Shown here piece after piece: positions 1-64,000 of a stretch of DNA of 64,000 nt. Numbering within the stretch: position 1 is the stretch's first letter; the number at the start of each line of letters is the position of its first letter. The notes below the pieces were generated by a model. The model made no database searches, was not told the DNA's origin, and worked only from the letters and a program-made list of their open reading frames with translations. Both the position numbers and the translations under genes were made by a program. The stretch is from Alphaproteobacteria bacterium (lineage in GTDB: Bacteria > Pseudomonadota > Alphaproteobacteria > JANSWW01). The stretch is taken from positions 151,162-215,161 of the forward strand of contig JANSWW010000007.1 of NCBI GenBank assembly GCA_024743275.1, given 5' to 3'.

Positions 1-1
1 C

Positions 2-394
2 ATTCGGCTGACGCGGGAGATCTTCGCCCAGCCGGCCTTCGAACCCTATATCGCCTATGAGATCCAGCCCGGCGAGGCCTATGAAAGCGACGCCGAGATC
101 GACGATTTCATCCGCGAGCACGCCGAGAGCGCCTATCACCCCTGCGGCACCGCCAAGATGGGGCGGCCGGGCGATCCCATGGCGGTGGTCGATCCGGAAT
201 GCCGGGTGATCGGGGTCGAGGGGCTCCGGCTCGCCGACAGCTCCGTGTTCCCGCGCATTCCCAACGGCAACCTCAACGGTCCGTCGGTGATGACCGGGGA
301 GAAGGCGTCGGACCACATTCTGGGCAAAACGCCGTTGCCCAAGGCGAACGACCGGCCCTGGTTCCATCCCGACTGGGAAACGAAGCAGCGTTAG
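2..394 (+). CDS. GMC-family oxidoreductase (choline dehydrogenase-like), C-terminal fragment; 5' end lies outside the window
   Basis: In-frame translation from position 2 gives ...HPCGTAKMG...[46 protein letters not shown], the conserved GMC oxidoreductase C-terminus. Confidence 0.75.
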
Positions 395-2577
395 CCGAGG
401 CCCTCGACAGCAAGGCTGGAGGGCGTCAGCGACCGGCCCTCGCCCTGGCCCGAGGCGACATAGTGGTAGTAGACGTCGACCCCAGCGGTGGCGACATCCT
501 TGTTGGCGGCGATATAGGCGCCCGGATCGAAGATCCGACGCCCTTCCGCCTGGCCGAAACTCTGCCAATGGCTCACCAGATCGGCGATACCGAGGCTTGC
601 GAGGTCTGTGTTGAGCATCAGATAGCCGGCGGAATCGAAGCCGGTCACCCGGCCCTCGTTCTTGCCAAAAGCGACATAGTGTTCGCCGGCCTGGGCGTCC
701 GTGAAATTGAGGGCGAGCAGGTCGGGATTGGCGTTGAGATATGCCTCCGCCGAGAGGATACGGTTCTCGTTCGCGCCGAAGGTCTTGTAGTGGGTCAGCG
801 CGTCATTGGCGGCGAGCCCGGCTGCTCCCAGATCCGGATTGGCCACCAGATAGGCGCTGCCGTCGAAGCTTAGCAGGCGGCTCTCCGAATAGCCGAAGGT
901 CACATAGTGATCGAGGGCCGTCTCGGTCGTGATCCCGGCGGTGATCAGATCCGGATTGGCGGCGAGATAGTCCGATGCCGACCAGATGAATCCGTCATTC
1001 TCGGCGATCGTCACCGTGGCCTTCACCGTTTGGACGCCGCCTGCATCGGTGAAGGCGACGGTGAATGTCTCGTTCGCCTCCACCGCGATGTCGCCGAGCA
1101 CCGAAAGGGTCAGCGTCCCCGAGGTCTCGCCCGCCGCAATGGTCATCGTGCCCGCCGCTGCGGTGTAGTCACTGCCCGCCGCCGCCGTGCCGTCGGCGGT
1201 CTGGTAGGTGACGGCGGTGTCCGATGCCTGGGCAGAGGCCAGGGTCACAGTGAGGGTGACGGAACGCGCAAGGCTGTCGCCCTCGGTCACGCTCGCATCG
1301 GCGACGGTGACCAGGCCGGAACTCCCCCCACCGCTATCCGAACCGCTACCAGAATCGCTATCGGTCCCCTGCTCGCCGATTTGGACGAAGACCGGGCTGT
1401 CGGTGAGGGTGAGCGTGGCGGCGTCGATGACCGTGGCCGTGTTGGTGAGGTCGGTGACCGTGATGGTCCCGGAGATCTCTGCGGGGATCGCGGTGCCGCT
1501 GCCCCACAACGCGTAGACATCGCCACCGCTGGTCGTGAACTTGACCGACCCGCTGGCCTCCGTCGACGCCGTAGCCGTCACGGCGGTGAAATCGTCGATC
1601 TTGCCCGCCATCGCCTTATAGGCGTTGTAGGCCGGGTTCCGCGGGACATCGGCGAAGGCCGGCATGTTCGCGCGGTCGGCGTTGGAGAGGTCGAGCAGGT
1701 TCTTCCCCGCCTCGCCCGGAGCGGCGTCGAGGCCCACATAAAGCAGCCTTTCCGCCCCATTGGCCAGGGCGTTGACATGGGTCTTGACGATCCATTTGCC
1801 CCAATCGGCATCCACGATGCTCGCCTGCCCCAGGCCGGGGGAGGATAGTTCGATCTCGGTGATCCAGCGCGGCTTGTCGCCGACCCCCTGAGCGGTGAGG
1901 AAGGTGTTCATGTCGGCCCAGTGAAGATCGTAGGGGCCACCGATCGAATGAAAGGTGATGACGTCCATGTATTGGCCGCCGCCCAGGGCGAAGACATCGC
2001 TCCAGAAGGCTTGGACCTCGGCTTGCGGTCCGGCCAGCCCGGCGGGAACCACAATCGCATCGGGGTCGGCCGCCTTGATCGTCTCATAGCTCAGCTTGAG
2101 GAGATCGAAATACTCCTGTGCGGTCCCGTCAAAGAACAGGATGTCGCTGCCGACCGCCGGCTCGTTGGAGATTTCCCAATATTTGACCGGCTGGGTGAGG
2201 CCCGCCATGTCGTCGACGCCGTCGCCGTCATAGCGTTCGACCAGCGCCGTCAGGAATTCGGCATAGGCGGTCGTATTGACCGGGGCGTGTCGGTAAAGCC
2301 CCAACTCGTCGGCGAAGATGATGCTGCTGGCGGCCGGGCTATGGGTGCCGGACTGGTCCCATTCGGCATAGGGCCATACGGTGGCCTGCAGGTTCTGGCC
2401 GAAGGTCTGGGCGTTCTGGACGTAAGTATCGGAGGCGGTCCAGTTCCTGGAGCCCTGGCTCGGCTCCAGGCCGTTCCAATAGAAGGGGCCGGGATGCGGC
2501 CGTTCCCAGGACGTGCCGATATCCGCAATGGCGTCGTAATACTGCGGATGCATGAAACCCAGGCTGTTCGTCCCCAT
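391..2577 (-). CDS. Secreted-type glycoside hydrolase (GH5-like) fused to a Calx-beta domain and six ~37-aa C-terminal repeats
   Basis: WEISNEP and ITEIE motifs are typical of clan GH-A/GH5 catalytic residues. A Calx-beta-like segment follows ([58 protein letters not shown]). The C-terminus carries repeated YLxANPDLxxAGxxxAxxHYxxFGxxEGR units. There is no N-terminal signal peptide. Confidence 0.7.
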
Positions 2578-2663
2578 CGGCCGATTCCCTCCTCAGCGAT
2601 GAAACACCTTTGGAGAATAGCCGAAACCGCGCCGTCGTTCACCCTATCCGGAGGATGCGGCGT

Positions 2664-3998
2664 TCAGGCCAGCGCGGTCTTGCTCGGGCGGGAGCGGAAC
2701 AGGATCAGGGCGATGATCCCCATATTGGCGAAGTTCCACAGGATGCCGTTGATGAAGGCGAGCTGATAGCTGCCGGTCAGATCGAAGACCAGGCCCGAGA
2801 GCCAGCCGCCCAGCGCCATCCCGATCACGGTCGCCATCATGACCAGGCCGATCCGCTGGCCCGCCTCGCGCGCCGGGAGGTATTCCCGGATGACCACGGC
2901 ATAGCTCGGCACGATCCCGCCCTGGGACAGGCCGAAAATCAGGCTGACCACATAGAGCGAGACCAGCCCGTCGAAGGGGATGTAGAGGAACAGCGCCATG
3001 CATTGCAGGGCGGAGCCGAGCAGCAGCGTCTTCACCCCGCCGATATGGTCGGCCAGAAGGCCGAACAGCAGCCGGCTCGCGACACCGCCGGCCAGCATCA
3101 GCGAGAGCATCTCCGCGCCCACCGCCACGCCATAGCCGAGATCGGCGCAATAGGCGACGATATGGACCTGGGGCATCGACATGGCGACACAGCAGGCGAC
3201 GCCGGCGAAGATCAGCAGCCATTGCAGCATGGCGGGCGATAGGCCGGCGTTGACCGCGGGGGATTCCATCGCCGCCTTCACCTTCTCGTCGGTCTCGGTC
3301 AGATGCGGCGCCTTGCGCAGCAGGAACAGCGACAGCGGAATCATGGTGACCAGGGTGATCACCCCGATCATCTCATAGGCCGCCCGCCAGCCCTCGGCGT
3401 CGATGGCGTCGCGCAGGAAGATCGGCCAGACCACCCCGGCGAGATAGTTGCCGCTGGCCCCGGCGGCGATCGCGATGCCGCGGCGCTTCTTGAACCAATG
3501 GGAGATATCGGCGACCAGCGGGCCGAAGCCCGCGGCCGTTCCCAGGCCGATCAGGACTCCCTGACAGACCGACAGGAACCAAAGACTCTCCGCGCCCGCG
3601 GCCAGGAAATGGCCGCCGCTGATCATGAGGCTGGCGAGGATCAGCACCGGGGTGACCCCGAACCGGTCGACAAGATGCCCCATCGCCACATTGCCGAAGG
3701 CGAAACCGAGCATGGTGGCGGTGTAGGCGAGCGAGGCTTCCGCCCGGGTGGTGCCGAAATCCTGCTCGACGCTGGGCATCGCCAGGATGATCGCCCACAT
3801 GCCGACGCTGCCGATCGTGGCCACGGTCAGCGACATGCACAGCCGGAACCACGCATAGGGGCTGTCCAGAACGGCGCTGGGGTCGCCGGCGTGCCGATGG
3901 GGCTGTCCTGGGTCGGCGGTCACGAAGGGCCTTCTGTCGCAAGGAGTTGATGAAAGTCTTGGGAAAGTTGTCTTTGATCCCGTGAGGATCAGAGCCAT
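2664..3998 (-). CDS. MFS transporter (12-TM, oxalate/formate antiporter-like); start codon uncertain, could be as far in as 3836
   Basis: Long hydrophobic ORF with MFS-like helices and a central loop containing KKRRG. The N-terminal ~50 aa are non-hydrophobic, so an internal Met (MSLTVAT...) is an alternative start. Confidence 0.6.
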
Positions 3999-4093
3999 TT
4001 AATCGGAGGCCGTCACGCCTTAAACCGGCATGGCAGCCCTGCCCGATTTTATGGGTCCTGACCCCAGGCCGATCCGTATCTTGGAGACCCGCC

Positions 4094-4552
4094 ATGACAG
4101 AGACGACAAAGAAAACCTACCGCAAGGACCAGGCCGCTATCGACAAGCTCGACCGGATGCAGTTCGCCGTCACCCAGAACGACGCCACCGAGCGGCCGTT
4201 CAGCGGCAAATACTGGGATCACAAGGAAGAGGGGCTCTATGTCGACATCGTCAGCGGCGAACCCCTGTTCACCTCACTGGACAAGTTCGATAGCCATTGC
4301 GGTTGGCCCAGTTTCACCAAGCCGGTGCAAACCGGCCATATCGTGGAGAAGCGCGACGTTTCCCATGGTATGATTCGGACCGAGGTGCGCTCGACCCATG
4401 GCGACAGCCATCTGGGCCATGTCTTCGACGACGGCCCGGCCCCGACGGGCCTGCGGTACTGCATCAATTCCGCCTCCCTCCGCTTTATCCCGAAGGATAA
4501 GCTGGAGGAGGAAGGGTATGGAGACTATTGGCACCTGTTCGCGACGCCCTGA
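4094..4552 (+). CDS. msrB: Peptide-methionine (R)-S-oxide reductase MsrB
   Basis: CGWPSF and [10 protein letters not shown] motifs; 152 aa, the typical MsrB length. Confidence 0.9.
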
Positions 4553-5250
4553 GGGCCAGCCCGAGCCTGAACCACCTCACCGATCTGGTCCTGTATCGCG
4601 ACGGGCTCGTCCTCGTTCTCAACAAGCCCGCCGGCATCCCGGTCCATGCGGGTCGTGCCGGCGGCCCCAATCTGGAAGATGGCTTTCCCAGCCTGACCTA
4701 CGGCATTCGCCATGTCCCGGCCCTGGCCCATCGGCTCGACCGGGACACAAGCGGCTGCCTGGCCCTCGGCCGGCATCCCAAGGCGCTCAAGAAGCTCGGT
4801 AAGCTGTTCCGCGAGGGGCGGGCCGAAAAGACCTATTGGGCCCTGGTCCGGGGCGTGCCGGTGCGCGAGAGCGGCGTCATCGACGCGCCCCTGCTCAAGG
4901 TCAACCGACGGACCGGCTGGACCGTGAAGGTCGATCCCGCGGGCAAGGCCGCCCGGACCCGTTGGACGCTGAAGGGCAGCCGTGACGGCATCAGCTTTAT
5001 CGAATGCCATCCGGAAACCGGCCGGACCCATCAGATCCGGGTTCATCTCGCCCATCTCGGACTGCCGATCCTGGGCGACGTCGCCTATGGCGGGAATGCA
5101 TCCGACGGGCCCCTGGCGCTGCACGCCCGGCGGCTGGTCCTCCCGCTTGCCGCCTCCAAGCCGACGGTCGACGTCACGGCCCCGCCGCCGGAGGCTTTTG
5201 CAATTAGAGCAACCACGGTTCTCTCAGGCATAGTATTGCGAGAGTTTTAG
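4528..5250 (+). CDS. RluA-family RNA pseudouridine synthase (no S4 domain); TTG start; the 3' end runs into the low-GC insertion
   Basis: [14 protein letters not shown] catalytic-Asp motif plus [12 protein letters not shown]. The last ~15 codons are AT-rich, unlike the rest of the gene. Confidence 0.75.
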
Positions 5251-7133
5251 GTTTTAAATAAGTCTTCTATATCATCATCAATACTAGAATTATCGCGTAT
5301 TTCTTTTTGGCACCAGTGTCTGACTGAATTCATTTCCTTATGGAAATTGTCGTTTATATCTTTGAACGCGCCCTCACAGTCAACCAGAATTCTCTCGATC
5401 TCGTTGTATAACTCTTCGTCAGATTCCGATAGTTCTTGTATATCTTCGCATCGAATCTTGCAGGCGCTATCCGAAAAACTGATTGTGATAGTTAACGGTT
5501 CATCGGACTGACCACGTTCCTGGTAATGATGGACGCTTTTGGCCGTTTGCTTGAGAAATTCGTGGAATATTTTTCCACTGTATGCTTGATATTGTTTCTT
5601 TCCAGAAATTCGAGATGCTATATGCAGAAGTGAGAATAGTTCATCATCAAATGAAAAAGACGTTATGCCTGTGTCTTTTCCAAATTCTTCAAAACAAATT
5701 GTAAATTGTAACTTGCTAAGTGCGTAATAAGGTTTTTCTGGGTTGCGTGATCTGCTGATAGGTTTGAGGTGCTTCTCGAATTGAGGTTCAACAAATTTTT
5801 TTACGAAAAGGGGGGGATTCATGGAGTAGCAGAATTTTGGAAAATCATCGAAATAGCGGTTTTTGAGCCTCTCCATGAATTTATCAATATGTTGGTTCTG
5901 ATAATAAATAAGTCCATATGCTGCAAAATACTCTTGAAAAGATCGGTGTAAAAATGTAAAATATTTTCCATCGCGCTGTATTAAATTGACGGACTCTGAA
6001 AAATCTCTAAGCGTTTTTTGTGGATCAACGTCTATTTTTGCAATTTTATTAGACTTCTGAATTGTTTCTAGAATATCTACCTCGGTAAATTCAATTCTCT
6101 GTTCCATATATGAAACTAGTGAAAAAACCGAGAAAGCATTCCTAAAAACATGAAAATCGAGTTCATTCACCTTCGTAAATTTTTCTTTCGTGCTGTTGTG
6201 CCAATTATAAAGCGCGATAAACGCATGATCATAAAAAATGTTTAGGCTATCAGATATAGTGCCAGTATCGCTAAATGTTAGGAGCATCATCATTGTGAGA
6301 AGTGGAGTTGACATAAGGCTTTTTTTACTCGAAAAGTCCTTTTTCATTATTTCTTTGAGAAATTCTCTTTTTGTTTTTTCGTGAAATGGTAGCTTTTCGA
6401 TTAAACTAATATTTTGATCTAAATTAAGTTTGCAACACTCGAATCCATTAAAGCCCGACCAAGAGTTGAATCTTTGATTCAGCCTACTTGATACGATGAA
6501 TCGACATTTTTGGAATTCACTTGAAATTTCAATAATTTCGTTTTCAACTCTGTGCTTCTTGTCTTCAACAATCTCGTCAAATCCATCTAGAATAAAAGTG
6601 AATTTTCCTATTCCCATTAGATGGCGAAATGTATCCTCATCTAGTTTACCGCTCTCAGATATTGTGGTGCGTGCTAGTGTAACCAACCCTGATCCTAGTG
6701 TATTTTCTGTTGAGAGATTATTGAGCATCCTCAGTTCAAGGAATATGGGAATTGTGTTTGTTTCTTCTAAAATTACATTCCATAAAAACCTCATGAATAT
6801 CGTTTTTCCTGCCCCACCATTTCCTTGTATTATGACGTTTTTGTTTTTTAGAATCTCATTTATAATTTCAGAGTCTGGGAGAATTGTGTCATTATTTTTG
6901 AAATTCAGGGGTATGTATATTTCATTAAGGCCTACATCGGAGTCTTTCTTTAAAAGTATTTTGATTTTGGTCGTCTTATTCTTGGTTCTTGCAACATAAG
7001 GCTTGAAGTCTTCAAATGCGGCAGTCCATTTTTTTCTAATTGTGGGCTGTAAATGAAGTGTAATTCGATTCCAGAGCTCCTTTACGGTTTCTATGGTTAA
7101 CTCAGCTGTATATTTTTCTGCGGAGAAGCTCAT
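5247..7133 (-). CDS. NACHT-clade STAND NTPase (bacterial NLR-like protein); candidate antiphage defence protein
   Basis: Walker A IIQGNGGAGKT and Walker B FTFILDGFDEI (the hhhhDGhDE NACHT signature), sensor-1 RFIVSSR, and STPLLTMMML (GxP-like NACHT motif). The ~95-aa N-terminal region and ~330-aa C-terminal region have no recognisable domain. An AAGGA Shine-Dalgarno sequence lies 11 nt upstream of the ATG. Confidence 0.8.
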   Translation of the reverse strand: MSFSAEKYTAELTIETVKELWNRITLHLQPTIRKKWTAAFEDFKPYVARTKNKTTKIKILLKKDSDVGLNEIYIPLNFKNNDTILPDSEIINEILKNKNVIIQGNGGAGKTIFMRFLWNVILEETNTIPIFLELRMLNNLSTENTLGSGLVTLARTTISESGKLDEDTFRHLMGIGKFTFILDGFDEIVEDKKHRVENEIIEISSEFQKCRFIVSSRLNQRFNSWSGFNGFECCKLNLDQNISLIEKLPFHEKTKREFLKEIMKKDFSSKKSLMSTPLLTMMMLLTFSDTGTISDSLNIFYDHAFIALYNWHNSTKEKFTKVNELDFHVFRNAFSVFSLVSYMEQRIEFTEVDILETIQKSNKIAKIDVDPQKTLRDFSESVNLIQRDGKYFTFLHRSFQEYFAAYGLIYYQNQHIDKFMERLKNRYFDDFPKFCYSMNPPLFVKKFVEPQFEKHLKPISRSRNPEKPYYALSKLQFTICFEEFGKDTGITSFSFDDELFSLLHIASRISGKKQYQAYSGKIFHEFLKQTAKSVHHYQERGQSDEPLTITISFSDSACKIRCEDIQELSESDEELYNEIERILVDCEGAFKDINDNFHKEMNSVRHWCQKEIRDNSSIDDDIEDLFKT

Positions 7134-7446
7134 TGGGCTGCGATCCTTAGAGTATGAATTCTAAATTTTTTATCAATACGAGCAAATATGACCAGAGATA
7201 CTTCAAGATGCAAGAAATATGTTGGTTTATAGAAAGCCTTGATAGAGAATCTTTCGGTTTGAGGTTGCTGCGGTGAGCATGCTTCCGTCACGTTGTTTTG
7301 CAGACTATCGTGTGGTGTGTCAGTGCGTACTGCAGGGGGTTTCTTGGCTAAAATGGCTATGCCGTAAACGACGTTTGACAGAGTTCATGTAAAGTAAAAT
7401 TTATGTAATAAGTTTTATTGAAGCCCTATTAAGAATTTTATTATTT

Positions 7447-7474
7447 GACAAGCGGTCGCATGCGTCAGCTTGTC
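7447..7474. promoter_or_regulatory. 28-bp imperfect palindrome (gacaagc-ggtcgcatgcgtca-gcttgtc), an operator-like site in the AT-rich leader upstream of the NACHT gene
   Basis: Outer 7-bp arms are perfect reverse complements and the core cgcatgcg is itself palindromic. A TTGACA hexamer overlaps the 5' arm. Confidence 0.4.
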
Positions 7475-7552
7475 CTCATCCATATCGGTTAACGTTCCGT
7501 AAAGCTTGATGGGTGAAGGGGAAAACATCTTGCTAAGACAAGGAGACGACCT

Positions 7553-7648
7553 ATGGCCGATCTTGCTTTCCCGCTTCTTAATATGCTGATCATTGGTTTC
7601 GGTATCGCGTTCTGTGCGAAAGAACTCTACGCGCTGAACAAGCAGTAG
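7553..7648 (+). CDS. 31-aa hydrophobic micro-protein (MADLAFPLLNMLIIGFGIAFCAKELYALNKQ), predicted single transmembrane helix
   Basis: A strong AAGGAG Shine-Dalgarno sequence lies 8 nt upstream of the ATG. Intermediate GC (~47%). Sits at the right edge of the islet, divergent from the NACHT gene. Confidence 0.35.
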   Translation: MADLAFPLLNMLIIGFGIAFCAKELYALNKQ

Positions 7649-7659
7649 GCGGACCATTT

Positions 7660-7743
7660 TCTGCGGGCCGAGGCCGTCGATCCCGCTCGGGGCGCGCTCG
7701 GGGCGCGCTCGGGGCGGGTGTCGAGACGGAACCGGCCCGCAGA
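7660..7743. repeat. Perfect 11-bp inverted repeat (tctgcgggccg / cggcccgcaga) enclosing three tandem 11-bp units (gctcggggcgc, 7685-7717)
   Basis: Read directly from the sequence; the arms extend to ~15 nt if one T indel is allowed. Confidence 0.6.
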
Positions 7744-7850
7744 AATGCTCCAATTATCCCGCGACCCGTCGTTTAGCCCAAAACCCGCCCCCGACTTCGG
7801 CGTATCAATAGCCATCACCGCAATCCCAAATCCTCCCAGGAGATGCGACG

Positions 7851-9068
7851 ATGGCGACCGCCCTGCTCCCCGACAGCGCCGACCTCCATAACGTCAACGA
7901 GCCGGCCGAGCTTCCGGATTTCGACGCCTTTCCGATCCGGCATCGGCTGACCGCCGCCAGGGCTTGTGGTCAGGCGGTCGATCTGGTCTGGGACGACGGG
8001 GCCGAGACCCGATATCACGTCATGACCCTGAAGGAGAACGCGCCGGACATCGTCCATCCGGTAACCCGGGAGCAGGCGACGATGCTGACCGACATCCCGG
8101 CGGACCTCGCGGCGGCGGAGGTTGGCGTCGACGGTGTCGGCGGGCTGTGGGTGCGCTGGTCGACCGGCGGGATCAGCCGGTTCCATCCGGGTTGGCTCCG
8201 CGCCTACGCCCCGGGTGCGCCGGAGGATGTCTTCGCCCTGCCACCGAGGGTGACCTGGGACGCCGCGACGATGGCCGACCTGCCGCGCTTCGACGGCCCG
8301 GCGGCGATCGCCGACGAGACGGTGCGGACCGCCTGGATGGAAGCGCTCTACGTCTACGGCGCCGCCATTCTGGAGGGACTGCCCACGGACGAGGAGGTGA
8401 TCCACCGGGTCCCGAGCCTGATAGGCCCGCTGCGGGAGACCAATTTTGGCAAGACCTTCACGGTCGAATCGAAGCAGGACGCCACATCCAACGCCTATAC
8501 GACCATGGCCCTGCCGGTGCATACGGACCTGTGCACCCGCGAGTACGAGCCCGGCCTGCAATTCCTCCACTGCATCCGCAACGACGCGGACGGCGGCGAA
8601 AACATCCTGGCCGACGGGTTTCGGCTCGCCGAGCGGATCAAGGCCGACGCGCCCGAGGAATACGACGCGCTGACCACCGTGCCGATCACCTTCTACAACA
8701 AGGCGACGGACACGGATTTCCGCTGCACCGTGCCGATGTTCGATCTCGATAAGGACGGCGACCTCAGCGATGTCCGCTGGAGCCCCTGGCTCCGGGCGCC
8801 GGTCCGGGCCTCCTTCGAGGAGACGGACCGGCTCTATCGCGGTCTGCGCCGGGCCTTCGCCCTGGCCGAGGACCCGGCCTTCACGGTGACGACGAAGCTC
8901 AAGGCCGGCGACCTTCTCTGCTTCGATAACCGGCGGGCCCTGCATGGGCGTGTCGGCTACGATCCGACCACCGGCGGCCGCAAGCTCATGGGCTGCTATG
9001 TGGAGCGGGAGGATCTGGTCTCGGCCCTGCGCATCATGCTGCGCCGACGCCGCGCCGCGGAGGTCTGA
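7851..9068 (+). CDS. Fe(II)/2-oxoglutarate dioxygenase of the gamma-butyrobetaine hydroxylase/TauD family with an N-terminal DUF971-like region
   Basis: HTD...(facial triad), CFDNRRALHGR, and ~405 aa, the typical BBOX-like length. AGGAG lies just upstream of the ATG. Confidence 0.8.
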   Translation: MATALLPDSADLHNVNEPAELPDFDAFPIRHRLTAARACGQAVDLVWDDGAETRYHVMTLKENAPDIVHPVTREQATMLTDIPADLAAAEVGVDGVGGLWVRWSTGGISRFHPGWLRAYAPGAPEDVFALPPRVTWDAATMADLPRFDGPAAIADETVRTAWMEALYVYGAAILEGLPTDEEVIHRVPSLIGPLRETNFGKTFTVESKQDATSNAYTTMALPVHTDLCTREYEPGLQFLHCIRNDADGGENILADGFRLAERIKADAPEEYDALTTVPITFYNKATDTDFRCTVPMFDLDKDGDLSDVRWSPWLRAPVRASFEETDRLYRGLRRAFALAEDPAFTVTTKLKAGDLLCFDNRRALHGRVGYDPTTGGRKLMGCYVEREDLVSALRIMLRRRRAAEV

Positions 9069-9116
9069 GCCGTGGCCGCCATTCCCCGGACCGTTCCCCG
9101 GACCGTTCCAGAAACC

Positions 9117-10229
9117 ATGGCTGGTGTCCATCTGACCGGCCAGGGCGGGCTCGATAAGCTGGTCTACCGGGAGGACATCCCGACGCCCAAGCCCGGCCCG
9201 GGCGAGGTCCTGGTCCAGGTGGCGGCCGCCGGGGTCAACAACACCGACATCAACACCCGGATCGGCTGGTACAGCCCGGACGTCAAATCCGGCACCACGG
9301 CGGAGGGCGGTTCCGAGGGCCTGGGCGACTCCGAAAAGGATACCGGCAGCTGGACCGGCCGCCTGGTCTTCCCGCGTATCCAGGGGGCCGATTGCGTCGG
9401 CCGGATCGCCGCCGTCGGCCCCGGGGTCGATCCGGCTCGGATCGGCGAGCGGACGGTGTGCGAGCCCTATATCGTCGATCCCGACGACGAGACCGGCCTG
9501 GAGAGCGCCGGTTTTCTCGGCAGCGAATATGACGGTGCCTTCGCCCAATTCATGGTCCTGCCGGCCCGCAACGCCCACCGGGTGAGCGACGATCTCGACA
9601 TCCCGGACCCGGCCCTGGCGACCTTGCCCTGCTCGGGCGGGACCGCCATGAACATGCTGGTGATGGCCGGCGCCAAGGCCGGCGATCTCGCCCTGGTCAC
9701 CGGGGCGTCCGGTGGGGTCGGGACCTTCCTGGTTCAGATCCTCAAGCATATTGGCGCCGAGGTGGTGGCGGTCGCCAGTCCCTCCAAGTTCGACGCCGTG
9801 AAGGCGGTCGGCGCCGATCATCTGGTCGACCGTACGACCCCGGATCTGGAGGCGGCGGTCCTGGAGGCGACCGGCGGGCGCCGGGTCAGCCTGGTCGCGG
9901 ATGTGGTCGGCGGCGCCCAGTTCCCGGCGATGCTGGCGCTGCTCCGTCAGGGTGGGCGCTATGTGACGGCGGGGGCGATCGCCGGGCCGGAGGTCACCCT
10001 CGACCTGCGCACCCTCTATCTCAAGAGCCTGTCCTTCTTCGGCTCCACGGTCTACCGCCGGGAGACCTTTCCGAAGCTCATGCGGTTTCTGGAGGAGGGC
10101 GGCATCAAGCCCGTGGTCGACAGCACCGCTCCGCTCGCCGAGATCCGCGACGCCCAAACGCGCTTTCTCGCCAAGACCCATGTCGGAAGTCTGGTGCTGA
10201 TCCCGCCGCCGGTCGGCGCGGCGGACTAG
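9117..10229 (+). CDS. Zinc-binding (medium-chain) dehydrogenase/quinone oxidoreductase family protein
   Basis: GPGEVLVQVAAAGVNNTD and the Rossmann motif GASGGVGTFLVQI. The ATG at 9117 is preferred over the GTG at 9072. A 12-bp tandem duplication (ccccggaccgtt x2) lies just upstream. Confidence 0.8.
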   Translation: MAGVHLTGQGGLDKLVYREDIPTPKPGPGEVLVQVAAAGVNNTDINTRIGWYSPDVKSGTTAEGGSEGLGDSEKDTGSWTGRLVFPRIQGADCVGRIAAVGPGVDPARIGERTVCEPYIVDPDDETGLESAGFLGSEYDGAFAQFMVLPARNAHRVSDDLDIPDPALATLPCSGGTAMNMLVMAGAKAGDLALVTGASGGVGTFLVQILKHIGAEVVAVASPSKFDAVKAVGADHLVDRTTPDLEAAVLEATGGRRVSLVADVVGGAQFPAMLALLRQGGRYVTAGAIAGPEVTLDLRTLYLKSLSFFGSTVYRRETFPKLMRFLEEGGIKPVVDSTAPLAEIRDAQTRFLAKTHVGSLVLIPPPVGAAD

Positions 10230-10846
10230 TCGGCGTCGACCGCCCGCATCATCGCTGCGACGGCCAGATCGCCCGGCCGGCCCCGCTGTTCGAGCGCGGC
10301 GGCCGCCCCGGCGCGGTCCGCGGGGGTCTTGTTCTGGGAGAGCTTCCACTTGCCCTGAAGGTCGGTGATCATGATCTCGAACCCGATCAGCGCCTTTCTA
10401 AGGCCGGTGAACAGCTTGTCGCCGAGCTTGTCGTTGGTCCACGGCTTCTTCGGTAGCAGGCGCTCCTCCTCCTGGGCCGACACGTCGTCCAGAAGGGTCA
10501 CGGTCTCGGCGTCGGTCATCCGCCGGGCCGTGCCGTAGGCGTGCACCACCGCATAGTTCCAGGTTGGGACCTGGCCGTGGCTTTCATACCAGTCGGGCGA
10601 GATATAGGCGTGGGCGCCCTCGAACACGAACAGCACCTCCCCCGCTTCCTCCAGAACATGGGCCGCCGGGTTCGCATGGGCCAGATGACAGCGGATGGTT
10701 CGTGTGTCGCGGTCGATCAGCACCGGCAGATGGGTCGCGTCCGGGCGGCCCTCGATCGTCGTCACGAGCACCGCGAACGGGTCGGACTGCATCAGATCGA
10801 ACAGAATATTCTCATCGGTCTCGGTGAACTGGCGTGGGACATACAT
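10226..10846 (-). CDS. FMN-binding negative transcriptional regulator, PaiB family
   Basis: MYVPRQF... N-terminus, PaiB-like overall pattern, ~205 aa. Confidence 0.7.
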   Translation of the reverse strand: MYVPRQFTETDENILFDLMQSDPFAVLVTTIEGRPDATHLPVLIDRDTRTIRCHLAHANPAAHVLEEAGEVLFVFEGAHAYISPDWYESHGQVPTWNYAVVHAYGTARRMTDAETVTLLDDVSAQEEERLLPKKPWTNDKLGDKLFTGLRKALIGFEIMITDLQGKWKLSQNKTPADRAGAAAALEQRGRPGDLAVAAMMRAVDAD

Positions 10847-10952
10847 TGCGAACGACCATCTCAAAAAGCGGTGAAAGAGAAAAATGGGGTGATGCGTTTT
10901 GCCGGATCGCCCCTATCTTCATCGAAGAAGGCAGGTGAGGAAAAGGCTGAGT

Positions 10953-11663
10953 ATGACGGACAGCATCCCGTTTTTCGGCGGTCAGGCGAAGAAGGACCCC
11001 CTCGACCGCGATCCCTTCTCCGGCCGGCTCAAGGAAAAGCTGATCGGCGCCAAGGAGTCCTGGGCGCGGGACGGCCGTCTGCTGACCGGTGACGCGCCGT
11101 CCACCGGCCGCCGCCGATTACCGCCGGGCCAACGCTTGGTCACGGATTGGCCGGAGCTCGATCTCGGCGTGCAGCCCAACTTGCTGCCCAAGGATTGGTC
11201 CCTGGAGGTTTCCGGCCTGATCGACCGGCCGTTCAAATGGACCTACACCCAGCTCAAGAAGCAGCCCCAGGCCGAGGTCGTCTCCGACATCCACTGTGTC
11301 ACCGCCTGGTCGCGCTACGACAACCGCTGGCAGGGGGTGAGCGCCAGACATCTGATGAGCGTCGCCAAGCCCCGCCCGGAGGCCAGGTTCCTCATTCTCA
11401 AAAGCTACGACGGCTATTCGACCGGCTTGCCGCTCGCCCATTTCGGCGACGAGGACGTGCTCTTGGCGACCCATTGGGAGGGGCGGCCCCTGACCCGCGG
11501 GCACGGCGGCCCGGTGCGGCTTGTTGTCCCGAAACTCTATTTTTGGAAGTCCGCCAAGTGGATTCGGTCGATCCGGTTCACCGATCGCGACGTTAAAGGC
11601 TTCTGGGAGGCGCGTGGCTATCACGATCTCGGGGATCCCTGGAAGGAGCAACGTTATGGCTAA
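10953..11663 (+). CDS. Sulfite oxidase-like molybdopterin-binding oxidoreductase (YedY/MsrP-like)
   Basis: Conserved CVTAWS Moco-binding Cys motif and GYHDLGDPWKEQRY C-terminus. Confidence 0.75.
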   Translation: MTDSIPFFGGQAKKDPLDRDPFSGRLKEKLIGAKESWARDGRLLTGDAPSTGRRRLPPGQRLVTDWPELDLGVQPNLLPKDWSLEVSGLIDRPFKWTYTQLKKQPQAEVVSDIHCVTAWSRYDNRWQGVSARHLMSVAKPRPEARFLILKSYDGYSTGLPLAHFGDEDVLLATHWEGRPLTRGHGGPVRLVVPKLYFWKSAKWIRSIRFTDRDVKGFWEARGYHDLGDPWKEQRYG

Positions 11664-12219
11664 ATTGAAGAAGGTGGCGGGCATGCTGGCCGCCGCCACC
11701 CTGATGTCGATGAGCCCGCAACCGGCGACCGCCGCCGGGAAGGCCTTCGACTTCGAATTCACCGCCATCGACGGCGACCCGATGCCGCTGTCCGAGTTCA
11801 AGGGAAAGGCGGTTCTGGTGGTCAATACCGCCTCGCTGTGCGGCTTCACCGGGCAGTATGCCGGGCTGCAGGAGCTTTACCAAAGCCGGGCCGACAAGGG
11901 CCTGGTGGTGATCGGTGTGCCGTCCAACAACTTCGGCAATCAGGAGCCGGGCACGGAAGAGGAGATCGCGGAATTCTGCGAGGCCCGATACCAGGTCACC
12001 TTCCCGATGACGGAGAAGGTCGATGTGGTCGGCGACAACGCCCATCCTTTCTACCGCTGGATCTCCGCCGAACTGGGCGAGCGACGGGCGCCGCGCTGGA
12101 ACTTCTACAAATATCTGATCTCGCCGGAGGGCGCCGTTGTCGGCTCCTGGCCGTCGACCACGAAACCGACCGCCAAGACCATCACGGCCGAGGTCGATAA
12201 GCTTCTGGCCGGACAATGA
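11656..12219 (+). CDS. Glutathione peroxidase with signal peptide
   Basis: NTASLCGFT active-site motif (Cys replaces Sec), FPMTEK, WNFYKYLI. Confidence 0.85.
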   Translation: MAKLKKVAGMLAAATLMSMSPQPATAAGKAFDFEFTAIDGDPMPLSEFKGKAVLVVNTASLCGFTGQYAGLQELYQSRADKGLVVIGVPSNNFGNQEPGTEEEIAEFCEARYQVTFPMTEKVDVVGDNAHPFYRWISAELGERRAPRWNFYKYLISPEGAVVGSWPSTTKPTAKTITAEVDKLLAGQ

Positions 12220-12692
12220 TTGGAGTTGGGAAAGGCGTGGGCGTCGTCGCGCTGCTGGCCATGCTGGGTGCGCCGTCCACCGCCTGGGCCTTCCCCCAGA
12301 ACGAGGACGCCTTGGGTCCGTTCACCGCGATCGAGGCCCTTTTGAAGCAGGAGGAATACGGTCAGGCGCTCGACGTGCTTGGCCAGATGGAAACCTCCCA
12401 TGGGGAGGAGGCGGACTACTGGGTCCTGCGCGCCTATTCCCAGCGCAAGGCCGGCGACATCGAGAGCAGCCGGGCGAGCTATCTGAGGGCGCTTGAGATC
12501 GATCCCGCCCATATCCGCGGCCGCAATTACTTCGGCTATCTCCACCTCACCGTCGGCGATATCGCCGGCGCCGAGGCACAGCTCGCTTTTCTCGAAGCGC
12601 TCTGCCCCTCCGGCTGCGCGGAACGCGACGATCTCGCCAAGGCGATCGAGGACTACAAATTCGGCGACCCCTATGACGGGCTGAAGTACTAG
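12216..12692 (+). CDS. Secreted hypothetical protein with TPR-like helical repeats
   Basis: N-terminal signal peptide ending AWA; Ala/Leu-rich helical repeats; start overlaps the gpx stop codon. Confidence 0.5.
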   Translation: MIGVGKGVGVVALLAMLGAPSTAWAFPQNEDALGPFTAIEALLKQEEYGQALDVLGQMETSHGEEADYWVLRAYSQRKAGDIESSRASYLRALEIDPAHIRGRNYFGYLHLTVGDIAGAEAQLAFLEALCPSGCAERDDLAKAIEDYKFGDPYDGLKY

Positions 12693-13036
12693 CGTCCGGA
12701 CCCTAAGCCCTGGACCCATAATCGCTTGGCCGAGGGCGGTACTTCCCTCGCGTCGGCAACGGCAAGGATCTCGGCGATCGGTCCTCCACGGGGGCGATCG
12801 AGAGCCTCGTTTCCCCGTCCTTGATGGATGTCGCGTGCTCGTCAGCCCGGGCGATTGTGCCGTGTTTGCTTCGCCTCCCGACCCAGACATCGCCCCGTCC
12901 GATACAATCGGCTTGAGATGAGCCTATGCTAGCAATCTTCTGTTGAGCTGGATGAGTGGTATGCTCGCGATCCGAAGCTTGACACCACGCCCCTGCTCTG
13001 TTCGGCAGGCTCTTAAAGTTAATCTATAGGGGCTTT

Positions 13037-13672
13037 TTGATGTTTGATCAGTATTTGGCGGGGATTCTCGTTGCTTTCGGCGTCTTTATCATGGGGATGT
13101 TAAGCCCTGGCCCGAACATCATGTCGATCATCGGAACGTCCATGGCCGTGGGTCGTTCACAGGGCAAGGCCTTGGCCCTGGGGATCGCGAGCGGGTCGTT
13201 CATCTGGGGCACCCTTACGCTTTTCGGTCTGACCGCATTGTTGGCGGCTTATGCCGGCCTGTTGACGATCATCAAAATCGCGGGGGCGAGTTACCTGCTT
13301 TTTCTCGCTTTCAAGGCATTTTCGTCCTCGTTGAAGGGCAAATCGATGGAAGCGCAGAGCGTCAAAGTCGAAGGCGGAACCGCACGTTACTATCGTCGTG
13401 GCCTCTTGATCCAAATGACAAATCCGAAGGCTGCGTTCACTTGGCTGGCAATCTTGTCCATCGCGCTCGATCCGACAGCGCCTTTCTGGGTTGGAGGCGT
13501 TGTCGTGGCCGGAACGGGAGCCATCTCGATTTTCGGCCATTTGGCATATGCGATCGCGTTTTCGACCGCGCCCATGGTTCGTGGTTACCGCAAAGCACAG
13601 CGATTGATCGACGGAATGCTCGGGTCGTTCTTCACGTTTGCCAGCTACAAGATCGCGACCTCAAATCCATAA
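13037..13672 (+). CDS. LysE/RhtB-family amino-acid exporter
   Basis: LSPGPN motif near the N-terminus; ~210 aa with six hydrophobic segments. Confidence 0.8.
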   Translation: MMFDQYLAGILVAFGVFIMGMLSPGPNIMSIIGTSMAVGRSQGKALALGIASGSFIWGTLTLFGLTALLAAYAGLLTIIKIAGASYLLFLAFKAFSSSLKGKSMEAQSVKVEGGTARYYRRGLLIQMTNPKAAFTWLAILSIALDPTAPFWVGGVVVAGTGAISIFGHLAYAIAFSTAPMVRGYRKAQRLIDGMLGSFFTFASYKIATSNP

Positions 13673-13800
13673 TAGGCAGCGTGACCCTGGGCTCGGCGTG
13701 AAGACCGGCGAGAACACGTCAAGCCCGTTGCCGGTACTTCGGCGATATTGTCGGGCCGAGAGTCGAAGTCCGGCCTCGCCGCTAAACCAGACGTCACCAT

Positions 13801-15501
13801 TTACGAGTGCGCGACCGATGGGCCGGTCGCCGGGACGGTTTTCCCGTCGGGAATGGCGACGATCCCCAGCGGCTCAACCCGTCCGCGCACCTCCGTTTCG
13901 TGCGTCGCGAACCCGCCGAGATCGATGCCGGCCCAGTTGCCGGCGGTTTCGGAGACGATCAGTTGAACCTGATAGTCCTTGGTCAGACTCTCGAGCCGGC
14001 TGGCGATGTTGACCGTGTCCCCGATCGCCGTCATGCCGGTGGCATCCCCATAGCCCATTTCCCCGACGATGCAGGGGCCTGCGTGAACGCCGATACCGAT
14101 CCGGATCGGTTCCGGCAGATCGTCGGCCAGCGACGCGTTCAGCCGCTCCAGATTCTCCGCCATGCGCCTGGCCGCGTCGATCGCCTGCCGGCTGCCGGTC
14201 GCCGGACCCTCCTCGATGCCGAATAGGGCCATCACCCCGTCGCCGATGAATTTGTCGAGCTTCCCGCCTGCCTGGCTCACCGCCGCTCCCATCTCGGCGA
14301 AATAGCGGTTCAGCAGGTACACCGTGTCATAGGGGAGTTTCGCTTCGGCAAGTTTCGTAAAGCTGCGGATATCGGCGAACAGGACCGCGATCTCCCTTTC
14401 CTCTCCTGCGGTGCTGGTCCGCTGAATGCCGGGGGCGCCGCGGACGGAGGGCGGGATCAGGGGCGTGATCTGCAGGTCGGTCTCGGGACGGAGCTGACAG
14501 GCGAGCCTGACCCGGGGCGGGGCGGAGACCCGCCGCAGCACCTTCCGTTCCGCCTCGCTCGCCGCCGGCAGCGTGTCGGCGCCCCTGTCGACCCGGATCC
14601 GGCAGGTCGAGCAGCGGCCCCGGCCGCCGCACACGCTGGCATGGGGAATGCCGCCGATCCGGCTCGCCTCCAGAACCGTGGTGCCCTTGGCGATCTGAAC
14701 CTTCTGGCCTTGCGGATAGGTGATCCGTATCCGGCCGGCCCGCCGGTCGAGACTGTGGAGGGTGATCCGCGCCAACACCAGGAACACCAGCAGGAGGGCG
14801 TAGGCCGCCCAGATCCGGTCCCGCGCGTCGGAAATCTTCTCCGCCATGCCCGGGAGGGTGGCCTTGGACGAGGTGAGCGCTTCGCTCAGCCATGCCCGGT
14901 CCTGCGCCATCTGCTGGACGAACAGACCGGCGTCGACCCAGCCGATCATGGCCACGGTCGGCACGATCACCGCCGGGGTGAAGAGATAGGGCCGCCAGCG
15001 CCGGTATCCCGGCTTGGACGACAGCCAGAAGTCGATGCCGATGCAGCCGTGAACCCAGGCCGCCAGCACCGCCGCCGCCTGAACGAAGCCGGTATAGGGC
15101 ACGAAAACCCAGTGGGCGAGCAGCACGAAGCGGTAGTGGGGCTCGAGCGCGAAGAACTCCTGGGCGAGGCGGGTCGCGGTGACATGCTCGATCAACAGGA
15201 AGGGCAGAACGGCCCCCAGCGCCAACTGGGCGACCTCCTGACGGGTCATCGACTTGAGCCTTTCGCGCAGCAGAAAGGCCCTGGCGGCGATCAGAAGATG
15301 GACGGCAAGCGCCCCGTATAGGGCGATGGTGCCCGGCCGCGACTGCCACACCGCCATGAAGATCTCCCGCCCCGCTTCCAGGGCGCCGATCGAGATGATC
15401 CCGATCATATGGTTCACGAAATGGCTGGTCACATAGACGAAGAGCGTGAGCCCGCTCCACAGCCGCGCCCGGTCCACCCAGGCGGTCGCGGCCTCCGCCA
15501 A
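13801..15501 (-). CDS. Membrane-anchored class III adenylate/guanylate cyclase with an internal 2Fe-2S ferredoxin-type domain
   Basis: About six N-terminal TM helices, then CGGRGRCSTCR...C (plant-type ferredoxin Cys pattern), then the CYCc motifs VLFADIRSFT and KFIGDGVMALFG. Confidence 0.8.
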   Translation of the reverse strand: MAEAATAWVDRARLWSGLTLFVYVTSHFVNHMIGIISIGALEAGREIFMAVWQSRPGTIALYGALAVHLLIAARAFLLRERLKSMTRQEVAQLALGAVLPFLLIEHVTATRLAQEFFALEPHYRFVLLAHWVFVPYTGFVQAAAVLAAWVHGCIGIDFWLSSKPGYRRWRPYLFTPAVIVPTVAMIGWVDAGLFVQQMAQDRAWLSEALTSSKATLPGMAEKISDARDRIWAAYALLLVFLVLARITLHSLDRRAGRIRITYPQGQKVQIAKGTTVLEASRIGGIPHASVCGGRGRCSTCRIRVDRGADTLPAASEAERKVLRRVSAPPRVRLACQLRPETDLQITPLIPPSVRGAPGIQRTSTAGEEREIAVLFADIRSFTKLAEAKLPYDTVYLLNRYFAEMGAAVSQAGGKLDKFIGDGVMALFGIEEGPATGSRQAIDAARRMAENLERLNASLADDLPEPIRIGIGVHAGPCIVGEMGYGDATGMTAIGDTVNIASRLESLTKDYQVQLIVSETAGNWAGIDLGGFATHETEVRGRVEPLGIVAIPDGKTVPATGPSVAHS

Positions 15502-15507
15502 CGCCGG

Positions 15508-16674
15508 TCAGTTCCCGTCGAGCGCGAGCCGGTTCTGGCCGGCCCCGTCGCCGCTATCGGGTTTCGGCACCAGCTCCGGCTCTTCCGTCTCGCCCAACTG
15601 GACCTCCTCGATCCGTTGGGCCCGTTTGGTGACCTTCTCGGTCGAAATGCGGATCTGCCGGATGTCCTCGTCCGCCTGGCCGAAATGGCGTTGCAGTTTC
15701 CCGACCCGATCGTCGAGCCGGTCGACATCCTTTAGAAGGGTCAGGACCTCCTTCTGGATCACGCCGGCCTGTTCGCGCATCCGCGCATCCTTCAGCACCG
15801 CGCGCACGGTGTTGAGCGTCGCCATCAGGGTCGTCGGGCTGACGATCCAGACCTTTTCGGCGAAGGACTTCTCCACCGTATCGGCGAAGCCCGCGTGGAG
15901 TTCGGCGTAGATCGCCTCCGACGGGATGAACATCAGCGCCGATTCCGCCGTCTCGCCCGGAATGATGTAACGCTCCTTGATGTCCTTCACATGGCGCAGG
16001 ACGTCGGTGCGGAAGGCCCGCTCCGCATGGACCCGGTCGGTCTCGTCCTTCGCGGCGTGGAGCCGGCGGTAGCTTTCCAGGGGGAATTTCGAATCGACCG
16101 CGATGGCGCCCGGCGGGTTCGGCAGGGTGAGAAGGCAGTCCGCCATCCGGCCGTTCCCGAGTTTCGCCTGAAACTGATAGGCGTTGGGCGGCAGGATCGA
16201 CTGGACGAGGTTCTCGAGCTGGACCTCCCCGAAAGCCCCACGGGCCTGTTTGTTGTTGAGGATGTCCTGCAGGCCGACGACCTGGGTCGACAATTCGGTG
16301 ATGTTCTTCTGCGCCGAATCGATCACCGCCAGACGCTCTTTCAGCGCGTTGAGGTTCTTGCCGGTGTTCTCCGCCTGCTGGCCGAGGCTGTCGCCGACCC
16401 GTTTCGACATGTCGGCGAGCCGCTGCTCGATCGCCTGGGTCAGCGCCCTTTCCTGGGCGCGCAGGTTTTCCGCCATTTGCTGCTGGGCGGCGGACTGGCT
16501 CTCCGCCACCTGGGCGAGGCGGCCGTTCAGGGCGGACTGGTTCTGGGAGAGCTGGGCGACGACGTTCGAGATCGCCTGGGTATCGCCGCGGGCGCGGCTC
16601 ATCATGAGGGCGGCGGTGCCGAGGCTGATGGCCAGGACAGCCCCGACGATGATCAGAATGAGGGTGGGATCCAT
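15508..16674 (-). CDS. rmuC: DNA recombination protein RmuC
   Basis: N-terminal TM segment, long coiled-coil region and the conserved C-terminal FIPSEAIYAE motif; start set at MDPTLIL. Confidence 0.8.
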   Translation of the reverse strand: MDPTLILIIVGAVLAISLGTAALMMSRARGDTQAISNVVAQLSQNQSALNGRLAQVAESQSAAQQQMAENLRAQERALTQAIEQRLADMSKRVGDSLGQQAENTGKNLNALKERLAVIDSAQKNITELSTQVVGLQDILNNKQARGAFGEVQLENLVQSILPPNAYQFQAKLGNGRMADCLLTLPNPPGAIAVDSKFPLESYRRLHAAKDETDRVHAERAFRTDVLRHVKDIKERYIIPGETAESALMFIPSEAIYAELHAGFADTVEKSFAEKVWIVSPTTLMATLNTVRAVLKDARMREQAGVIQKEVLTLLKDVDRLDDRVGKLQRHFGQADEDIRQIRISTEKVTKRAQRIEEVQLGETEEPELVPKPDSGDGAGQNRLALDGN

Positions 16675-16796
16675 GGGCAAGACCGGGTTCCGGAAAGACA
16701 GCCGAATCCTAACAGAAGTCTGCGCTTTCTTGACGTTCAATCCGACAGGCCATAGCTAAACAGGACGAAATTCACGCCTTCTTGTAGGACCGAACC

Positions 16797-17333
16797 ATGT
16801 CCAGGTTGCCCCTGGTGATCGCCCCCGATCCCGTTTTGAAGAAAAAGACCGAAGCGGTCGCGGATATCGATGACGATATCCGCCGGCTGATGGATGACAT
16901 GGTGGAGACCATGTATGCCGAGCGCGGGATGGGCCTCGCCGCCCCGCAGGTCGGCGTTCTGAAGCGCGTCTTCGTCATGGATGTCGGCGCGGACGGCGGC
17001 GAGCGGCGGCTCGTCAAACTGGCCAATCCGGAGATCGTCTGGGCCTCGGAAGAGACGAAATTCTACGAGGAGGGGTGCCTTTCCATCCCCGGCCAGTTCG
17101 CCGAGGTGGAGCGTCCGGCGGCGGTGAAGGTCCGCTATCTCAACTATGACGGCGAGGTCCGGGAGATCGAGGACGACGGCGTGCTGGCGGTCTGCGCCCA
17201 GCACGAGATCGACCACCTCGACGGGGTTCTCTTCGTCGACCACCTCTCGACCCTCAAGCGCAACATGTTCCTGCGCAAGAGCAAGAAGTACAAAAAGGAC
17301 CGCGAACGCGATCAGGCCAAGGAATCCGCATGA
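16797..17333 (+). CDS. def: Peptide deformylase
   Basis: [18 protein letters not shown] and HEIDHLDG motifs. Confidence 0.9.
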
Positions 17334-18256
17334 GGCTCGCCTTCATGGGGACGCCGGCCTTTTCGGTCCCTGCGCTCGACGCCTTGGTGGCGGCGGGGCA
17401 TGAGATCGCCGCCGTCTACAGCCAGCCGCCGCGGAAAGCCGGCAGGGGCCACAAGGTGGTGCCGAGCCCGGTCCACGCCCGGGCCGAGGCCTTGGGGGTC
17501 GAGGTCCGCACGCCCCCCTCGCTGAAATCCCAAGAAGACCAGGCCGCCTTCGCCGCCCTCGATCTCGACTGCGCGGTGGTCGTCGCCTATGGCCTGATCC
17601 TGCCGAAGCCGATCCTCGACGCGCCGCGGCGGGGTTGCCTCAACATCCATGCCTCCCTGCTGCCCCGTTGGCGCGGCGCCGCGCCGATTCAAAGGGCGAT
17701 CGAGGCGGGAGATTCGGAAACCGGCGTCACCATCATGCAGATGGATGTGGGGCTCGACACCGGCGACATGCTGTTGACCGAAAGGCTGCCGATCACGTCG
17801 GAGACCACGGGGGAGAGCCTGCACGACGATCTTGCCGCCCTGGGCGCCCGGATGATCGTGACCGCCCTGGAGGAGATGGCGGCGGGCGGGCTGACCGCCA
17901 CGCCCCAGCCCGAGGCGGGCGTCACCTACGCCCACAAACTGGACAAGACCGAAAGCGAGATCGATTGGGCCCTCCCGGCCCGCGAGATCGAGCGGCGCAT
18001 TCGGGCGTTCCATCCCTGGCCGGGCACCCGGTTCCGCCACGGTGCGGACGCGATCAAGGTGATGGCCGCCGAGGTGGTTCCGGGAACCGGCGAACCGGGC
18101 CTTGTCCTGGACGACGCCCTGACCATCGCCTGCGGCGAGGACGCGCTCCGCCCCACCCTGTTGCAGCGTCCCGGAAAGGGACCGCAGCCCACCGATGCGT
18201 TCTTGCGGGGGTATCCTATTGACCCGGATACCCTTTTGACGGTTTCTAGGGGCTGA
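17330..18256 (+). CDS. fmt: Methionyl-tRNA formyltransferase
   Basis: Start overlaps the def stop; N-terminal formyltransferase fold ([21 protein letters not shown]). Confidence 0.9.
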
Positions 18257-18279
18257 CTTCCAACGGAGCGGCCGTCCGC

Positions 18280-19017
18280 ATGCCCCGCTATCGCATCATC
18301 GTCGAATATAACGGCCTGCAATATGTCGGGTTCCAGCGCCAGGAGAACGGCCCGTCGATCCAGGCGTCCCTGGAACGCGCGGTCGAGGCCCTGTCCGGGG
18401 AAGAGGTGACGGTCTTCGCCGCCGGGCGGACCGACGCCGGCGTCCATGCCCTGGCCCAGGTCTGTCATTTCGATCTGAAGCGGCCCTTCCTGGAGGATAC
18501 GATCCGCGACGGGCTCAATTACCATCTGAAGCCGCGGCCGATCTCCGTGCTCGCGGCCCAGGAGGCCGCGCCGGAGTTCCACGCCCGTTTCGACGCCATC
18601 GGTCGGGCATATGTCTATCGAATTTCCAATCGCCGGGCGAAGCTGGCGCTGGACCAGGGGCGCTGCTGGCATGTGCCGGTGCCGCTCGACGAGAAGGCGA
18701 TGCACGAGGCGGCCCAACGGTTGGTCGGCGAGCATGACTTCACCAGCTTCCGGGCCAAGGAATGCCAGGCCGACAGTCCGATCAAGACGATGGACCGGCT
18801 GGAGGTGGTCCGCCTGGGCGAAGAGATCCGGGTGCTGGCGGCCGCCCGCTCCTTCCTGCATCACCAGGTCCGCAACATCGTCGGAACGCTGCGGCTGGTC
18901 GGCGAGGGGAAATGGACCGCCGGCGACGTCACCCGGGCGCTGCACGCCCGCGACCGCAAGGTCGCCGGCCCCACCGCGCCCCCGGAAGGGCTCTACCTCA
19001 CGGAAGTGCGGTACTGA
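18280..19017 (+). CDS. truA: tRNA pseudouridine(38-40) synthase TruA
   Basis: YRIIVEYNGLQYVGFQRQ and GRTDAGVHA (catalytic Asp) motifs. Confidence 0.9.
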   Translation: MPRYRIIVEYNGLQYVGFQRQENGPSIQASLERAVEALSGEEVTVFAAGRTDAGVHALAQVCHFDLKRPFLEDTIRDGLNYHLKPRPISVLAAQEAAPEFHARFDAIGRAYVYRISNRRAKLALDQGRCWHVPVPLDEKAMHEAAQRLVGEHDFTSFRAKECQADSPIKTMDRLEVVRLGEEIRVLAAARSFLHHQVRNIVGTLRLVGEGKWTAGDVTRALHARDRKVAGPTAPPEGLYLTEVRY

Positions 19018-19026
19018 GCGGCCTCT

Positions 19027-19581
19027 TCAGAGCGAGTTCAGGCCGATGCCGATGGCGACGTCGAACAGGACCACGGCCATGGTCGGCATCATGTCGAGTT
19101 CGAGCGCCTTGTTCGCGATCTTATAGAGAATGTAGAGGGTCACCCCGAGGGCGAAGACCATGGCGAACCCGCCCATGGCGCCCGGCAGGATCTGGCCCGC
19201 CGTCAGGACCCTGACCAGCAGCAGGATGCCGAGCTGGATCGGGGCCGACCAGTTGTACATCGAGATATAGCGGCCCCACTGATCCTCCCTGTCGAGAAGA
19301 ACGCAGCCGAACAGCATCGCGGTCGGGAACAGGAAGACCCCGATGGCGAACAGGGCGGTTTCCCGCAACACATAGCCTTCCAGCGACAGACCTTCCAGAT
19401 TGGCCATGTCGCCGGTCAGCAATAACAGGAGGAAGAGCGGATAGGCGATCAACGGTCCGGTGAAGGACCGCCACACCGCCTCCGGCGCGTCGTCGATATA
19501 GGTCACGGCCTTGTCGTCGCCCCGCATCAGGGCGACGACGGAGGAGATGCCTCTCGCGATCTCGGACGCCGGCGCCAACAC
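19027..19581 (-). CDS. Hypothetical inner-membrane protein (4-5 TM helices)
   Basis: Hydrophobic ORF with native GC and codon usage, between truA and dapD. Confidence 0.5.
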   Translation of the reverse strand: MLAPASEIARGISSVVALMRGDDKAVTYIDDAPEAVWRSFTGPLIAYPLFLLLLLTGDMANLEGLSLEGYVLRETALFAIGVFLFPTAMLFGCVLLDREDQWGRYISMYNWSAPIQLGILLLVRVLTAGQILPGAMGGFAMVFALGVTLYILYKIANKALELDMMPTMAVVLFDVAIGIGLNSL

Positions 19582-19585
19582 CCGC

Positions 19586-20446
19586 CTAGGTCCGCAACAG
19601 CTCGTTGATCGAGGTCTTGGCTCGGGTTTGCTCGTCGACCCGCTTCACGATGACGGCGCAATAGAGCGACGGCCCGGGCTGGTTGGTGCCCGGCAGGGTG
19701 GTCGAGCTCGGCATCGAGCCGGGGACGACGACGGAGTAGGCCGGAACCCGGCCCATATGGATCTCGCCCGTGGTTCGGTCGACGATCTTGGTCGACGCGC
19801 CGATGAAAACGCCCATGGAGAGCACCGAGCCCTCCTCGACGATCACGCCCTCGACCACCTCGGAACGGGCGCCGACGAAGCAGTTGTCCTCGATGATCAC
19901 CGGATCGGCCTGCAGCGGCTCGAGAACGCCGCCGAGACCGGCGCCGCCGGAGATGTGGCAGTTCTTACCGACCTGGGCGCAGGACCCGACGGTCGCCCAG
20001 GTGTCGATCATCGTGCCGGAGTCCACGTAGGCACCGAGATTGATGAAGCTGGGCATCACCACCACGCCGGGCGCCACATAGGCGGAACGGCGGATCGTGC
20101 AGTTCGGGACGGAGCGGAAACCGGCTTTCTGGAAATCGGCGTCGGTCCAGCCGGCGGTCTTCGGCGGCACCTTGTCCCACCAGGGTGCGTCGCCCATGCC
20201 CGGGAAGTTCGGGCCGCTGGTGATCGGAACCATGTCGTAGATCCGGAACGACAGCAGGACGGCCATTTTCAGCCACTGATTGACATGCCAGCCCTCCGGG
20301 CCTTTCTCCGCGACGCGGTAGGTGCCGCTGTCGAGGCCGTTGATCGCCTCCTCGATGGCATCGCGCACCGCGCCCTTGGTGGCCGGCGAGATCTGGTCGC
20401 GGTCTTCCCAGGCTTGTTCGATGGTGGCTTTGAGATCGGCTGTCAT
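19586..20446 (-). CDS. dapD: 2,3,4,5-tetrahydropyridine-2,6-dicarboxylate N-succinyltransferase
   Basis: Hexapeptide-repeat transferase with the alphaproteobacterial DapD-type N-terminus. Confidence 0.9.
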
Positions 20447-20535
20447 GGGATCGGTTGCTCCGTAGGGGTAAACGCTGTCCGGTGCGGGTACCGTGCCACC
20501 GCCGTCAAGTCAATGCGCGGTTGATCGCGCATGGG

Positions 20536-21261
20536 TCAACCGAGGGCGGTTCTAAGATAGGCCGTGAGATCGTCCGCCCGGTGATGGATATGGGTCGCGT
20601 CCGGGGCGGGATGGGACCATTCCGGCCCGCTGGATACCCACAGGGTGCGCATGCCCCGCTCATGGGCGGGCAGCAGATTCTTCGCCATGTCCTCGACCAT
20701 GATCGTCGTCGCCGGATCGATGCCGTGCAGATCGATCACCTGGTCATAGGGGCGGGGATCGGGTTTCGGGATGAAGTCGGCGCCAACGATGTCGAAGATG
20801 TCGTCGAACAGATCCCGGGCCCCCAGGCGGTCGAGAACCGCCTCGGCATGGCGCACCGTGCCGTTGGTGAAGATGATCTTGCGGCCGGGCAGTCGGCGCA
20901 GCACTTCCGTCATCGCACCGTCGGCCGGGACCGGGCTGTAGTCGATGTCGTGGACATAGGAGAGGAAGGCGTGCGGGTCGATGCCATGTTCGGTCATCAG
21001 GCCCCTGAGCGTGGTGCCGTGCTTGCGGAAAAGGTCCTTTTGCAGGGCGCGCGCTTCTTCCTTGGGTAGTGCCATTTCATCGCTTATCCAAAAGGTCATC
21101 CGCCAGTCGACTTGGGAAAACAGATTGCATTCCGGCGGATACAGCGTGTTGTCCAAGTCAAAAAGCCAAGTATCTATACTTTCGATTGAAAATGGAATGA
21201 GCTTATCCGCGTCTTCCGTCCCGGATTGGTGTGCGGATTCTGCGGGGAGTTTGGGATTCAT
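20536..21261 (-). CDS. HAD-superfamily hydrolase (pyrimidine 5'-nucleotidase-like); start uncertain (21261 or 21285)
   Basis: WLFDLDNTLY motif I plus FTNGT and MVEDM motifs. AAGGA lies 8 nt upstream of the ATG at 21261. Confidence 0.7.
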   Translation of the reverse strand: MNPKLPAESAHQSGTEDADKLIPFSIESIDTWLFDLDNTLYPPECNLFSQVDWRMTFWISDEMALPKEEARALQKDLFRKHGTTLRGLMTEHGIDPHAFLSYVHDIDYSPVPADGAMTEVLRRLPGRKIIFTNGTVRHAEAVLDRLGARDLFDDIFDIVGADFIPKPDPRPYDQVIDLHGIDPATTIMVEDMAKNLLPAHERGMRTLWVSSGPEWSHPAPDATHIHHRADDLTAYLRTALG

Positions 21262-21305
21262 TGTAGCGTCCTTCTCAAGACCCATTATAACGTGGGCGCG
21301 ATTTA

Positions 21306-23057
21306 GTGGATGGGTGCCCAGTGAGTGAAATAGAAAAACAACGCTCCGGTGATGCCGGAGCGCGGTCGCCCAATGTGCCAGGGGGCGATTTCCAGCCGAC
21401 CGATCACGTCAGCGCCTTCGAGGACGGCGGCGCCTACGCTTCGCTGCCGGTACCGCTGTGGATCTGCAACGACACCGGCATCGTCCTGCACAAGAACAAG
21501 GCGGCGGACCCGGTTCTCGATCGGATGACCGGAAATCAATTGGCGAATTTGATCGCCGAGGCAACCCCCGGTCTGCCCCGGAAGGAGATGATCTCCCTCG
21601 AACCGGAACGACCCGGCGACGCCGGGGTGATCTTCGAGGTGGTGACCCAGCGCGACGAGGGCGGCAAGGCCCTGTTCGTGGCGCGGGACGCGACCTTGGA
21701 CCATCGCCTGCGGGAGGCCCTGGTCGATTCGCGGCAGCGGTTCAAGGATCTGGTCGAAATGTCGACCGACTTCGCCTTCGAAACGGACAAGGACGGGCGC
21801 TTCACCTTTGTGTCCGCGGAGACCTTTTTGGGCTACAGCGCCGACGAGTTGGTCGGGGCGGTGGCCTCGACCCTGCTGGCGAAGCCCGAGCTGGAGCGCA
21901 TCGATCCCTTCTGTCCTCCGGAGGCGATCCAGGGGCGGACCGTCTGGTGCCGCCGGCGCACCGGGGATCTCGCCTATTTGAGGGTCGCCGCCTCGCCGAT
22001 GGTAACGACCGCGGGCACGGTGATGGGCGCGCGCGGCGTCGCCCGGGACGAGACCGCCAATCAGGCCAACGAGATGCACCTCTCCCGGGCGCGGGAGCAG
22101 CAGCGGGTAATCGCCCATATTCTGCGCACGATCCGTGAGGAGGCGGATCCCGAGGATATGCTGAACGCGGCGACCCGGACCTTGGCCCGCGCGCTGTCGG
22201 CCAACGCCGTGCGGCTCTATCGGCGGGCGCCGAGCGCGGTCGGCGACATGGTATTCCGCTCCGTCTCCTCGGTTGGCGACATCGCGGAGGCGGTGGATCA
22301 TGCGGCGCGGCATCTGCTCGGTTACGAGGACGAGCCGGTTTCCCACATCAACGACGACCCGCGCAGCCTCGTCGTGCCGGCGACCTACCGCAAGCGCCTG
22401 AATGGCGGGCTCGCGGTGTGGCGTGACCGGACGGCGGAGCCCTTCGACGAGTCCGATATCGTGCTGCTGCAGGCGGTCGCCAGTCAGCTCGGGATCGCGC
22501 TGCAGCAGATGGGCAACCAGGAGCAGCTCAAAAAGATGTCCGAGACGGACGGACTGACCGGTCTTCTTAACCGCCGGACCTTTATCGACCGGCTGAGCAC
22601 CCGGCTCGCGACGGAAGAGGGCTGCGGCGTGCTCGCCTATGTCGATCTCGACAACTTCAAGACGGTCAACGACATGGTCGGGCATGCGGAGGGCGATGCG
22701 GTGCTGACCACGCTGGCCGACGCGTTGTCCGCGCTGTGTACCAAGCAGGATATCGCGGCCCGGCTGGGGGGCGACGAGTTCGTGCTCTGGCTGGAGGGTG
22801 TGCCCCGCGACAAGGCCGAGGGCGCGGGAGAGACGGTTCTCAATCGCTGCGAGCCGATCCGGGGGTTCACGGTCGATCCGGAAAAACCCGTCGGTGTGTC
22901 CGTCGGGATCGCGCCCTGGGTGCCGGAGACCGGAGACGCGGTCGATTCGCTGATGGCCCGGGCCGATTACGCGATGTACGAGGTCAAACACGGCTCCAAA
23001 GGCGCCGTCGCCGTCGCGGATATCGATGTTGTCATTGACGATCAGGGAATGGGTTGA
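21306..23057 (+). CDS. Sensor diguanylate cyclase (PAS/GAF-type N-terminal sensor domains + GGDEF)
   Basis: C-terminal LLNRRTF...VDLDNFKTVND...RLGGDEFVLWL GGDEF signature. Confidence 0.8.
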   Translation: MDGCPVSEIEKQRSGDAGARSPNVPGGDFQPTDHVSAFEDGGAYASLPVPLWICNDTGIVLHKNKAADPVLDRMTGNQLANLIAEATPGLPRKEMISLEPERPGDAGVIFEVVTQRDEGGKALFVARDATLDHRLREALVDSRQRFKDLVEMSTDFAFETDKDGRFTFVSAETFLGYSADELVGAVASTLLAKPELERIDPFCPPEAIQGRTVWCRRRTGDLAYLRVAASPMVTTAGTVMGARGVARDETANQANEMHLSRAREQQRVIAHILRTIREEADPEDMLNAATRTLARALSANAVRLYRRAPSAVGDMVFRSVSSVGDIAEAVDHAARHLLGYEDEPVSHINDDPRSLVVPATYRKRLNGGLAVWRDRTAEPFDESDIVLLQAVASQLGIALQQMGNQEQLKKMSETDGLTGLLNRRTFIDRLSTRLATEEGCGVLAYVDLDNFKTVNDMVGHAEGDAVLTTLADALSALCTKQDIAARLGGDEFVLWLEGVPRDKAEGAGETVLNRCEPIRGFTVDPEKPVGVSVGIAPWVPETGDAVDSLMARADYAMYEVKHGSKGAVAVADIDVVIDDQGMG

Positions 23058-23060
23058 GCG

Positions 23061-24365
23061 ATGAGTTCGGGCCGCGCCAAACCGTCTTTCGGCACCGTCA
23101 AGAAGGACGCCGCCTATAACGCCGCCAAGCGGGTGGCCGCCTCCGGGACCGAGAAGGCCCGCCGGGACATCGCGCAACGCAGCGATATCCCGAAGGAGAT
23201 CCTCTACTTCCTGGCCGGCGACAAGGACGCCTCCGTCCGCTCCGCCGTCGCCCGCAACCGCTCGACGCCGCAACAGGCGGACCTGCTGCTCGCCACGGAC
23301 GATAGCGAGGACGTCCGCGCCACGCTCGCCGTCAAGGTGCTGGAAAGCCATTCGGCCGGCGGCTCGGAACCGGCGGCCGAAAAGAAGCTTGAGGCGGTGA
23401 GCCTGCAGGCCCTGCAGCAGCTCGCGAAGGATCAACTGCCCCGTATCCGGGCGATCCTCGCCGACACGCTGAAACATCGCGAGACCGCGCCCAAGGATGT
23501 GATCGACCGCCTGGCCCGGGATCTCGAGCCCTCGGTGGCGTTGCCGATTCTGAGGCATTCGCCGTTGCTCAGCGAATCCGATCTGATCGACATCGCGGGC
23601 GGAACGGTGGCGCCGGGCGGCCTGTCCGCCGTGGCGGAACGGGAGGGGATTTCCGCCGATCTCACCGACGCGCTCGTCGCCTCGAAGGACGTCGAGGCGA
23701 TCGCGACGCTGCTGTCCAACAAGTCGGCGCAGATCCGGGAAGAGACCCTGGACAGCATCATCGAACAGGCCCCGAAACATGTCGCCTGGCACGAACCGCT
23801 CGTCCGCCGGCCGAAGCTCACCGCCAAGGCGATCACCGCACTGGCCGGTTTCGTCGCCAGTGCCCTGGTCGAGGAGCTGCGGCAGCGCGACGATGTCGAC
23901 CAGGTCACCGCCGAAGCGATCGCCGAGGCCGTGCGCAAGCGGATCGACGGCGGCGAGCAGGATCTGATCGGCCTCGATCCCGGGGCGGGTAAGGAAAAGG
24001 CCAAGGAAGAGGCGTGGGAGGAAGTGAACCGGGTCTGGCGGGCCGGGAAACTCGACGACGACTATTTCATCGACCGGGCGCTTGCCGGCAGCATGGACCT
24101 GGTCGCGGCCGGCTTGGCCCTGCTGGGCGATATTCCCGAGCCGTCCGCCGAAAAGATGCTGGTCTCGCAAAGCGCCCGGGCGGTGATGGCGGTCTGCTGG
24201 CGGGCCGGCCTGTCGGCCCAGACCTGTTACGAGATCCAGATGACCCTGGCCCGGATCTCACCGAATGCGGCCCAGCAGCCCGAGGGCGGCGGGCATTATC
24301 CCGCGAGCGAGAGCGATCTCACCTGGCAGCTCGAACTGTTCGAGGCGATTCCCGAGAGCGGTTGA
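23061..24365 (+). CDS. DUF2336-family protein (hypothetical, typical of alphaproteobacteria)
   Basis: Repeated helical modules with conserved PKEILYFLAGD and SVR-type segments. Confidence 0.55.
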   Translation: MSSGRAKPSFGTVKKDAAYNAAKRVAASGTEKARRDIAQRSDIPKEILYFLAGDKDASVRSAVARNRSTPQQADLLLATDDSEDVRATLAVKVLESHSAGGSEPAAEKKLEAVSLQALQQLAKDQLPRIRAILADTLKHRETAPKDVIDRLARDLEPSVALPILRHSPLLSESDLIDIAGGTVAPGGLSAVAEREGISADLTDALVASKDVEAIATLLSNKSAQIREETLDSIIEQAPKHVAWHEPLVRRPKLTAKAITALAGFVASALVEELRQRDDVDQVTAEAIAEAVRKRIDGGEQDLIGLDPGAGKEKAKEEAWEEVNRVWRAGKLDDDYFIDRALAGSMDLVAAGLALLGDIPEPSAEKMLVSQSARAVMAVCWRAGLSAQTCYEIQMTLARISPNAAQQPEGGGHYPASESDLTWQLELFEAIPESG

Positions 24366-24406
24366 CGCGTCCACCCGTTGCCTACCGTGGGGTCCTGATC
24401 GGGGGA

Positions 24407-25312
24407 TCAGCGGATCAGCGTGCCCGCCCCGTGTTCGGTGAAGATCTCCAAAAGGCAGATATGCTCGATCCGGCCGTCGAGGATGACCGCGGCCTTCACG
24501 CCGTCGCGGACCGCCTTGGCGCAGGTTTCCACCTTGGGGATCATGCCGCCGGAAATCGTGCCGTCGGCCCGGAGCCCCTCGATCTGGTCCACTTCGAGAA
24601 CCGGGATAAGCTCCTTGTTCTTGTCGAGCACGCCCTCGACATCCGTCAGCATCAACAGCCGCGCCGCATTGGTCGCCGCCGCGACGGCGCCGGCCGCGGT
24701 GTCGGCGTTGATGTTGAAGGTCTCGCCGTTCGGACCGGCGCCGATCGGGGCGATCACCGGGATGATCCGGCTGTCCTCGAAGGTCGCGAGGATCGACGGG
24801 TCGATCACGTCCGGCTCACCGACGAAACCGAGATCGATCTGCTCCTCGATCAGTGAATCGGTCTGGCGACGGTGCACCAGCTTCTTCGCCTTGATCAGCC
24901 CGCCGTCCTTACCCGAAAGGCCGACGGCGAGGCCACCGACATTCTGGATCGCGGTGACGATCTGTTTGTTGATGGCGCCCGCCAGGACCATCTCCACGAT
25001 GTCCACGGTCTCCGCGTCGGTGACCCGCAGGCCGTCGACGAAGGTCGACTGGATCCGCAGGCGTTCCAGCATGCGGCCGATCTGCGGGCCGCCGCCATGG
25101 ACCACGACCGGGTTCACCCCGACCTGCTTCAACAGCACCATGTCCCGGGCGAAGGTTTCGGCCAGCGCCTGATCGCCCATGGCATGACCGCCATATTTCA
25201 CGACGACGGTCTTGCCGGCATAGCGCCGCATGTAGGGCAGCGCTTCGGTGATGGTCTGCGCGGTCGCCAGGAACCGGCGGGCGGAGGCGGTATTGTGTTT
25301 GCTCGTCGACAT
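24407..25312 (-). CDS. argB: Acetylglutamate kinase
   Basis: [20 protein letters not shown] and other amino-acid kinase motifs. Confidence 0.9.
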
Positions 25313-25332
25313 GGCGCGGGACAGTAACGAGT

Positions 25333-26004
25333 TTAGGCGGGTTGCGCTAGACGGGCGAGCACGGCCCGCAATTCCGGGATGCCGGTCCCCTTATCGGCGC
25401 TGGTCACGGCGATGTCCGGATGGGCGGCGACCCGTTTCGCGATTGCCTCCGCGACGCTCCCTTTGACGGCGGCGAGCCCCTTGCCGGTCTGCTTGTCGGC
25501 CTTGGTCAGGACGACCTGATAGTTGACCGCGCTCTCGTCCAACAGGTCCATCACCTGGATGTCCGTCGGCTTCAGGCCGTGGCGGCTGTCGACCAGGACA
25601 AGGCAGCGCTTGAGCTCGGGCCGGCCGCGCAGATAGTCGGTGATGAACCGGCTCCAGGCGGCGGATTGGGCCTTCGAGACCTTGGCGTAGCCATAGCCGG
25701 GCAAGTCCGCGAGGACGAGACGGCCGCCGAGATCGAACAGGTTGATCTGCTGGGTCCGACCCGGAGTGTTGGAGGTGCGCGCCAGCGTCTTGCGGTTGGT
25801 CAGCGCGTTGACCAGGCTCGACTTGCCCACATTGGAGCGGCCGGCGAACGCGACTTCCGGCAGGCCGCCGGAGGGCATGTGATCGAGCCCGACCGCGCCG
25901 GCGATGAACCGGCATTCCTGGGCGAAAAGCAGCCTGCCCGCTTCGAGTTCGGCCGGGGTCAGCTCCTCGTCGCCGGCGATCGGATCGGTTGTCGGGCCGG
26001 TCAT
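25333..26004 (-). CDS. engB: Ribosome biogenesis GTPase EngB/YsxC (YihA)
   Basis: [17 protein letters not shown]1 motif and DLPGYGYA G3 motif; start set at MTGPTTD to avoid overlap with yidC. Confidence 0.85.
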
Positions 26005-26014
26005 GCGGGGCGGC

Positions 26015-27784
26015 TCAGCTCGTCGCCTTGCCGCCGCCGATGGCAACACCCATCCGCCGCATGATCACATATTGCTGCAGGATCGACAGTGCGTTGTTCC
26101 ACGCCCAGTAGATCACCAGCCCGGCGGGGAAGCTGGCCAACAGGAAGGTGAAGACGAAGGGAAGGGCCATGAAGATCTTCTGCTGCATCGGATCCGGCGG
26201 CGGCGGATTGAGTTTCTGCTGCATATACATGGTGGCCCCCATGATCAGCGGCCAAATGCCGATCATCAGGAAGGTCGGCGGATCCCAGGGAATAAGCCCG
26301 AACAGATTGAACATGGTCGTCGGGTCGGGCGCCGAGAGATCCTGGATCCAGCCGTAGAAGGGCTGGTGACGCATCTCGATGGTGACGAACAGCACCTTGT
26401 AGAGCGCGAAGAAGACAGGGATCTGCACGAGGATCGGCAGACAGCCGGCCGCCGGGTTTACCTTTTCGGTCTTGTAGAGATTCATCATCTCCTGATTGAG
26501 GCGTTGTTTGTCCTCGCCGAACTTTTCGCGCAAGGCGACCATCTTCGGCTGCAGCTCCTTCATCTTGCTCATCGCCTTGTAGGACTTGTTGGCGAGCGGG
26601 AAGAAGACGAGCTTGATAAGCACGGTGAAAATCAGGATCGCGACCCCGAAATTGCCGACCGCCCGATAGAAGAAGTCGAGCGCGTAGAAGAACGGTTTGG
26701 TCAGGAAGAACAGCCAGCCGAAGTCCACCGCCAGGTCGAAATTCGTAATACCCAGTTCCTCGGAATAGCGGTCGAGGAGGTGGACTTCCTTGGCGCCGGC
26801 GAAGACCCTCGATTCGAAAGTCGCCTCGGCGCCGGGCGCGACCTCGAAGGCGCCGCCGCGGATGTCGGTCTGATAGCGGTCGCGGCCGTTCGTCAGCGTG
26901 TGGACGAAGCGGGTGTCGGCCCGCTGGTCCGGCGCCAGGGCCAGGGCGGCGAGCCAATACTTATCCGTGATCCCGATCCAGCCGCCGGTGGTGGTGTCTT
27001 CGATGGTCCCGCGCGGCTCGTCCTGGAGATCGTCGTAGTCGTGCTCCACCAGGGTCTCTTGCAGGACGCCGATCAGCCCTTCATGCAGGATGAAGAAGCC
27101 CGAGACCGGCGGGGTGCCGGCCCGGCTGATCAGGCCGTAGGGATACAGCGTGGCGCGCTGGTCGCCGGTGTTGCGCACGGTCTGGGTGACCGTGAACATG
27201 AAGTCCTCGTCCATCGCCAGGCGCCGTTCGAAGACAAGGCCCTGACCGTTGTCCCAGCTCAGCGTGACCGGCGTTTCAGGGGTCAGCGTGTCGCGGTCGG
27301 CGGTCCACACGGTCTCCGGCGTCGGCACCGGCACGTCGCCGGCGGCGCTGATCCAGCCATGCTCGGCGTAATAGGCGAAGCGGGTATTGGACGGCGAGAA
27401 CAGTTGGATGAGGTCGCTGTCCTCCGCCACGGTCTGGCGATAGTCGTTCAGGACGATATCGTCGATCCGCGCCCCTTTGAGCGCCAGCGATCCGGTCACG
27501 CGGTTTGACCGGATCTCGATCCGTTCCGACGACCGGATGGCGGCGTCGCGGCTTTCCTCGGTGATCTGGGCCAGTTGCTGGGTGGTCAGGGCGCCACCGA
27601 CTCCGGCCGTGGGCGCGGTGCCAGGCGCGGACGGCGCGGTGCTGACGGTCCCGTCCTCCAGCACGATCTCCTCCTGAGGCGGCGGCGGCGGATTGAGCCC
27701 GAAGGTCTCGAAAGCGAGCTGAACGACGATGATCAGACCAAGCGACAGGACAATGGCCAGGATCATATTCTTTTGGTCTTGCAT
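26015..27784 (-). CDS. yidC: Membrane protein insertase YidC
   Basis: N-terminal TM helix, large periplasmic domain and the conserved C-terminal five-TM core (...MMNLYKTEKVNP...). Confidence 0.9.
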   Translation of the reverse strand: MQDQKNMILAIVLSLGLIIVVQLAFETFGLNPPPPPQEEIVLEDGTVSTAPSAPGTAPTAGVGGALTTQQLAQITEESRDAAIRSSERIEIRSNRVTGSLALKGARIDDIVLNDYRQTVAEDSDLIQLFSPSNTRFAYYAEHGWISAAGDVPVPTPETVWTADRDTLTPETPVTLSWDNGQGLVFERRLAMDEDFMFTVTQTVRNTGDQRATLYPYGLISRAGTPPVSGFFILHEGLIGVLQETLVEHDYDDLQDEPRGTIEDTTTGGWIGITDKYWLAALALAPDQRADTRFVHTLTNGRDRYQTDIRGGAFEVAPGAEATFESRVFAGAKEVHLLDRYSEELGITNFDLAVDFGWLFFLTKPFFYALDFFYRAVGNFGVAILIFTVLIKLVFFPLANKSYKAMSKMKELQPKMVALREKFGEDKQRLNQEMMNLYKTEKVNPAAGCLPILVQIPVFFALYKVLFVTIEMRHQPFYGWIQDLSAPDPTTMFNLFGLIPWDPPTFLMIGIWPLIMGATMYMQQKLNPPPPDPMQQKIFMALPFVFTFLLASFPAGLVIYWAWNNALSILQQYVIMRRMGVAIGGGKATS

Positions 27785-27787
27785 GGC

Positions 27788-28099
27788 TTACCGCTTTACC
27801 GGCGGAGGGGGCTCCGCGTTATGAGAACAACAGGAAGTGGCTTCCGGCACAGGGTCATACCCCGAACCGCCCCAGGGATGACAGCGGCAAAGCCGCGTGG
27901 CGGTCAGAAATCCACCACGGATCGCCCCATGGGTCCGCAAAGCCTCCACCGCGTATTCCGAGCAGCTCGGAACAAAACGGCATGGCGCGCCATATAGGGG
28001 CGAAAGCAGCAGCCGCCAAGCGTGCATGAAGCCGAGAAGCAACCGTGCCGCAATGGATGTGCGATCGGGGGAAGGCCTCTTGGGACCGTGGGCGGTGCA
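27788..28099 (-). CDS. yidD: Membrane protein insertion efficiency factor YidD
   Basis: LSPLYGAPCRFVPSCSEYAVEALRTHG...CHPWGGSGYDPVP. Confidence 0.8.
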   Translation of the reverse strand, partial: CTAHGPKRPSPDRTSIAARLLLGFMHAWRLLLSPLYGAPCRFVPSCSEYAVEALRTHGAIRGGFLTATRLCRCHPWGGSGYDPVPEATSCCSHNAEPPPPVKR

Positions 28100-28106
28100 C
28101 ATCCGG

Positions 28107-28646
28107 TCAGGCCTCCGCCCGGCCCGGGCCGCTGTCGGCGCCCCGCCCGTCCTTTGGATGCGCGTGCCTCGCAAGGGTCTTGGTGCGCCTCAGCGCCTGC
28201 AGGAGATCGTCCCGTAGATCCGAGAACGCCCGGGTCGGGGTCGATCCGCGGGCGATCAGCACATAGTCGTGCCGCGGGAGGGCGGCGGCGGGCAGGATCT
28301 CGTGGGCCAGCGCACGCAAACGGCGGCGTGCCCGGTTCCGGGCCACCGCGTTACCGACTTTCTTGGAAGCGGTGAGGCCGTAGCGCATGTCGGAGGGATC
28401 CGATGCAGCCTCGAGGCGCCGCCGCACCTTCTCGTCATAGGGGGCCGCCTGGAGCACCAGGCCTTTCGCCGCCCATTTTCTGCGCGCACCCGCGACCCGG
28501 AGGAACTCCCAACGGTCCCGCAGACAGCCGAGCGTCGGCCCGTCCGCATCCGACCGGTCACAGTCGACCACGGGAGCCGAATCTATGGGAGTCGGGACGA
28601 TGGGGGCCGGGACTGTTTGGGCCGTGTTCGATTTTGTTGTCGACAT
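28107..28646 (-). CDS. rnpA: Ribonuclease P protein component
   Basis: RYGLTASKKVGNAVARNRARRRLR (RNR motif); sits in the conserved rpmH-rnpA-yidD-yidC context. Confidence 0.8.
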   Translation of the reverse strand: MSTTKSNTAQTVPAPIVPTPIDSAPVVDCDRSDADGPTLGCLRDRWEFLRVAGARRKWAAKGLVLQAAPYDEKVRRRLEAASDPSDMRYGLTASKKVGNAVARNRARRRLRALAHEILPAAALPRHDYVLIARGSTPTRAFSDLRDDLLQALRRTKTLARHAHPKDGRGADSGPGRAEA

Positions 28647-28681
28647 GGTCCACCCGGCGCGCCAAGCCTCAGGGGAGGCGA

Positions 28682-28816
28682 TTAGGCGGAAAGACGCTTG
28701 CGGCCCTTGGCACGACGCGCGTTGATGACCCGGCGACCGCCGACCGTCTTGATGCGGCTGCGAAAACCGTGGCGGCGCTTGCGGACAAGCCGGCTGGGCT
28801 GGTAGGTCCGTTTCAC
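28682..28816 (-). CDS. rpmH: 50S ribosomal protein L34
   Basis: Reverse-strand translation gives (M/V)[43 protein letters not shown] with a GTG start; not in the ORF track because it is under 60 aa. Confidence 0.85.
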
Positions 28817-28979
28817 CGGTCTACTCCTCTATTCCTGAATTGCATCCTGTTCGGAAAACGAGGGGCGGGTATAGTGAAGCCGGCGCGGAGAGTCAATGTT
28901 TTGTCACGCAATGCGCTGCTATAAGCGCTTCCGTCGGCGGGAGTCGGCCGGGATGATCGAGAGCGGGGGAAATCCTTAG

Positions 28980-30092
28980 GTGTCAGAGATTGGTATTTTG
29001 CCGTCGCAGGCGATCGCCGCGATGATCGAGGAGGGCGCGATTTCGGCCGGGGTACCGATCCCCGGGGAGCAAATCCAACCCGCCAGCATCGATCTCCGGC
29101 TCGGCCCGGTCGCCTTCCGCGTCCAGGCGAGTTTTCTGCCCGGCCGGGGTATCACGGTGGCGGACGAACTCGACCGTTTCGCCATGCACCGGATCGACCT
29201 TTCCGACGGGGCGGTTCTGGAGCGGGGCTGCGTCTATGTCGTCCCGTTGATGGAGCGCCTGGCGCTGCCGTCCGACGTCGACGGGACGGCCAACGCCAAA
29301 AGCTCCTCCGGCCGGCTCGATCTCTTTACCCGTCTTTTGACCGATGGCGGCGACAGTTTCGACCGGGTGCCCGCCGGTTATGACGGGCCGCTCTACGCCG
29401 AGATCGCGCCCCGGACCTTCTCCGTCCTGGTCCGCCCTGGGGCCCGACTCAATCAGATCCGTTTCCGTCGCGGTCATCCGGAACTGACCCATGCGGAAAT
29501 GGTCGATCTGCATCGCGACATGAAGCTGTCGACCATGCATCTCGAACCCGCCGATCTCGCCACCGGCCTGCCCTTCCATGTGGATCTGTCGGGGGCGTTG
29601 CAGGCGGGCGTGGTCGGATATCGGGCCCGGCGCAACACCCGGCTGGTCGATGTCGACAATATCGACGGCTACGATCCGCTCGATTTCTGGGAGCCCCTGC
29701 CGGTCCAGGCGGAGCGCGAACTGATCCTCAATCCCGACGACTTCTATATTCTGGCTTCCAAGGAGGAGGTGGTTGTACCGCCGAATTTCGCCGCCGAGAT
29801 GGTTCCCTACGACACCCTGGTCGGCGAGTTCAGGGTCCACTATGCGGGCTTCTTCGATCCCGGCTTCGGCTGGGCCGGCGCGGCGGCGCCCGGGGCGAAG
29901 GCCGGCGCCCGGGCGGTGCTCGAGGTTCGCTCCCGCGATGTCGCCTTCCGGATCCGCGACGGCCAGTTGGTCGGGCGGCTGATCTATGAGCGGCTCACCG
30001 AGACCCCGGAGAAGCTTTACGGCCGCGATATCGGCTCTACCTATCAGAGCCAGGGCCTGAAACTGGGCAAACAGTTCAAAGCGCTTTCCTAA
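28980..30092 (+). CDS. dcd: 2'-deoxycytidine 5'-triphosphate deaminase (long, ~370-aa form)
   Basis: GTG start; length and the N-terminal ASIDLRLG motif match long-form Dcd. Confidence 0.8.
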   Translation: MSEIGILPSQAIAAMIEEGAISAGVPIPGEQIQPASIDLRLGPVAFRVQASFLPGRGITVADELDRFAMHRIDLSDGAVLERGCVYVVPLMERLALPSDVDGTANAKSSSGRLDLFTRLLTDGGDSFDRVPAGYDGPLYAEIAPRTFSVLVRPGARLNQIRFRRGHPELTHAEMVDLHRDMKLSTMHLEPADLATGLPFHVDLSGALQAGVVGYRARRNTRLVDVDNIDGYDPLDFWEPLPVQAERELILNPDDFYILASKEEVVVPPNFAAEMVPYDTLVGEFRVHYAGFFDPGFGWAGAAAPGAKAGARAVLEVRSRDVAFRIRDGQLVGRLIYERLTETPEKLYGRDIGSTYQSQGLKLGKQFKALS

Positions 30093-30253
30093 TCGGGCTA
30101 AATCAGGGCACCCCGCCGGCGCTCTCCGCTTCGTGAATGGATATGAAAAGGCGCCCGGTGTGATTCGGACGCCGTTTGGGCCATATCCAGGGCATCGGGG
30201 ATCATCAACGACCCGGTCCCGCCACGGACCGGCCGCCAGGAGGGCACGCAGAG

Positions 30254-30970
30254 ATGCTTAAGAAGATTTTGCCGCTTGCCGTCTTGGTCGCGGGTCTGGT
30301 CCTGTTTTTCGCGACCGGCGCCCACACCTATGTGAGTTTCCAGGCGATCCAGGAAAACCGCGACTTCCTGCTGCAAACCGTGGAGGCCTACGGCGTCCTG
30401 GCGGCACTCGGCTATATCCTGATCTATGCCGTGGCGACGGCGTTCTCGCTACCGGTCGGCGCGCTGCTCACCGTCGTCGGCGGGTTCATGTTCGGCCTGT
30501 GGGCGGGCACCCTCATCGTGGCGCTGGGCGCCACGCTGGGCGCGGTGGCACTGTTCGTCGCGGCCAAGACCGCTTTCGGTGACATGCTGCGCGCAAAGGC
30601 CGGTCCCTGGCTCAAGAAGATGGAGGCAGGCTTCAAGGAGGACGCGGTCAGCTATCTGCTCGTGCTGCGCCTTGTGCCGCTGTTCCCCTTCTTCGTCGTC
30701 AACCTGGTCCCGGCCTTTTTCGGGGTGTCCCTGAGGCTGTTCACGGCCACGACCTTCTTCGGCATTCTGCCGGGCACCTTCGTCTATGTCTCGGTCGGCA
30801 ACGGCCTCGGAGCGATTTTCGACCGGGGCGAAACCCCGGACCTCGGCATCATCTTCAATGCCGAGGTGTTGACCCCGATCGTCGGGCTCGCCCTGCTGTC
30901 GCTCGTGCCGGTGATCTACAAGCGGCTGAGGAAACGGGGCGGCGTGGCCAACAACAACGCCGCCTCCTGA
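30254..30970 (+). CDS. TVP38/TMEM64 (DedA-related) family membrane protein
   Basis: LVLRLVPLFPFFVVNLVPAF motif; five TM segments; AGGAGG upstream of the ATG. Confidence 0.75.
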   Translation: MLKKILPLAVLVAGLVLFFATGAHTYVSFQAIQENRDFLLQTVEAYGVLAALGYILIYAVATAFSLPVGALLTVVGGFMFGLWAGTLIVALGATLGAVALFVAAKTAFGDMLRAKAGPWLKKMEAGFKEDAVSYLLVLRLVPLFPFFVVNLVPAFFGVSLRLFTATTFFGILPGTFVYVSVGNGLGAIFDRGETPDLGIIFNAEVLTPIVGLALLSLVPVIYKRLRKRGGVANNNAAS

Positions 30971-31007
30971 TAGTTTTCTCCATCTCAAGGCATAGAAAGG
31001 GATTGCG

Positions 31008-32432
31008 ATGACGGATCGCATCGAAGCGGATCTTTGTGTGATCGGCGCCGGCTCCGGCGGGCTCTCGGTCGCGGCCGGTGCCCAGCAAATGGGGGCCAAG
31101 GTCGTCCTGTTCGAGGCCGGCGAGATGGGCGGGGACTGTCTCAACTATGGCTGTGTCCCGTCGAAATCCCTCCTGGTCGCCGGGCGGACGGCCCATACCA
31201 TGCGCACCGCCGACCGGTTCGGGATCGCCGCCGCCACGCCTGCCGTCGATGCCATCAAGGTCCGCGATCATGTGAAGGGCGTGATCGGCGCCATCGCGCC
31301 CCATGACAGTCAGGAGCGTTTCGAGGGTTTCGGCGTTCACGTCATTCGCAAGTTCGCGAAGTTCGCCGGTCCCGACACGGTGGTCGCCGACGGGGTCGAG
31401 GTGAAGGCCAAGCGTTTCGTCGTCGCCACCGGGTCCAGCGCCTTCGTCCCGCCGATCCCGGGCCTCGCCGACGTTCCCTATCTCATCAACGAGACGGTGT
31501 TCGAACTCACGGAAACGCCGTCCCATCTGGTCGTCATCGGCGGCGGACCCATCGGGGTGGAGTTGGCCCAGGCCCATCGTCGCCTCGGGGCCGAGGTCAC
31601 GATCGTCGAGGCCCTGTCTTTGCTGCCGAAGGACGACCCGGAAGCCGCCGAGATCGTCCGCCGGCATCTCGTCGCCGACGGCATTGCGCTCCGCGAAGGG
31701 GCCAAGGTCGTCGCGGTCCGCGGGCAGGCCGGGGCCATCGAGGTCGATGTCGAAAAGGACGGCTCGACGGAGACGCTTGCGGCCACTCATCTGCTGGTCG
31801 CCGCCGGACGCAAGCCGAATGTCGACGGATTGGATCTGGAAAAGGCGGGCATCGCCTACAGCCCCAAGGGTATCGAGGTGGACGATCGCCTCAGAACCCG
31901 CAATCCGAAGGTCTATGCCATCGGCGACAGCATCGGCGGCTATCAGTTCACCCATGTCGCCGGCTATCACGCCTCGGTCATCATCAAGAACGTTCTGTTC
32001 CGGCTGCCGTCCAAGGTGGACTATTCGGCGCTGCCCTGGGTCACCTTTACCGATCCGGAGCTGGCCCAGGTCGGCCATACCGAGGCGTCGGCGCGGCAGG
32101 CCGGGCTGGATTTCGAGATCCTGCGGTGGAGCTTCGCCGAGAACGACCGTGCCCAGGCGGAGCGGGAGACCGACGGCTTCGTCAAGGTGATCATCACGCG
32201 CAAGGGCCGGGTCTTGGGCGCAACCATCGTTGGGCCCCATGCCGGCGAGTTGATCCAGACCTGGGCGCTGGCCATCAGCCAGAAGATCAAGGTCGGGGCC
32301 ATCGCCTCGATGATCGCGCCCTATCCGACCCTGGGCGAGGTCAACAAGCGGGCCGCGGGAAGCTGGTACACCCCGAAACTGTTCAACGAGCGGACCCGCA
32401 AGATCGTTCGATTCTTGCTGAAGTTCAGTTAA
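31008..32432 (+). CDS. FAD-dependent pyridine nucleotide-disulfide oxidoreductase (mercuric reductase/dihydrolipoamide dehydrogenase-like, no NmerA domain)
   Basis: GAGSGG FAD motif, redox-active LNYGCVPSK pair, second Rossmann motif VVIGGGPIGVELAQ, C-terminal dimerisation domain. Confidence 0.8.
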   Translation: MTDRIEADLCVIGAGSGGLSVAAGAQQMGAKVVLFEAGEMGGDCLNYGCVPSKSLLVAGRTAHTMRTADRFGIAAATPAVDAIKVRDHVKGVIGAIAPHDSQERFEGFGVHVIRKFAKFAGPDTVVADGVEVKAKRFVVATGSSAFVPPIPGLADVPYLINETVFELTETPSHLVVIGGGPIGVELAQAHRRLGAEVTIVEALSLLPKDDPEAAEIVRRHLVADGIALREGAKVVAVRGQAGAIEVDVEKDGSTETLAATHLLVAAGRKPNVDGLDLEKAGIAYSPKGIEVDDRLRTRNPKVYAIGDSIGGYQFTHVAGYHASVIIKNVLFRLPSKVDYSALPWVTFTDPELAQVGHTEASARQAGLDFEILRWSFAENDRAQAERETDGFVKVIITRKGRVLGATIVGPHAGELIQTWALAISQKIKVGAIASMIAPYPTLGEVNKRAAGSWYTPKLFNERTRKIVRFLLKFS

Positions 32433-32483
32433 GGTAAAGGGCATATACGCCCTTCCTCAACGGCTTCGAGGTCACGAACCGGG

Positions 32484-33845
32484 ATGACCCTTCTCGGCCG
32501 CAGCCTGTCTGCAAAGCTCCTGATGCTGACCATCATCTTCGTGATGATCGGCGAGGTGCTGATCTATACGCCCTCCATCGCCCGCTACCGGATCGACTAT
32601 CTGAAGGACCGGTTGGACGCGGCCCATCTCGCGAGCCTCACCGTCGAGGCGGCGCCGGACGGGCGGGTGATGGACGAGCTTACCCGCCGCCTTCTCGGCC
32701 ATGCGGGCGTTTTGGCCGTCGACCTCTACCGCAACGATCAGGTGACCCACATGCTGGGCGAGGAATCGGGATTGCCGGTCGCCCTGGAGGTGGACCTCCG
32801 TTCTCTGCCCGCGCCGATCGCCATTTTCCAGGCCTACGGCCTTTTGTTTGACGCCTCGCCGGGTTTCCTCGCCGTCACCGGTGTTTCGCCGAAAAACGCG
32901 AATGTGCTGGTGAAGATCGTGATCGATCAGACCGATCTGCGCACCGGGATGATCCAGTACTCCTACCGGATTCTGTTGCTCTCCATCATCATCTCGCTGA
33001 TCACGGCGGCCCTGCTCTATTTCGCCCTGCGTTGGCTGATGGTCAGGCCGATCCGCCGGCTGACCAAAACCATGGTGAATTTCCGACGTCAGCCGGAGGA
33101 TCTGGTCGACATGCCGCAGATCGACCGCACCGACGAGATCGGCACGGCGATGCGGGAGTTTCGCTCCATGCAGCATGGCATCCGGGCCGCCTTACGCCAG
33201 AAGACCCGGCTCGCCACCCTCGGCACGGCGGTGAGCAAGATCAGCCACGATCTGCGCAATATGCTGGCCACGGCCACGCTCGTCTCGGACCGTCTGGCGC
33301 AAAGCGAGGATCCCCAGGTCAAGAAGGTGGCGCCGGTGCTCGTCCGGTCCATCGACCGCGCGGCCTCGCTTTGTGAGGAGACCCTGAACTTCACCATGGA
33401 AACGCCGCCGCTGACCAAGACCCGGTTCATGCTGAACGATCTGGTCGACGAGTTCGTGCAGGAGAGCCAGACCTCCGGCGGCCCCCTGACCGTGGTGAGC
33501 AAGGTGCCGCCCGGGACCATGATCGCCGCCGACCGCGATCAGTTTTCCCGCATCCTCTACAACATCCGGCGCAATGCGGCGAACGCCGGGGCGACCGAAC
33601 TGGTCGTCGGCGCGGAGGCGTCGGACGACCGGCTGGTCATCCATCTGATGGACAACGGGCCCGGCATTCCCGACCATGTCCGGGAATACCTCTTCCAGCC
33701 CTTCGCGCCGACGGCCACCGGGGGCAGCGGTCTCGGCCTCGCCATCTGCCGCGACCTGGTGATCGCCCATGGCGGGACCATCGAGCTCGCCGAGACGGGC
33801 GCGTCGGGCACCCATCTGCAGATCGTCCTTCCGTCGAAGATATAG
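32484..33845 (+). CDS. Sensor histidine kinase
   Basis: Two TM segments flanking a periplasmic domain, HAMP-like linker, H-box VSKISHDLRNML, G-box GGSGLGLAICRD. Confidence 0.75.
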   Translation: MTLLGRSLSAKLLMLTIIFVMIGEVLIYTPSIARYRIDYLKDRLDAAHLASLTVEAAPDGRVMDELTRRLLGHAGVLAVDLYRNDQVTHMLGEESGLPVALEVDLRSLPAPIAIFQAYGLLFDASPGFLAVTGVSPKNANVLVKIVIDQTDLRTGMIQYSYRILLLSIIISLITAALLYFALRWLMVRPIRRLTKTMVNFRRQPEDLVDMPQIDRTDEIGTAMREFRSMQHGIRAALRQKTRLATLGTAVSKISHDLRNMLATATLVSDRLAQSEDPQVKKVAPVLVRSIDRAASLCEETLNFTMETPPLTKTRFMLNDLVDEFVQESQTSGGPLTVVSKVPPGTMIAADRDQFSRILYNIRRNAANAGATELVVGAEASDDRLVIHLMDNGPGIPDHVREYLFQPFAPTATGGSGLGLAICRDLVIAHGGTIELAETGASGTHLQIVLPSKI

Positions 33846-33950
33846 GCCGGGAATGGAGGCCCTTCGCGAACCGCTCTACCTTATTGTTTTAGAGGCAAAT
33901 TCACCGACCATTCTGGAACATGAAGCGATTCAGAATGGTCGGATTTGGCT

Positions 33951-34823
33951 CTAACCGGCGTCGAAGAGCGCCTTCAGTCCTTCGCGATAGGTCGGATAGG
34001 CGAGCGTCACCCCGAGTTCCCGCTTGATCCTGGCGTTGTTCACCCGCTTGGATTCCGAAAAGAAGCTGCGGCCCATCGGCGTCATGCCGGCCTGTTCGAA
34101 GGGGGTCGGGGCGGGCGGTTCGACCCCCAGCAACGCGCAGGCATAGCGGATCGGGTCCCCGGTCGGGCAGGCGAGGTCGTCGGTGACATTGTAGATCGCC
34201 GACGGGTTGGGCTTGGCCATCGACGCGAAGAGCGTGCGGACGATGTCGTCCCGGTGAATGCGCCCGAAAACCTGGTTCGGTTTGTCGACGATCCTGGCTT
34301 GCCCCGCTCTCACCCGGTCGATCGGGCTGCGGCCGGGGCCGTAGATGCCCGACAGCCGGAACCGGTGGACCGGCGCGCCCGTGGTGCGGTGCAGATCGTG
34401 CCAGGCGCGTTCCAGAGCCAGCCGCACCCGGCCCTTCTGCGCGCCCGGCCGGCACTCGCTTTCCTCGTCGACCCAGAGTCCCCGCCGGTCGCCGTAGACC
34501 CCGGTCGTCCCGAGCCAGCCCACCCATCGGAGCTGGACGGCGATCCGGCCGAGATCGTCGCCGTGATGGTCGAGCACCGCGTCCCCGTCCGCATCCGGCG
34601 GGACGGAGGAGAGGATATGGGTCACGTCCTTGAGGGCGACGCCCGGATCGACCAGGGGATGGTCGCGATCGAAAAGATGCGGGTGGATACCGAGCGCCTT
34701 CAGTTGCGCGAGCTTTGCTTCCGACCGGGCGGTGCCGCTGACGGTCCAGCCCCGGGCGATGGCCTCCACCGCCAGCGCCTCGGCCACATATCCGACCCCG
34801 AAAATGAAAAGATGGTTCGCCAT
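33951..34823 (-). CDS. NAD(P)-binding epimerase/dehydratase-family (SDR) protein
   Basis: N-terminal IFGVGYVA Rossmann motif. Confidence 0.65.
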   Translation of the reverse strand: MANHLFIFGVGYVAEALAVEAIARGWTVSGTARSEAKLAQLKALGIHPHLFDRDHPLVDPGVALKDVTHILSSVPPDADGDAVLDHHGDDLGRIAVQLRWVGWLGTTGVYGDRRGLWVDEESECRPGAQKGRVRLALERAWHDLHRTTGAPVHRFRLSGIYGPGRSPIDRVRAGQARIVDKPNQVFGRIHRDDIVRTLFASMAKPNPSAIYNVTDDLACPTGDPIRYACALLGVEPPAPTPFEQAGMTPMGRSFFSESKRVNNARIKRELGVTLAYPTYREGLKALFDAG

Positions 34824-34888
34824 TGTCCTGCCGCTTCCGACCTGAAAGATTGCGATGAAGCTATCGTCTCGCCGCCGAACTGCAAGTC

Positions 34889-35662
34889 ATGCCGCCCATC
34901 TTCCTGACGCCCCTCTTCGTATTGGCCGTTTTTCTTCTCTCCCCGGGTCCCGGCGCGGCCCAGCAGCCGCGCGCCGTCGACCATGAGGCGGAATACGCCG
35001 CCTGCCTCGCCCTGGTGGACGACGACCCCTATCAGGCCTTCGAGGGCGCCCTGGACTGGCGGATGCGCGGCGGTGCGGTGCCGGCGGAGCATTGCGCCGC
35101 CCTGGCGGTGCTCGCCATGGGCTATCCCCGGGACGCCGCCGGGCGGCTGGAGGAGATCGCCGAAAGAGAAGGGCTGGACGACGCGTTGCGGGCCGAGGCG
35201 GCGGCGCAGGCGGCCGATGCCTGGGAGCGGGGCGACGATATCGAGCGCTCGCTGGCGGCGCTCGACCGGGCGGTCGCGCTGGCGCCCGGCACCGCCCGTT
35301 TTCATGTGGACCGCGGGGTTCTCTATCTGGAGCTCGGCCGGACCTGGGACGCCATCGACGATTTCGATCTGGCGCTCGATCTGCACCCGAACCGGCCGGA
35401 GGCGCTGCAGTTCCGGGCGACGGCCTATCGTCTGGTCGAGGCCTATGATCTCGCCGAAACGGATCTGGTCCGGCTGCTCAATCTCGATCCCGGCAGTCCG
35501 GAGGCCTTCCTTGAACTGGGCGAGGTGCGATTGGCGCAGGGCGATCGGCGGGCGGCCCAGGAGGCCTTCCTGCTGACGCTGGAGAACACCGATGCCGATA
35601 CCGCTTTGGCCGCCGCCGCACGGGCGAAGATCGAGGAGATGGCGCTTGGCACCCGCAACTGA
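34889..35662 (+). CDS. Secreted TPR-repeat protein
   Basis: Signal peptide followed by several 34-aa TPR-like units. Confidence 0.6.
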   Translation: MPPIFLTPLFVLAVFLLSPGPGAAQQPRAVDHEAEYAACLALVDDDPYQAFEGALDWRMRGGAVPAEHCAALAVLAMGYPRDAAGRLEEIAEREGLDDALRAEAAAQAADAWERGDDIERSLAALDRAVALAPGTARFHVDRGVLYLELGRTWDAIDDFDLALDLHPNRPEALQFRATAYRLVEAYDLAETDLVRLLNLDPGSPEAFLELGEVRLAQGDRRAAQEAFLLTLENTDADTALAAAARAKIEEMALGTRN

Positions 35663-35670
35663 GGTCTGGG

Positions 35671-36339
35671 TCAGAAATCCAGATCGGCGTAATGCTTCGG
35701 CGGCGGGGCGCCCGGGACGTGGTCGGCGAGGATGCTCCGCATGCTGGGCCGGGATTTGAGCCGGGCATAATACTCCTTGGCCTCGGGATGGTCGGCCCAG
35801 GGCACATCGCCGAGATAGTCGACCGCCGACAGATGGGCCGCGGCGGCCACGTCGGCGCGGGAGAGATGATCGCCGCCGAGCCAGGTGCGGCGTTCGGACA
35901 GCCATTCGATATAGGTCAGATGGCCGTGGATGTTCGAGAGGCCGGCGCGGATCGCGTCGGAGGACGGGTTCTGGCCGACGAGAAAACGCTTCATCAGTTT
36001 CTCGCCGACCAGACAGTCGGTGACCTCATAGGCGAACTTCACCAGGAACCAGTCGGTCAGGCGGCGGATCTCGGCCCGTGCCAGGGCGTCGCCGTGGATC
36101 AACGGGCGCTCCGGATAGGCGTCGTCGAGATAATCCAAGATCGTGGCCGCCCCACAGATCGGCGTGCCGTCCTCCTCCACCAGGACCGGGATCTCGCCCG
36201 CCGGATTGAGCGCGAGGAACTCCTGCCGCCGTTCCCAGACCGGTTCGGCCTTGAGCTCCACGTCCAATGATTTCTCGGCAAGGGCGATCCGGACCGCGCG
36301 GCTGCCCGGGTCGATCGCCAGATGGAAAAGCTGTCGCAT
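35671..36339 (-). CDS. Glutathione S-transferase
   Basis: N-terminal thioredoxin-like GST fold (IPVLVEEDGTPICGAATILDYL) plus helical C-domain; start set at MRQLFHL. Confidence 0.8.
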   Translation of the reverse strand: MRQLFHLAIDPGSRAVRIALAEKSLDVELKAEPVWERRQEFLALNPAGEIPVLVEEDGTPICGAATILDYLDDAYPERPLIHGDALARAEIRRLTDWFLVKFAYEVTDCLVGEKLMKRFLVGQNPSSDAIRAGLSNIHGHLTYIEWLSERRTWLGGDHLSRADVAAAAHLSAVDYLGDVPWADHPEAKEYYARLKSRPSMRSILADHVPGAPPPKHYADLDF

Positions 36340-36416
36340 GGCCGCGAGGTAATCATAGCTTTCCGGCGCGATAAAGAGCGATTGCGCCGGTGTATCCGAT
36401 CGGGCACAAGGGCGCC

Positions 36417-37043
36417 ATGAGCAAGAACAGTCAAGACGCGAAAAAGCCCGTCCCGGACGCATCGGGGGACAGCATTTCCGAATCCAAGAAGCCGGAGGGC
36501 TCCGGCCTCGTGGACCTCCTGCCCCTGATCGTCTTCTTCGGAGTCTACGCGCTGGACGGGATCATGACGGCGACGGCGGCGGCGATGGCCGCGACCGTCG
36601 GCGTGGTCGCCTATGTCTACGCGAAGCATCGGGCCGTCCCGCAGATGGCCCTGATCAGCGGCGGTCTTCTGATGGTGTTCGGCGGGCTCACCCTGTGGCT
36701 CGACGACGAGATGTTCATCAAGATGAAGCCGACCATCGTGCTCGCCCTGTTCGCGCTGGCCGCGCTCGGCGGCCGGGCGGTGCATTGGAGCTTGTCGAAG
36801 ACCTTGTTGGGCGGCCAGATGCCGACGGTGGCCGATACGGTCTGGCGCAAGATCGACGGGCGGTTCGCCCTGTTCTACCTGGCGCTGGCCGCCTCCAACG
36901 AGCTTGCCTGGCGGTTCCTGAGCACAGACGCCTGGGTTACCTTCAAGGTCTTCGGGATCACCGCCGCCTCGGTGGTCTTCGTCTTCTCGCAGTTCCCGAC
37001 TCTCAAGCGGGCCGAAGAGGCGGCGGACACATTGTCAGAATGA
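36417..37043 (+). CDS. yciB: Intracellular septation protein A (YciB/IspZ)
   Basis: LLPLIVFFGVY... pattern characteristic of YciB; five TM helices. Confidence 0.8.
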   Translation: MSKNSQDAKKPVPDASGDSISESKKPEGSGLVDLLPLIVFFGVYALDGIMTATAAAMAATVGVVAYVYAKHRAVPQMALISGGLLMVFGGLTLWLDDEMFIKMKPTIVLALFALAALGGRAVHWSLSKTLLGGQMPTVADTVWRKIDGRFALFYLALAASNELAWRFLSTDAWVTFKVFGITAASVVFVFSQFPTLKRAEEAADTLSE

Positions 37044-37051
37044 TCAATACA

Positions 37052-37080
37052 TTGACCATTGCGCAGAAGTCTTTATATTG
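37052..37080 (+). promoter_or_regulatory. Sigma70-like promoter TTGACC-N17-TATATT driving the NYN gene
   Basis: Read from the sequence immediately after the yciB stop; canonical 17-nt spacing. Confidence 0.4.
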
Positions 37081-37090
37081 ACTTCATCCG

Positions 37091-37146
37091 CCCCACGGCA
37101 GTACGTCAGTTTCCTAGCGATCTTGAAACTGGCAGACCCCGTGGGG
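37091..37146 (+). promoter_or_regulatory. 56-nt imperfect inverted repeat (ccccacgg...cagtttc / gaaactg...ccgtgggg) in the 5' leader, ending 7 nt before the NYN start codon
   Basis: Outer 8-bp and inner 7-bp arm pairs are perfect reverse complements. Confidence 0.45.
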
Positions 37147-37152
37147 CTTTTC

Positions 37153-37848
37153 ATGTCAAAAGTTGCAATTCTCATTGATGGTGGCTTTTTTCTGAAACGC
37201 TTGGCTTCACTCAAGCCGGATGCAGATCTCAAATCAGCAGAAACAGTAGCAAAATTAGTTGACACTCTCGTTCGAAGTCATTTGGATCAGCACAATAAAA
37301 TTGTTCACAACAAAAACCAGTACTCTCTTCTATATCGCACCTTTTTCTATGATGCTCGCCCGTACCTAAAGCGTGGTCATCTTCCAATTAGTAGAAAGTC
37401 TATCGATTATAGTAAGACGCCTGAAGCTATATTCCGAAACGATCTGATAAATGTGCTGCGCCGACGCTCCAGTCTGGCCGTAAGGCTTGGTGAGGTGCGA
37501 TTGGAAAGGTCGTGGATTTTGAAGGAGGGCGCGCAAAAAGCCCTAATTAATCGAGAGATATCTGTCGATGAACTGACAGATGATGATTTCGCCCCAGGCC
37601 TTCGACAAAAGGCGGTCGACATGCGCATCGGTCTCGATATCGCTTCCCTTACCCTCAAACGGCAAGTCGATACAATTATCCTGGTAACCGGAGATTCTGA
37701 TTTTGTCCCCGCAGCCAAACTCGCCCGTCGGGAGGGGGTGAGGGTCATCCTTGATCCCCTTTGGCGCGACGTCAGCGAGGACCTGTTTGAGCACATAGAC
37801 GGCGTGAAGAGCGGCTTTGCTCGACCCAAAGCTAGAAAAAAGCCTTAA
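37153..37848 (+). CDS. NYN-domain (LabA/DUF88-like, PIN-fold) ribonuclease-type protein on a low-GC (~48%) islet
   Basis: VAILIDGGFF N-terminal motif and ILVTGDSDFVPAAK acidic motif, typical of NYN domains; sharp drop in GC relative to the flanking yciB and fabI. Confidence 0.7.
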   Translation: MSKVAILIDGGFFLKRLASLKPDADLKSAETVAKLVDTLVRSHLDQHNKIVHNKNQYSLLYRTFFYDARPYLKRGHLPISRKSIDYSKTPEAIFRNDLINVLRRRSSLAVRLGEVRLERSWILKEGAQKALINREISVDELTDDDFAPGLRQKAVDMRIGLDIASLTLKRQVDTIILVTGDSDFVPAAKLARREGVRVILDPLWRDVSEDLFEHIDGVKSGFARPKARKKP

Positions 37849-37851
37849 GTC

Positions 37852-38673
37852 CTACTCCGGCGCCTGCTCCCGGTTGGGATGCGGGATGGCGGTGACGTTG
37901 AAGCCCGCATCCACATACATCACCTCGCCGGTCACCCCGGCCGAGAGATCGCTGGCGAGATAGAGCGCGGTGTTGCCGACCTCGTCGAGGCTCACATTGC
38001 GGCGCAGGGGCGCGTTGTTCGCCGTGTAGCGATAGGTATGGCGCGCATCGGCGATGGCGGAGCCGGCCAGCGTTTTCATCGGGCCGGCGGAAATCGCGTT
38101 GACCCGGATGCTGTCGCCGCCGAGATCGACCGCGAGATAGCGCACGCTCGCCTCCAGCGCGGCCTTGGCGACACCCATGACATTGTAGTTCGGCGTCACC
38201 CTGTTGGCCCCGAGATAGGTCAGCGTCACCAGGCTGCCGCCCTGGGTCATCAGCGGCCGGCAGTGGCGCGCCAGCTCGGTGAAGGAATAGCAGGAGATCG
38301 ACAGCGAATGCTGGAAGTTGTCGCGACTGGTGTCGAGATAGCGGCCCTTCAGCTCGTTCTTGTCCGAATAGGCGACCGCGTGCAGCACGAAGTCGACCCG
38401 GTCCCAGCGGTTGCCGAGCTGTTCGACCATGCCGGCGATGCCGTCTTCCTCCGACACGTCGCAGGGAAAGGTGAGGTCGCTGCCTACGCTCTCCGCCAAC
38501 GGTACGACCCGTTTCGCGAAGGCGTCGTTCTGGTAGGTGAAGGCGAGCTCCGCCCCGTGGCCGGCGAGCTGCTTCGCGACACCCCAGGCGATCGACTTGT
38601 CATTGGCCACGCCCAGGATCAGCCCACGCTTACCGGCCATCAGCGGTCCGGGAGTGGGGCGCTTGTCGTCCAT
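37852..38673 (-). CDS. fabI: Enoyl-[acyl-carrier-protein] reductase (NADH) FabI
   Basis: GKRGLILGVANDKSIAWG and catalytic Y/K (YNVMGVAKAALE) motifs; start could be 38673 or 38640. Confidence 0.85.
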   Translation of the reverse strand: MDDKRPTPGPLMAGKRGLILGVANDKSIAWGVAKQLAGHGAELAFTYQNDAFAKRVVPLAESVGSDLTFPCDVSEEDGIAGMVEQLGNRWDRVDFVLHAVAYSDKNELKGRYLDTSRDNFQHSLSISCYSFTELARHCRPLMTQGGSLVTLTYLGANRVTPNYNVMGVAKAALEASVRYLAVDLGGDSIRVNAISAGPMKTLAGSAIADARHTYRYTANNAPLRRNVSLDEVGNTALYLASDLSAGVTGEVMYVDAGFNVTAIPHPNREQAPE

Positions 38674-38677
38674 CGCC

Positions 38678-39895
38678 TCAACCATTGTAGCGTTGCATGG
38701 CGAGCACGGCGTTGGTACCGCCAAATCCAAAGCTGTTGGACAGCGCCAGGTCGATCCGACGATCCTCGCGGGCCTTCAGAAGCGGCGCGTCCCCGATTTC
38801 CGGATCCACCGTTTCGATATTGATCGATTCGGCGAGGAAGCCGTTGTTCATCATCAACAGCGTATAGATCGCCTCGTGAACGCCGGCCGCCCCCAAGGCA
38901 TGGCCAGACAGGGACTTGGTCGAGCCGATCTTCGGCAACGCCTCCCCGAACACGTCGCGCAGGGCGGCGATCTCGCGGGTGTCGCCGACCGGCGTGGAGG
39001 TGCCATGGGCGTTCACATACTGAACGTCTTTCGGGTCGAGGCCCTGGAGCGCCAGCTTCATGCAGCGTACCGCCCCTTCGCCGGAGGGCTGGACCATGTC
39101 GTAACCGTCGGAGGTGGCGCCATAGCCGACGATTTCGCCGTAGATCTTGGCGCCCCTGGCCTTGGCGTGCTCCAATTCTTCGAGAACCAGGGCGCCGCCG
39201 CCGCCGGAGATCACGAAACCGTCCCGGTCCGCGTCATAGGGGCGGGAGGCCCGTTCCGGCGTGTCGTTGTACTTCGAGGACAGCGCGCCCATGGCGTCGA
39301 ACAGGACGGACATGGTCCAGTGCACCTCCTCGCCGCCGCCGGCGAAGACGATGTCCTGTTTGCCGAGCTGGATCTGCTCCACGCCGTTGCCGATGCAATG
39401 GGCCGAGGTGGAACAGGCGCTGGAGATCGAATAGTTGACGCCCTTGATGCCGAAAAAGGTCGAAAGGCAGGCCGACGTCGTCGAGGACATGGTGCGCGGC
39501 ACCATATAGGGGCCGACTCGTTTCGGACTCTTTTCCCGGGCGGTGTCGAAGGCGAAGAGCATATTCTCGGTCGACGGTCCGCCGGAGCCGAAGATGAGTC
39601 CGGTCCGTTCGTTCTTGATGTCGGATTCCTCGAGGCCCGAATCGGCGAGCGCCTGTTCCAGCGAGAGATAGGCGTAGCTGGCGACCGGTCCCATGAACCG
39701 CAGTTTCTTGCGGTCGATCAGGTCCTCGAGATTGACGTCGACCGCGCCATGCACATGGCTGCGGAAGCCCATTTCCTTGTATTCCTCGGCAAAGGAAATC
39801 CCCGAGCGCCCGTCATAAAGCGCACTGGTCACCTCCTGGGCGTTGTTGCCCAGGGAAGACACGACACCGAGGCCGGTGACAACGACCCTTCTCAT
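38678..39895 (-). CDS. fabB: 3-oxoacyl-ACP synthase I (KAS I, FabB)
   Basis: Thiolase fold with active-site Cys ([12 protein letters not shown]) and His/His motifs; sits directly downstream of fabA. Confidence 0.85.
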
Positions 39896-40007
39896 ATGAA
39901 CTCCACTTAATTCAACGCCTGCCCCTCGCCGCGTGCGGTGAGGGGCCTTCTTTCCTTACCGGTCCTAGGAAACCCGATCCTGGGAAACCCGGTCCTGGAA
40001 GCCGGCT

Positions 40008-40532
40008 CTAGGCAGGGGCCTGGTCCGCCGTGAACACGCCGACACGCAAGTCCTTCGCCTCATAGATGGTTTCGCCGTCGACTTTAACAGCCCCGTCGGC
40101 GATGGCGAGGTTGAGTTTGCGTTTGATCACCCGCTTGATGTTGAGGTGATAGGTCACCTTCTTGGCGGTCGGCAGGACCTGTCCGGTGAACTTCACCTCG
40201 CCCACGCCCAGCGCCCGACCGGATCCCGGCAGGCCGAGCCAGCCGAGGAAGAAGCCGACGAGCTGCCAGCAGGCGTCGAGTCCGAGGCAGCCCGGCATCA
40301 CCGGATCTCCCTCGAAATGGCATTTGAAGAACCAGTGGTCCGGCTTGATGTCGAACTCTGCCTCGATCTCGCCCTTGCCGTGGGTGCCGCCTTCCTCGCT
40401 GATTTTCACGATGCGGTCGAACATCAGCATCGGCGGCAGGGGCAGTTTCGCGTTGCCCGGGCCGAAGAGTTTTCCGTGACCGCAGTCGATGAGGTCCTGA
40501 AAGCTGAAAGCGGAACGTGAGTTTACGGTCAT
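40008..40532 (-). CDS. fabA: 3-hydroxydecanoyl-ACP dehydratase/isomerase FabA
   Basis: [16 protein letters not shown] hot-dog active-site motif. Confidence 0.9.
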
Positions 40533-40744
40533 GGCCTCTAAGATCGTTAGTACCGCCGGCTCCGCTGGATGTCCGAACCGGCTTGGAATTTCAAAATGTT
40601 GGCCGACATTAGCCGAAACGTCGACAGGCGCAAATCGTCAAAGGCGGGTTTTTTCCATTTTCTATCCCTTCGGACAGCCTAAAGTGCCGGCTCCTCCGGG
40701 CAGGCCGTCCCGCCAGGCCGGCAATTCGATCAGATGGGGCGAAA

Positions 40745-41161
40745 ATGAAGTTTTCCCACAGCAAAACGCTGGAAAATCTCAAAAAGGCGTTCGCTTTGCA
40801 GGCGTCGGCCGAACGGCGCTACCGCTACTTCGCGGAGAAAGCGGATATCGAGGGGTTCAACGACGTCGCCGCCGTCCTGCGGCAAACCGCCGAGAGCGAA
40901 CGCGCCGCGGCCGACCGGATGCTGGGCTTTTTGGAGACGGCCGGAGATCCCGCCACCGGGAAACCGATGGACGACACGAAGGCCGCGTTGATGTCGGCGA
41001 TCGCCGCCGAAATCGAGACCGGCGACAGTCTCTTCGCCGACATGGCGGAGACGGCCCGCGCCGAGGGGATGGACGAGATCGCGGACTTCTTCGAGCGGCT
41101 CGCCAAGGCCGACAAGGCCCATGCCAGCCGCTTCCAGAAGACCCTGGGCAGCCTGGGTTAG
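40745..41161 (+). CDS. Rubrerythrin/ferritin-like diiron protein (no rubredoxin domain)
   Basis: Paired ExxH-type helices (AEKADIEG..., AAEIETGD...). Confidence 0.65.
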   Translation: MKFSHSKTLENLKKAFALQASAERRYRYFAEKADIEGFNDVAAVLRQTAESERAAADRMLGFLETAGDPATGKPMDDTKAALMSAIAAEIETGDSLFADMAETARAEGMDEIADFFERLAKADKAHASRFQKTLGSLG

Positions 41162-41162
41162 A

Positions 41163-41666
41163 TCAATCCAGTGTTTCGCCGGGATAGACGCCCCACAGGG
41201 TCCGGCGGGGGACCCAGCCGGTGAAGCCGCCGGCCTCGATCTCGCACCAGGCCCCCTGACAGCCGTCGATATCGGCGATCACCCCCTCCTGGGCGCGGGC
41301 CACCACCGGGGCGGTCTCGTCGGGGCGGCGGCGCAGGCTGGCGATCTCGGCGGTGATCAGAACGGTCCGTTTCCCGGACAACAGGCTTTGGTGCAGCCAG
41401 CCCTCCTCGCCCTCATGGTCGCGGACCATCCGCCAGGTGTCGAACTCGGCGATGATCTCCATGGGAAGGCCACGCTTGAGATAGACCCAGGCGATGGGAT
41501 AGCGCACGCCGGGTCCGGTCCGCAGGTTGGCCTCCGCCGCGCGCACCGAAACGAAGCGCGGGATCGGCAGGCCGGTCTGCGCCACGGCGGCCGTCGCCGT
41601 GAACAGGAGGAGGGACGCGCTGAAGAGAAAGGGGATCGTTCCGAGCATACAGCGAAATTTTCCCAT
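41163..41666 (-). CDS. Secreted SH3b-domain protein
   Basis: Signal peptide, then two SH3b-like modules (GPGVRYPIAWVY..., ...GCQGAWCEI...). Confidence 0.6.
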   Translation of the reverse strand: MGKFRCMLGTIPFLFSASLLLFTATAAVAQTGLPIPRFVSVRAAEANLRTGPGVRYPIAWVYLKRGLPMEIIAEFDTWRMVRDHEGEEGWLHQSLLSGKRTVLITAEIASLRRRPDETAPVVARAQEGVIADIDGCQGAWCEIEAGGFTGWVPRRTLWGVYPGETLD

Positions 41667-41679
41667 TCCGGCGGTGGGG

Positions 41680-42240
41680 TCAAGACGCTGTCAGAACCTT
41701 GCGCAGGATCGGCCGGGTCGGGGAGCGCCTCGCGACCTCCTCGAACCCCGCCTCTCGGAACGCGCCCGCGAAGCCGGTCCAGGCATAGACCGGCGGGTAT
41801 TTGTCCTTGTCCGTGTCGATGGGATAGCCCTCGACGATCTCGGCCCCGCGCGATTGTGCGAAGGCGCAGGCCGCCTCCAGGAGGGCCACGGACAGGCCTT
41901 GACGGCGGTAAGGCTTGGCGACGAGGAAGCAAGCTATACTCCAGACCGGCACAGCGTCCACCGGCTTTAGCACCCGAGCGGTCTCCAGCCGGACGAAATC
42001 GCTCCGCGGGGCGATCTGGATCCATCCGGCGGGGGTGTCCCCGTCATAGGCGACAAGGCCCGGCACCGCGCCACCGTCGAACAGCGCCTTCATGGCCGCC
42101 CGGTTCGCGGCCCCCATTTGGGCATCCATCTGTTTCTTGGGCAGCCGCCACAGCATGCACCAACATCCGCCGCAGCCGCCCTTCTCCCCCATCACCGAGG
42201 CGAAGCCTTCCCAGTCGGCGGGACGAATGTCGAATGGCAT
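41680..42240 (-). CDS. GNAT-family N-acetyltransferase
   Basis: R/QxxGxG/A-like acetyl-CoA motif (RRQGLSVALLEAA). Confidence 0.7.
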   Translation of the reverse strand: MPFDIRPADWEGFASVMGEKGGCGGCWCMLWRLPKKQMDAQMGAANRAAMKALFDGGAVPGLVAYDGDTPAGWIQIAPRSDFVRLETARVLKPVDAVPVWSIACFLVAKPYRRQGLSVALLEAACAFAQSRGAEIVEGYPIDTDKDKYPPVYAWTGFAGAFREAGFEEVARRSPTRPILRKVLTAS

Positions 42241-42377
42241 GCGCTTCTCCCTTTTTCTATCCTACCCGCCAAAGCGGAAGAGGAATGGCTTCAAACTGGT
42301 CGGAAAATGCTCTAGACCCGCGCCCAGGGAATAACGCATTTTAACCGAAAGTCTTTTCGAGCAAGGAAGCGCCGATC

Positions 42378-43367
42378 ATGCCCCAAGGGACCAAGCCCGT
42401 CGTTGTCGTGACCCGCCGTCTGCCCGACGTGATCGAAACCCGCATGATGGAGCTGTTCGATGCCCGGCTCAATCTCGAGGACAACCCGATGACGCCGGCC
42501 GAGCTGATCGAGGCGGTCAAGACGGCGGAGATCCTGGTCCCCACCGTGACCGACCGGATCGATGCCCGGGTCCTGTCCCAGGCCGGCCCCCAGCTCAAGC
42601 TGATCGCCAGCTTCGGCACCGGGGTCGACCATATCGACCTGGCCACGGCCCGGCAGCGGAACATCACCGTGACCAACACGCCGGGCGTCCTGACCGAGGA
42701 CACGGCGGATATGACCATGGCGCTGATCCTCGCCGTCTCCCGCCGACTGTCCGAGGGCGAGCGGCTGGTGCGCGCCGGGGACTGGAAGGGCTGGAGCCCG
42801 ACCGCGATGCTCGGACACCGGATCTACGGCAAGCGGCTCGGGATCGTCGGCATGGGCCGGATCGGTCAGGCGCTGGCCCGCCGGGCCCGCGGGTTCGGTC
42901 TTTCGGTCCACTATCACAACCGCCGCCGGGTCCATCCGGATCTGGAGAAGGAGCTCGAGGCGACCTATTGGGAAAGCCTCGATCAGATGCTCGCCCGGAT
43001 GGACATCGTCTCGGTGAACTGCCCGCACACGCCGGCGACCTATCACCTCCTGTCGTCCCGGCGTCTCCAACTGCTGCGCAAGGAGGCGATCCTGGTGAAC
43101 ACCTCGCGTGGCGAGGTGGTGGACGAGATCGCCCTGACCAAGGCGCTGCAGAACGGTCAACTGGCCGGGGCCGGCCTGGACGTCTTCGAGCACGAGCCGG
43201 CGATCAATCCGAAGCTGATGGCGCTGGATAATGTGGTTTTGCTGCCGCATATGGGCTCGGCGACCATCGAGGGCCGGATCGATATGGGCGAGAAGGTGAT
43301 CATCAACATCAAGACCTTCGTCGACGGACACACGCCGCCGGACCGCGTTCTGGAGCAAATGTTCTAG
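42378..43367 (+). CDS. D-isomer-specific 2-hydroxyacid dehydrogenase (glyoxylate/hydroxypyruvate reductase-like)
   Basis: GIVGMGRIGQALARR NAD motif; catalytic R/E/H arrangement. Confidence 0.85.
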   Translation: MPQGTKPVVVVTRRLPDVIETRMMELFDARLNLEDNPMTPAELIEAVKTAEILVPTVTDRIDARVLSQAGPQLKLIASFGTGVDHIDLATARQRNITVTNTPGVLTEDTADMTMALILAVSRRLSEGERLVRAGDWKGWSPTAMLGHRIYGKRLGIVGMGRIGQALARRARGFGLSVHYHNRRRVHPDLEKELEATYWESLDQMLARMDIVSVNCPHTPATYHLLSSRRLQLLRKEAILVNTSRGEVVDEIALTKALQNGQLAGAGLDVFEHEPAINPKLMALDNVVLLPHMGSATIEGRIDMGEKVIINIKTFVDGHTPPDRVLEQMF

Positions 43368-43391
43368 GGAGCAGATGTTCTAGGGAGCGGC

Positions 43392-43766
43392 CTAGCTCAG
43401 GCCCTCCGTCGAAACCTCGAACCTGTCGGTGTAGAAGGCGAGATAGCCCTCGATCGAGGAGACTTCCGCCATCGGCGCCGCGTAGCACCACACCCCGTTT
43501 TCGACCGTCGATCCGTTGGCGGCGACGGACCAATAGCCGGCATCGCCCTTGAACGGGCAGTGGGTCTTCTTGTCCGTCGCGGTGAGCAAGTCCATCCGGA
43601 CATCGCGCCGGGGAATATAGTAGGCGACCGGGTAGGTCGTCTCTTCCAGCGCCAGGGCGTCGGTCGTGTCGGCGATCACCTCGCCGCCGAGCTCGATCTT
43701 GAGACGGATGTCCGCCGGGCGGATGGAAATCGGGTGGTCCGGATTGTTGTTGTGCTGCAACGTCAT
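43392..43766 (-). CDS. DUF427-domain protein
   Basis: ~124 aa with conserved YYIPRRDV and WCYAAP segments typical of DUF427. Confidence 0.55.
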   Translation of the reverse strand: MTLQHNNNPDHPISIRPADIRLKIELGGEVIADTTDALALEETTYPVAYYIPRRDVRMDLLTATDKKTHCPFKGDAGYWSVAANGSTVENGVWCYAAPMAEVSSIEGYLAFYTDRFEVSTEGLS

Positions 43767-43776
43767 CGGCGCATCC

Positions 43777-44562
43777 TCAGCTCTCGTCCGCTCCGGACCG
43801 GACCCCGCAACAGGGACAGCCCGGGTCCTTCGGCACCTTGATCGTCGTGAAGCGCGGTGCCAGCGTATCGATCAGCAGAAGTCTACCGGAAAGCGTCTCC
43901 CCCAGTCCCATTAAAATCTTCAGGGCCTCGGTCGCCTGGATCGTGCCGACGATGCCGGCCACCGACCCGAAGATCCCCGCCTCGTCGCAGCGCGGGATCG
44001 ACCCAGGCTCGGGGCGCTCCGGGAAGATGCAGCGATAGCAGGGATGGCCCGCCCCGCGATGGGGCATGAAGGTGCTGACCTGACCCTCGAAGCGCAGGAG
44101 CGAGCCGGATATCCACGGGATGCCCGCGGCGAGGCAGACATCGTTCAGAAGATAGCGGGTGTCGAAATTGTCCGACCCGTCGACCACCAGATCATAGCCG
44201 GACACCAGATCGGCGGCGTTGTCCCGGTTGATTCGTTCCGCAATGGGAATGAAGTTGATGGTCGGATTGACCGCTTCGAGGCTTTGGCGGGCGCTTTCCA
44301 CCTTGGCAATGCCCACCGACTCGGTCCGGTGGATGATCTGGCGCTGCAGATTGGAGAGGTCCACCGCGTCGTCGTCGGCGCAGGCCAGCGTTCCCACCCC
44401 GGCGGCCGCCAGATAGAGCAGAACGGGCGCCCCGAGGCCGCCCGCCCCGATCACCAGAACCTTGGAGTCCAGGAGTTTGAGCTGCCCCTCCTCCCCGACC
44501 TCGTCGAGGATCACGTGACGGGCATAGCGGTGAAGCTGATCGTCGGTCAGTTCATCTTGCAT
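43777..44562 (-). CDS. moeB: Molybdopterin-synthase adenylyltransferase (MoeB/ThiF family)
   Basis: VLVIGAGGLGAP nucleotide motif and C-terminal CxxC...CxxC zinc motif. Confidence 0.85.
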   Translation of the reverse strand: MQDELTDDQLHRYARHVILDEVGEEGQLKLLDSKVLVIGAGGLGAPVLLYLAAAGVGTLACADDDAVDLSNLQRQIIHRTESVGIAKVESARQSLEAVNPTINFIPIAERINRDNAADLVSGYDLVVDGSDNFDTRYLLNDVCLAAGIPWISGSLLRFEGQVSTFMPHRGAGHPCYRCIFPERPEPGSIPRCDEAGIFGSVAGIVGTIQATEALKILMGLGETLSGRLLLIDTLAPRFTTIKVPKDPGCPCCGVRSGADES

Positions 44563-45017
44563 TACTTTAGACCTGTCGAGCCGAAACCTGAAGCATTTCT
44601 AGAGGTTTCTGGGAGTTCGTCGACTTCGTTCAGGAGGAGTTGCGGGGCCGGGGCGAAAACCATCTGGGCGACCCGGTCGCCCGGCTCGAACGTCACCGTC
44701 TCGTTCCCCAGATTGACCAGCAGCACCTTCACCTCGCCCCGATAGTCGCTGTCGATCGTGCCCGGGGCGTTGACCACGGTGACGCCCTGGCGGGCGGCGA
44801 GGCCGGATCGGGGTCGGATTTGACCCTCCCAACCGTTCGGGATGGCGAATACCAGGCCGGTCGGAATCGCCGCCCGTTCGCCGGGCTTCAGGACCACCGG
44901 TCCGTCGAGGGCCGCCCGCAGATCCATGCCGGCTGCCCCGGCGGTCTCATAGGCGGGCAGAGGCAGGTTCGGATTGTGCGGCAGTCTCTTGACCGACACG
45001 CTGGGGAAACTGGTCAT
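44562..45017 (-). CDS. dut: dUTP diphosphatase
   Basis: AGMDLRA, RSGLAARQG, GTIDSDYRGE motifs. Confidence 0.9.
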   Translation of the reverse strand: MTSFPSVSVKRLPHNPNLPLPAYETAGAAGMDLRAALDGPVVLKPGERAAIPTGLVFAIPNGWEGQIRPRSGLAARQGVTVVNAPGTIDSDYRGEVKVLLVNLGNETVTFEPGDRVAQMVFAPAPQLLLNEVDELPETSRNASGFGSTGLK

Positions 45018-45020
45018 TCT

Positions 45021-46280
45021 CTATTCCGCGACTTCTAACGGGGATTTGTCTGTTCCGGGGGCGAAATGAGCACTGATCTCGGCGGCCAGCCGGTTGGCGA
45101 TGTCGGCCTTGTCGGCGGCGGGCCAGGGGACGCTGCCGGTGTCCGAGATCAGGGTCACGGCGTTCCGGTCGCCACCGAAGGTCCCGGTCTGCGGCGAGAC
45201 GTCGTTGGCGAGGATCCAGTCGCAGCCCTTGCGCGACCGCTTGGCCGCCGCATGCTCCTCGACCTTCTCTGTCTCGGCGGCGAAACCGACGACCAGATCC
45301 GGCCGTTTCGATGGATGACGGCTCACCGCTTTCAGGATATCCGGGTTTTCGGTCAGGTTCAGGGTCGGCAGGGTCTTCCCCTCCTCCTTCTTGAGTTTCT
45401 GGTCCGCCTCGTCGGCCACCCGCCAATCGGCGACGGCGGCGGCGCACACGGCGATGTCGGCGGGCAGGGCGGCCTCGACGGCGGCGAGCATCTCGCGGGC
45501 GGTTTCCACATGGACGGTCTCGACCCCGGCGGGGTCCGGCAGCGCCACCGGGCCGGTGACCAGGGTGACGTCGGCCCCCTGTCCGGCCAGCGCCGCCGCG
45601 ATGGCATGGCCCTGCTTGCCCGAGGACCGGTTGCCGATGAAGCGGACCGGGTCGATCGGCTCATGGGTCGGCCCGCTGGTCACGATGGCCCGCTTACCGG
45701 AGAGCGGTTGGCTCACGGCGAAGGCTCGTTCGATGGCGGTGACGATCTCCAGGGGTTCGGCCATGCGGCCCGGCCCGAACTCGCCGCAGGCCATCGCCCC
45801 CTCGTTGGGACCGGCGACCAGAACGCCATCGCCTTGCAGCGTCGTCAGATTCCGCTGGGTCGCCTTGTGGTCCCACATGCGGACATTCATCGCCGGCGCG
45901 ATCAGGACGCGCTTGTCCGTCGCCATCAGGACCGTGGAGGCGAGATCGTTGGCGTGGCCATGGGCCATCTTGGCGATCAGATCCGCCGTCGCCGGGGCGA
46001 CCACCACGAGGTCCGCCTGGCGGGAAAGCTGGATATGGCCCATCTCCGCCTCGTCGGTCAGCGAGAAGAGATCGGTATAGACCTTGTCCTCGGTCAGCGC
46101 CGAGACCGACAGCGGTGTGACGAACTCCGCACCCGCCTTGGTCAGGACGGCGCGTACGCTCGCCCCGCGCTCCCGCAGCCGGCGGATCAGGTCGAGGGAC
46201 TTGAACGCCGCGATGCCGCCGCCGATGACGAGCAGGATGCGCTTTCCCGATAAATCAGAGGACACCGCGTTGTCTTTCAT
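45021..46280 (-). CDS. coaBC: Bifunctional phosphopantothenoylcysteine decarboxylase / phosphopantothenate-cysteine ligase
   Basis: N-terminal flavoprotein domain (GKRILLVIGGGIAAFK) and C-terminal CoaB domain. Confidence 0.9.
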   Translation of the reverse strand: MKDNAVSSDLSGKRILLVIGGGIAAFKSLDLIRRLRERGASVRAVLTKAGAEFVTPLSVSALTEDKVYTDLFSLTDEAEMGHIQLSRQADLVVVAPATADLIAKMAHGHANDLASTVLMATDKRVLIAPAMNVRMWDHKATQRNLTTLQGDGVLVAGPNEGAMACGEFGPGRMAEPLEIVTAIERAFAVSQPLSGKRAIVTSGPTHEPIDPVRFIGNRSSGKQGHAIAAALAGQGADVTLVTGPVALPDPAGVETVHVETAREMLAAVEAALPADIAVCAAAVADWRVADEADQKLKKEEGKTLPTLNLTENPDILKAVSRHPSKRPDLVVGFAAETEKVEEHAAAKRSRKGCDWILANDVSPQTGTFGGDRNAVTLISDTGSVPWPAADKADIANRLAAEISAHFAPGTDKSPLEVAE

Positions 46281-46306
46281 TTCGATACACCCCGAACGCT
46301 TTGCGG

Positions 46307-47839
46307 TCAGTCCATCAGGGCCAGGATCGCGAGCAGCACGGCGATCCAGGCGATGAGGGAGCCGCGGTTGGATCGGAGACGGTTGACGATCCCGCCGACC
46401 GTTTCCGGGTGAAGGCGCACACCCTTCGGGTCCGAAAGCGCCTCCGCCGCCTTGTCGATCCGGCTCGCAAGATCGGGCAGGCGGCCGATCAGGTCAACCG
46501 CATCCCGCGCGGCATGGCCGAGGCGTGCCTCCGGCCCCCGGTTCTCCAGCACCCAATCCTCGATCAGCGGACGGGCCAGTTCCCACATGTTGACCCGGGG
46601 ATTGAGGGCCCTGCCGACTCCCTCGGCGACCAGCATGGTCTTCTGCAGCAACAGCAATTGCGGCTGGGTCTCCATTTCGAAGGTCTCCGTCACCTCGAAG
46701 AGCTGGGCGAGCAGGCGGGCGATGGAGATCTCGTTCAACTCAAGATCGATCAGCGGTTCGCCGATCGACCGGCAGGCCTGCTGAAAGGTCGCCCGGTCCT
46801 GGTCCGCCGCGATATAGCCCGCCCGGAAATGGACGTCGGCCACCATCTCGTAATTGCCGGACAGGAAGCCGATCATCATGTCGGCGAGATAGTAGCGTGT
46901 CGGCGGGTCGAGCCGCCCCATGATGCCGAAATCCACGGGCACCAAGGTGCCGTCGTCGTCGACGAACATGTTCCCCGGATGCATGTCTGCGTGAAAGAAG
47001 CCGTCCCGGAAGACCTGCAGAAAGAAGATCTCGGAGGCCCAGAGCAGGAGGGTGTCGAGATCGTGCCCCTTGCGTTTCAGGACGTCGGTCCGGTCGATCC
47101 GGGTTCCGCGCACCCGCTCCTGGGTCATCACCCGGCGGCTGGTCCGCCGCCAGTCGACGGAGGGGACCCGGAAGCGGGGATCGTCGGCGAAATTGCGGCT
47201 GAGCTCCGAGGCGGCGGCCGCCTCCATGCGCAGGTCCATCTCCAGGGCGACCGAGTCCGCGAACACCTCGACCACCGCGACCGGCTTCAGTCGGCGCAAC
47301 TGGGTGAGATAACGCTCGGCGAGATAGGCGAGATGACGGAAGAGGCGCAAATCCTTGGCGAAGCGCTCCTCGACGCCGGGACGGAGCACCTTCACCGCCA
47401 CCTCCCGTCCGTCGGGTGTTACCGCGAAATGAACCTGGGAGATCGAGGCGGCGGCCACCGGAACCTTTTCAAAGCTCGCGAACAGGTCGCCGAGGGGACG
47501 GTTGAACTCGTCCTCTATGGCGGATGTCACGTCCGCGAAGGCGAAGGCGGGGACCCGGTCCTGCAGGGCGGAAAGGTCGGCGGCGATCTCCTCGCCGACC
47601 ACATCGGCGCGGGTGGCGAGCGACTGCCCGAGCTTCACATAGGAGGGGCCGAGATCGACCAGGGCCTTTGCGAGCCGTTGCCCGCGCCGGCCGGAGCCTC
47701 GGTGGGCCGCCAGATTCTTCATCAGCCAGACGACGGCGGGGATGTCCTCCACCAGTTCCGGCGGCGGCGTCACCCCGTGCCGGATCAGAATCCGCAGAAT
47801 CCCGAACAGGCCCCAGAGCGTGATCAGGATGCGGACCAT
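46307..47839 (-). CDS. ubiB: Ubiquinone biosynthesis protein UbiB (ABC1-type atypical kinase)
   Basis: ABC1 motifs (ASIAQVH, FHADMHPGN) and C-terminal TM helices. Confidence 0.9.
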   Translation of the reverse strand: MVRILITLWGLFGILRILIRHGVTPPPELVEDIPAVVWLMKNLAAHRGSGRRGQRLAKALVDLGPSYVKLGQSLATRADVVGEEIAADLSALQDRVPAFAFADVTSAIEDEFNRPLGDLFASFEKVPVAAASISQVHFAVTPDGREVAVKVLRPGVEERFAKDLRLFRHLAYLAERYLTQLRRLKPVAVVEVFADSVALEMDLRMEAAAASELSRNFADDPRFRVPSVDWRRTSRRVMTQERVRGTRIDRTDVLKRKGHDLDTLLLWASEIFFLQVFRDGFFHADMHPGNMFVDDDGTLVPVDFGIMGRLDPPTRYYLADMMIGFLSGNYEMVADVHFRAGYIAADQDRATFQQACRSIGEPLIDLELNEISIARLLAQLFEVTETFEMETQPQLLLLQKTMLVAEGVGRALNPRVNMWELARPLIEDWVLENRGPEARLGHAARDAVDLIGRLPDLASRIDKAAEALSDPKGVRLHPETVGGIVNRLRSNRGSLIAWIAVLLAILALMD

Positions 47840-47851
47840 GACGGCGGGGTT

Positions 47852-48649
47852 TCAGATCTTGCGGGCGGAATGAACGGCCGCGATCCCGCCGGAGAGATTG
47901 CGCACCTTGCCCAGGCTGAGCCCGGCCGCCCGCATCCGGTCGAGCAGTTCGTCCTGGTCCGGGAAGCGGCGGATGCTCTCCACCAGATATTGGTAGGCGT
48001 CCCGATTCTTGGCGACGATCTCGCCGATCTTCGGGAGCAGGGTGAAGGAGTAGCTGTCATAGACCCGGTCGAAACCCGGGACCACCACATGGGAAAACTC
48101 CAGACAGAAGAACCGCCCGCCCGGTTTCAGGACCCGGGCGGCTTCACGCAGCGCCGCGTCGATATCGGTGACGTTCCTCAGCCCGAATGAGATCGTGTAG
48201 GTGTCCATGCTGTTGGAGCGGATCGGGAGGTTCTGGGCGTCGCCGTGAATCCAGTCGATCCCCTCGAAATAGCCCTTGTCGATCGCCTTGTCCCGGCCCT
48301 GGGCGAGCATCTCGTAGGAATAGTCGACAACGGTGACCGGGCCGCCGCCGCGTTCCTTCCAGCCGAAGGTGATATCGCCTGTTCCGCCGGCGACGTCGAT
48401 CAGATGCTGGTTGGGCCGGGGATGGATCCAGTCGAGGAAGGCGCGCTTCCACAGACGATGCACACCCATCGACATGATGTCGTTCATCAGATCGTAATTC
48501 GACGCCACATCGTCGAATACGCCCTGCACCAGTTTCGGCTTTTCGCGCCGGCCGACCCTGGTGAAGCCGAAATCGACGGCGTCGTCGTCCCGGGCGCCGG
48601 TCTCTGGGGCGCCGGTCTCTGGGGCTCTGGTGGGGTCGGAGACGGTCAT
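47852..48649 (-). CDS. ubiE: Ubiquinone/menaquinone biosynthesis C-methyltransferase UbiE
   Basis: [19 protein letters not shown] and [11 protein letters not shown] motifs; start set at MTVSDPT; a 15-bp in-frame duplication (APETG x2) lies near the N-terminus. Confidence 0.85.
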
Positions 48650-48788
48650 GGGGGCTCCCGGACGGCGGTCGTGACGATTGCGGATTGCGTTCCTCCTATT
48701 TAGCGTGTGGCTCTCGTCGCGCAAAGCGGCAGTTCGAAGCGACCCGGTACCGATGCCACTATCCATGCTCCTTCTCTCTTCCCCCGGC

Positions 48789-48918
48789 TCGTATTCCCCC
48801 GGCTCGTATTCCCCCGGATCGTATTCCCCCGGATCGTATTCCTCGGGCTCGTATTCCTCGGGCTCGTATTCCTCGGGCTCGTATTCCTCGGGCTCGTATT
48901 CCCCCGGGGCCTATTTCC
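48789..48918. repeat. 15-bp tandem repeat array, 8 full + 1 partial copies in three variants (cccccggctcgtatt x2, cccccggatcgtatt x2, cctcgggctcgtatt x4), abutting the mutM ATG
   Basis: Read directly; located in the ubiE/mutM divergent intergenic region. Confidence 0.9.
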
Positions 48919-49749
48919 ATGCCTGAACTGCCGGAAGTCGAAACCGTCTGTCGCGGCCTCGATCCGGTTCTGACGGGCCAGGTCCTGGCCCGGGTGCTGC
49001 AGAGGCGTCCCGATCTGCGCTTTCCCCTGCCGGAAGGCTTCGCCAAGCGGTTGACCGGCCGCCGCGTGCTCGGTCTCCGGCGGCGGGCGAAATACATCCT
49101 GATGGATCTGGACGGGGGGCTCAGTCTGATCGCCCATCTCGGCATGTCGGGCCGCATGCAGATCTTCGAGCGGATGCCGGACGCATTGGGGACCCATGAC
49201 CACATCGTCTTCGAAACGGCCGCCGGGCCCACCGTCCTCTATAACGACGCGCGCCGATTCGGGATGATGGACCTATGGCCGACGGAGGCGCTGGAGGATC
49301 ATCCCTGGCTGGCGGCCCTTGGCCCGGAGCCCCTGTCCAACGCGTTCAACGGTCCCGCCCTGGCGGAGGCGCTCGCCGGGAAGAGGACCCCGATCAAGGC
49401 CGCCCTGCTCGACCAGCGTGTGGTCGCCGGGCTCGGCAATATCTATGTCTGCGAGGCCCTGTTCGAGTCCGGCCTCTCGCCGCGGCGGCTGGCGGCGACG
49501 GTCCAGGGCGGACGGGCGGAGAAGTTGGCGGCGTCGGTCAAGGACGTCCTTGGCCGGGCCATTGCGGCGGGCGGCTCCAGCCTGCGCGACTACCGACAGG
49601 CGGACGGCGAACTCGGCTATTTCCAGCACAGCTTTTCGGTTTACGGCCGCGAGGGGGAGCCCTGTCCGGGCTGCACCTGTGATAAGACGGTGCAGCGGAT
49701 CGTCCAGTCGGGTCGGTCCACCTTCTTTTGCCCGAAACGCCAGCGTTAG
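48919..49749 (+). CDS. mutM: Formamidopyrimidine-DNA glycosylase
   Basis: MPELPEVE N-terminus (catalytic Pro2) and C-terminal zinc finger [27 protein letters not shown]. Confidence 0.9.
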
Positions 49750-49758
49750 GAAGCGATC

Positions 49759-50142
49759 ATGCGGTTCATCTGGATGCGGCCCGCGGCTTTCCCCGTCGCC
49801 CTCATGGTCCTGCTCTGCCTGGCCGGCCGGCCGGGAATGGCGGAGGACGGTTTCGTCCCCGGGACGGAGGATGTGCCCTTGGCGCCGGGACTGATCGTCG
49901 TCCCGGATTCGCTCACCGTGTTCGACGCGCCGAAGGGGCGGCTGGTCGAGGTCTATGCGGACGTCGACATCGATGGCCGATCCGACGCGGCGGCGATCGC
50001 GGCCTTTTATGCGGACACGCTGCCCGCGCTCGGCTGGCGGCGCGAGGGCGGAATCTGGGTCCGGGAAAAAGAACAATTGGATATCGCCATCGAGGGCGTT
50101 ACGGTCCGCTTCGCGTTGCGGCCATTGCGCCGCACAGAGTGA
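49759..50142 (+). CDS. Hypothetical secreted protein
   Basis: Signal peptide; native codon usage; no recognisable motif. Confidence 0.45.
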   Translation: MRFIWMRPAAFPVALMVLLCLAGRPGMAEDGFVPGTEDVPLAPGLIVVPDSLTVFDAPKGRLVEVYADVDIDGRSDAAAIAAFYADTLPALGWRREGGIWVREKEQLDIAIEGVTVRFALRPLRRTE

Positions 50143-50182
50143 TTTTCCGAGCCGCTCAACAACCCAGGAGCAGTGAGAACCA

Positions 50183-50959
50183 ATGGCTTTTGAGAACATC
50201 CTGACCGAGGTGCGCGGCCAAGTCGGCCTGATTACGCTCAATCGGCCCAAGGCCCTGAACGCGCTGAACAGCGCCCTCATCCGCGAACTCGCCGTCGCCG
50301 TCGACGGCTTCGAGGAGAATGAGGAGATCGGGTGCATCGTCGTCACCGGCAGCGAGAAGGCGTTCGCCGCCGGGGCCGATATCAAGGAGATGGCCGGCCG
50401 CGACTATATGGATGTCTACAAAGCCGACTTCATCACCAAGGAGTGGGGCCGGATCGCGCAATGCCGCAAGCCTGTGATCGCCGCGGTCGCGGGTTACGCG
50501 CTCGGCGGCGGCTGCGAGATCGCGATGATGTGCGATTTCATCATCGCGGCCGACACCGCCAAATTCGGTCAGCCGGAGATCACCATCGGTACCATCCCGG
50601 GATCCGGTGGCACCCAGCGCCTGACCCGCTTCGTCGGCAAGTCGAAGGCGATGGACATGTGCCTGACCGGCCGCAACATGGATGCGGCCGAGGCGGAGCG
50701 TTGCGGCCTTGTCTCCCGGGTCGTGCCGGCGGATCAACTGATGGATGAGGCCATGAAGGCGGCGAACCGTATCTGCTCGCTGTCTCAGCCGATCGTCATG
50801 ATGACCAAGGAAGCGGTGAACCGCTCTTATGAGACCACGCTCGCCGAAGGCATTCTCTTCGAGCGCCGGCTCTTCCACTCGACCTTCGCGACGGAGGATC
50901 AGAAGGAAGGGATGGCCGCCTTCGCCGAGAAGCGGGAAGCGGTGTTCAAGCACCGCTGA
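50183..50959 (+). CDS. Enoyl-CoA hydratase (crotonase family)
   Basis: Crotonase fold with oxyanion-hole segment [15 protein letters not shown] and catalytic Glu. Confidence 0.85.
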
Positions 50960-51088
50960 GGACGAGCCCGTGCGGGCTTTCTGCCGATGATGATGAAAAA
51001 CGCGAAGAACAGCGCTTGACGGAAGGCGCCGCGGGGATTATACACCGCGGCTCTTTCTTGAGGGCACACCGAGAGTAACAAACGAACC

Positions 51089-51352
51089 ATGGCCAACATC
51101 AAGTCCGCGCAGAAGCGCATCCGTCAGACCGAGCGCCGCAACGCGATCAACACCGCGCGCAAGAGCCGCATCCGCACCTTCGTCAAGAAGGTCGAAAAGG
51201 CCTTGGCCGCCGGCGACAAGGAAGCCGCGATGAGCGCCTTCAAGGATGCCCAGCCGGAACTGCAGCGCGGCGTCACCAAGGGCGTTCTGCACAAGAACAC
51301 CGTGGCCCGGAAGATTTCGCGGATGAACGCCGCCATCAAGGCGCTGGCCTGA
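51089..51352 (+). CDS. rpsT: 30S ribosomal protein S20
   Basis: [26 protein letters not shown]... Confidence 0.9.
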
Positions 51353-51796
51353 TTTTCTCCGCCCCGGGAAAAGTATGACAGTTTGGTGAAAGCCGTCCGA
51401 ACCGGGCGGCTTTTTCATTTTTGTGTCATCTCAATTGTTTAGCCGCAGACCAGGATTCTTTTTTGGGTGTTCCCCTTTCGGTCCTGTTGCGAGCGGTCGC
51501 GGGCTCACTTAGCATCAGGCTCCTTCATTGGTCGCTGGCAGTCTTTTGACGGTTTCGGCGCGGCGAATTTGCTAATTATGAAGATAAAACAGAGTGCTTT
51601 GCCAGTTGAAGGCGGCAGGTTGTCGATGACTGTATCTCGGTAATTTGTTGTTTTCTCTCTCGCACATCGGTTTGTGGGCTAACGACGCTGGGAAAACTGG
51701 CGCACCCTGGTTATTTACTTGAGATGCGGGAGAATTCTTGCCTCGTAATGTGTGGGAGCACGGGGTCGGAAAGACGTTTCGTTGTGGGGGGAGTTG
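51353..51796. other. rpsT-dnaA intergenic region (~445 bp) with an AT-rich segment (~51560-51600); dnaA promoter and possible oriC/DUE region
   Basis: Location immediately upstream of dnaA; locally AT-rich; only degenerate TGTGG-containing DnaA-box-like matches were seen. Confidence 0.3.
51392..51422 (+). terminator. Rho-independent terminator of rpsT (gccgtcc-gaacc-gggcggc + T-tract)
   Basis: 7-bp GC-rich stem (one G-U pair), 5-nt loop, followed by tttttcattttt. Confidence 0.55.
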
Positions 51797-53254
51797 ATGA
51801 ACCTATCACAGTTGCGGGCTGAGCAGGGTAGCGAGACAGTCGACCGGGACGGCGCGTGGGCGCGGGTCCGCGGACAGCTTCGCAAAGAAGCCGGAGAGAC
51901 TGTTTTTCAGCAGTGGCTGAAGGGCCTCACCCTGGAGCGTGTCGACGGCGATCTGGCCGTGTTCTCGGTGCCCGGCAAGTTCATGCGCGAATGGATTGAC
52001 ACGAACTACGCCGACCTGCTGCGGTCCTGTTGGCGCCATGAGACCGGCGGGGCCGTGACCGACGTCCGCATCGATGTCGGAGATCCCTCGGCGCGCAAAT
52101 CCGATGGGGCGGGCGATGTCCAGTCCGGTTCCCACTCCGGTTCCCACTCCGGGTCCCTGTCCGACACGGGGGACTCCGTGGCCACGCCGAAATCTGTCCG
52201 GGGGAGCGGTTTCTCCGAGAGTGGGGACGATCTGTGCGCCAACTTGGACACGCGCCTCGGCTTCGACAATTTCGTCGTCGGCAAGCCAAACGAATTCGCC
52301 TTCGCGGCGGCCCGCCGGGTTTCCGAAAGCACGGAAGTCACCTTCAACCCGCTGTTCCTTTATGGCGGCGTCGGTCTCGGCAAGACCCATCTGATGCATG
52401 CCATCGCGCTCGATATTCGCCGCCGGCAGCCGGAGCGAAAAGTGGTCTACATGTCCGCCGAGAAGTTCATGTACCACTTCATCCGGGCACTGCGGTTCAA
52501 GGACACGGTGGCGTTCAAGGAGCGGTTCCGGAATGTCGACGTGCTGATGATCGACGATGTCCAGTTCATCAGCGGCAAGGAATCGACCCAGGAGGAGTTC
52601 TTCCACACCTTCAACACGCTGGTGGACTCCAACCGCCAGGTCGTCGTCTCCGCCGACAAATCGCCCCATGACCTCGAAGGCATGGAAGAGCGGCTGCGCT
52701 CACGCCTCGGTTGGGGTCTGGTCGCCGACATCCATCCCACGACCTATGAACTGCGCCTCGGGATCCTTCAATCCAAGGTCGACAAGATGGGGGCCGACGT
52801 GCCCGAGAAGGTTCAGGAGTTCCTCGCCCACAAGATCACTCAGAATGTCCGGGCGCTGGAGGGGGCGTTGCACCGTCTCGTCGCCCATGCGGAATTGGTC
52901 GGGCGGCCGGTAACCCTGGAGAGCACCCAGGAAATCCTCGGCGATTTGCTGCGGGCGAGCGACCGCCGGGTGACCATCGAGGAAATCCAGAAGCGGGTGG
53001 CCGAGCATTTCAACATTCGGATGTCCGACATGGCCTCGGCCCGCCGCTCCCGCTCGGTGGCCCGCCCGCGTCAGATCGCCATGTATCTCTCCAAGCAGCT
53101 GACCAGCCGGTCCCTGCCGGATATCGGCCGCCGGTTCGGCGGGCGCGACCACACCACCGTGATGCATGCGGTGAAAAAGGTCGAGGAGTTGCGGGCCTCC
53201 GACGTGTCCTTCGCCGAGGACGTCGACATCCTCCGCCGCATGCTGGAGAGCTAG
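51797..53254 (+). CDS. dnaA: Chromosomal replication initiator DnaA
   Basis: Walker A LFLYGGVGLGKTHL; domain IV DNA-binding helix; ATG at 51797 preferred over the upstream in-frame start; the linker contains an SGSHSGSHSGS repeat. Confidence 0.9.
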   Translation: MNLSQLRAEQGSETVDRDGAWARVRGQLRKEAGETVFQQWLKGLTLERVDGDLAVFSVPGKFMREWIDTNYADLLRSCWRHETGGAVTDVRIDVGDPSARKSDGAGDVQSGSHSGSHSGSLSDTGDSVATPKSVRGSGFSESGDDLCANLDTRLGFDNFVVGKPNEFAFAAARRVSESTEVTFNPLFLYGGVGLGKTHLMHAIALDIRRRQPERKVVYMSAEKFMYHFIRALRFKDTVAFKERFRNVDVLMIDDVQFISGKESTQEEFFHTFNTLVDSNRQVVVSADKSPHDLEGMEERLRSRLGWGLVADIHPTTYELRLGILQSKVDKMGADVPEKVQEFLAHKITQNVRALEGALHRLVAHAELVGRPVTLESTQEILGDLLRASDRRVTIEEIQKRVAEHFNIRMSDMASARRSRSVARPRQIAMYLSKQLTSRSLPDIGRRFGGRDHTTVMHAVKKVEELRASDVSFAEDVDILRRMLES

Positions 53255-53305
53255 GCGTCTTTCCCTAGGTGTCTTTGCTAGGTGTCTTTCCCTAGGTGTC
53301 TTTCT
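53251..53305. repeat. About 14-bp tandem repeat x4 (ctaggYgtctttcc) spanning the dnaA stop and the convergent MFS stop
   Basis: Read directly; copy 1 contains the dnaA TAG and copy 4 contains the minus-strand MFS stop (cta). Confidence 0.85.
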
Positions 53306-54482
53306 TGGCGAGCGTGGGCTCCGCCGGTCGGAACACCGTTACGGCGACGGCCAGGGCGGCGCCATAGAGCACTGCGAGGCCACCGTAGAAACCGTTGACG
53401 TGGATCCAATCGATGATGGCGCCGGCCAGGATCGGTGCGGTGCTCGAGGCGACGGCGTAGACTCCGGCGAAGGCCGCGGTGGCCGTGGCCAGCGGCGACC
53501 CGGAGAACCGGTCCCCGATCAGGGCCAGGGCGGCGGTGTATAGTCCGAAATTGCTGCCGCCCCAGATCAGCATGATGAGTGCGACCTGCCAGAGGGTCAG
53601 GAGAGGTGCGGCCAGCATGACCGCCGCACAGATCGACGAGAGCCCGGCGCACAAAACTACCCCGGACCGGCGCCCGCGACGATCCAGCCAATCGCCGATG
53701 ACCGGCTGGCCGAGCAGTAGCCCGACATGGAAGATCGCGACCAGCCAGGCGCCGTCGCTCAGGGAAAAACCCTGCGCCACGGCGATGGTCGGAAGGATGC
53801 TGACCATGACGGCGTCGACGGCCGAAGCGATGAACAGGAAGCCGAAGGCGAGCGGCATGGCCCGGATCGCCGGCAGCATGGCCGCCGCCGACCCCGGCTC
53901 GACGGCGCGGTTCAAATCACTCACGGCGCTGGCGAAGAACGGCAGGCCAAGGGCGCAGACCGCGGCACAGGCGACGAGCAGCAAGGCCGCTTCCTGGGCG
54001 AACAGGGCGACCACGGCCGGCCCGAGGACGAAGCCAATGGCGAGGACCGTCGCATAGAGGCCGAGCACGCGGCCCCTCAGCCTCGGCGGTGTGAACACGT
54101 TGAGCGCGGTTTCGGCGACCACGAACATCAGATTGGCGCCAAATCCCAGGAGAATCCGAAGCGCGAACACCGTCCAAAAATCCGGAAAAGCAGCCATGAA
54201 GGCGAGCGCCGTGGCCATCGCGGCGACGCCGATCAAGGTCGTCCGGCCGGCCCCGACGGTCCTGCAGGCCGACGGTACGACCAGAACGCCGAGCAACAGG
54301 CCCAGCCCGGTCGCCGAAGCGTTCAGGCCGTTCCACGCTGTTGTCGCTTCGTCATGCAGCATGACCCCGAACAGGGGATAGGACGTGCCCATGGCAAGGC
54401 CGTAGATCCCGATACCGACAAGAACGGAGGCGACGGCCCTGCGGCCAGTCGTGGAAATGCTTTTGGGGGACGGGCTGTCCAT
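53292..54482 (-). CDS. MFS transporter
   Basis: 12 predicted TM helices; MFS-type loop motif (LDRRGRRSG). Confidence 0.8.
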   Translation of the reverse strand: MDSPSPKSISTTGRRAVASVLVGIGIYGLAMGTSYPLFGVMLHDEATTAWNGLNASATGLGLLLGVLVVPSACRTVGAGRTTLIGVAAMATALAFMAAFPDFWTVFALRILLGFGANLMFVVAETALNVFTPPRLRGRVLGLYATVLAIGFVLGPAVVALFAQEAALLLVACAAVCALGLPFFASAVSDLNRAVEPGSAAAMLPAIRAMPLAFGFLFIASAVDAVMVSILPTIAVAQGFSLSDGAWLVAIFHVGLLLGQPVIGDWLDRRGRRSGVVLCAGLSSICAAVMLAAPLLTLWQVALIMLIWGGSNFGLYTAALALIGDRFSGSPLATATAAFAGVYAVASSTAPILAGAIIDWIHVNGFYGGLAVLYGAALAVAVTVFRPAEPTLAKKDT

Positions 54483-54570
54483 TGCGTTCTCTCCTTGAAA
54501 CGCCCCAAAAGTGTTTCAAGGAATTACTTCGCACAAACGATGAAATTGCCTTCTAGCGTGACTTAAAGTT

Positions 54571-55524
54571 ATGCTTAGTGGCATGCGGCATCTTCCCAAT
54601 CTCAATGCGGTCCGCGCCTTCGACGCCGCCGCCCGCCATGGCAGTTTCGCCGCCGCAGCGGCGGAGCTGGGGGTTAGTCATGCGGCGGTCAGCCGGCATG
54701 TCCGTAATCTCGAAAGGGAACTGGGCGTCGAACTCTTCGAGCGCCATGCCCGGCATGTGGTGTTGACCGGTGAGGGCGGTTTCTTCGCCAAGACCGTGGC
54801 CGAATCCCTGTCGTCTCTCGAACTGGGGTCCGGTCGGGTGCGGCGGCGGGGTGGCCGCACCACCGTCGTGATCGACATCGAATCCGACTTGGCGATGCGC
54901 TGGCTCATGCCGCTGATGTCGGACGCGGTTCTGGCAGCGCTCGGCGTCCATCTCGATCTGCGTGTCCGCCCGGACCCGCCGCGGCATATTCTGCCCGATG
55001 CGGACATCACCCTGTCCTGGGGACCGGTGACCGCCATGGGATTCAAGACGTCGCCCTTCCTTGATTTCACGGTCTTCCCGGTTGCCGCGCCGGCGCTGCT
55101 GGCCAACGGTCCCGAGCCGAGTGGCCCGATTGATCCGAGTGGCCCGGTCGATCCGGCGTTCTTCCGGACCCATCGGATGATCCATGAGCGGGGCATCTAC
55201 TGGTGGCAGCGCTATTGCGCGGCGATCGGCATGCGGCTGGAGGAGGCAGGCGGCCACCTCTATGTCAACCGCTCCTATCTCAGCATCGATGCGGCAGTGA
55301 GGGGGCTCGGCGTAGCCATGGGGGACAACGCGATCTGCCGCGCCGACTTGGCGGCGGGTCGGCTGGTTCGGGTCCCGGGCCCGACCCTCTCCAGCCGGGA
55401 GAAGTACTACTTGGTCGTCCCGGAACGGGTGCTGTCCCGACCGGTGCAGAGGGTGATCGACTGGCTCACCGCCGAAGCGGTCGCGGTCCCCCTCGCCCCG
55501 CTGCCCGGTGCCGCGGACGCCTGA
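54571..55524 (+). CDS. LysR-family transcriptional regulator (divergent from the MFS gene)
   Basis: N-terminal HTH LNAVRAFDAAARHGSFAAAAAELGVSHAAVSRHVRNLE. Confidence 0.85.
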   Translation: MLSGMRHLPNLNAVRAFDAAARHGSFAAAAAELGVSHAAVSRHVRNLERELGVELFERHARHVVLTGEGGFFAKTVAESLSSLELGSGRVRRRGGRTTVVIDIESDLAMRWLMPLMSDAVLAALGVHLDLRVRPDPPRHILPDADITLSWGPVTAMGFKTSPFLDFTVFPVAAPALLANGPEPSGPIDPSGPVDPAFFRTHRMIHERGIYWWQRYCAAIGMRLEEAGGHLYVNRSYLSIDAAVRGLGVAMGDNAICRADLAAGRLVRVPGPTLSSREKYYLVVPERVLSRPVQRVIDWLTAEAVAVPLAPLPGAADA

Positions 55525-55568
55525 CCGCCTGACCGCCTAACCGCCTGACCGCCTAACCGCCTGACCGC
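55521..55568. repeat. 8-bp tandem repeat x6 (ctRaccgc), starting at the LysR stop codon and giving TGA/TAA stops in all three forward frames
   Basis: Read directly. Confidence 0.85.
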
Positions 55569-55585
55569 CGGTCGCGTCCGGGTGA

Positions 55586-56065
55586 TCAGGCCCGCGCGAC
55601 CCGGACCAGAAAGCAGTTGTTCGAAGACGAGCGGACATCGACAAAGGCGATCTTCGGGTCGGATAGGATCTCTGCCGCCCGCTCCCGAATCTGTCCGGTC
55701 GGAACCACCCCGCCCGTGCCGTAGGCGATACGCTCGTCCGCCGAATAGCCGCGGACGATGTAGTGCGATGCGGTGAGCATCCCCGGCAGGCTGTCACCGG
55801 GATCGGCGGCCTCGCATTCCCGGGCGCAGAGGAATAGCGGACCGGTTTCGGCATAGGGCTGTAAACCCGAGAAAGGACGGTGGGCGACGATCAGGTAGGG
55901 CTCTCCGGCCGGCAACCTGGTGAGGCAGTGGCGGCAGGGGATGCCCTGGCCGTCGGAGATCGCGTTTTCCGGCCGGGCGCCATAGGCGTCGGGCCCGCCC
56001 CGCTGCAAACGGCGGATGTCGTCGGTCGGAAGCGGGATGAAACGGATCTTGGGGGCTGTGGTCAT
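55586..56065 (-). CDS. DUF1203-family hypothetical protein
   Basis: ~159 aa with conserved GIPCRHCL and Cys-rich segments. Confidence 0.5.
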   Translation of the reverse strand: MTTAPKIRFIPLPTDDIRRLQRGGPDAYGARPENAISDGQGIPCRHCLTRLPAGEPYLIVAHRPFSGLQPYAETGPLFLCARECEAADPGDSLPGMLTASHYIVRGYSADERIAYGTGGVVPTGQIRERAAEILSDPKIAFVDVRSSSNNCFLVRVARA

Positions 56066-56358
56066 GATCGCTCCTTTCGGCTGGGGGATCGGCCCCTGAC
56101 CTAGCCCGATCGCGGTCCTTTCGCGCTCCGCTTCTTGCGCTCGAAGTCGTTCTCCGTGGAAATTGCCCGTGCATGCCCGTCCGAGCCCTTTCGAACGGCT
56201 CGTTTCATGCTGTTTTTCCTTAAACTACGGGCATTTCGTGATAGTATTTCGCACTTTCGGAGACGGGTTGGGATGGCCCGCCGAAAGTCCGCTTTTCCGG
56301 TCGGCCGCGCTATCTCATTGAACGGTCCGACATCCGCTAGGTCAGGTGAATTTCTAAG

Positions 56359-57470
56359 ATGCGTTTCACGGTCGAGAAGGCAGCGCTCCTCAAGCCGCTA
56401 AGCCACGCCCAGGGAGTCGTTGAGCGGCGGAACACGATACCGATTCTGTCCAATGTCCTGATGAGTGTGAAGGACGGCCAGCTCAATCTGACCGCCACCG
56501 ATATGGATATCGACGTCGCCGAGACCTTGCCGGTCGACATGGCCCAGGAAGGCTCCGCGACGGCGCCGGCGCATACCTTCCACGATATCGTCCGGAAGCT
56601 GCCGGACGGCGCCGAGGTGGAGGTCTCCGCCGAGGGTGGGTCGCGGATCACGGTCAAGGCCGGCCGGTCGAGCTTCCAGCTCGCCGCTCTGCCGACGGAC
56701 GAGTTCCCGGTTCTGGACGGGGATGATCTGACCTATAACTTTACGCTGCAACCGGACGCGCTGAGGGCGATCATCGACCGCACCCGCTTTGCGATCTCGA
56801 CCGAAGAGACCCGCTATTACCTCAACGGCATCTACATGCATGCCACGGACTCGGACGTGGATCCGATGCTGCGGGCGGTCGCGACGGACGGCCACCGGCT
56901 CGCCCGCTTCGAAATGGCGTTGCCGGAAGGCGCGAAAGGTATGCCGGGCGTGATCGTGCCCCGCAAGGCGGTCAACGAGGTCCGGAAGCTGATCGACGAT
57001 GTCGACGACGAGATCGAGATCAGCCTGTCGGAGACCAAGATGCGCTTCGCGTTCGGTCATATCCGGCTGACGACGAAGCTGATCGACGGGACCTTCCCCG
57101 ACTATGAGCGGGTGATCCCCCAGGGCAACGACAAGCGCCTGAGCCTCGACTGCAAGTCCTTCGCCCAGGCGGTCGACCGGGTGGCGACGATCTCGACCGA
57201 GAAGAGCCGCGCCGTGAAGCTGGCGCTGGAGCCGGGTTTGCTGACCCTGTCGGCCTCCAGCCCGGATGCCGGCATGGCGACCGAGGAGGTCGAGGTGGGC
57301 TATGACGCGGGGCAGATGGAGATCGGGTTCAATTCCAAATATCTCCTGGATATCGCCCAACAGATCGAAGGGGATCAGGTGGAGTTCGTGCTTGCCGACG
57401 CGGCCTCGCCGACGGTGGTGCTGGACGCCGGCGATTCGGGCGCGCTCTATGTCCTGATGCCGATGCGCGT

Positions 57471-57474
<4 letters not shown>
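56359..57474 (+). CDS. dnaN: DNA polymerase III beta sliding clamp
   Basis: MRFTVEKAALLKPLSHAQGVVERRNTIPILSNVLM... and three-domain length (371 aa). Confidence 0.9.
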
Positions 57475-61138
<3,664 letters not shown>

Positions 61139-61179
61139 CGAGGGCAGCCGTCCGCCGGCTTCGGCGGGGCGGCCAGGCC

Positions 61180-62190
61180 TCAGTCGTAGCGCAGTTCCGT
61201 CGCCTTCCCCCGGAAGACATAATAGGACAGCGCCGTGTAGCCGAGGATCGTCGGCAACACGAAAAGCGTGCCGACGAGGATGATGATCAGGCTTTCCGGC
61301 GCGCTGGCCGCCTCGTAGATGGTCAGCGCCTCGGGGACCACATAGGGGTAGAAGCTGTAGGCCATCCCGAGGAAGCCCAGAGAGAACAGACAGATCGTCG
61401 TGGCGAAGGGAACCCAGCTCCAGCGGTCCTGCGAATCCGGGGCGTGGCGTAGGGCGAGGAACAGGATCACGATAAGGCCGGCTGAAATCAGCGGCAGCGG
61501 CGCGAGCAGCATGATCTCCGGGAAGGAGAACCATTTCTCGAAGATCCGCGGGCTGACCAGCGGGGTCGCCAGCGACACCGCGCCGAGCCCCACGACAACC
61601 CCGGGCAGGCCCCGTTTCGCCCAGGCGACCGCTTTGTCCTGCAGGGTCGCATCGGTCTTCATCACCAGCCAGGTGGCGCCGATGAAGGCGTAGGCGCCGG
61701 TCAGGCACAGGCCGGTCAACAGCGCGAACGCCACCGACGGCAGGTCCCATTGCAACCCCATGATGTAAAGCCCGAGCATGAAACCCTGGGATAGGGAGGT
61801 CATCAGCGAGCCATAGAAGAAGGCCTGGTTCCACAGCGGCTTCTGGGTGGCCGGCGCCTTGGCCCGGAACTCGAAGGCGACACCGCGTAGGATCAGCCCG
61901 ATCAGCATGATGGCGACAGGCAGATAGAGCGCGGTCAGGATCGTGCCATGGGCCACCGGAAAGGCGACCAGCAGCAGCCCGATGGCAAGCACCAGCCAGG
62001 TCTCGTTGGCGTCCCAGAACGGCCCGATCGAGGCGACCATCCGGTCCTTCTCCGCGTCGTCGGCGAAGGGAAACAGCACCCCGACCCCGAGGTCGAAGCC
62101 GTCGAGCACCACATAGATCAGGATCGACACGCCCATGAGGGTGGCGAAGACCACCGGGAGCCAAATCGTCGGATCGCCGAACAGGGTCAT
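61180..62190 (-). CDS. cydB: Cytochrome bd-type quinol oxidase subunit II
   Basis: Nine-TM hydrophobic protein directly downstream of cydA; start set at MTLFGDP. Confidence 0.85.
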   Translation of the reverse strand: MTLFGDPTIWLPVVFATLMGVSILIYVVLDGFDLGVGVLFPFADDAEKDRMVASIGPFWDANETWLVLAIGLLLVAFPVAHGTILTALYLPVAIMLIGLILRGVAFEFRAKAPATQKPLWNQAFFYGSLMTSLSQGFMLGLYIMGLQWDLPSVAFALLTGLCLTGAYAFIGATWLVMKTDATLQDKAVAWAKRGLPGVVVGLGAVSLATPLVSPRIFEKWFSFPEIMLLAPLPLISAGLIVILFLALRHAPDSQDRWSWVPFATTICLFSLGFLGMAYSFYPYVVPEALTIYEAASAPESLIIILVGTLFVLPTILGYTALSYYVFRGKATELRYD

Positions 62191-62194
62191 GGGT

Positions 62195-63583
62195 TTACTC
62201 CGCCGGGATGAGTTTGACGTTCGCCGCGCTCGACCGGGGCGGTTCGACCTCGACGATGTCTTGGTCCCGCGCCGCCTTGCGGGCGAGATAGGTGAGGGCG
62301 GCGACATAGGCGACCAGGAGGCCGGCATAGAGCGCAAGATAGGCCGCAAGGGTCGTCGCCACCATGGCCGCCGGGACGTCGGCGACGGCCTGCGCGGTGG
62401 TCAGGACCCCGTCGACCAGCCAGGGCTGGCGGCCGATCTCCGTCGTGTACCAGCCCGCCAGGGTCGCAACCCACCCTGAGAAGGCCATCGCCACAAGGCC
62501 GCGGAATACCCAGGGATTGGTTCGGCTCACCCCGCCCGACAGGCGGAAGGCCAGCAGCGTGCCCCAGGAAACCACCAGCATCAGAACACCGGTGCCGACC
62601 ATGACCCGGAAGGACCAGAACACGGGTCCGACCGGCGGATGCTTCACCGTGCCGTCTTCCAGCACGAAATCGTTCAGGCCGGGCACCTCGCCCGCCGGAT
62701 CGTGCTTGAGGATGATGCTGGCGAGACTCGGGATGCCGATTTCAAAGTGATTTGTCCGTTCTTCCTGGTCCGGGATCGCGAAGAGCAGCAGGGGAACGTT
62801 GCCGCGCGTCTCCCAGTTGCCCTCCATGGCCGCCACCTTCTGGGGTTGATGCTCCAGCGTGTTGAGCCCGTGCAAATCGCCGGCCAGGATCTGGATCGGG
62901 ATCAGCACCGCCGCCACGGTGACACCGGTGCGCAGCGTCAGCCGGACGCCGGCGCTGCGGTCGCCGAGCAGCCAGCGGAAGGCGGACAGGCCGGCGATCA
63001 GGAAGGCAACGGTCAAGCCGCTGGCCAGCAGCATATGGACCAGGCGGTAGGGCATGGACGGGTTGAAGACGATGGCCAGCCAGTCGGTCGCGTGGGCGAC
63101 CCCGTCACGCATCTCGAATCCTACGGGAGTATGCATCCAGGAATTCAGGACCAGAATCCAGAAGGCGCTCATGGTTGTGCCGAAGGCGACCAGGAAGGTG
63201 GCCAGCGTGTGCAGCCAGTTGGGTACCTTGGAGAAGCCGAACAGCATGATCCCGAGGAAGACGGCCTCCAGGAAGAAGGCGGTCAGGACCTCATAGGCCA
63301 ACAGCGGGCCGGCGATGTTGCCGACTCGCTCCATGAAACCCGGCCAGTTGGTGCCGAACTGGAAACTCATGGTGATACCGGACACCACGCCCATGGCGAA
63401 GGACAGGGCGAAGATCTTGACCCAGAACCGATAGGCCTCCATCCAGCGTTCCTCGCGCGTCGCCGTGAAGCGCAGCTTGAAGAACAGCAACATCCAGCCG
63501 AGCGCGATCGTGATCGTCGGGAACAGGATGTGGAAGGAGATGTTGGCGGCGAACTGAATGCGGGAAAGAAGAAGCTCTTCCAT
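62195..63583 (-). CDS. cydA: Cytochrome bd-type quinol oxidase subunit I (short Q-loop, CioA-like)
   Basis: Conserved haem-ligand region; GRQPW motif (EIGRQPWLV); 462-aa length. Confidence 0.9.
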   Translation of the reverse strand: MEELLLSRIQFAANISFHILFPTITIALGWMLLFFKLRFTATREERWMEAYRFWVKIFALSFAMGVVSGITMSFQFGTNWPGFMERVGNIAGPLLAYEVLTAFFLEAVFLGIMLFGFSKVPNWLHTLATFLVAFGTTMSAFWILVLNSWMHTPVGFEMRDGVAHATDWLAIVFNPSMPYRLVHMLLASGLTVAFLIAGLSAFRWLLGDRSAGVRLTLRTGVTVAAVLIPIQILAGDLHGLNTLEHQPQKVAAMEGNWETRGNVPLLLFAIPDQEERTNHFEIGIPSLASIILKHDPAGEVPGLNDFVLEDGTVKHPPVGPVFWSFRVMVGTGVLMLVVSWGTLLAFRLSGGVSRTNPWVFRGLVAMAFSGWVATLAGWYTTEIGRQPWLVDGVLTTAQAVADVPAAMVATTLAAYLALYAGLLVAYVAALTYLARKAARDQDIVEVEPPRSSAANVKLIPAE

Positions 63584-63586
63584 GGG

Positions 63587-64000
63587 TCACGCCTTGTCGG
63601 AGTCGGTCTGGAGTTTGGTGCGGCGCGGCAGGGTGACGATCTTGTCGGTCGCGGCCACGACCTTCTGAATCTTGGCGCCGAGGGTTAGAAGCTGGACGAG
63701 GCGGTCGGTTTCCAACTGCTTCATGTCGCCATACCAGCCGGTCAGAAGCTCGATCAGCTCCCGCAGTTCGGAGATCCGGCCATGGGCATAGTGATCCTGC
63801 GGCCTGTCCGGCGACTGCATTTCCAGGCTACGGAGCTTGGAGAGCGTTGGATCGATCTCCCGCTTTTTCCGCTCTTCTACCAGGATACGCACGATCTCCC
63901 AAAGATCTTCCGGGGTGGTGAAGTAATCCCGCCGGTCGTCGGGGAGATGCCGGTGTTGCACCAGATTCCAGGCCTGTAGCTCCTTCAACCCCATGGAAAC
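63587..64000 (-). CDS. GbsR/MarR-family transcriptional regulator, partial (N-terminus lies beyond the window end)
   Basis: LQAWNLVQHRHLPDDRRDYF matches the GbsR-type wing region; divergent position relative to cydAB. Confidence 0.5.
   Translation of the reverse strand, partial: VSMGLKELQAWNLVQHRHLPDDRRDYFTTPEDLWEIVRILVEERKKREIDPTLSKLRSLEMQSPDRPQDHYAHGRISELRELIELLTGWYGDMKQLETDRLVQLLTLGAKIQKVVAATDKIVTLPRRTKLQTDSDKA

Follow-up and report, generated by a model that had tools for sequence, protein, structure and literature searches.

Two clade-14 proteins are the closest described systems to the one reported here. bNACHT01 (WP_015632533.1) from Klebsiella pneumoniae defends E. coli from the phages T4, T5 and T6, and NACHT-only proteins of alphaproteobacteria with a similar layout also belong to clade 14 (Kibby et al., bioRxiv 10.1101/2022.07.19.500537); the same study defines the Walker B motif of NACHT proteins as D[GAS]hDE. 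bNACHT11 (WP_114260439.1) senses phage proteins via its SNaCT, forms a heptamer and kills via its N-terminal extension, for which its MDPIT N-terminus is needed, and its tail docks into the adjacent protomer (bioRxiv 10.1101/2024.12.17.629029). Here we analyze a NACHT gene in a 64,000-nt stretch of an alphaproteobacterial contig (referred to as the window), where 2,164 bp of AT-rich DNA are inserted into the last rluA codons of a GC-rich chromosome.

The NACHT protein and its described relatives

The gene and the parts of its product are as follows:

5247..7133, minus strand: intact gene for a 628-aa NACHT STAND NTPase of the short, bNACHT01/11-like type (open reading frame, Pfam, alignment and model)
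6969..7133, minus strand: N-terminal extension, residues 1-55, two helices in the AF2 model; putative effector segment by analogy with bNACHT11
6801..6824, minus strand: Walker A, G-N-G-G-A-G-K-T, residues 104-111, with K110; G107 and K110 do not vary in alignment A1
6573..6590, minus strand: Walker B/NACHT signature, L-D-G-F-D-E, residues 182-187; D183, D186 and E187 are identical in all 51 sequences
5250..5765, minus strand: variable C-terminal domain, residues ~457-628, with an alpha/beta fold that leads into a long terminal helix, the conserved tail being residues 622-628; putative sensor, in the same position as SNaCT

The protein is a NACHT-clade STAND NTPase, as a first-pass annotation made from the letters alone had proposed. 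Residues 100-224 match the Pfam NACHT family (PF05729) with 30.7 bits against a gathering cut-off of 26.7 bits, the close homologues are all precomputed as PF05729, and D183-G-F-D186-E187 agrees with the D[GAS]hDE definition. The family alignment reveals that R217 and the HRSFQEYF motif are also kept and that every invariant family residue is present. The AF2 model (pLDDT 86.6) comprises an NBD, a helical domain and a winged-helix fold; the top Foldseek matches are NLRC4 (4kxf), NOD2 (5irn), NLRP3 and NAIP5 (E 4e-11 to 1e-8), and the family profile matches the NLRP3 NACHT domain at 1e-7. These animal NLRs share the NBD-HD-WHD fold with the window protein, which however has no LRR repeats, CARD, PYD or BIR and is only 11-17% identical to them. 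Pfam identified no domain outside NACHT in the 628-aa protein, and NCBIfam yielded sub-threshold P-loop matches only. The ~170-220 residues that follow the WHD are modelled as an alpha/beta domain and a helix, and the search with this C-terminal domain returned no solid fold match. The closest homologue among 5.8 billion clusters is 33% identical; the protein is a highly divergent addition (at most 33% identity to anything known) to a very large family and to the most abundant class of bacterial NLR-like proteins.

For the comparison with bNACHT01 we used a stand-in, the Klebsiella plasmid protein encoded at the bNACHT01 locus, the first 84 residues of which equal the printed bNACHT01. BLASTP aligned it to residues 1-405 of the window protein (26% identity, E 5e-28), and hhalign matched columns 43-456 with columns 46-466 (probability 99.8%, E 4.5e-30). 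The hhalign match ends at column 456/466, before the C-terminal domain, which is hypervariable in both families; because it stops there, this domain of the window protein has no detectable sequence similarity to SNaCT. Both proteins are single-gene systems of ~610-630 aa, collinear over the pre-NACHT region, the NACHT module and the winged-helix module, with an equivalently placed Walker A lysine (K115 in bNACHT01, K110 in the window protein), a short variable C-terminal domain without repeats and no recognizable enzymatic effector. They differ in that the identity is only 26%, the C-terminal domain cannot be aligned to SNaCT, and bNACHT01 resides on an enterobacterial plasmid, whereas the window gene is chromosomal and alphaproteobacterial.

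By its described layout bNACHT11 is also similar, with a short N-terminal extension, the NACHT module, a C-terminal domain of ~170 aa with a beta-sheet in it, and a conserved tail at the very end (SLDEIL in the family of the window protein, IEDLF in the window protein itself). The start of the protein sets the two apart: bNACHT11 begins with MDPIT, whereas the family of the window protein carries a looser motif, [IV]-D-P-[NS]-x-[IV], slightly further into the sequence, where the window protein reads F-S-A-E-K-Y. Many family members have this looser motif, its D occurring in 26/51, its P in 14/51 and its N in 26/51; the window protein lacks it, as it lacks the MDPIT-like N-terminal effector motif. 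In the available text of Table S1 of Kibby et al. (bioRxiv 10.1101/2022.07.19.500537) four accessions of the family are absent. The short C-terminal extension, without a repeat superstructure or an enzymatic effector domain, is that of the "short" clade-14 layout, and by layout only we would group the window protein with the "short" bacterial NACHT proteins bNACHT01/02/11/12/23 (clade-14-type).

The insert and the altered end of rluA

The window neighbours of the gene are MFS, msrB, rluA, TauD and ADH genes. The following features describe the junctions:

5199..7362, strand not applicable: foreign low-GC insert of 2,164 bp, defined by blastn against the empty site L084 and by GC; 21 nt (L084 692-712) are replaced
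7134..7362, minus strand: 229-nt 5' flank carried in with the NACHT gene, GC 0.42 (sequence, GC)
4528..5250, plus strand: chimeric rluA-family pseudouridine synthase gene, 240 aa, native to ~5198, with the tail 5199-5250 encoded by the insert
7363..7378, plus strand: orphaned native rluA 3' end, C GTA AAC GAC GTT TGA (VNDV and stop), collinear with the intact end at L084 713-728
7363..7552, plus strand: native AT-rich leader/promoter region of the small ORF, shared with L084 and in part with L082
7553..7648, plus strand: native 31-aa hydrophobic ORF, the original right neighbour of rluA, called in L001, L084 and L082

The abrupt change of GC content and codon usage noted in the first-pass annotation is evident by every measure used. 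In 300-nt windows, GC is 0.62-0.70 up to ~5250, 0.32-0.42 from ~5250 to 7650 and 0.59-0.73 thereafter; the low-GC tract (5199-7552), over which GC falls from ~0.65 to 0.32-0.42, has the 628-aa NACHT NTPase as its sole large gene. The GC3 of the NACHT ORF is 0.34, compared with 0.83 for rluA and 0.88 for TauD.

The empty site was found in the closely related metagenome contig L084, which consists of rluA, a 175-bp AT-rich spacer, the 31-aa ORF and then TauD, and from which the NACHT gene is absent. In this short contig (1,253 bp) the first 144 nt have no match to the window; blastn aligns L084 145-691 to window 4652-5198 (92.3%) and L084 713-1253 to window 7363-7903 (92.6%), which places both junctions to within ~2 nt. 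In the outgroup L082, whose RluA is 78% identical to that of the window (90% for L084), the small ORF directly follows rluA. Since L084 and L082 both lack the NACHT gene, an insertion is supported, as had been claimed. The left edge suggested earlier (5200) agrees with ours, but the right edge (7560) does not: the low-GC tract is composite, and only 5199-7362 is foreign (GC 0.363, against 0.648 in the remainder of the window), whereas 7363-7552 (GC 0.39) is native and 92.6% identical in L084. The insert holds one intact gene, 229 nt upstream of it and 48 nt downstream. Family searches with the 31-aa ORF gave no match, and neither Rfam matches nor tRNA genes were found in the whole window. A scan of GTDB species representatives with RluA gave a best match of 58% identity without synteny to TauD, and metagenome scans with TauD and with a 32-nt leader pattern returned no matches.

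The rluA-like ORF matches PseudoU_synth_2 (PF00849, residues 28-176, E 1.3e-30), and its homology with L084 ends at 5198; other RluA homologues align only as far as residue ~221-225. The foreign DNA supplies its last 17 codons and stop, and the stop codons of rluA and the NACHT gene overlap. With the insertion, rluA lost 21 nt at its 3' end, its product acquired a foreign-encoded tail of 16 residues, and the native VNDV end was orphaned on the far side of the insert; the earlier suspicion that the native 3' end of rluA had been replaced was thus correct.

The gene was found in one genome only, represented by two assemblies that are 100% identical and may share reads. A single carrier would also be expected if the gene were ancestral here and lost from relatives, or if the tract were an assembly chimera or contamination, but we consider both explanations very improbable. 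The rluA end is continuous in the relatives and split in the window, with 16 nt stranded past the insert, and the outgroup L082 is without the gene. A GC3 as low as 0.34, against ~0.85 in the genome, is incompatible with long residence, and after a chimeric join the sequence would not resume in the same locus at a distance of 21 nt.

Homologous loci and the route of entry

Defence islets and hotspots consist of low-GC accessory genes of defence type situated between conserved housekeeping genes. The window gene resembles them in its low GC, its position between housekeeping genes and the presence of an empty site in a related genome; it differs in that the insert has a single gene, cuts into a coding sequence and has no integrase or att site. 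Relatives occur in prophages and defence islands: they adjoin Lamassu-like and SLFN/AlbA genes or IS66, one lies inside a prophage, and relatives are found on 138 IMG/VR contigs; the window protein itself matches phrog_18297 (E 5e-71). In 4/4 contexts examined (L085-L088) the GC of the homologous gene is below that of the flanking DNA. One of these loci, L087, is a second single-gene islet that fits its site equally tightly, with altered tails in both neighbours and empty sites in L170 and L172. The flanks of 76 family loci revealed no shared motif or common element, and the hairpins found downstream of 18/76 of them look like ordinary terminators.

As the first-pass annotation had noted, an integrase, a transposase, a tRNA and a target-site duplication are all missing. 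Repeat searches and blastn revealed no target duplication, flanking direct repeat or terminal inverted repeat at the insert borders; integrase, transposase and phage genes, IS ends and att relics are absent from the insert and its immediate surroundings; and the insert ends form neither hairpins nor an attC-like palindrome (folding z -1.3 to +1.7). A classical genomic island or integrative element was rejected, there being no integrase, tRNA or att repeats and 21 nt having been deleted instead; an IS, transposon or integron cassette was likewise rejected for want of a TIR, TSD, subterminal hairpin or attC-like palindrome.

Because the locus bears no mark of site-specific recombination or transposition, we suggest that the foreign segment was joined into the rluA end of its Rhodospirillales-like MAG host by illegitimate recombination. 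The islet might instead be the trimmed remnant of a larger mobile element (a prophage or a defence island) at the rluA 3' end, with the function of the gene unchanged. We regard this as unlikely, even if relatives do reside on prophages and IS-flanked islands and the tight boundaries of the insert (48 nt downstream, 229 nt upstream), the 21 nt of missing host DNA and the comparable fit of L087 are all in line with trimming: neither in nor beside the insert is there any att, integrase, phage-gene or IS-end relic, and trimming would take two or more events when a single one is enough. It is also conceivable, although improbable, that short NACHT genes move as "naked" units by an unrecognized mechanism directed at the 3' ends of (convergent) genes, and that the divergent N-terminus of the window protein implies killing unlike that of bNACHT11; the idea is based on two independent lineages in which ~2.1-kb AT-rich, NACHT-only inserts that bear no mobility signature lie at the stop-codon regions of housekeeping genes, with clean empty sites.

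Predicted role in phage defence

We propose that the locus is a foreign single-gene insertion carrying a short NACHT gene that, by analogy, provides phage defence similar to that of bNACHT11, and we hold this reading to be probable. Binding of phage proteins would fall to the variable C-terminal domain, as in bNACHT11; the NACHT module would then oligomerize in an ATP-dependent manner and cluster the short N-terminal extensions, which may kill the infected cell, i.e. cause abortive infection. Our analysis shows the insertion and where its edges lie, the assignment to NACHT and the homology with bNACHT01; from this homology and from genomic context we infer the antiphage function, and the trigger, the effector and the entry route are likewise proposals.

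As to expression, an AAGGA ribosome-binding site precedes the ATG of the NACHT gene by 10 nt, and the scan for promoters and terminators remained at chance level, identifying neither for this gene. Expression is uncertain because rluA is transcribed into the gene in antisense orientation and no terminator was found. A 53-aa ORF (7130-7291) that overlaps the NACHT start (ATGA) has no homologues and was treated as a chance ORF.

The convergent transcription from rluA, the N-terminal motif that is not kept and the absence of a PADLOC match for the window protein would all fit a NACHT NTPase that is not a working phage defence here, being silent, decaying or engaged in another conflict or signalling role. 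We consider this unlikely. The 628-codon ORF is intact, with its invariant residues in place and a confident model, and the unameliorated GC suggests a recent arrival over a long decay. The negative PADLOC result carries no weight, because its library also misses the protein of the bNACHT01 locus.

Phage defence by a foreign, singly acquired NACHT gene, our preferred reading, leaves existing knowledge of NACHT defence proteins unaltered. The compact 2.2-kb fragment is directly clonable for phage-defence tests. The locus represents a well-resolved natural case in which a defence-type gene entered a chromosome on its own, an ordinary kind of acquisition.

The low-GC tract and its empty site

The sliding-window GC content of the window is 0.62-0.70 up to ~5250, drops to 0.32-0.42 up to ~7650, and then returns to 0.59-0.73. 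The tract contains a single long ORF, which is convergent with the neighbouring rluA ORF, with overlapping stop codons:

4528..5250, rluA-family pseudouridine synthase ORF (PF00849, E 1.3e-30)
5247..7133, minus strand, NACHT ORF (628 aa)

GC3 is 0.34 in the NACHT ORF versus 0.83 in rluA and 0.88 in TauD, and the whole window contains neither a tRNA nor any Rfam family at the gathering score. From the GC profile, the lone long ORF, the GC3 contrast and the lack of tRNA and Rfam families, we conclude that the low-GC single-gene tract is real and far beyond chance, as the first-pass annotation had proposed from the abrupt shift in GC content and codon usage around one large gene. Milder GC dips (0.53-0.58) occur in GC-rich DNA at 10650-11100 and 12750-13650, the latter spanning a LysE-family gene according to the gene calls of the Logan contig L001.

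A scan of GTDB genomes with RluA returned only distant relatives (<=58% identity) without synteny, and a metagenome scan with TauD gave no matches. A protein search with RluA identified three close relatives, whose contigs were then compared. Two related contigs have the following gene order:

L084 (RluA 90% identical): rluA 3' end, 175-bp AT-rich spacer, 31-aa ORF, GC-rich hairpin, TauD start
L082 (RluA 78% identical): MFS, msrB, rluA, 30-aa ORF, then AraC, aldolase, TauD, ADH

The NACHT gene is missing both from the rluA-TauD interval of L084 and from the L082 locus, which confirms the suspected insertion and reveals the empty site. In blastn alignments, window 4652-5198 matches L084 145-691 at 92.3% and window 7363-7903 matches L084 713-1253 at 92.6%; from the points where these matches stop and resume, the foreign segment is 5199-7362 (2,164 bp, precise to ~2 nt), and it took the place of 21 nt found in the empty site. 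The right boundary had earlier been placed near 7560, but the region 7363-7552 (GC 0.39) is the native leader of a small ORF and is also conserved in L084 and, in part, in L082. The suggestion that the native 3' end of rluA had been replaced proved correct: the native RluA C-terminus reads ...PPPEAFSASVARVVNDV*, the different tail found in the window is encoded by the insert, and the native end of the gene is orphaned at 7364-7378 (GTA AAC GAC GTT TGA, i.e. VNDV*). Judging from this remnant and from the outgroup L082, gain in the window's lineage is the only reasonable polarity. A chimeric assembly join is disfavoured, as it would not re-enter the same locus 21 nt downstream. L001 matches window 4397-15795 at 100% identity, and because it may have been built from the same reads, it is not an independent confirmation. 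Positions 1-144 of L084 are unmatched in the window; its rluA lacks the first ~40 codons and directly adjoins an unrelated 31-aa ORF on the minus strand. The DNA may have been rearranged here, or this short metagenome scaffold may have a chimeric end.

To the right of the insert, a 31-aa hydrophobic ORF (MADLAFPLLNMLIIGFGIAFCAKELYALNKQ, 7553-7648, plus strand, RBS AAGGAG) has no match in Pfam, NCBIfam or PHROGs; in the window as in L084 and L082, a small hydrophobic ORF is conserved between rluA and TauD. Its AT-rich leader contains a palindrome (GACAAGCGGTCGCA/TGCGTCAGCTTGTC, 7447-7474); two blocks, CCGCATGCGTCA and CGGGTGAAGGGGAA, are shared by the three loci. Directly after the ORF, without a T-run, there is a long GC-rich hairpin (7658-7745; as DNA -40 kcal/mol, z -5.3) around three exact tandem copies of CGCTCGGGGCG; a varied version of this hairpin is present in L084.

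The NACHT protein and its probable relationship to short bNACHTs

The assignment to NACHT-type STAND NTPases was upheld by the Pfam NACHT profile (PF05729, 30.7 bits versus a cut-off of 26.7) and by the LDGFDE motif (D183, D186, E187), which fits D[GAS]hDE, the signature marking NACHT among STANDs (Kibby et al., bioRxiv 10.1101/2022.07.19.500537). This motif is invariant in the family alignment, together with Walker A GNGGAGKT (K110), R217 and HRSFQEYF (H396). Among the candidates scored, 509 homologues were found at E <= 1e-3, most of them ~630 aa long and from Rhizobiales, Rhodobacterales and metagenome contigs, the nearest non-self one being only 32-33% identical. The family is very large, since a 51-member profile run against 1.84 billion representatives matched 3,586 clusters (50% identity) at E <= 1e-30 and 11,525 at E <= 1e-10. 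The AlphaFold model (pLDDT 86.6, pTM 0.79) matches NLRC4, NOD2, NLRP3 and NAIP5 at E 4e-11 to 1e-8, and the family profile matches the NLRP3 NACHT at 1e-7. The model comprises:

residues 5-55, two N-terminal helices
residues 56-86, small beta unit
residues 99-235, NBD
residues 238-311, helical domain
residues 327-410, winged helix
residues 413-456, helices
residues 470-563, alpha/beta domain
residues 570-627, long terminal helix

A 53-aa GTG-start ORF (7130-7291, minus strand), whose stop overlaps the NACHT start codon (ATGA), has neither homologues nor family matches and is probably due to chance.

A plasmid tblastn search found a Klebsiella NACHT gene adjoining WP_015632534.1. The product of this NACHT gene is identical over residues 1-84 to bNACHT01 (WP_015632533.1) as printed in Table S2 of Kibby et al. 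It aligns with the window protein at 26% identity (BLASTP, residues 1-405, E 5e-28) and with the family profile at 99.8% probability (hhalign, E 4.5e-30, columns 43-456 versus 46-466), a range that takes in the entire annotated bNACHT01 NACHT module (65-445) and the pre-NACHT region. bNACHT01 is a single-gene system that protects E. coli from T4, T5 and T6, and this protection depends on Walker A; its short C-terminal domain, SNaCT, is rapidly diversifying, and its clade 14, the only bNACHT clade without fused effector domains, comprises ~600-aa proteins from all phyla, Alphaproteobacteria included (Kibby et al., bioRxiv 10.1101/2022.07.19.500537). In bNACHT11, also of clade 14, SNaCT binds several unrelated phage proteins by beta-augmentation, the ATP-bound heptamer is stabilised by the extreme C-terminal tail, and killing occurs by plasmolysis via an N-terminal extension of ~45 residues that carries the motif MDPIT (bioRxiv 10.1101/2024.12.17.629029). 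Like bNACHT11, members of our family start with a short N-terminal extension (often with [IV]DP[NS]x[IV]); NACHT follows, then a C-terminal domain that is hypervariable and includes a beta-sheet, and finally a tail that is conserved (SLDEIL in the family, IEDLF in the window protein). This shared layout and the homology to bNACHT01 suggest that the window protein works like the clade-14 short bNACHTs and is probably related to them.

Genomic settings and possible route of entry

The islet's neighbours encode MFS, msrB, rluA, TauD, ADH, an FMN-binding protein, a molybdopterin oxidoreductase, GSH peroxidase and LysE; dnaA, dnaN, gyrB, yidC and other core genes carried by the window (among the top 25 Pfam families listed; e.g. 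ORFs from ~17 to ~62 kb) place it in the core chromosome near the replication origin. The absence of a tRNA and of a target-site duplication, noted at first pass, holds: no direct repeats surround the insert, and the 21 nt of host DNA were deleted instead. Its ends have no terminal inverted repeats, and their folding is no more stable than that of shuffled sequences (z -1.3 to +1.7). The simplest reading is that a short foreign fragment entered by illegitimate recombination; alternatively, a larger element may later have been trimmed to the NACHT gene, and the data fit both readings.

Relatives of the gene are found in mobile and defence-related settings: P0003 adjoins Lamassu-like genes and an SLFN/AlbA_2 gene, P0009 (Sinorhizobium) adjoins IS66 and SLFN/AlbA_2, P0012 (Agrobacterium vaccinii) lies within a prophage, 138 IMG/VR contigs encode relatives, and the window protein matches phrog_18297 (E 5e-71). 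In 4/4 contexts compared, the homologous gene has a GC content of 0.40-0.44 versus 0.54-0.60 in its flanks. The Kordiimonas-like contig L087 carries another low-GC islet, independent of the first, with NACHT as its only gene (P0006, L087 5872-7956). Its relatives L170/L172 lack a NACHT gene, and their convergent Kelch and GFA genes overlap at the stop codons (~6024-6044); the L087 insert (~2.07-2.09 kb) lies exactly at this overlap, has given both neighbours new C-terminal tails and is accompanied by no mobility gene. As the ends of 76 family loci share no common sequence or structure, the simplest explanation for repeated single-gene islets is that insertions at gene 3' ends are the ones that survive.

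A divergent NACHT gene was thus acquired horizontally, in a clean insertion with well-defined boundaries. The observation and interpretation of the first-pass annotation stand, its right boundary being moved to 7362 by the L084 match; antiphage defence we infer for the window gene, along with its trigger, effector and entry route. The gene is a divergent addition to a known and abundant class of NLR-like proteins, which are probably antiphage.

Follow-up and report, generated by a model that had tools for sequence, protein, structure and literature searches.

The closest described systems

Clade 14, represented by bNACHT01, bNACHT02, bNACHT11, bNACHT12 and bNACHT23, has been described as the most abundant clade of bacterial NACHT proteins (Kibby et al., 10.1101/2022.07.19.500537). 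Phage defence in E. coli has been demonstrated for all five of these proteins (Table S2, 10.1101/2022.07.19.500537), and each is encoded by one gene per operon (10.1101/2022.07.19.500537). The C-terminal domain of the clade, SNaCT, is placed at residues 445–634 of bNACHT02 and 445–639 of bNACHT11 (Kibby et al. Table S1, 10.1101/2022.07.19.500537), and its fast diversification is regarded as a hallmark (Kibby et al., 10.1101/2022.07.19.500537). The clade also includes alphaproteobacterial representatives that carry the label 'NACHT' only (10.1101/2022.07.19.500537).

For one member, bNACHT11 of Klebsiella pneumoniae, a cryo-EM structure is available (PDB 9ORF) and the mechanism has been worked out (10.1101/2024.12.17.629029). 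The protein binds phage proteins via beta-strand augmentation and hydrophobic contacts, the C-terminal tail of each subunit docks into the SNaCT of its neighbour in the oligomer, and its defence is abolished by the substitutions D2A or P3A in the N-terminal motif 'MDPIT' (10.1101/2024.12.17.629029). The motif is not universal in clade 14, however, since bNACHT01 (MDIIQEL) and bNACHT12 (MDLVFQEL) are without the proline and still defend (10.1101/2022.07.19.500537). A similar 'MEPIS' helix of the Bell/Hell type, found at the N-terminus of Bab, Avs2/Avast2 and HELLP, is death-inducing when clustered (10.1101/2024.11.07.622273).

Here we compare these systems with a gene from an alphaproteobacterial metagenome-assembled genome, analysed within a stretch of 64,000 nucleotides (the window) of contig JANSWW010000007.1. 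We think it probable that the gene reached this genome by horizontal transfer and that its product, an NLR-related protein of the clade-14 bNACHT type in which a NACHT module is joined to a short SNaCT-like sensor, serves as a stand-alone sensor in defence against phages. The coordinates of its features are collected in Table 1.

Table 1. Features of the NACHT gene and its surroundings, in positions of the window
Feature	Position	Strand	Remarks
CDS, complete	5247..7133	minus	628 aa + TAA stop; ORF list and translation; stand-alone bNACHT-type NLR-related protein
N-terminal extension, residues 1–45	6999..7133	minus	helical hairpin, presumed effector segment; D-P motif missing
NACHT module, residues 46–455	5769..6998	minus	pre-P-loop strands, NBD, helical domain, winged helix, further helical part; conserved block in 60-sequence alignment
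Walker A / P-loop GNGGAGKT, residues 104–111	6801..6824	minus	K110 invariant
Walker B ILDGFDE, residues 181–187	6573..6593	minus	NACHT signature D[GAS]hDE; D183, D186, E187 invariant
Winged-helix motif HRSFQEYFAA, residues 396–405	5919..5948	minus	common to NLRP3 and bNACHT02
C-terminal SNaCT-like domain, residues 456–620	5274..5768	minus	compact alpha/beta, four strands in two hairpins + helices; hypervariable; presumed sensor
C-terminal tail DIEDLFKT, residues 621–628	5250..5273	minus	acidic-hydrophobic motif; family consensus SLDEILGL; bNACHT02 ALSDIFGI
Low-GC single-gene island	5196..7600		gene 35.3 % GC vs window 63.8 %; left edge within 3' end of convergent rluA-like gene
AT-rich non-coding region upstream of gene	7134..7550		37–45 % GC; part of island; presumed promoter/regulatory

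The gene and its product

The open reading frame is single and uninterrupted, as the sequence-only reading had it, although the strand (minus) was missing from that account. It begins with ATG; a TAA in the same frame precedes it by 15 nt, and a Shine-Dalgarno-like sequence (AAGGA) is present. NCBI lists an identical protein (P0001) under the annotation 'MAG: NACHT domain-containing protein [Alphaproteobacteria bacterium]', while the identity to any other protein is at most 39 %, which places the product on a long branch. Its AlphaFold (AF2) model has a pLDDT of 88.6 and contains no repeat array. The richness in Lys, Glu, Phe and Asp that had been remarked on in the C-terminal half is present, but it is modest and arises largely because the gene has a GC content of 35 %.

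The NACHT module

All four motifs that had been taken to mark a NACHT-type STAND protein were found, VSSR at residues 214–217 and STPLLTMMML at 275–284 in addition to the two Walker motifs, and the assignment is borne out by Pfam NACHT (PF05729), which scores 30.7 bits against a gathering cut-off of 26.7 (E = 3e-7) and matches 60/60 family members. Walker A fits GxxxxGK[ST], with G107 invariant alongside K110 across the 60 homologues, and D183-G-F-D186-E187 of Walker B fits the signature given for NACHT proteins by Kibby et al. (10.1101/2022.07.19.500537). Every residue that is invariant in the family is kept, including those of Walker A and B, R217, H312 and the HRSFQEYF motif.

The AF2 model and Foldseek describe an NBD with a helical and winged-helix extension in an NLR-like fold. 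In structure, the full model comes closest to the eukaryotic proteins NLRC4, NOD2 and NLRP3 (E from 5e-12 to 1e-8); the profile of the protein matches the P-loop region of NLRP3 and its winged-helix motif FQEFFAA, with HRSFQEYFAA aligning to NLRP3 FIHMTFQEFFAA. Identity to these eukaryotic proteins is only 12–15 %, and they bear LRR sensors together with CARD or PYD effectors, neither of which the present protein has.

The extent of the module alters the domain boundaries that had been drawn from the motifs. A C-terminus of ~330 aa had been described as unrecognised, yet residues ~300–455 still belong to the NACHT module, of which they make up the conserved helical and winged-helix portion, and align with bNACHT02 to ~460. 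Likewise, the supposed N-terminus of ~95 aa reduces to a helical extension of ~45 aa, as residues ~46–95 fall within the module too, in its conserved region ahead of the P-loop.

Homology to clade 14

Several comparisons place the protein with clade 14. In BLASTP it matches bNACHT11(1–399) with E = 2e-26 and 24 % identity, colinearly over residues 15–397 vs 15–399, and full-length bNACHT02 with E = 4e-32, while the profile of its family matches bNACHT02 with a probability of 99.9 and E = 3e-33. When the family was aligned with a 54-sequence bNACHT02-family profile (hhalign), the probability was 100 % and E = 3e-49 over 445 columns, spanning residues 3–460 vs 3–467. The family HMM recovers 7/7 tested clade-14 bNACHTs across the whole module at 1e-45 to 1e-55, and its best matches outside the clade reach 3e-21 and 9e-14, against comparators that comprised the first ~400 aa only. 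Homology of the N-terminal extension and the whole NACHT module to clade 14 is thus strongly supported by sequence.

In length and layout, the nearest counterpart is bNACHT11 (WP_114260439.1, 639 aa). The NACHT core spans residues 43–464 there and ~46–455 here, each preceded by an extension of ~45 aa and followed by a non-repeat C-terminal sensor of ~165 aa and a short tail, and both are single-gene, low-GC genes. The two differ in their hosts, an enterobacterium and a high-GC alphaproteobacterium, in C-domains that are not alignable by sequence, and in the MDPIT motif, which is present in bNACHT11 and absent here. By HMM score, the closest tested relatives are bNACHT04, bNACHT22 and bNACHT24 (1e-55), clade-14 proteins of 652 aa with the label 'NACHT' only. 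They are near to the present protein in length and have a C-terminal region that likewise is not recognised as SNaCT by the profiles of Kibby et al., but they begin with MQPV... and have no defence phenotype listed (Table S2, 10.1101/2022.07.19.500537).

The combination of domains had been put forward as a possible new architecture, unusual among STAND defence proteins. It is instead the layout of Kibby's clade 14, which counts five defending members and one solved structure and mechanism, that of bNACHT11. Judged by these alignments, the protein belongs, as a divergent member, to a class that has been characterised before. The accompanying suggestion of a probable defence protein fared better, as the strong similarity is to clade-14 bNACHTs that defend against phages.

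The C-terminal domain and tail

Beyond the NACHT module there is only one further domain, which follows it directly and is predicted to be compact and alpha/beta (AF2; ~170 aa, residues 456–628), matching the C-domains of bNACHT02 and bNACHT11 in size. No TPR, WD40, LRR or known effector had been noticed by eye, and none was found by Pfam, NCBIfam or PADLOC. Pfam also detected no repeat families, and a standard TPR or WD40 array was not seen in the AlphaFold model. The reading of this region as a non-repeat sensor therefore holds in its structural part, the sensor role being presumed. The segment CKIRCEDIQ, which had been taken for the end of the protein, lies at residues 558–566 and is a predicted beta-strand.

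The domain is far more variable than the module, with a column entropy of 3.33 vs 1.80 bits in the family (Mann-Whitney p = 2e-53) and a pairwise identity of 12 % vs 44 %. A hypervariable C-domain is shared with bNACHT02 and with bNACHT01, 12 and 23 (E. coli / Klebsiella, NACHT+SNaCT). At the level of sequence, no similarity to SNaCT was detected: the C-domains alone align to those of the bNACHT02 family with a probability of 3 % (hhalign), and the C-domain of bNACHT02 has no significant similarity to that of the present protein. The sole local alignment obtained sets the tails end to end (E = 0.014, probability 3 %). Pfam SNaCT1 (PF22710) does not match the protein and is not among the 25 families listed for its family, but bNACHT02 itself fails PF22710, which makes the lack of a match weak evidence. 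In a deep phmmer search among 1.84 billion representatives the C-domain matched itself alone, as a sequence orphan, and a fold search of viral models (BFVD) returned nothing significant (best E = 0.075).

The tail is conserved within the family. DIEDLFKT resembles both the S-L-D-E-I-L-G-L pattern of its own family and the end of bNACHT02, whose family follows A-L-x-D/E-h-F-G/D-F/L. In being hypervariable and free of repeats, and in leading into an acidic-hydrophobic tail that is conserved, the C-domain behaves like SNaCT as far as its sequence can tell.

The N-terminal extension

A minimal or absent fused effector had been considered unusual, but in clade 14 the short N-terminal extension itself serves as the effector. 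By analogy, the effector is not absent from the present protein, and the extension would fill that role. It is modelled as two helices (residues 5–25 and 30–55, AF2) with no globular effector domain in their place, and in the hhalign register residue 3 falls on residue 3 of bNACHT02, the extension running in step with residues 3–50 of that protein.

The extension does, however, diverge from most of its relatives. It begins MSFSAEKY, in which no D-P motif of the MDPIT/MEPIS kind was found. Near the start, [DE]P is present in 16/59 and D.N in 27/59 members of the family, and a D-P or D.N-type motif in 27 of the 54 bNACHT02-family members. The first helix ranks sixth of 59 from the least hydrophobic end of the family and is more charged than that of most relatives. 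Many family members begin ...(I/V/F)DPN.(V/I), and P0120 begins MVTDPIIT, recalling the Bell/Hell 'MEPIS' start; this is a short-motif resemblance and not demonstrated homology, and the present protein has neither the motif nor a globular Bell domain.

These features allow a second explanation, namely that the protein is a sensor of the clade-14 type but has a diverged effector motif at its N-terminus, so that it either kills by another route (for instance by depleting ATP or by recruiting a host factor) or is a decaying, non-functional copy. The sensitivity of bNACHT11 to D2A and P3A lends this some weight, as does the long branch on which the protein lies. Against it, the reading frame is intact with every family-invariant residue retained, bNACHT01 and bNACHT12 defend without the proline, and the N-terminal helices remain in register with those of bNACHT02. 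We regard this explanation as unlikely, though the best placed of the alternatives to an intact clade-14-type sensor.

Genomic setting

The gene was acquired as a one-gene island of low GC (35 % vs 64 % for the genome). At the island boundaries, no tRNA, target-site duplication, terminal inverted repeats or convincing direct repeats were found, and in promoter and terminator scans the sites were at or below shuffle expectation, promoter-like ones being no commoner than in shuffled sequence. A search for the 'empty site' across 55 rluA loci showed no NACHT gene beside rluA; synteny was not conserved, and the relatives were all distant (at most 60 % identity). This shows that the gene is not ancestral at this position, and no precise insertion scar was obtained. 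Low-GC single-gene islands also hold the homologues in Sinorhizobium and Mesorhizobium, and bNACHT02 of E. coli is a low-GC gene as well (31 %), although it is found on plasmids beside hns and hha, whereas the present gene is chromosomal and sits amid housekeeping genes (MFS, MsrB, RluA-like, TauD, ADH). Neighbours are wholly different at three homologue loci, with no shared partner gene, and the family is patchily distributed as horizontally acquired, low-GC single genes. In these respects there is little out of the ordinary about the gene, which is a defence gene of a familiar kind and sits in a low-GC islet of the usual sort.

This setting bears on whether the protein might be the sensor or ATPase of a multi-gene system with its effector encoded elsewhere, by way of an adaptor-like N-terminus (EAD/Death-like logic) or in a MADS-like arrangement. 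Nothing recognisable as an enzymatic or pore-forming effector is fused to it, and weak matches to PADLOC mad8 occur in 38 of the 60 family members (best 1.1e-5), both of which could be read in that sense. Yet the match of P0009 covers the P-loop region alone (profile positions 22–100 of 314) with no mad genes adjoining, the island contains one gene among housekeeping neighbours that change from locus to locus, and the defending clade-14 bNACHTs function as a single cloned gene, so that we judge such a system improbable. An identity as mad8 was rejected, given the P-loop-only similarity, the lack of any PADLOC match for the protein itself and the lack of adjacent mad genes. The Avs family was also set aside, with one weak match among 60 members.

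Least probable of all is a non-defence STAND NTPase acting in transcription or signalling, for which the metabolic flanking genes might speak, but no HTH, DNA-binding or other output domain was found (Pfam, NCBIfam, AF2 model), the protein is strongly and specifically homologous to bNACHTs whose anti-phage activity has been validated by experiment, its hypervariable sensor domain is of the kind typical of host-parasite conflict, and the gene is a patchily distributed, horizontally acquired one of low GC. Regulators of the MalT, AfsR or GutR type were rejected on the same searches, which revealed no DNA-binding domain beyond the NACHT winged helix.

Proposed mechanism

If the clade-14-type sensor works as bNACHT11 does, the protein would be an autoinhibited monomer in the uninfected cell. 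Upon infection, its variable C-domain would bind one or more phage proteins, and binding would permit ATP-dependent assembly of a wheel-like oligomer through NACHT-NACHT contacts (a heptamer in bNACHT11). The C-terminal tail may dock in the neighbouring sensor domain and so stabilise the wheel, while the N-terminal extensions, brought together in a cluster, would damage the cell envelope and cause a plasmolysis-like death that aborts the infection. Of these steps, the damage to the envelope is the one we are least sure of here, given that the D-P motif on which bNACHT11 depends for defence is missing from the N-terminus.

Distribution and wider relevance

PADLOC and NCBIfam returned nothing useful for the protein. 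The silence of PADLOC is uninformative, since PADLOC-DB 2.0 misses such genes, bNACHT02 and bNACHT11-like proteins included; as it fails to recognise bNACHT02, the database has no clade-14 model. A PADLOC match to PDC-S60 was seen in the family, and a second scan of ten members did not locate its carriers. A survey of STAND proteins contains nothing specific to this family (10.64898/2026.01.04.697583).

The family is alphaproteobacterial, with members in Rhizobiales, Rhodobacterales and the source MAG. One search gave 509 matches, and among the matches listed most are 600–650 aa long. We would predict from this that Alphaproteobacteria possess a large, uncharacterised lineage of abortive-infection sensors that act as single proteins in the way of bNACHT11, a lineage that carries the most abundant clade of bacterial NLRs into plant-associated and marine bacteria. 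The lineage offers natural variants, with sensors that are ~12 % identical in pairwise comparison, N-termini that either carry or lack D-P, and a conserved C-terminal tail, and such divergent variants could help to tell how general each feature of the bNACHT11 mechanism is.

Relationship to the clade-14 bNACHTs

The gene probably encodes a divergent alphaproteobacterial bNACHT of clade 14, acting as a stand-alone NLR-like anti-phage sensor. Among bNACHT clades, clade 14 is the most abundant (10.1101/2024.12.17.629029), and its rapidly diversifying C-terminal extension was named SNaCT by Kibby et al. (10.1101/2022.07.19.500537). The tested bNACHTs were compared through their first ~400 aa (Table S2), and a full-length bNACHT02-type protein was taken from E. 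coli plasmid NZ_CP092255. In BLASTP, the query matched bNACHT11 colinearly (15-397 vs 15-399, E = 2e-26) and the bNACHT02-type protein at E = 4e-32. An HMM of the query's family, its alphaproteobacterial homologues, matched 7/7 tested clade-14 proteins over the whole module (1e-45 to 1e-55), whereas its best matches to non-clade-14 bNACHTs (3e-21 and 9e-14) covered the P-loop core only, and bNACHT28, whose whole NACHT module was present, was not matched. Profile-profile comparison of the family with bNACHT02 (54 homologues) gave a probability of 100 % (E = 3e-49, 445 columns), starting at residue 3 in each protein and ending at ~460/467, the SNaCT start. Since this alignment is colinear, the N-terminal extension and entire NACHT module are homologous to, and in register with, their clade-14 counterparts. 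Alphaproteobacteria are already represented in Kibby's clade 14 by entries tagged 'NACHT' only, from Reyranella and Rhodospirillaceae bacterium SYSU D60015 (10.1101/2022.07.19.500537).

Protein architecture and family

The open reading frame starts at an ATG, preceded at 15 nt by an in-frame TAA and at ~10 nt by a Shine-Dalgarno-like AAGGA. Pfam NACHT scores 30.7 bits (gathering threshold 26.7), and all the motifs listed by the sequence-only reading were located: GNGGAGKT (104-111), ILDGFDE (181-187), VSSR (214-217) and STPLLTMMML (275-284). The CKIRCEDIQ segment, described there as terminal, lies at residues 558-566, and the protein continues to 628. Scans with Pfam, NCBIfam and PADLOC leave the termini without a domain, and a single-sequence search of the PDB gave no match.

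One search returned 509 homologues. Most belong to Rhizobiales and Rhodobacterales; among the genera are Sinorhizobium, Mesorhizobium, Agrobacterium, Bosea, Brucella and Ruegeria. An identical protein, from an alphaproteobacterial MAG, is annotated merely as 'NACHT domain-containing protein'; all others share at most 39 % identity with the query. Most are 600-650 aa, and the closest align end to end. In a 60-sequence alignment, conservation is strong from residue ~46 to ~455, including the winged-helix motif HRSFQEYFAA (396-405), while the last ~170 residues (the C-domain) are hypervariable up to a conserved closing tail (consensus SLDEILGL). Mean column entropy is 1.80 bits in the NACHT module vs 3.33 in the C-domain (Mann-Whitney p = 2e-53), and mean pairwise identity 44 % vs 12 %. 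Because conservation extends this far, the unrecognised ends first proposed were overstated: roughly half of each belongs to the NACHT module itself, in the ~330-aa C-terminus to its ordinary helical and winged-helix portion and in the ~95-aa N-terminus to its conserved pre-P-loop portion. The earlier description of the architecture was otherwise largely right, and the layout is a short N-terminal extension, NACHT module, SNaCT-like hypervariable putative sensor and tail. The suggestion that this is new or unusual finds no support, as clade-14 bNACHTs have the same layout.

The PADLOC-DB 2.0 candidate model PDC-S60 matches 9/60 family members (best 1.8e-14); bNACHT02, a bNACHT11-like protein and a SNaCT1-containing Vibrio homologue all go unrecognised by that database.

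The C-terminal domain

An AlphaFold2 model built from the family alignment (pLDDT 88.6, pTM 0.83) places N-terminal helices at 5-25 and 30-55, followed by the NACHT module. The C-domain is predicted as compact alpha/beta, composed of helices and of four strands that form two hairpins, and terminates in a long helix (587-627).

Kinship of this domain with SNaCT is harder to judge. Pfam SNaCT matches neither the query nor appears among the families listed for its homologues, and phmmer of the query C-domain against 1.84 billion representatives returned only the query itself. With hhalign, C-domains alone against SNaCT regions reached a probability of 3 %, the sole local alignment matching the two terminal helices, with their tails, end to end. 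No relationship of the C-domain to SNaCT is thus detectable by sequence, which is weak evidence against kinship because bNACHT02 itself escapes Pfam SNaCT1, a model that matches the Vibrio homologue. The tails are alike in character. The bNACHT02 family has ALSDIFGI, ALKEILGF and AIKDLFGF, the query's family has SLDEILGL, and the query itself ends in DIEDLFKT.

Proposed mechanism

In bNACHT11, SNaCT (466-628) binds several unrelated phage proteins through beta-augmentation and hydrophobic contacts, and this binding, together with ATP, drives formation of a heptameric wheel; oligomerisation and defence require tail 633-639, which docks into the SNaCT of the neighbouring subunit, and the effector is a ~45-residue N-terminal extension (consensus MDPIT) causing plasmolysis-type death (10.1101/2024.12.17.629029). 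By analogy, a similar sequence of events is most likely for the query: its C-domain would recognise a phage protein, ATP-dependent wheel assembly would follow, aided by tail docking, and clustered N-terminal helices would damage the envelope, giving abortive infection.

The analogy is weakest at the output step, since D2A and P3A substitutions each inactivate bNACHT11 (10.1101/2024.12.17.629029) and the query, unlike bNACHT11, starts MSFSAEKY, without the D-P motif. Its first helix is also among the family's least hydrophobic (rank 6 of 59). Many family members start ...(I/V/F)DPN.(V/I), and member P0120 starts MVTDPIIT; near the start, [DE]P occurs in 16/59 and D.N in 27/59. These motifs are similar to MDPIT of clade 14 and to the more general death motif 'MEPIS' (10.1101/2024.11.07.622273). 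Against loss of output in the query, bNACHT01 and bNACHT12 also have no proline yet defend. Three points remain novel: the orphan sensor domain, which may resemble MHC-like platforms, the lack of a D-P motif in the query, and an alphaproteobacterial family known so far from sequence.

Genomic context

Features in, around and beyond the low-GC islet (window positions)
Feature	Position	Strand	Remarks
rluA-like gene	4528-5250	plus	convergent with NACHT gene; TAG stop 5248-5250
Last ~17 rluA-like codons	5196-5250	plus	within low-GC island DNA
Low-GC tract	~5196 to ~7600		NACHT gene alone plus ~420 nt AT-rich upstream DNA
NACHT-protein ORF	5247-7133	minus	uninterrupted, 628 aa (ORF list and translation); TAA stop 5247-5249
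Promoter-like match	7468-7440	minus	sole minus-strand match of upstream region
28-nt palindrome	7447-7474		near-perfect; GACAAGCGGTCGCATGCGTCAGCTTGTC
Small ORF	7553-7648	plus	31 aa, hydrophobic; MADLAFPLLNMLIIGFGIAFCAKELYALNKQ
21-nt inverted repeat	7658-7678 / 7725-7745		3' of small ORF
Tandem repeat	7684-7716		three perfect copies of CGCTCGGGGCG, inside inverted repeat
Fer2-cyclase gene	13801-15501	minus	566 aa

The NACHT gene has a GC content of 35.3 % (window 63.8 %) and housekeeping neighbours on both flanks: a Calx-beta protein, an MFS transporter, MsrB and the RluA-type pseudouridine synthase on one, and TauD, a zinc alcohol dehydrogenase and an FMN-binding protein on the other. Of the rluA loci of other Alphaproteobacteria, 55 were inspected, and none has a NACHT gene adjoining rluA. 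The query gene is thus a horizontally gained single-gene islet and not an ancestral neighbour. A search of the islet for a tRNA, a target-site duplication and terminal inverted repeats found none.

The Sinorhizobium and Mesorhizobium homologues are likewise lone genes amid unrelated housekeeping genes, in low-GC islets (38-47 % vs ~63 %), one adjoining an IS66 element. E. coli bNACHT02 (GC 31 % vs 42-47 % in its flanks) adjoins hns and hha on plasmids. No conserved partner gene was found across the query, Sinorhizobium and Mesorhizobium loci compared, and clade-14 bNACHTs with defence occupy one gene per operon in Table S2 (10.1101/2022.07.19.500537).

On small plasmids, bNACHT02 lies directly 3' of hha and an hns-family gene (NZ_CP092255, 2336-4991). 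A 187-nt probe spanning the hns-family gene end, the intergenic region and the bNACHT02 start matched 18 of the 5426 complete E. coli genomes searched; of its 21 sites, 20 are plasmid-borne. The position of AT-rich bNACHT02 beside xenogeneic-silencing genes may hint at its expression control.

At the query locus, the rluA-like and NACHT stop codons overlap, similarity of the rluA-like protein to orthologues mostly ends at ~residue 221 or earlier, and the native rluA 3' end seems to have been replaced by the island insertion. The closest RluA homologue (60 %) is in the genome of Desertibaculum subflavum SYSU D60015, the strain in Kibby's tree (as 'Rhodospirillaceae bacterium SYSU D60015') that supplied clade-14 representative WP_162914864.1; there, the NACHT gene does not adjoin rluA. 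The 28-nt palindrome, which precedes the start of the NACHT gene by ~320 nt and overlaps the promoter-like match, could be an operator or boundary element. The small ORF, also a gene call on a Logan contig, and the inverted repeat lie at the right island edge (7553-7745) and could be of island or host origin. Further along the window, a protein with Fer2 (2Fe-2S ferredoxin) and class III adenylate/guanylate cyclase domains is possibly a redox-linked cyclase.

Follow-up and report, generated by a model that had tools for sequence, protein, structure and literature searches.

The question raised by this locus is whether a 31-codon open reading frame standing close to a NACHT gene is a gene at all and, if so, whether it belongs with the NACHT gene or with the chromosome around it. 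Throughout, the window denotes the whole 64-kb stretch of alphaproteobacterial DNA that was analysed. The preliminary description, made from the letters of the window, had drawn attention to a hydrophobic micro-ORF preceded by a Shine–Dalgarno (SD) sequence. It placed the ORF at the edge of the islet that holds the NACHT gene, proposed a toxin-like effector or an accessory subunit, and left open whether the ORF was islet cargo or native. We are confident that the ORF is a real, native and selected gene for a small membrane protein and that it is unrelated to the islet. What that protein does is a matter of graded likelihoods, which are taken up below.

The Small Open Reading Frame

An SD-preceded hydrophobic ORF of 31 codons is borne out at this position both by the sequence and by its conservation in relatives. 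The main features of the locus are collected in Table 1. The AAGGAG upstream of the ATG is perfect, as had been described, but the distance to the ATG is 7 nt and not 8. Combinations of AAGGAG and ATG with a spacer of 5–9 nt occur four times on the two strands of the 64-kb window, where 1.7 are expected. The GC content of the ORF is 0.48, in agreement with the intermediate value of ~47% first given. Its GC3 is 0.62, compared to 0.34 for the NACHT gene and 0.80–0.88 for host genes, and the copies of the ORF in different genomes range from 0.62 to 0.74, still below the host genes. The lower-than-host GC3 and the AT-rich leader may reflect an old acquisition of foreign DNA at a hotspot, or weak expression. 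The ORF is single copy, with no paralogue within the 64-kb window.

The expectation that so short a gene would be missed by annotation held good. Since the exact peptide is among the Logan/ENA gene calls and not in the NCBI source, the deposited annotation lacks the small gene. The TauD and NACHT proteins of the same MAG do occur in the NCBI source. Elsewhere in the window, the minus strand at 391–2577 encodes a 728-aa protein with long C-terminal repeats of the form YLxANPDL...HYxxFGxxEGR.

Table 1. Features of the small gene and its surroundings, in coordinates of the window.
Feature	Coordinates	Strand	Remarks
NACHT gene, 628 aa	5247..7133	-	Pfam PF05729, E=3e-7
AT-rich native upstream region	7386..7450	+	probable promoter region; contains TATTAT (7439-7444) and TTGACA (7445-7450)
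Block CGCATGCGTCA with 8-bp palindrome CGCATGCG	7457..7467	+	invariant in all lineages; candidate operator or promoter element
Purine-rich block GGGTGAAGGGGAA, presumed 5' leader	7511..7523	+	nearly invariant in the window, L002, L003, L085, L086 and L004
Shine–Dalgarno AAGGAG	7540..7545	+	7-nt spacer ACGACCT before the ATG
Small protein gene, 31 codons + TAG	7553..7648	+	ATG...TAG read from the sequence; product MADLAFPLLNMLIIGFGIAFCAKELYALNKQ
GC-rich 3' hairpin, 101 nt	7651..7751	+	starts 3 nt after the stop; -75.8 kcal/mol, z = -5.7

Relatives and Gene Order

An exact-sequence look-up of the peptide returned three contigs. L001 is the same strain and is 100% identical to the window over 4397–15648. 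L002 and L003 come from relatives that are ~93% identical to the window. A variant, MAGLAF...LNKE, which clusters with the window peptide at 90%, is found on L085 and L086 directly after rluA, with no islet between. L004, also free of the islet, carries a homologue (P0001, MADLAFPLLNMIIIGAGIAFCAKELIDLNR) in the order MFS transporter, msrB, rluA, small ORF, convergent AraC-family gene, aldolase gene, TauD and ADH. The small gene is therefore met just downstream of msrB–rluA, at a distance from rluA of 164–175 nt in the islet-free relatives (164 nt in L004). The conserved neighbours, msrB–rluA upstream and TauD or AraC downstream, are all soluble enzymes or regulators. Several genes around the ORF in the window are of an oxidative-stress type: msrB itself (4094..4552) and, within 10899–12219, a sulfite-oxidase/MsrP-like molybdopterin protein and a glutathione peroxidase.

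The locus is disturbed on two further contigs. On L092, a 28-codon remnant (DLAFPLLNMFIIGADILYCVKELYDLKK) lies at the equivalent place, ahead of the convergent AraC gene. It is homologous only from codon 3 onwards, other sequence standing in place of the ATG, the SD and the 5' region. L092 is a long-read assembly riddled with frameshifts, and the absence of the start codon may be real or may be an artefact of assembly or rearrangement. Between rluA and the remnant there is a different insert of ~3.1 kb (L092 2400–5515), part of it at 70% GC and part at 32–44% GC, whose right end truncates the start codon and leader of the small ORF. The called genes of this insert have no Pfam hits on record. 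L088, with an RluA 79% identical to that of the window, keeps MFS–msrB–rluA, and the DNA downstream of rluA is unrelated. No copy of the small ORF was found in 12.7 kb of L088, with ~6 kb to either side of rluA. Right after rluA, at 6001–6900, this contig has a 61-aa ORF and a MiaB-like radical SAM gene. L093, a TauD contig from the same sample as L088, breaks off at the very point where the small ORF is expected.

Since that stretch of L088 is without a copy and the L092 homologue is without its ATG, SD and 5' region, the small gene is dispensable or movable, and by this comparison of contigs it is not universally retained. From the different insert in L092 and the broken synteny of L088 at the same point, the junction between the rluA 3' end and the small ORF looks like a recurrent point of rearrangement or insertion.

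Evidence for Translation and Selection

The coding signature was assessed in the four intact lineages and in the 28-codon L092 remnant. Between the window and L004, synonymous differences number 12.5 on 20 sites and non-synonymous differences 11.5 on 70 sites, giving by the Nei–Gojobori method a dS of 1.3, a dN of 0.19 and a dN/dS of 0.14 (Fisher p 3e-4). Comparing the window and L002 to L085, dN/dS is 0.03–0.05 (p 1e-4 to 2e-3). The remnant on L092 has a dN/dS of 0.09–0.13. We considered that it might be a decaying pseudogene, but without any elevation of that ratio, decay is unsupported.

The effect on the peptide can be judged against the neighbouring genes. The nucleotide identity of the small ORF between the window and L004 is only 73%, and the peptide identity is 83%; MsrB, RluA, TauD and ADH are 74–82% identical in the same genome pair. 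There are no gap columns in the ORF, and in every pairwise comparison it has fewer mismatches than its flanks (p 0.017 to 2e-5), which hold indels of 1, 13 and 22 nt. Of the other reading frames, +1 and reverse 2 are interrupted by stops in every lineage translated, and +2 and reverse 1 in one lineage or more. Reverse frame 0 stays open across the three lineages translated, yet it accumulates radical changes. The SD is invariant in the four intact lineages (TAAGGAGG in L004), while nearby bases of the UTR and the spacing vary. Seventeen positions of the peptide are invariant in four of four sequences (L4, A5, F6, P7, L8, L9, N10, M11, I13, I14, G15, I18, C21, K23, E24, L25 and L28), or, written as a pattern, LAFPLLNM-IIG--I--C-KEL--L.

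From the conserved SD and the dN/dS values, we infer that the small ORF is a genuine translated gene under purifying selection. Because that selection is seen in other lineages, the ORF is more than a chance one, and chance can be set aside as an explanation. Among the observations that the preliminary description had named as counting against the gene were no conservation in related loci and disruption of the ORF in close relatives. The ORF turned out to be conserved, and it is intact in four lineages.

Distribution of the Family

The peptide matches no family in Pfam, NCBIfam, PADLOC or PHROGs, and searches of the PDB by sequence and by profile gave nothing meaningful. In a HMMER search of 1.84 billion representative proteins, the one true homologue was P0001 (E=5e-8). 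A second match, P0002, is an 824-aa eukaryote-like repetitive protein and was rejected as an artefact. Among the GTDB species genomes, a degenerate P7..C21 pattern of the peptide found nothing, and a search with six exact 8-residue peptide patterns showed no close relative of TauD. Two degenerate peptide patterns found no match in viral contigs. A metagenome scan of 80 more distant RluA loci (RluA identity at or below 62%) yielded neither the peptide nor a positional analogue of it, and nothing was found in the literature on the peptide strings. The nearest named relatives of the RluA of the window are 59–64% identical to it.

The small-gene family was thus encountered in five lineages of one uncultured alphaproteobacterial clade and only there. 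Judged by these searches, the small gene represents a new family of 30–31-residue proteins, predicted to be single-pass proteins of the inner membrane and confined to a narrow clade of uncultured Alphaproteobacteria.

A Predicted Membrane Helix and Its Possible Partner

The single transmembrane (TM) helix of the preliminary description is recovered by two methods. The Kyte–Doolittle profile (19-residue) peaks at 2.16 over residues 4–22, and AlphaFold2, given a three-sequence alignment, returns one continuous helix over residues 5–30 with a pLDDT of 91. The product is a single hydrophobic helix with a short polar C-terminal tail. The variable positions 12, 16, 19, 20, 22, 26, 27 and 30 share one face of the helix, although with four sequences their clustering is marginal (mean resultant 0.44, p about 0.06). 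The opposite, conserved face carries P7, N10, I14, I18, C21, L25 and L28, along with G15/G17.

According to the positive-inside rule, the positive segments of a membrane protein face the cytoplasm. The helix (~residues 4–22) would then span the inner membrane with the N-terminus, MAD, net negative, on the outside, and the tail, KELYALNK(Q), net positive, in the cytoplasm. Because there is a buried Asn together with small residues on the conserved face, this face would be expected to pack against another TM helix, either that of a larger membrane protein or that of its own copy. The packing would modulate or stabilise the partner.

Proteins of this size and shape are familiar from E. coli, where MgtS has 31 aa, AcrZ 49 aa, KdpF 29 aa and CydX 37 aa. 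The cydX and kdpF genes sit in the operons of their partners; mgtS and acrZ are stand-alone genes, and linkage to the partner is not obligatory for the class. The small gene is like these four in its ~30 residues, its one hydrophobic helix with a short polar tail, its strong SD, its having been missed by annotation, its purifying selection and the conservation of one helix face. It is unlike them in having no sequence similarity to them, no membrane-complex operon and a distribution limited to a single clade. Single-TM helices that bind and modulate a larger membrane protein are numerous among the small proteins of bacteria, and most of the small membrane proteins characterised so far work in this way; the class of small membrane regulators and subunits has been reviewed (PMC12648545). 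The small gene has the general marks of that class, being a conserved protein of no more than ~50 aa with a single TM helix, but genetic linkage to a partner membrane complex is not among its properties, since its neighbours are msrB–rluA and TauD or AraC. Against partner binding, then, synteny names no partner, and an operon for a membrane complex is absent from the neighbourhood. We put forward the partner-binding mechanism tentatively, at slightly under an even chance. The whole statement, that this is a native, selected small membrane protein gene whose product acts by binding a partner, we regard as evenly balanced.

Could the Peptide Be a Toxin?

The same helix could serve a different end. 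The peptide might perturb the membrane, either as a type I toxin controlled by an RNA antitoxin or as a stress-induced protein of the YohP kind, self-associating and lowering the membrane potential or metabolism. We think this unlikely, although several properties would fit. These include its size, its one hydrophobic helix, the polar or charged C-terminal tail, and the Asn and small residues within the helix. The peptide is also an orphan of narrow distribution, with GC3 below that of the host, at a recombination-prone site, and the conserved 5' blocks are possible targets of a regulatory RNA. With TisB, Hok, Ldr, Fst, ZorO and AapA1, it has in common a hydrophobic helix with a polar end, orphan status and a position beside mobile DNA. 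Its length, its Kyte–Doolittle peak and its predicted single helix place it within the range of type I toxins, which are small hydrophobic membrane peptides under ~60 aa. What defines type I systems is an antitoxin made of RNA together with a toxin mRNA that is structured and processed, and outside a small number of bacterial families such systems are under-explored (PMC12648545). For small membrane proteins of the YohP type, silencing has also been described (PMC12719787). The small peptide resembles the YohP type in having 27–31 residues, nearly all in one TM helix, and a stand-alone gene, and differs from it in showing no sequence similarity.

Other properties point away from a toxin. Unlike TisB, Hok, Ldr, Fst, ZorO and AapA1, the small gene has no family match, no detected antitoxin RNA and no fold occluding the ribosome binding site (RBS) above chance. 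At E<=1, no toxin family of Pfam was matched, nor any family of NCBIfam, PADLOC or PHROGs. Unlike type I toxins, it is single copy in the window, and its synteny is stable and vertically conserved under strong purifying selection over dS>1. RNAalifold does pair the invariant 5' blocks with codons 5–15 in a structure enclosing the RBS, reminiscent of type I toxin mRNAs, but shuffled ORFs pair equally well, and the helices between 5'UTR and ORF are no better than those of dinucleotide shuffles. In terms of duplex energy, the fraction of dinucleotide shuffles at least as good was 0.15–0.94. On this provisional test, an mRNA fold that blocks the RBS is not supported. No promoter-like site for an antisense RNA was seen on the minus strand within or downstream of the ORF. 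The only hit on that strand (7468..7440) is directed away from the ORF and has a spacing 2 nt different in L004. Because conservation of the 3' region does not extend to L004, a conserved antisense RNA overlapping the 3' end is also unlikely.

The hok-like or type I toxin-like idea of the preliminary description accordingly has no positive evidence from family, pairing, copy number or synteny, and it stands neither supported nor refuted. A more specific proposal would make the peptide the toxin of a membrane-toxin module, type I or orphan, that has so far gone unrecognised in Alphaproteobacteria, with CGCATGCGTCA and GGGTGAAGGGGAA as the targets of a trans-acting antitoxin RNA or of a stress regulator; the module would sit at the rluA 3'-end hotspot and perhaps stabilise it. 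This we consider less probable still.

Flanking Elements and Alternative Explanations

To return to a native gene for a small membrane protein, it would constitute its own expression unit, made up of the AT-rich upstream region, the two invariant blocks, the strong SD, the ORF and the 3' hairpin. Since the AT-rich stretch is present in the islet-free relatives (L002, L003, L085 and L086, and partly in L004), it is native DNA. A consensus scan found no complete sigma-70 promoter on the plus strand, and by eye there was no convincing match to ECF/EcfG, sigma-32 or sigma-54 consensus promoters. The CGCATGCGTCA motif is not enriched elsewhere in the 64-kb window. The purine block is unique in the window and has been kept even though dS among the lineages exceeds 1. 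The two blocks are 43–44 nt apart in the window and L004, with varying sequence between them, and the distance from the purine block to the SD varies by a 13-nt insertion in L004.

The hairpin beyond the stop codon has a 12-bp outer stem, in which TTCTGCGGGCCG (7659–7670) pairs with CGGCCCGCAGAA (7733–7744), and an interior with three tandem copies of the 11-mer GCTCGGGGCGC (7685–7716). L002, L003 and L085 keep the outer stem, while the interior varies among lineages in copy number and sequence, L085 being shorter by 22 nt. In L004, the same position is occupied by an unrelated hairpin that is also stable. Every lineage has a stable hairpin behind the stop codon. The structure in the window has no U-tract, is not a canonical intrinsic terminator and does not recur elsewhere in the 64 kb. 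It is probably a 3'-end or terminator structure. Rfam gave no match in the window at gathering thresholds, nor in 7100–7900 at E<=10.

The invariant non-coding blocks show that there is some constraint at the nucleotide level at this locus, and it might be supposed that the conservation as a whole is that of an element acting as RNA or DNA, the ORF being untranslated and incidental. The pattern of change makes this very improbable. Substitutions are concentrated in the third positions of codons, and dN/dS is 0.03–0.14; the frame, the length, the position of the stop and the SD are all kept; and there is neither an Rfam hit nor any significant structure involving the ORF.

A further alternative is even harder to credit, that of a leader peptide or uORF which, with the hairpin as attenuator, controls the downstream TauD (gamma-butyrobetaine-dioxygenase-like) gene. 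In the window and L002, the ORF does lie 200 nt upstream of TauD in the same orientation, with the strong hairpin in between. However, a leader should hold a fixed position upstream of the gene it regulates, and in L004 and L092 the gene directly downstream of the ORF is the convergent AraC gene, with the aldolase gene also coming before TauD; because of this, the ORF is not a TauD leader. Furthermore, it is the amino-acid sequence itself that is selected, beyond the act of translation, and the hairpin has no evident alternative anti-terminator, no U-tract and no Rfam match.

The NACHT Islet

The NACHT gene is divergent from the small ORF, as first described, and its start is ~420 nt away. It lies within a stretch of 33–40% GC in a genome of roughly 65% GC. 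The bounds of the islet come from alignment to L002, which matches the window at 4652–5195 and 7363–7897 and has 24 bp in place of ~2.2 kb. They fall at about 5196/5200 and 7345/7362. The islet contains the NACHT gene only, with no integrase. It is inserted into the last codons of the gene for an RluA-family pseudouridine synthase, between rluA and the small gene, and is present only in the strain of the window. There is an imperfect repeat at the junctions, GGAGGCTTT at ~5190–5198 and GGGGGTTTC at ~7336–7344, and the segment at ~7341–7370 reads like a displaced native 3' end of rluA.

The small ORF had been placed at the edge of this islet, but it begins ~190–210 nt to the right of the junction, outside the islet. 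The proposed tie to the NACHT gene also gave way, the ORF being in the same position in the islet-free L002, L085, L086 and L004. Because islet-free relatives carry the same ORF at the same place, the question of cargo or native is settled as native with respect to this islet.

Homologues of the NACHT protein are only 32–39% identical and are mostly from Rhizobiales. No relative was found in viral contigs, and PADLOC has a model for neither the NACHT protein nor the small peptide. The NACHT protein matches phrog_18297 (E=5e-71). One homologue, on L094 (1–2300, 5877–7085), is 32% identical and sits amid genes with LmuB_C, MC3, CTD7 and SLFN/AlbA_2 domains. These defence-type neighbours support a defence role for this NACHT family. 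The co-occurrence of the peptide with NACHT homologues, which the preliminary description had suggested looking for, was not found on L094, L095 or L096, where three such homologues sit in unrelated contexts.

That the small peptide serves the NACHT defence islet as an accessory subunit or effector, or is part of its cargo, can be given next to no credence. Only proximity and divergent orientation speak for it. Against it, the ORF and its upstream region are unchanged in four islet-free lineages, the islet junction lies 190–210 nt upstream of the ORF, within 1 kb of the three homologous genes there is no such peptide and no other small hydrophobic ORF with an SD, PADLOC and PHROGs leave the peptide unmatched, and its GC3 is far from that of the NACHT gene. 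As a matter of genetic linkage, judged from these alignments, the association is refuted.

Implications

The comparison removes the defence-accessory reading of the NACHT islet. The islet is left as a single-gene insertion at the site formed by the rluA 3' end and the small gene, where another lineage holds a different insert. The locus is a clean example of how islet-free relatives can separate a native small gene from islet cargo. The biological pay-off would be modest as long as neither a partner nor a toxic activity comes to light. What the small gene adds is an unannotated family of small membrane proteins, with defined conserved residues, in a lineage that has no cultured close relatives.

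Follow-up and report, generated by a model that had tools for sequence, protein, structure and literature searches.

The low-GC islet between yciB and fabI

The window considered here (the whole stretch of 64 kb that was analysed) contains, between yciB and fabI, a short islet in which the GC content is 48.2% (positions 37040-37860), compared with 65.0% in the flanks, close to what a preliminary sequence-only reading of this DNA had claimed (about 48% and 67%). The flanking genes yciB, fabI, fabB and fabA are also those named by that reading, according to Pfam. The islet is a horizontally acquired, self-contained unit made up of a promoter, a structured RNA of about 65 nt with its own predicted terminator, and a gene encoding a NYN-domain protein. 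The features of the locus are the following.

36390..37043, + strand: yciB (intracellular septation protein A), left flank, outside the module (Pfam IspA, E=2.7e-50)
37044..37851, + strand: accessory module of about 808 bp, from the yciB stop to the fabI stop (empty sites in relatives; GC profile)
37052..37079, + strand: sigma70-like promoter, TTGACC (37052-37057) and TATATT (37074-37079) with a 16-nt spacer (10/12 consensus matches)
37086..37152, + strand: conserved structured RNA (model R1, 85.6 bits, E=1.4e-24; fold; covariation)
37086-37089, + strand: 5' tail of the RNA, AUCC (fold)
37090-37098 with 37139-37147, + strand: RNA helix P1 (fold)
37099-37104 / 37134-37138, + strand: RNA internal loop, CAGUAC opposite AGACC (sarcin-ricin/loop-E-like AGUA/GA pattern)
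37105-37113 with 37125-37133, + strand: RNA helix P2 (fold)
37114-37124, + strand: RNA terminal loop (fold)
37148-37152, + strand: U-tract of the RNA, UUUUC, directly preceding the ATG
37153..37848, + strand: gene for a NYN/LabA-like PIN-fold ribonuclease of 231 aa, predicted activity (Pfam NYN; phrog_5783; AF2/Foldseek)
37852..38730, - strand: fabI (enoyl-ACP reductase), right flank, convergent with the NYN gene, outside the module (Pfam adh_short_C2, E=1.2e-88)

The module is bounded exactly by two stop codons, that of yciB at 37041-37043 and that of fabI at 37852-37854 on the minus strand, and its left edge may lie a few codons within yciB, near 37028, where the GC content begins to fall. 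No direct repeats flanking the module were found by repeat search, and it carries no recombinase gene.

Comparison of the yciB–fabI junction across relatives, a check proposed by the sequence-only reading, revealed two empty versions and one occupied version. In L089, a close relative, the junction is empty and the two stop codons overlap (CTAA), which makes the module accessory; in L090/L091, the junction is likewise empty, with a gap of 23 nt. The occupied version is that of L002, in which the module has a GC content of 53%. Together with the composition of the NYN ORF in the window (GC of 47.8%, GC3 of 46.6%), these junctions bear out the earlier proposal that the gene was acquired, as it is both foreign and accessory. 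More generally, the GC content of the NYN gene is lower than that of its flanks in 62 of 82 loci.

The NYN protein

The NYN gene runs from an ATG at 37153 to a TAA at 37848, and its stop codon lies 3 nt from that of fabI. The ORF had been correctly recognised, but its product is of 231 aa and not 232. Pfam and Foldseek agree on the NYN fold that had been proposed for this protein: the Pfam family NYN (PF01936) matches it with E=1.2e-11 (45.8 bits, for a cutoff of 24.2), and the best structural matches of its AF2 model (pLDDT 91) are LabA-like/MARF1-type NYN proteins (2qip, VPA0982, and the MARF1 NYN 5yaa), both with a Foldseek probability of 1.00, although at only 13-16% identity. The motifs ILIDGGFF and LVTGDSDF, also reported earlier, are present. 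PF01936 aligns with residues 126-200 only, so the remainder of the protein is family-specific sequence, and phrog_5783 matches over the full length (E=4.4e-75). Among 28 aligned sequences, 60 residues are invariant, including D9, D67, D156 and D183, and D181 is nearly so. The family corresponds to phrog_5783; clustering divides this subfamily into more than 8000 protein clusters at 90% identity, and at 50% identity 409 clusters match with E<1e-30.

PADLOC returned a partial, weak match to HEC-09 (PDLC04163; E=1.5e-3, 16.2 bits), in which residues 152-193 align with profile positions 103-144 of 203, and otherwise weak NYN matches; NCBIfam gave only a sub-threshold match to TIGR00288, and when PDB sequences were searched with the profile of the family, the only match, to Dps (E=0.045), was spurious. 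To our knowledge, no function has been established for stand-alone bacterial NYN proteins. A longer ORF, starting at a TTG at 37078 and passing through the hairpin, was rejected, since the start MxK(V/A)AILIDGG aligns in 28 family members; such upstream extensions are merely the hairpin translated.

A conserved structured RNA upstream of the NYN gene

The promoter-like site begins 8 nt past the yciB stop codon, and transcription is predicted to start near A37086. A promoter belonging to the NYN gene itself had been claimed for this position; the hexamers TTGACC and TATATT are indeed there, at a position conserved across loci, but they are separated by 16 nt rather than 17. Downstream, positions 37090-37147 fold into a hairpin of -32.6 kcal/mol (z=-5.4; 0 of 200 shuffles fold as well). 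This strong hairpin had been noticed, as had the fact that no Shine-Dalgarno (SD) sequence is visible before the ATG of the window NYN gene; its span had been placed at 37091-37146, 7 nt from the ATG, whereas the stem ends 5 nt before it. The advice to look for a partner of the protein in the leader proved apt. The leader is a conserved structured RNA.

A covariance model placed one copy of the RNA immediately before the NYN gene in all of the 83 NYN loci, which represent at least 10 phyla, and no other match at E<0.01 was found in 709 kb. Counting all sets, covariation supports the hairpin in more than 130 loci besides the window. In the alignment of the first set, paired cells make up 89%, seven of the nine P2 pairs vary on both sides, and the covariation score is 0.379, which 0 of 500 shuffles reach and which compares with 0.07-0.11 in slid controls. 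The covariation was repeated in a second locus set, collected separately and fitted to the same covariance model as the first. G-U pairs are frequent in the helices, which indicates a sense-strand RNA. One locus (L056) contains two copies of the RNA in tandem.

The internal loop is nearly invariant. Among 83 distinct sequences, its four positions are A in 81, G in 79, U in 82 and A in 82, and the opposite strand has G in 76 and A in 82, followed by a variable third base. A variant class has GAGAGUA opposite CGAAAUC, and the AGUA/GA motif is absent from the versions found in E. coli, Thermus, Aeromonas and Campylobacter. Nucleotide-level conservation of the RNA extends from Alphaproteobacteria to Chloroflexota, with a variant form in Streptococcus phages, and in many lineages the protein is far less conserved than the RNA: NYN genes whose products are only about 44% identical can be preceded by an identical 17-mer. 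In metagenome contigs, an ungapped 17-mer search led to 104 loci, about half of which are chance matches that lack the 3' half; a gapped pattern scan of these contigs returned nothing, which is taken as a limit of the gapped search.

No Rfam 15 family matched the RNA at E<=10 (positions 36800-38000), and none reached its gathering score anywhere in the 64-kb window. Similarly, neither the RNA nor the module was described in the literature searched for NYN in connection with type III toxin-antitoxin (TA) systems, RNA motifs, phage defence, prophages or riboswitches. A hammerhead ribozyme, considered on account of a CUGA...GAAA pattern, was rejected because the topology is that of a single linear hairpin and there is no match to an Rfam ribozyme.

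Organisation of the module across the family

The promoter lies at a fixed distance from the RNA, with a mean score of 8.9 out of 12 compared with 5.0 in controls (71 loci); the score is at least 8 in 60 of these 71 loci and at 1% of shifted control positions. After P1, at least 5 T are found within 8 nt in 63 of the 71 loci. The family thus has a single promoter followed by a layout of the intrinsic-terminator type (P1 plus U-tract) between the RNA and NYN, and the spacer between RNA and ORF is too short for a second promoter. More distant NYN homologues on phages and plasmids (39-50% identity) have the same order of promoter, hairpin and U-tract. The arrangement of promoter, long hairpin, U-tract, SD and NYN gene is kept in all eight that were examined (39-46% identity): those of phages of Burkholderia, Moraxella, Streptococcus and E. 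coli, and those of plasmids of Xanthomonas, Aeromonas, Campylobacter and Thermus. The AGUA...GA loop is retained in four of the eight.

The median distance from the stem to the start codon is 24 nt in the family, and an SD-like run is present in about half of the loci. Spacers of 8 nt or less occur, among the 71 measurable loci, only in the window (5 nt) and in L002 (6 nt), both of which are without an SD sequence. This comparison indicates that spacer and SD were lost in the lineage of the window and L002, a loss that would lower the translation of read-through mRNA, which is probably further reduced in these two loci. Complementarity between the 5' strand of the hairpin and the spacer or ribosome-binding site (RBS) shows a weak excess (mean z=-0.83; p<=0.05 in 22% of loci). 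No conserved alternative (antiterminator) helix was identified, and the enrichment for a 5'-strand/RBS helix that might act as antiterminator or in SD sequestration is only weak.

Genomic contexts

In 22 of the 83 NYN-selected loci, the module is flanked by Res and Mod, the genes of a type III-like restriction-modification (RM) system, and about 35 of the 56 loci found through the RNA are embedded in the same way. The order is Res-(RNA-X)-Mod, where X is NYN, ORF6N or nothing. An ATPase gene sometimes follows the NYN relatives embedded between Res and Mod, and genes for a Ppl-like ATPase and Menshen are located near some copies. In the 64-kb window, tblastn detected neither Res nor Mod. Other copies are carried by phages and conjugative plasmids: in phage ev099, the NYN gene has the cI-like repressor on one side and N on the other, and in the P2-like phage phiE202, it adjoins a TA pair and an integrase. 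Candidate carriers are E. coli O121:H19 or Stx2a lysogens with the ev099-type module, a Burkholderia thailandensis phiE202 lysogen, Rubellimicrobium thermophilum DSM 16684, Phaeovulum veldkampii DSM 11550 and Tabrizicola flagellatus. These contexts (phages, plasmids and RM loci) are compatible with the suspicion, voiced in the sequence-only reading, of a toxin or defence effector. No conserved protein neighbour that might serve as an antitoxin was found, as flanking ORF clusters other than Res and Mod are common to at most 9 of the 83 loci.

In a few loci the RNA also occurs without NYN. It precedes an ORF6N/PDC-S05 gene in L103, L130 and L144, and in L136 it lies directly before the Mod gene, so the RNA can persist, and perhaps function, independently.

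Relationship to known systems

The systems ToxIN, CptIN and TenpIN are composed of one promoter, a non-coding RNA, an intrinsic terminator and an endoribonuclease gene, and type III TA systems are small mobile modules, found on plasmids, phages and chromosomes, that have been linked to abortive infection (PMC3401426, PMC5086642). The islet shares with them the order of promoter, RNA, terminator and (predicted) RNase gene, as well as its mobility. It differs in several respects: the candidate toxin is NYN/PIN-like and does not have the ToxN/CptN/TenpN (AbiQ-like) fold; the RNA is one long hairpin, instead of an array of 34-36-nt repeats, and TRF and a repeat search found no tandem direct repeats upstream of NYN; and this RNA is strongly conserved in sequence.

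A second point of comparison is HEC-09, a NYN-domain gene between helicase-type and methylase genes that is reported to have given no defence when assayed (bioRxiv 10.1101/2024.01.29.577857). Many relatives of the window protein occupy a similar position, with Res and Mod on either side and in some cases an ATPase gene next in line, but the window protein itself is only weakly related to HEC-09 (E=1.5e-3). The searched passages of that study contain no mention of an RNA (bioRxiv 10.1101/2024.01.29.577857).

With regard to the RNA, the internal loop may correspond to a sarcin-ricin/loop E (bulged-G) motif, such as that of the 23S rRNA sarcin-ricin loop (SRL), AGUACGAGAGGACC, with which it shares a near-invariant A-G-U-A / G-A-N. 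The loop agrees with the sarcin-ricin consensus, AGUA/GAA, and AGUA opposite GAA-type strands, flanked by helices, is present as a sequence pattern. However, there is no GAGA tetraloop, its place being occupied by the covarying P2, and the adjacent position is C-C instead of a C-G pair.

Proposed mechanism and alternative explanations

The starting point for an interpretation is the anatomy of the module, the conservation and covariation of its RNA, the strict linkage of the latter to NYN, the fixed promoter, the U-tract, the mobility and the defence-type contexts. On this basis we propose that the islet works like a type III TA or abortive-infection unit, a reading to which we assign a probability of roughly 0.4. 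The near-consensus sigma70 promoter would fire at about 37086 and transcribe the hairpin RNA of about 65 nt. The GC-rich P1 and the U-tract would act as an intrinsic terminator in vivo, so that most transcripts would be released there as a free small RNA; the pairing of a strong promoter with a terminator points to the short RNA as the main product, as in ToxIN-type logic. A minority of read-through transcripts would encode the NYN endoribonuclease, which would be toxic, and the abundant RNA would bind and restrain it as a pseudo-substrate or antitoxin, with predicted contacts at the conserved AGUA/GA internal loop and the AUC-containing terminal loop. The RNA could also be an autoregulatory operator of NYN. 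If the supply of RNA were lost, through phage transcription shut-off or loss of the element, the RNase would be freed, and we infer that a defence phenotype would follow.

Several observations speak against this mechanism. In many lineages the RNA has changed much less than the protein, whereas antitoxins of the ToxI type evolve fast; both tandem RNA repeats and a ToxN-fold toxin are absent; HEC-09, the lone NYN candidate assayed from a comparable embedded position, gave no phage defence; and a few loci carry the RNA without NYN.

A different reading, which we regard as somewhat less likely, is that the RNA is purely a cis-acting leader (an attenuator, a 5' stabiliser or an operator) that holds the downstream gene low and has no role in trans; in a variant, NYN would bind or cleave its own leader, possibly with feedback. 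RNase E (in the rne 5' UTR) and Regnase-1 provide precedents, as both have autoregulatory hairpins in their own leader or UTR, and Regnase-1, itself NYN-like, cuts a stem-loop of the mRNA that encodes it. They resemble the islet in that the transcript of an RNase gene contains a conserved structured element, but their elements are not promoter-proximal terminators and their genes are not mobile modules. The position of the terminator between promoter and ORF, the lack of room for a second promoter and the weak 5'-strand/RBS complementarity would all suit a cis leader, as would the retention of the RNA before ORF6N or Mod when NYN is missing, which fits a generic expression-control element. On the other hand, it would be odd to obtain low expression by combining a near-consensus promoter with a terminator, the two loops are conserved at the nucleotide level across phyla beyond the needs of a plain terminator, and no conserved antiterminator was found. 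The explanation given in the sequence-only reading, namely that a hairpin abutting the ATG in the absence of an SD makes translation of an acquired RNase structure-controlled and possibly conditional, fits the window and L002 and did not hold as the role of the leader. With so short a spacer in only two of the 71 measurable loci, occlusion cannot account for the conservation of the element; moreover, SD-like G-runs are present in about half of the loci, and the conserved U-tract favours transcription termination. We therefore consider it improbable in the family as a whole, and the comparison of loci indicates that start-codon occlusion is a lineage-specific extra, outside the family mechanism.

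It is similarly doubtful that the RNA is a component of Res-Mod systems (type III-like or Hma-like), namely the promoter-terminator junction at the head of their embedded-gene slot, and accompanies NYN through linkage alone. The frequency of the Res-(RNA-X)-Mod order in both locus sets would suit such a role, but solo NYN modules located far from Res and Mod, in the window, phages and plasmids, keep the RNA, and it is retained in every context in which the NYN loci are found. Least credible of all, and very improbable in our view, is that the inverted repeat acts as DNA (a recombination or transposition site, or an attC-like hairpin) or as the yciB terminator. The insertion of a module without recombinase precisely between two stop codons is compatible with this, and a hairpin with a T-run just past yciB might end yciB transcripts. 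Nevertheless, the hairpin is internal to the module, downstream of a promoter of conserved position; its many G-U pairs become A-C mismatches on the opposite strand; and it tracks NYN, not yciB, in unrelated contexts. An attC site or transposon end was accordingly rejected on the basis of the internal hairpin, the strand-specific G-U pairs and the absence of flanking repeats, as was a yciB terminator, because the element accompanies NYN elsewhere.

Within the type III-like reading, a more specific and much more speculative version is that the RNA mimics the universally conserved SRL of 23S rRNA and acts as an antitoxin by decoying a NYN toxin that targets ribosomes, which would define a new type III/abortive-infection class with a single-hairpin RNA and a PIN-like toxin. 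If this were true, resemblance to a host RNA that does not vary would account for the much stronger conservation of the RNA than of the protein, and the class would have spread via phages, conjugative plasmids, embedded RM slots and, in the chromosome, solo islets, across at least 10 phyla.

One NYN subfamily is accompanied by an RNA, as partner or leader, for which Rfam 15 has no entry, and this RNA is a conserved non-coding addition to the "embedded gene" slots that Res-Mod and Hma-like defence systems contain. The existence of an RNA partner may account for the inactivity of a NYN candidate that had been cloned for defence assays. Should the RNA control or neutralise the RNase, the module would represent a new and widespread RNA-protein conflict system, and what is now an annotation dead end would become directly testable; 74 complete E. 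coli genomes carry the module in full, as do cultured strains.

An acquired module between yciB and fabI

The low-GC islet at 37040–37860 (48.2% GC; flanking 6 kb, 65.0%; whole window, 63.8%) lies between yciB and the fabI–fabB–fabA genes and carries a NYN gene, as the GC profile and the Pfam NYN match (PF01936, E = 1.2e-11, over the curated cutoff) confirm. Its insert, approximately 37044–37851, holds a promoter, an RNA, an ORF, and little else.

Features of the islet and its neighbours
Left neighbour: yciB (Pfam IspA)
37052–37079, + strand: sigma70-like site, TTGACC-16 nt-TATATT
37090–37147: hairpin, -32.6 kcal/mol, z = -5.4 against shuffles, followed 3' of the stem by UUUUC and then the ATG
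37153 (ATG) to 37848 (TAA), + strand: NYN ORF, 231 aa, the single real ORF of the islet
Right neighbours: fabI, fabB, fabA, on the strand opposite to NYN

The sequence-only reading had located these elements properly and missed slightly on their dimensions: the protein has 231 rather than 232 aa, the promoter spacer is 16 rather than 17 nt, and the stem of the inverted repeat ends 5 rather than 7 nt before the ATG. The NYN stop codon is 3 nt away from that of fabI. An extended inverted repeat (TTGAC...GTCAA; 37078–37098 with 37139–37159) could pair across the ATG, limited to transcripts that start upstream of the predicted start of the module, such as yciB read-through.

The proposal that this gene was acquired was upheld at the yciB–fabI junction of relatives found through YciB. 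In the locus L089 (YciB listed at 82% identity), yciB and fabI are convergent with overlapping stop codons (CTAA; L089 5578–5583) and the insert is absent; it is also absent from L090/L091, where the two genes are separated by a 23-nt gap. In the locus L002 the module does occupy this junction; its NYN protein is 76% identical to that of the window, and its GC content is 53%. Housekeeping proteins place L002 and L089 about equally far from the window (FabI, 87 and 86% identity; GST, 87 and 89%, respectively), and the presence of the module is therefore variable among close lineages. Since the stop codons overlap in L089, the module was gained or lost at a junction without intergenic DNA. In other genomes, the GC content of NYN is below that of its flanks in 62 of 82 loci (mean difference, -6.7 points) and exceeds it by more than 3 points in one locus only. 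A database entry from an alphaproteobacterial MAG is identical to the window protein.

A conserved structured RNA precedes NYN

The closest NYN homologues (57–76% identical) come from many phyla, among them Alpha- and Gammaproteobacteria, Binatia, Acidobacteriota, Latescibacterota, Chloroflexota, Nitrospinota, Nitrospirales, Spirochaetia, and Magnetococcales. They stand in unrelated surroundings, such as a leucine-catabolism operon that the module interrupts in L003, and the same RNA element is found upstream of every copy. Among the carriers of these homologues (L005–L084), many bear isolate names with the prefix RHO, COS, or SB or the label Poriferihabitaceae. They are presumably metagenome bins from sponges, a hint of ecological enrichment.

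The element reads AUYC, GCCCCUUGG, CAGUACG, the 5' strand of the inner stem P2, a loop (or an extra hairpin, P3), the 3' strand of P2, CCGAYCC, CUUGGGGC, and UUUUU. In an alignment of 27 sequences, 89% of cells in the two-helix structure (P2 and the outer stem P1) are paired, seven of the nine P2 pairs are changed on both sides, and the covariation score is 0.379, a value reached by none of 500 shuffles and falling to 0.07–0.11 when each partner in a pair is shifted by 1–3 columns. G-U pairs are frequent, which points to the sense strand as the RNA. The covariance model R1, derived from these 27 sequences, places exactly one copy immediately before NYN in each of the 83 loci (37–92 bits) and yields no further match below E = 0.01 in 709 kb. 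L056, from a Poriferihabitaceae MAG, is the sole locus of the 83 with a tandem duplication of the RNA (3780–3858 and 3868–3950) before one NYN gene.

Among 83 distinct sequences the internal loop is near-invariant (A in 81, G in 79, U in 82, and A in 82, opposite G in 76, A in 82, and a variable base). We take this AGUA/GA loop to match the sarcin-ricin/loop-E pattern, a resemblance in sequence and not a tested fold. The conserved loops likely form a protein-binding surface. The RNA has no match in Rfam 15 at E ≤ 10, a scan of the entire window gives no Rfam 15 hit at the gathering score, and the literature searches turned up no description of the element.

Transcription and translation signals

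When a -35/-10 pair is placed so that transcription starts at the conserved A of AUYC, the mean promoter score is 8.9 of 12, and 60 of 71 loci score at least 8, against 1% of shifted control positions. At least five T occur within 8 nt after P1 in 63 of the 71. The promoter at a fixed distance and the T-rich tract identify a promoter-proximal hairpin resembling an intrinsic terminator. The gap to the start codon (median, 24 nt) leaves no space for a second promoter, so that NYN expression would have to come from read-through.

Control of translation by the hairpin, as originally suggested, fits the window and L002, the sole loci where the stem abuts the ATG (5 and 6 nt, respectively) with no SD-like run, and does not extend to the family as a whole. 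In the window lineage, such occlusion would probably provide additional dampening. In L006, L024, L026, and other loci, G-rich runs near the RBS (e.g., GGGGGCGG) show complementarity with the 5' tail and the P1 5' strand (AUCCGCCCC). This complementarity is weakly enriched over shuffles (mean z = -0.83; p ≤ 0.05 in 22% of loci) and could reflect SD sequestration, or merely G-rich SD sequences.

Distant homologues in phages and plasmids

Full-length homologues with 39–50% identity occur on 165 plasmids (134 from Campylobacter, others from Xanthomonas, Aeromonas [pAsa5], and Thermus), and homologues are present in 65 phage records, 48 of them Stx2a-converting phages. They occupy positions of the kind usual for accessory or exclusion genes.

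Positions of distant NYN homologues
Lambdoid E. coli phage ev099 (L086 2380–3358): between a cI-like repressor and N, with a diverged hairpin-terminator leader
P2-like phage phiE202: between a TA pair and the integrase
Thermus: between a helicase-related gene and an N6-methylase
Streptococcus phage Javan85: adjoining the integrase

The slot in ev099 corresponds to the rexAB position of lambda. All eight distant loci examined keep the order promoter-like site, long hairpin, U-tract, SD, and NYN; the AGUA...GA loop is kept in four (phiE202, Xanthomonas, Moraxella Mcat4, and Javan85), and the hairpin sequence has diverged in the remaining four. Of 5426 complete E. coli genomes, 74 carry the whole ev099-type module; many of the 74 are O121, and the gene is annotated in them as "NYN domain-containing protein" and nothing more. 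Over its full length the window protein corresponds to phrog_5783, which has no assigned function, and its AF2 model (pLDDT 91) matches the LabA-like VPA0982 and the NYN domain of MARF1. A NYN profile retrieves 409 clusters (50% identity, E < 1e-30) among 1.84 billion representatives.

Restriction-modification loci and RNA without NYN

Clustering of the ORFs flanking the 83 NYN loci revealed, in 22 of them, a ResIII-plus-endonuclease protein of about 1000 aa (Res) upstream and a type III-like methyltransferase of about 960 aa (Mod) directly downstream. The reverse search, with the exact 17-mer CGCCCCTTGGCAGTACG of the RNA, recovered the whole element at about 56 loci. NYN follows the RNA in about 44 of these (median identity to the window protein, 44%), including a subfamily of 270–290 aa with a 57-nt RNA variant; an XRE-like protein takes that place in one locus, and NYN is truncated in a few. 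In three (L103 4519–5165, L130, and L144), an ORF6N/PDC-S05 protein replaces NYN behind the same promoter and RNA, and in L136 (4604–4675) the Mod gene follows them directly. These four lie inside Res–Mod loci, near Ppl-like ATPase or Menshen (NsnA/NsnB) genes.

The arrangement Res-[RNA-X]-Mod, X being whichever gene stands after the RNA, is seen in about 35 of the 56 loci, followed by Ppl-like ATPase or Menshen genes. This layout is similar to the "embedded gene" slots of Hma systems. One embedded candidate, HEC-09, is a NYN protein that showed no defence in the assay (bioRxiv 10.1101/2024.01.29.577857). The HEC-09 model gives a weak match to the window protein, and the 64-kb window contains neither a Res nor a Mod gene.

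Possible function of the module

At the level of sequence, these comparisons establish that the module is acquired and compact, that it joins a strong promoter to a conserved structured RNA with a predicted terminator at its end, and that its NYN RNase gene is intact; they also show its spread over mobile elements and defence loci. Linkage is near-obligate from NYN to RNA and about 80% from RNA to NYN. A NYN gene by itself is ordinary; its strict coupling to an RNA, in a poorly understood RNase family, is unexpected. The coupling spans phyla, phages, and plasmids, and is directly testable.

Because a strong promoter is followed by a terminator, an abundant short RNA would be the major product and NYN a scarce product of read-through. 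This suggests a type III toxin-antitoxin-like unit in which the short RNA restrains NYN, a tentative reading to which we assign a probability of about 0.4. Type III systems are characterized by repeats in the RNA and by the ToxN fold, whereas the module has neither and is thus not a member of that family. The main rival, which we consider somewhat less likely, is a leader that acts in cis only, as an attenuator or for autoregulation; the persistence of the RNA without NYN in some loci favours it. A DNA-level role of the inverted repeat was also considered and rejected, as was a function of the hairpin as yciB terminator.

Other low-GC stretches

A larger islet at about 5000–7200 has 33–37% GC over approximately 2 kb. 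It encodes a 628-aa protein (5247–7133, - strand) with a NACHT STAND NTPase domain (Pfam, E = 3.3e-7); this protein has no match in PADLOC and is possibly an NLR-like defence protein of bacteria. Minor dips to about 55% GC occur at 33800–34100, about 12850–13800, and about 51050.

Follow-up and report, generated by a model that had tools for sequence, protein, structure and literature searches.

The locus lies in a window of 64,000 nucleotides (the whole stretch of DNA that was analysed, hereafter the 64-kb window), where mutM and ubiE are arranged divergently on either side of a spacer that holds a 15-bp tandem array (Table 1). Both gene calls of the earlier note were confirmed by profile searches, mutM by the Fpg equivalog NF002211 (345 bits) and ubiE by TIGR01934 (268 bits). 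UbiB is encoded by the next gene beyond ubiE. The divergent ubiE-mutM layout was found in 68 of the 86 loci examined, mostly with a very short spacer, and this arrangement is ancient. The wider gene order coaBC-ubiB-ubiE / mutM-hypothetical-echA-rpsT-dnaA is kept in two of the relatives, referred to here as L083 and L085; rpsT and dnaA lie 1.3–2 kb downstream of mutM (51089–53254), and no clear GC-skew turn was seen within the 64-kb window.

The 276-aa MutM is identical to the NCBI protein MCR9256639.1 (276 aa; MAG contig of 257,830 bp), and an exact look-up of the protein returned a sole match, a Logan unitig of 1.8 kb whose first bases lie within the array. Among the matches listed, the best GTDB matches showed 67–69% identity, with the MPELPEVE start being ubiquitous, and the named relatives nearest by MutM were Azospirillum, Thalassospira and Inquilinus (67–71%), which makes the source an uncultured alphaproteobacterium of Rhodospirillales-like affinity. 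The catalytic residues are invariant, and comparison with the closest relative found (L082) gave a dN/dS of 0.098 at a dS of 0.287. From these sequence comparisons, mutM is intact and under purifying selection, and MutM looks functional.

At the C-terminus of MutM (49660–49749), the zinc finger reads CPGCTC...FFCPKRQR, i.e. CxxCxC...C as opposed to the usual CxxC...CxxC. The same form is shared by Azospirillum-type relatives, and CP(R)CQR is retained in Thalassospira-type relatives; the form found here places the zinc ligands of Fpg in an alternative way. A defective MutM, with the fourth zinc-finger Cys replaced by Arg, was ruled out, since CxxCxC...C is common to the Azospirillum-type relatives.

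A frame is open from 48685 through the array and into mutM, in frame with the gene. Since Fpg uses its N-terminal proline and both the profile, which starts at residue 1 of the 276-aa product, and the NCBI annotation (276 aa) place the start at 48919, an extension of MutM through the array (PPARI..., 354-aa ORF) was rejected. In exact-protein look-ups, neither the 354-aa extended MutM ORF nor the 265-aa and 304-aa versions of UbiE were on record.

Structure of the array upstream of mutM

Tandem Repeats Finder (TRF), run on the 64-kb window, reported a period-15 array at 48779–48907 with 8.6 copies, 94% matches, no indels and a score of 188; the runner-up tandem array in the window scored 101. 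A 15-mer search resolved the array into nine units in exact 15-nt register (48779–48913), in the order A2 B2 C4 D1, and found no further in-register copies elsewhere in the 64-kb window. The identical 15-bp family was recovered at this site by a separate repeat search, which detected no inverted repeats there. At up to 3 mismatches, the unit had 11 matches window-wide, 9 of them contiguous, compared to 3.5 ± 1.7 in shuffled sequences, none of which (0/100) reached 11.

Thus, the array of three 15-bp variants arranged 2+2+4 that the earlier note had described is real, and it lies, as claimed, in the divergent ubiE/mutM intergenic region abutting the mutM start. The last repeat does run into the mutM ATG, with TTTCC separating unit D from the ATG at 48919, so that the array ends 5 nt before the start codon. 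The start given previously has to be corrected: it had been placed at 48789, which falls 10 nt inside the array because a rotated unit phase had been used, and the true start is 48779.

Table 1 Features of the ubiE-mutM locus and other tandem arrays of the window
Feature	Position	Strand	Basis or remark
16-bp array (x2.3), after the 2-hydroxyacid dehydrogenase gene	43352–43388		
ubiE, divergent neighbour of mutM	47852–48649	-	TIGR01934, 268 bits; ATG 48649, start as called in L082
Second 15-bp repeat, in frame, ubiE N-terminus, APETG x2.3	48592–48625	-	TRF
Sole conserved block of the spacer among the four closest loci, TGACGATTGCGG ... CTATTTAGCGTGTGG	48672–48710		Spacer alignment
Putative uORF through the array, MLLLS(SPGSY)4(SSGSY)4SPGAYFHA*	48765–48926	+	TGA overlaps the mutM start (ATGCCTGA)
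Whole array, nine units	48779–48913	+	TRF, 15-mer unit table, separate repeat search
Variant A, TTCCCCCGGCTCGTA x2	48779–48808	+	15-mer search
Variant B, TTCCCCCGGATCGTA x2	48809–48838	+	One C>A change compared with variant A
Variant C, TTCCTCGGGCTCGTA x4	48839–48898	+	60-bp perfect run
Degenerate unit D, TTCCCCCGGGGCCTA (48899–48913), plus TTTCC tail	48899–48918	+	Aligned to tttccccgtcgcgta-tttcc-ATG of L082
mutM/fpg, 276 aa, N-terminus Met-Pro-Glu-Leu-Pro-Glu-Val-Glu	48919–49749	+	NF002211
14/27-bp array, after dnaA	53250–53310		
8-bp array (x6.5), CGCCTGAC, after the LysR regulator gene	55518–55569		

Variant A is the nearest to the single unit of L082, with 3 differences in 15 positions. 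Unit D departs furthest from the consensus of the array (3 mismatches). Aligned with L082, unit D and its TTTCC tail are the native sequence just 5′ of the mutM start. No clear Shine-Dalgarno sequence was present in 48899–48918, directly ahead of that start. The array is 68% pyrimidine, and its A2/B2/C4 blocks are compatible with duplication unit by unit, in agreement with the stepwise duplication that had been proposed.

The perfect run of variant C is the part of the array most prone to slippage and to assembly error, and the exact number of C units is that of a single metagenome assembly. The sequence comes from a MAG contig, the k=31 Logan unitig from run SRR18498044 breaks inside the C block, and the perfect periodic run of ~68 bp is ambiguous for k-mers shorter than ~55. 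It could therefore be argued that, in an otherwise real array, the copy number is an assembly estimate, with the four C units collapsed or expanded during short-read metagenome assembly. We consider this quite unlikely, as variants A, B and D anchor both array ends and the length differs from that of L082 by a whole multiple of 15; moreover, an error of this kind would affect the number of C units only and not the existence of the array. The right-hand junction is independently supported, since the Logan unitig (1.8 kb) is identical there, with 100% identity over 1766 bp.

Comparison with relatives

The closest relative found, L082, is a 1.6-kb ENA contig with a MutM of 95% amino acid identity and 90–91.5% nucleotide identity. 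It spans the spacer and carries one copy of the unit at the same place (tttccccgtcgcgta, then tttcc and the ATG), with a TTTCC on either side of the unit at a spacing of 15 nt. The mutM ATG is 36 nt away from the shared CCATGCTCC motif in L082 and 156 nt away from it here, which is 120 nt (8 x 15) farther. Copy-number change, as the earlier note had anticipated, has thus taken place over evolutionary time, with 9 units here and 1 in L082 (exactly 8 units), in a comparison of two genomes that are species-level relatives at ~91% nucleotide identity.

No array was present in the spacers of L083 (78%; 75 bp) and L085 (76%; 106 bp). Another contig, L086, with a UbiE homologue 90% identical over the core, has a C-rich spacer and no array up to the contig end, ~135 nt into the spacer, and has no bearing on copy number. 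Likewise, none of 80 GTDB alphaproteobacterial loci had a comparable array upstream of mutM. The two-unit array pattern was absent from the JGI metagenomes and the IMG/VR viral contigs, and the flank at the mutM start had no match in the JGI metagenomes. The collections searched contained no second assembly or allele of the source species, and a literature search on the run, analysis and protein accessions found nothing. Since the unit is single-copy in L082, while L083, L085 and the 80 GTDB loci are without the array, it is a young, lineage-specific expansion of a sequence that is single-copy in the sister lineage.

Position of the array in the spacer

The only block of the spacer conserved in the four closest loci (Table 1) has CTATTT on its plus strand and, on its minus strand, GCTAAAT, and both of these resemble alphaproteobacterial -10 elements. 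GCTAT-type boxes were enriched upstream of mutM on both strands across 84 loci, compared to 0–2 in coding controls, and the box k-mers of these loci were GCTAT-like on both strands, as expected of a compact divergent spacer. Because the whole L083 spacer is only 75 bp, the block would hold or overlap both core promoters, and we infer that it is a shared or back-to-back core promoter of ubiE and mutM.

Between this block and the start codon of mutM there are 34 nt in L083, 67 nt in L085, 97 nt in L082 and 217 nt here. As it is located downstream of the only conserved promoter-like block, the array probably lengthens the mutM leader; it would probably be transcribed as part of the mutM 5′ leader and lie ahead of the core promoter of ubiE. 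This position argues against two earlier proposals. The array was expected to re-space the mutM promoter; it lies beyond, not inside, 48672–48710, and a lengthened leader is more likely. A possible effect on ubiE is not favoured either, given that the array is at least ~50 bp upstream of the putative ubiE core promoter. A scan of 48300–49300, limited to E. coli-type sigma-70 promoters and terminators, detected none.

Outside the array, the spacer is ~9–14% divergent compared to a pS of 24%. It is more conserved than synonymous sites and the region is therefore regulatory, so an insertion of 120 nt in it might not be innocuous.

Folding of the array was no better than that of shuffled sequences (RNA z = 0.42, DNA z = +1.79), and Rfam gave no match at the gathering score, the best one (E = 0.96) being a chance match. 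Thus, neither fold stability nor Rfam indicated a structured RNA leader or riboswitch at the array. The C5 tracts that recur every 15 nt (G5 on the minus strand) might still form a G-quadruplex or i-motif, or the units might offer a regulator a series of repeated binding sites. Units A, B and D together contain five C5 runs, and four G3 runs are present in the C units. However, the loops of 10–12 nt are long for stable quadruplexes, the shuffles revealed no excess of secondary structure, the single unit of L082 leaves no conserved array of sites, and a 15-bp period does not fit helical phasing. A structural or protein-binding role is therefore barely credible.

The open frame through the array

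An open frame with an ATG start runs through the array and terminates in a TGA that overlaps the mutM start (Table 1). If translated, such a uORF could couple the translation of MutM, which is without a clear Shine-Dalgarno sequence, to that of the repeat peptide. In L082 the frame is kept with its start and stop, at a length of 13 aa, and the five variable positions of the unit all fall at codon positions 1 and 3. Nevertheless, the codon-position pattern would arise by chance with a probability of ~0.13 per frame, and, with no stop codon in any of the six frames of the unit, an open frame is what chance would give. No Shine-Dalgarno sequence precedes the ATG at 48765, L083 and L085 have no counterpart, and the peptide had no family match in the profile search. 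Furthermore, the CCT at codon 2 of mutM, from which the TGA arises, is present in 26 of 86 relatives whether or not they have a uORF. A ribosome-binding site together with a peptide conserved in the relatives, as looked for in a uORF or leader peptide, was not found. The frame is probably not a gene, and we regard translational coupling through it as highly improbable.

With respect to codon 2 of mutM in the 86 loci, Pro2 is encoded by CCT in 30%, compared to 9% of other Pro codons, and by CCG in 15%, compared to 47%. The CCT enrichment is probably a general start-region composition effect; it was dropped as support for the coupling, as it is general to alphaproteobacterial mutM genes.

Tandem arrays elsewhere in the window

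At a TRF score of at least 60, the window contains 9 non-overlapping arrays, about five times the 1.7 per 64 kb found in 685 kb of syntenic DNA from 80 relatives; the Poisson probability of at least 9 arrays is ~6e-5. From this excess, small tandem duplications would seem to arise at an elevated rate in this lineage. On a GC3-based gene map, all 8 within-gene arrays had periods of 12, 15 or 18, while arrays with periods that are not multiples of 3 (8, 11 and 16) and the 14/27-bp array were found outside genes only. Three arrays, after the 2-hydroxyacid dehydrogenase gene, dnaA and the LysR regulator gene, have the stop codon of the preceding gene as their exact starting point, with each unit repeating the stop; these are probably a filter for harmless positions at work. 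Taken together, the pattern is the signature of a high background of small duplications filtered by purifying selection, with the mutM array as its largest survivor.

The second 15-bp repeat of the locus, at the N-terminus of ubiE, has 3.3 copies in L082 (about 487–535); at the same place in L085 another 15-mer is present in 4 copies (2820–2879). The N-terminal tail of UbiE is variable in length within the group.

Two further observations were made. In the relative L005 (MAG bin.58, MutM 69% identical), a perfect 14-bp array of 4.9 copies lies between ubiE and ubiB (2971–3039) and repeats the start-codon region of ubiB (GATGATCCGCTCCC, coding strand), giving several out-of-frame ATGs. In the 64-kb window, a low-GC island on the minus strand (5247–7133; GC 0.48 compared to 0.64) carries the gene of a 628-aa NTPase with a NACHT domain (PF05729, E = 3e-7); the island was probably acquired horizontally, and its product is possibly a defence-type STAND ATPase.

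Discussion

We consider it likely that the array is a near-neutral VNTR, or minisatellite, which was generated by slippage and lengthens the mutM leader; its neutrality is suggested by the pattern of the sequences. It consists of head-to-tail 15-bp units, differs from L082 by whole units and is confined to a single locus, as judged from the 64-kb window, the JGI metagenomes and the viral contigs. Many small arrays of the window occupy harmless positions, which speaks for a mutational process that acts generally and not for a device specific to this locus. On the other hand, no other array of the window comes close to the mutM array in size, and its location is at a repair gene.

Its origin may be pictured as follows. 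A 15-nt piece just upstream of mutM, flanked by TTCC/TTTCC microhomology, would have been duplicated by replication slippage or unequal exchange, the TTTCC...TTTCC microhomology as seen in L082 being the obvious substrate of the first slippage. The array would then have grown by single units, leaving the blocks of identical neighbours A2, B2 and C4, with an older and more diverged unit left beside the mutM ATG. Unit D may be this oldest copy, because no other unit departs further from the array consensus. As a result, 120 nt of presumably unstructured, pyrimidine-rich RNA would have been added to the mutM 5′ leader, a placement suggested by the comparative conservation of the spacer. MutM may still be made because the copy adjacent to the ATG keeps the native initiation context, and the array may persist because insertions at its position are tolerated. 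Its copy number would be expected to drift, and its effect on mutM expression, if any, is probably modest and incidental.

Such an array resembles the intergenic VNTR/MLVA loci, e.g. MIRU-VNTR of M. tuberculosis, with head-to-tail units of 10–100 bp in a spacer, a single locus, a copy number that differs between related genomes, and an origin by slippage or unequal exchange. MIRU units are, however, 40–100 bp compared to 15 bp here, and copy number here was compared between two genomes.

The earlier note had proposed a heritable switch on 8-oxoG repair. Gain or loss of units would alter the length of the mutM leader or the spacing of its elements, and hence set a heritable and reversible level of MutM and an 8-oxoG-driven mutation rate. 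We think this unlikely, although several points can be listed in its favour, including the change of eight units since the split from L082 and the 60-bp perfect run, which is slippage-prone in principle. There is also a speculative precedent: H. influenzae F3043 has (ATTA)9 at 225 bp upstream of mutM, where other strains have 3 copies (PMC2651432). As here, the repeat is upstream of mutM and was expanded in one lineage (9 compared to 3 copies there, 9 compared to 1 here), and in both cases a link to mutation rate has been put forward as a hypothesis.

Tandem repeats in the promoters of M. tuberculosis (dop, lpdA, cysG-efpA) vary in isogenic populations at 1e-2 to 1e-3, which could also be taken as support for a switch; their 54–58-bp units each carry a promoter, so that copy number changes promoter dosage (PMC12817950). 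These arrays likewise lie near a start codon (12–29 bp there, 5 bp here) and vary in copy number across lineages (PMC12817950). Nevertheless, the 15-bp unit is too short for a -35 and a -10 element, and the sigma-70-type scan found no promoter consensus in it, so that the array shares with them the proximity to a start codon and not a promoter in every unit. In addition, variation was measured within populations in M. tuberculosis, whereas the comparison here is between species.

The 15-bp unit, its impurity and its position are at odds with the classic definition of a contingency locus. The contingency loci of Haemophilus and Neisseria are built from pure units of 1–8 nt, in ORFs or between promoter hexamers, whereas the unit here is 15 nt long, comes in three variants plus a degenerate copy (94% matches) and lies in a probable leader. 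A shift of frame or of -35/-10 spacing is not expected either, as the array is outside the ORF, its unit is a multiple of 3, and the scan found no hexamer pair around it. Moreover, the array is one of many in harmless positions, and no second allele of the species was present in the collections searched.

In non-typeable H. influenzae, pure 7-bp repeats lie between the promoter and the start codon of the adhesin genes hmw1A and hmw2A, and expression that is graded, not on/off, has been shown experimentally. There, as would be the case here, repeat number sets the length of the leader; the differences are the shorter, pure unit, the adhesin gene and the experimental demonstration of an effect on expression. 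In E. coli, loss of MutM alone gives a weak mutator phenotype, and the pay-off of a switch would therefore be small. A slippage-driven rheostat in the mutM leader, i.e. a mutator contingency locus made from a 15-bp minisatellite instead of a simple-sequence tract, is in our view very unlikely. If the array did tune MutM, a base-excision repair gene would be under repeat control in a free-living bacterium, which is rarely seen, and the idea of an evolvable mutation rate would become testable at a defined locus.

On the preferred reading of a near-neutral VNTR, the array has consequences of a practical kind, as it breaks short-read assemblies and, being in frame with mutM, could cause gene callers to predict a non-functional Fpg with an N-terminal extension. 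Above all, it is a clean example of the birth of a minisatellite, in which one 15-nt segment with 4-nt microhomology has given rise to nine copies in a sister lineage, in a duplication-prone genome that would keep small tandem arrays only where they are harmless.
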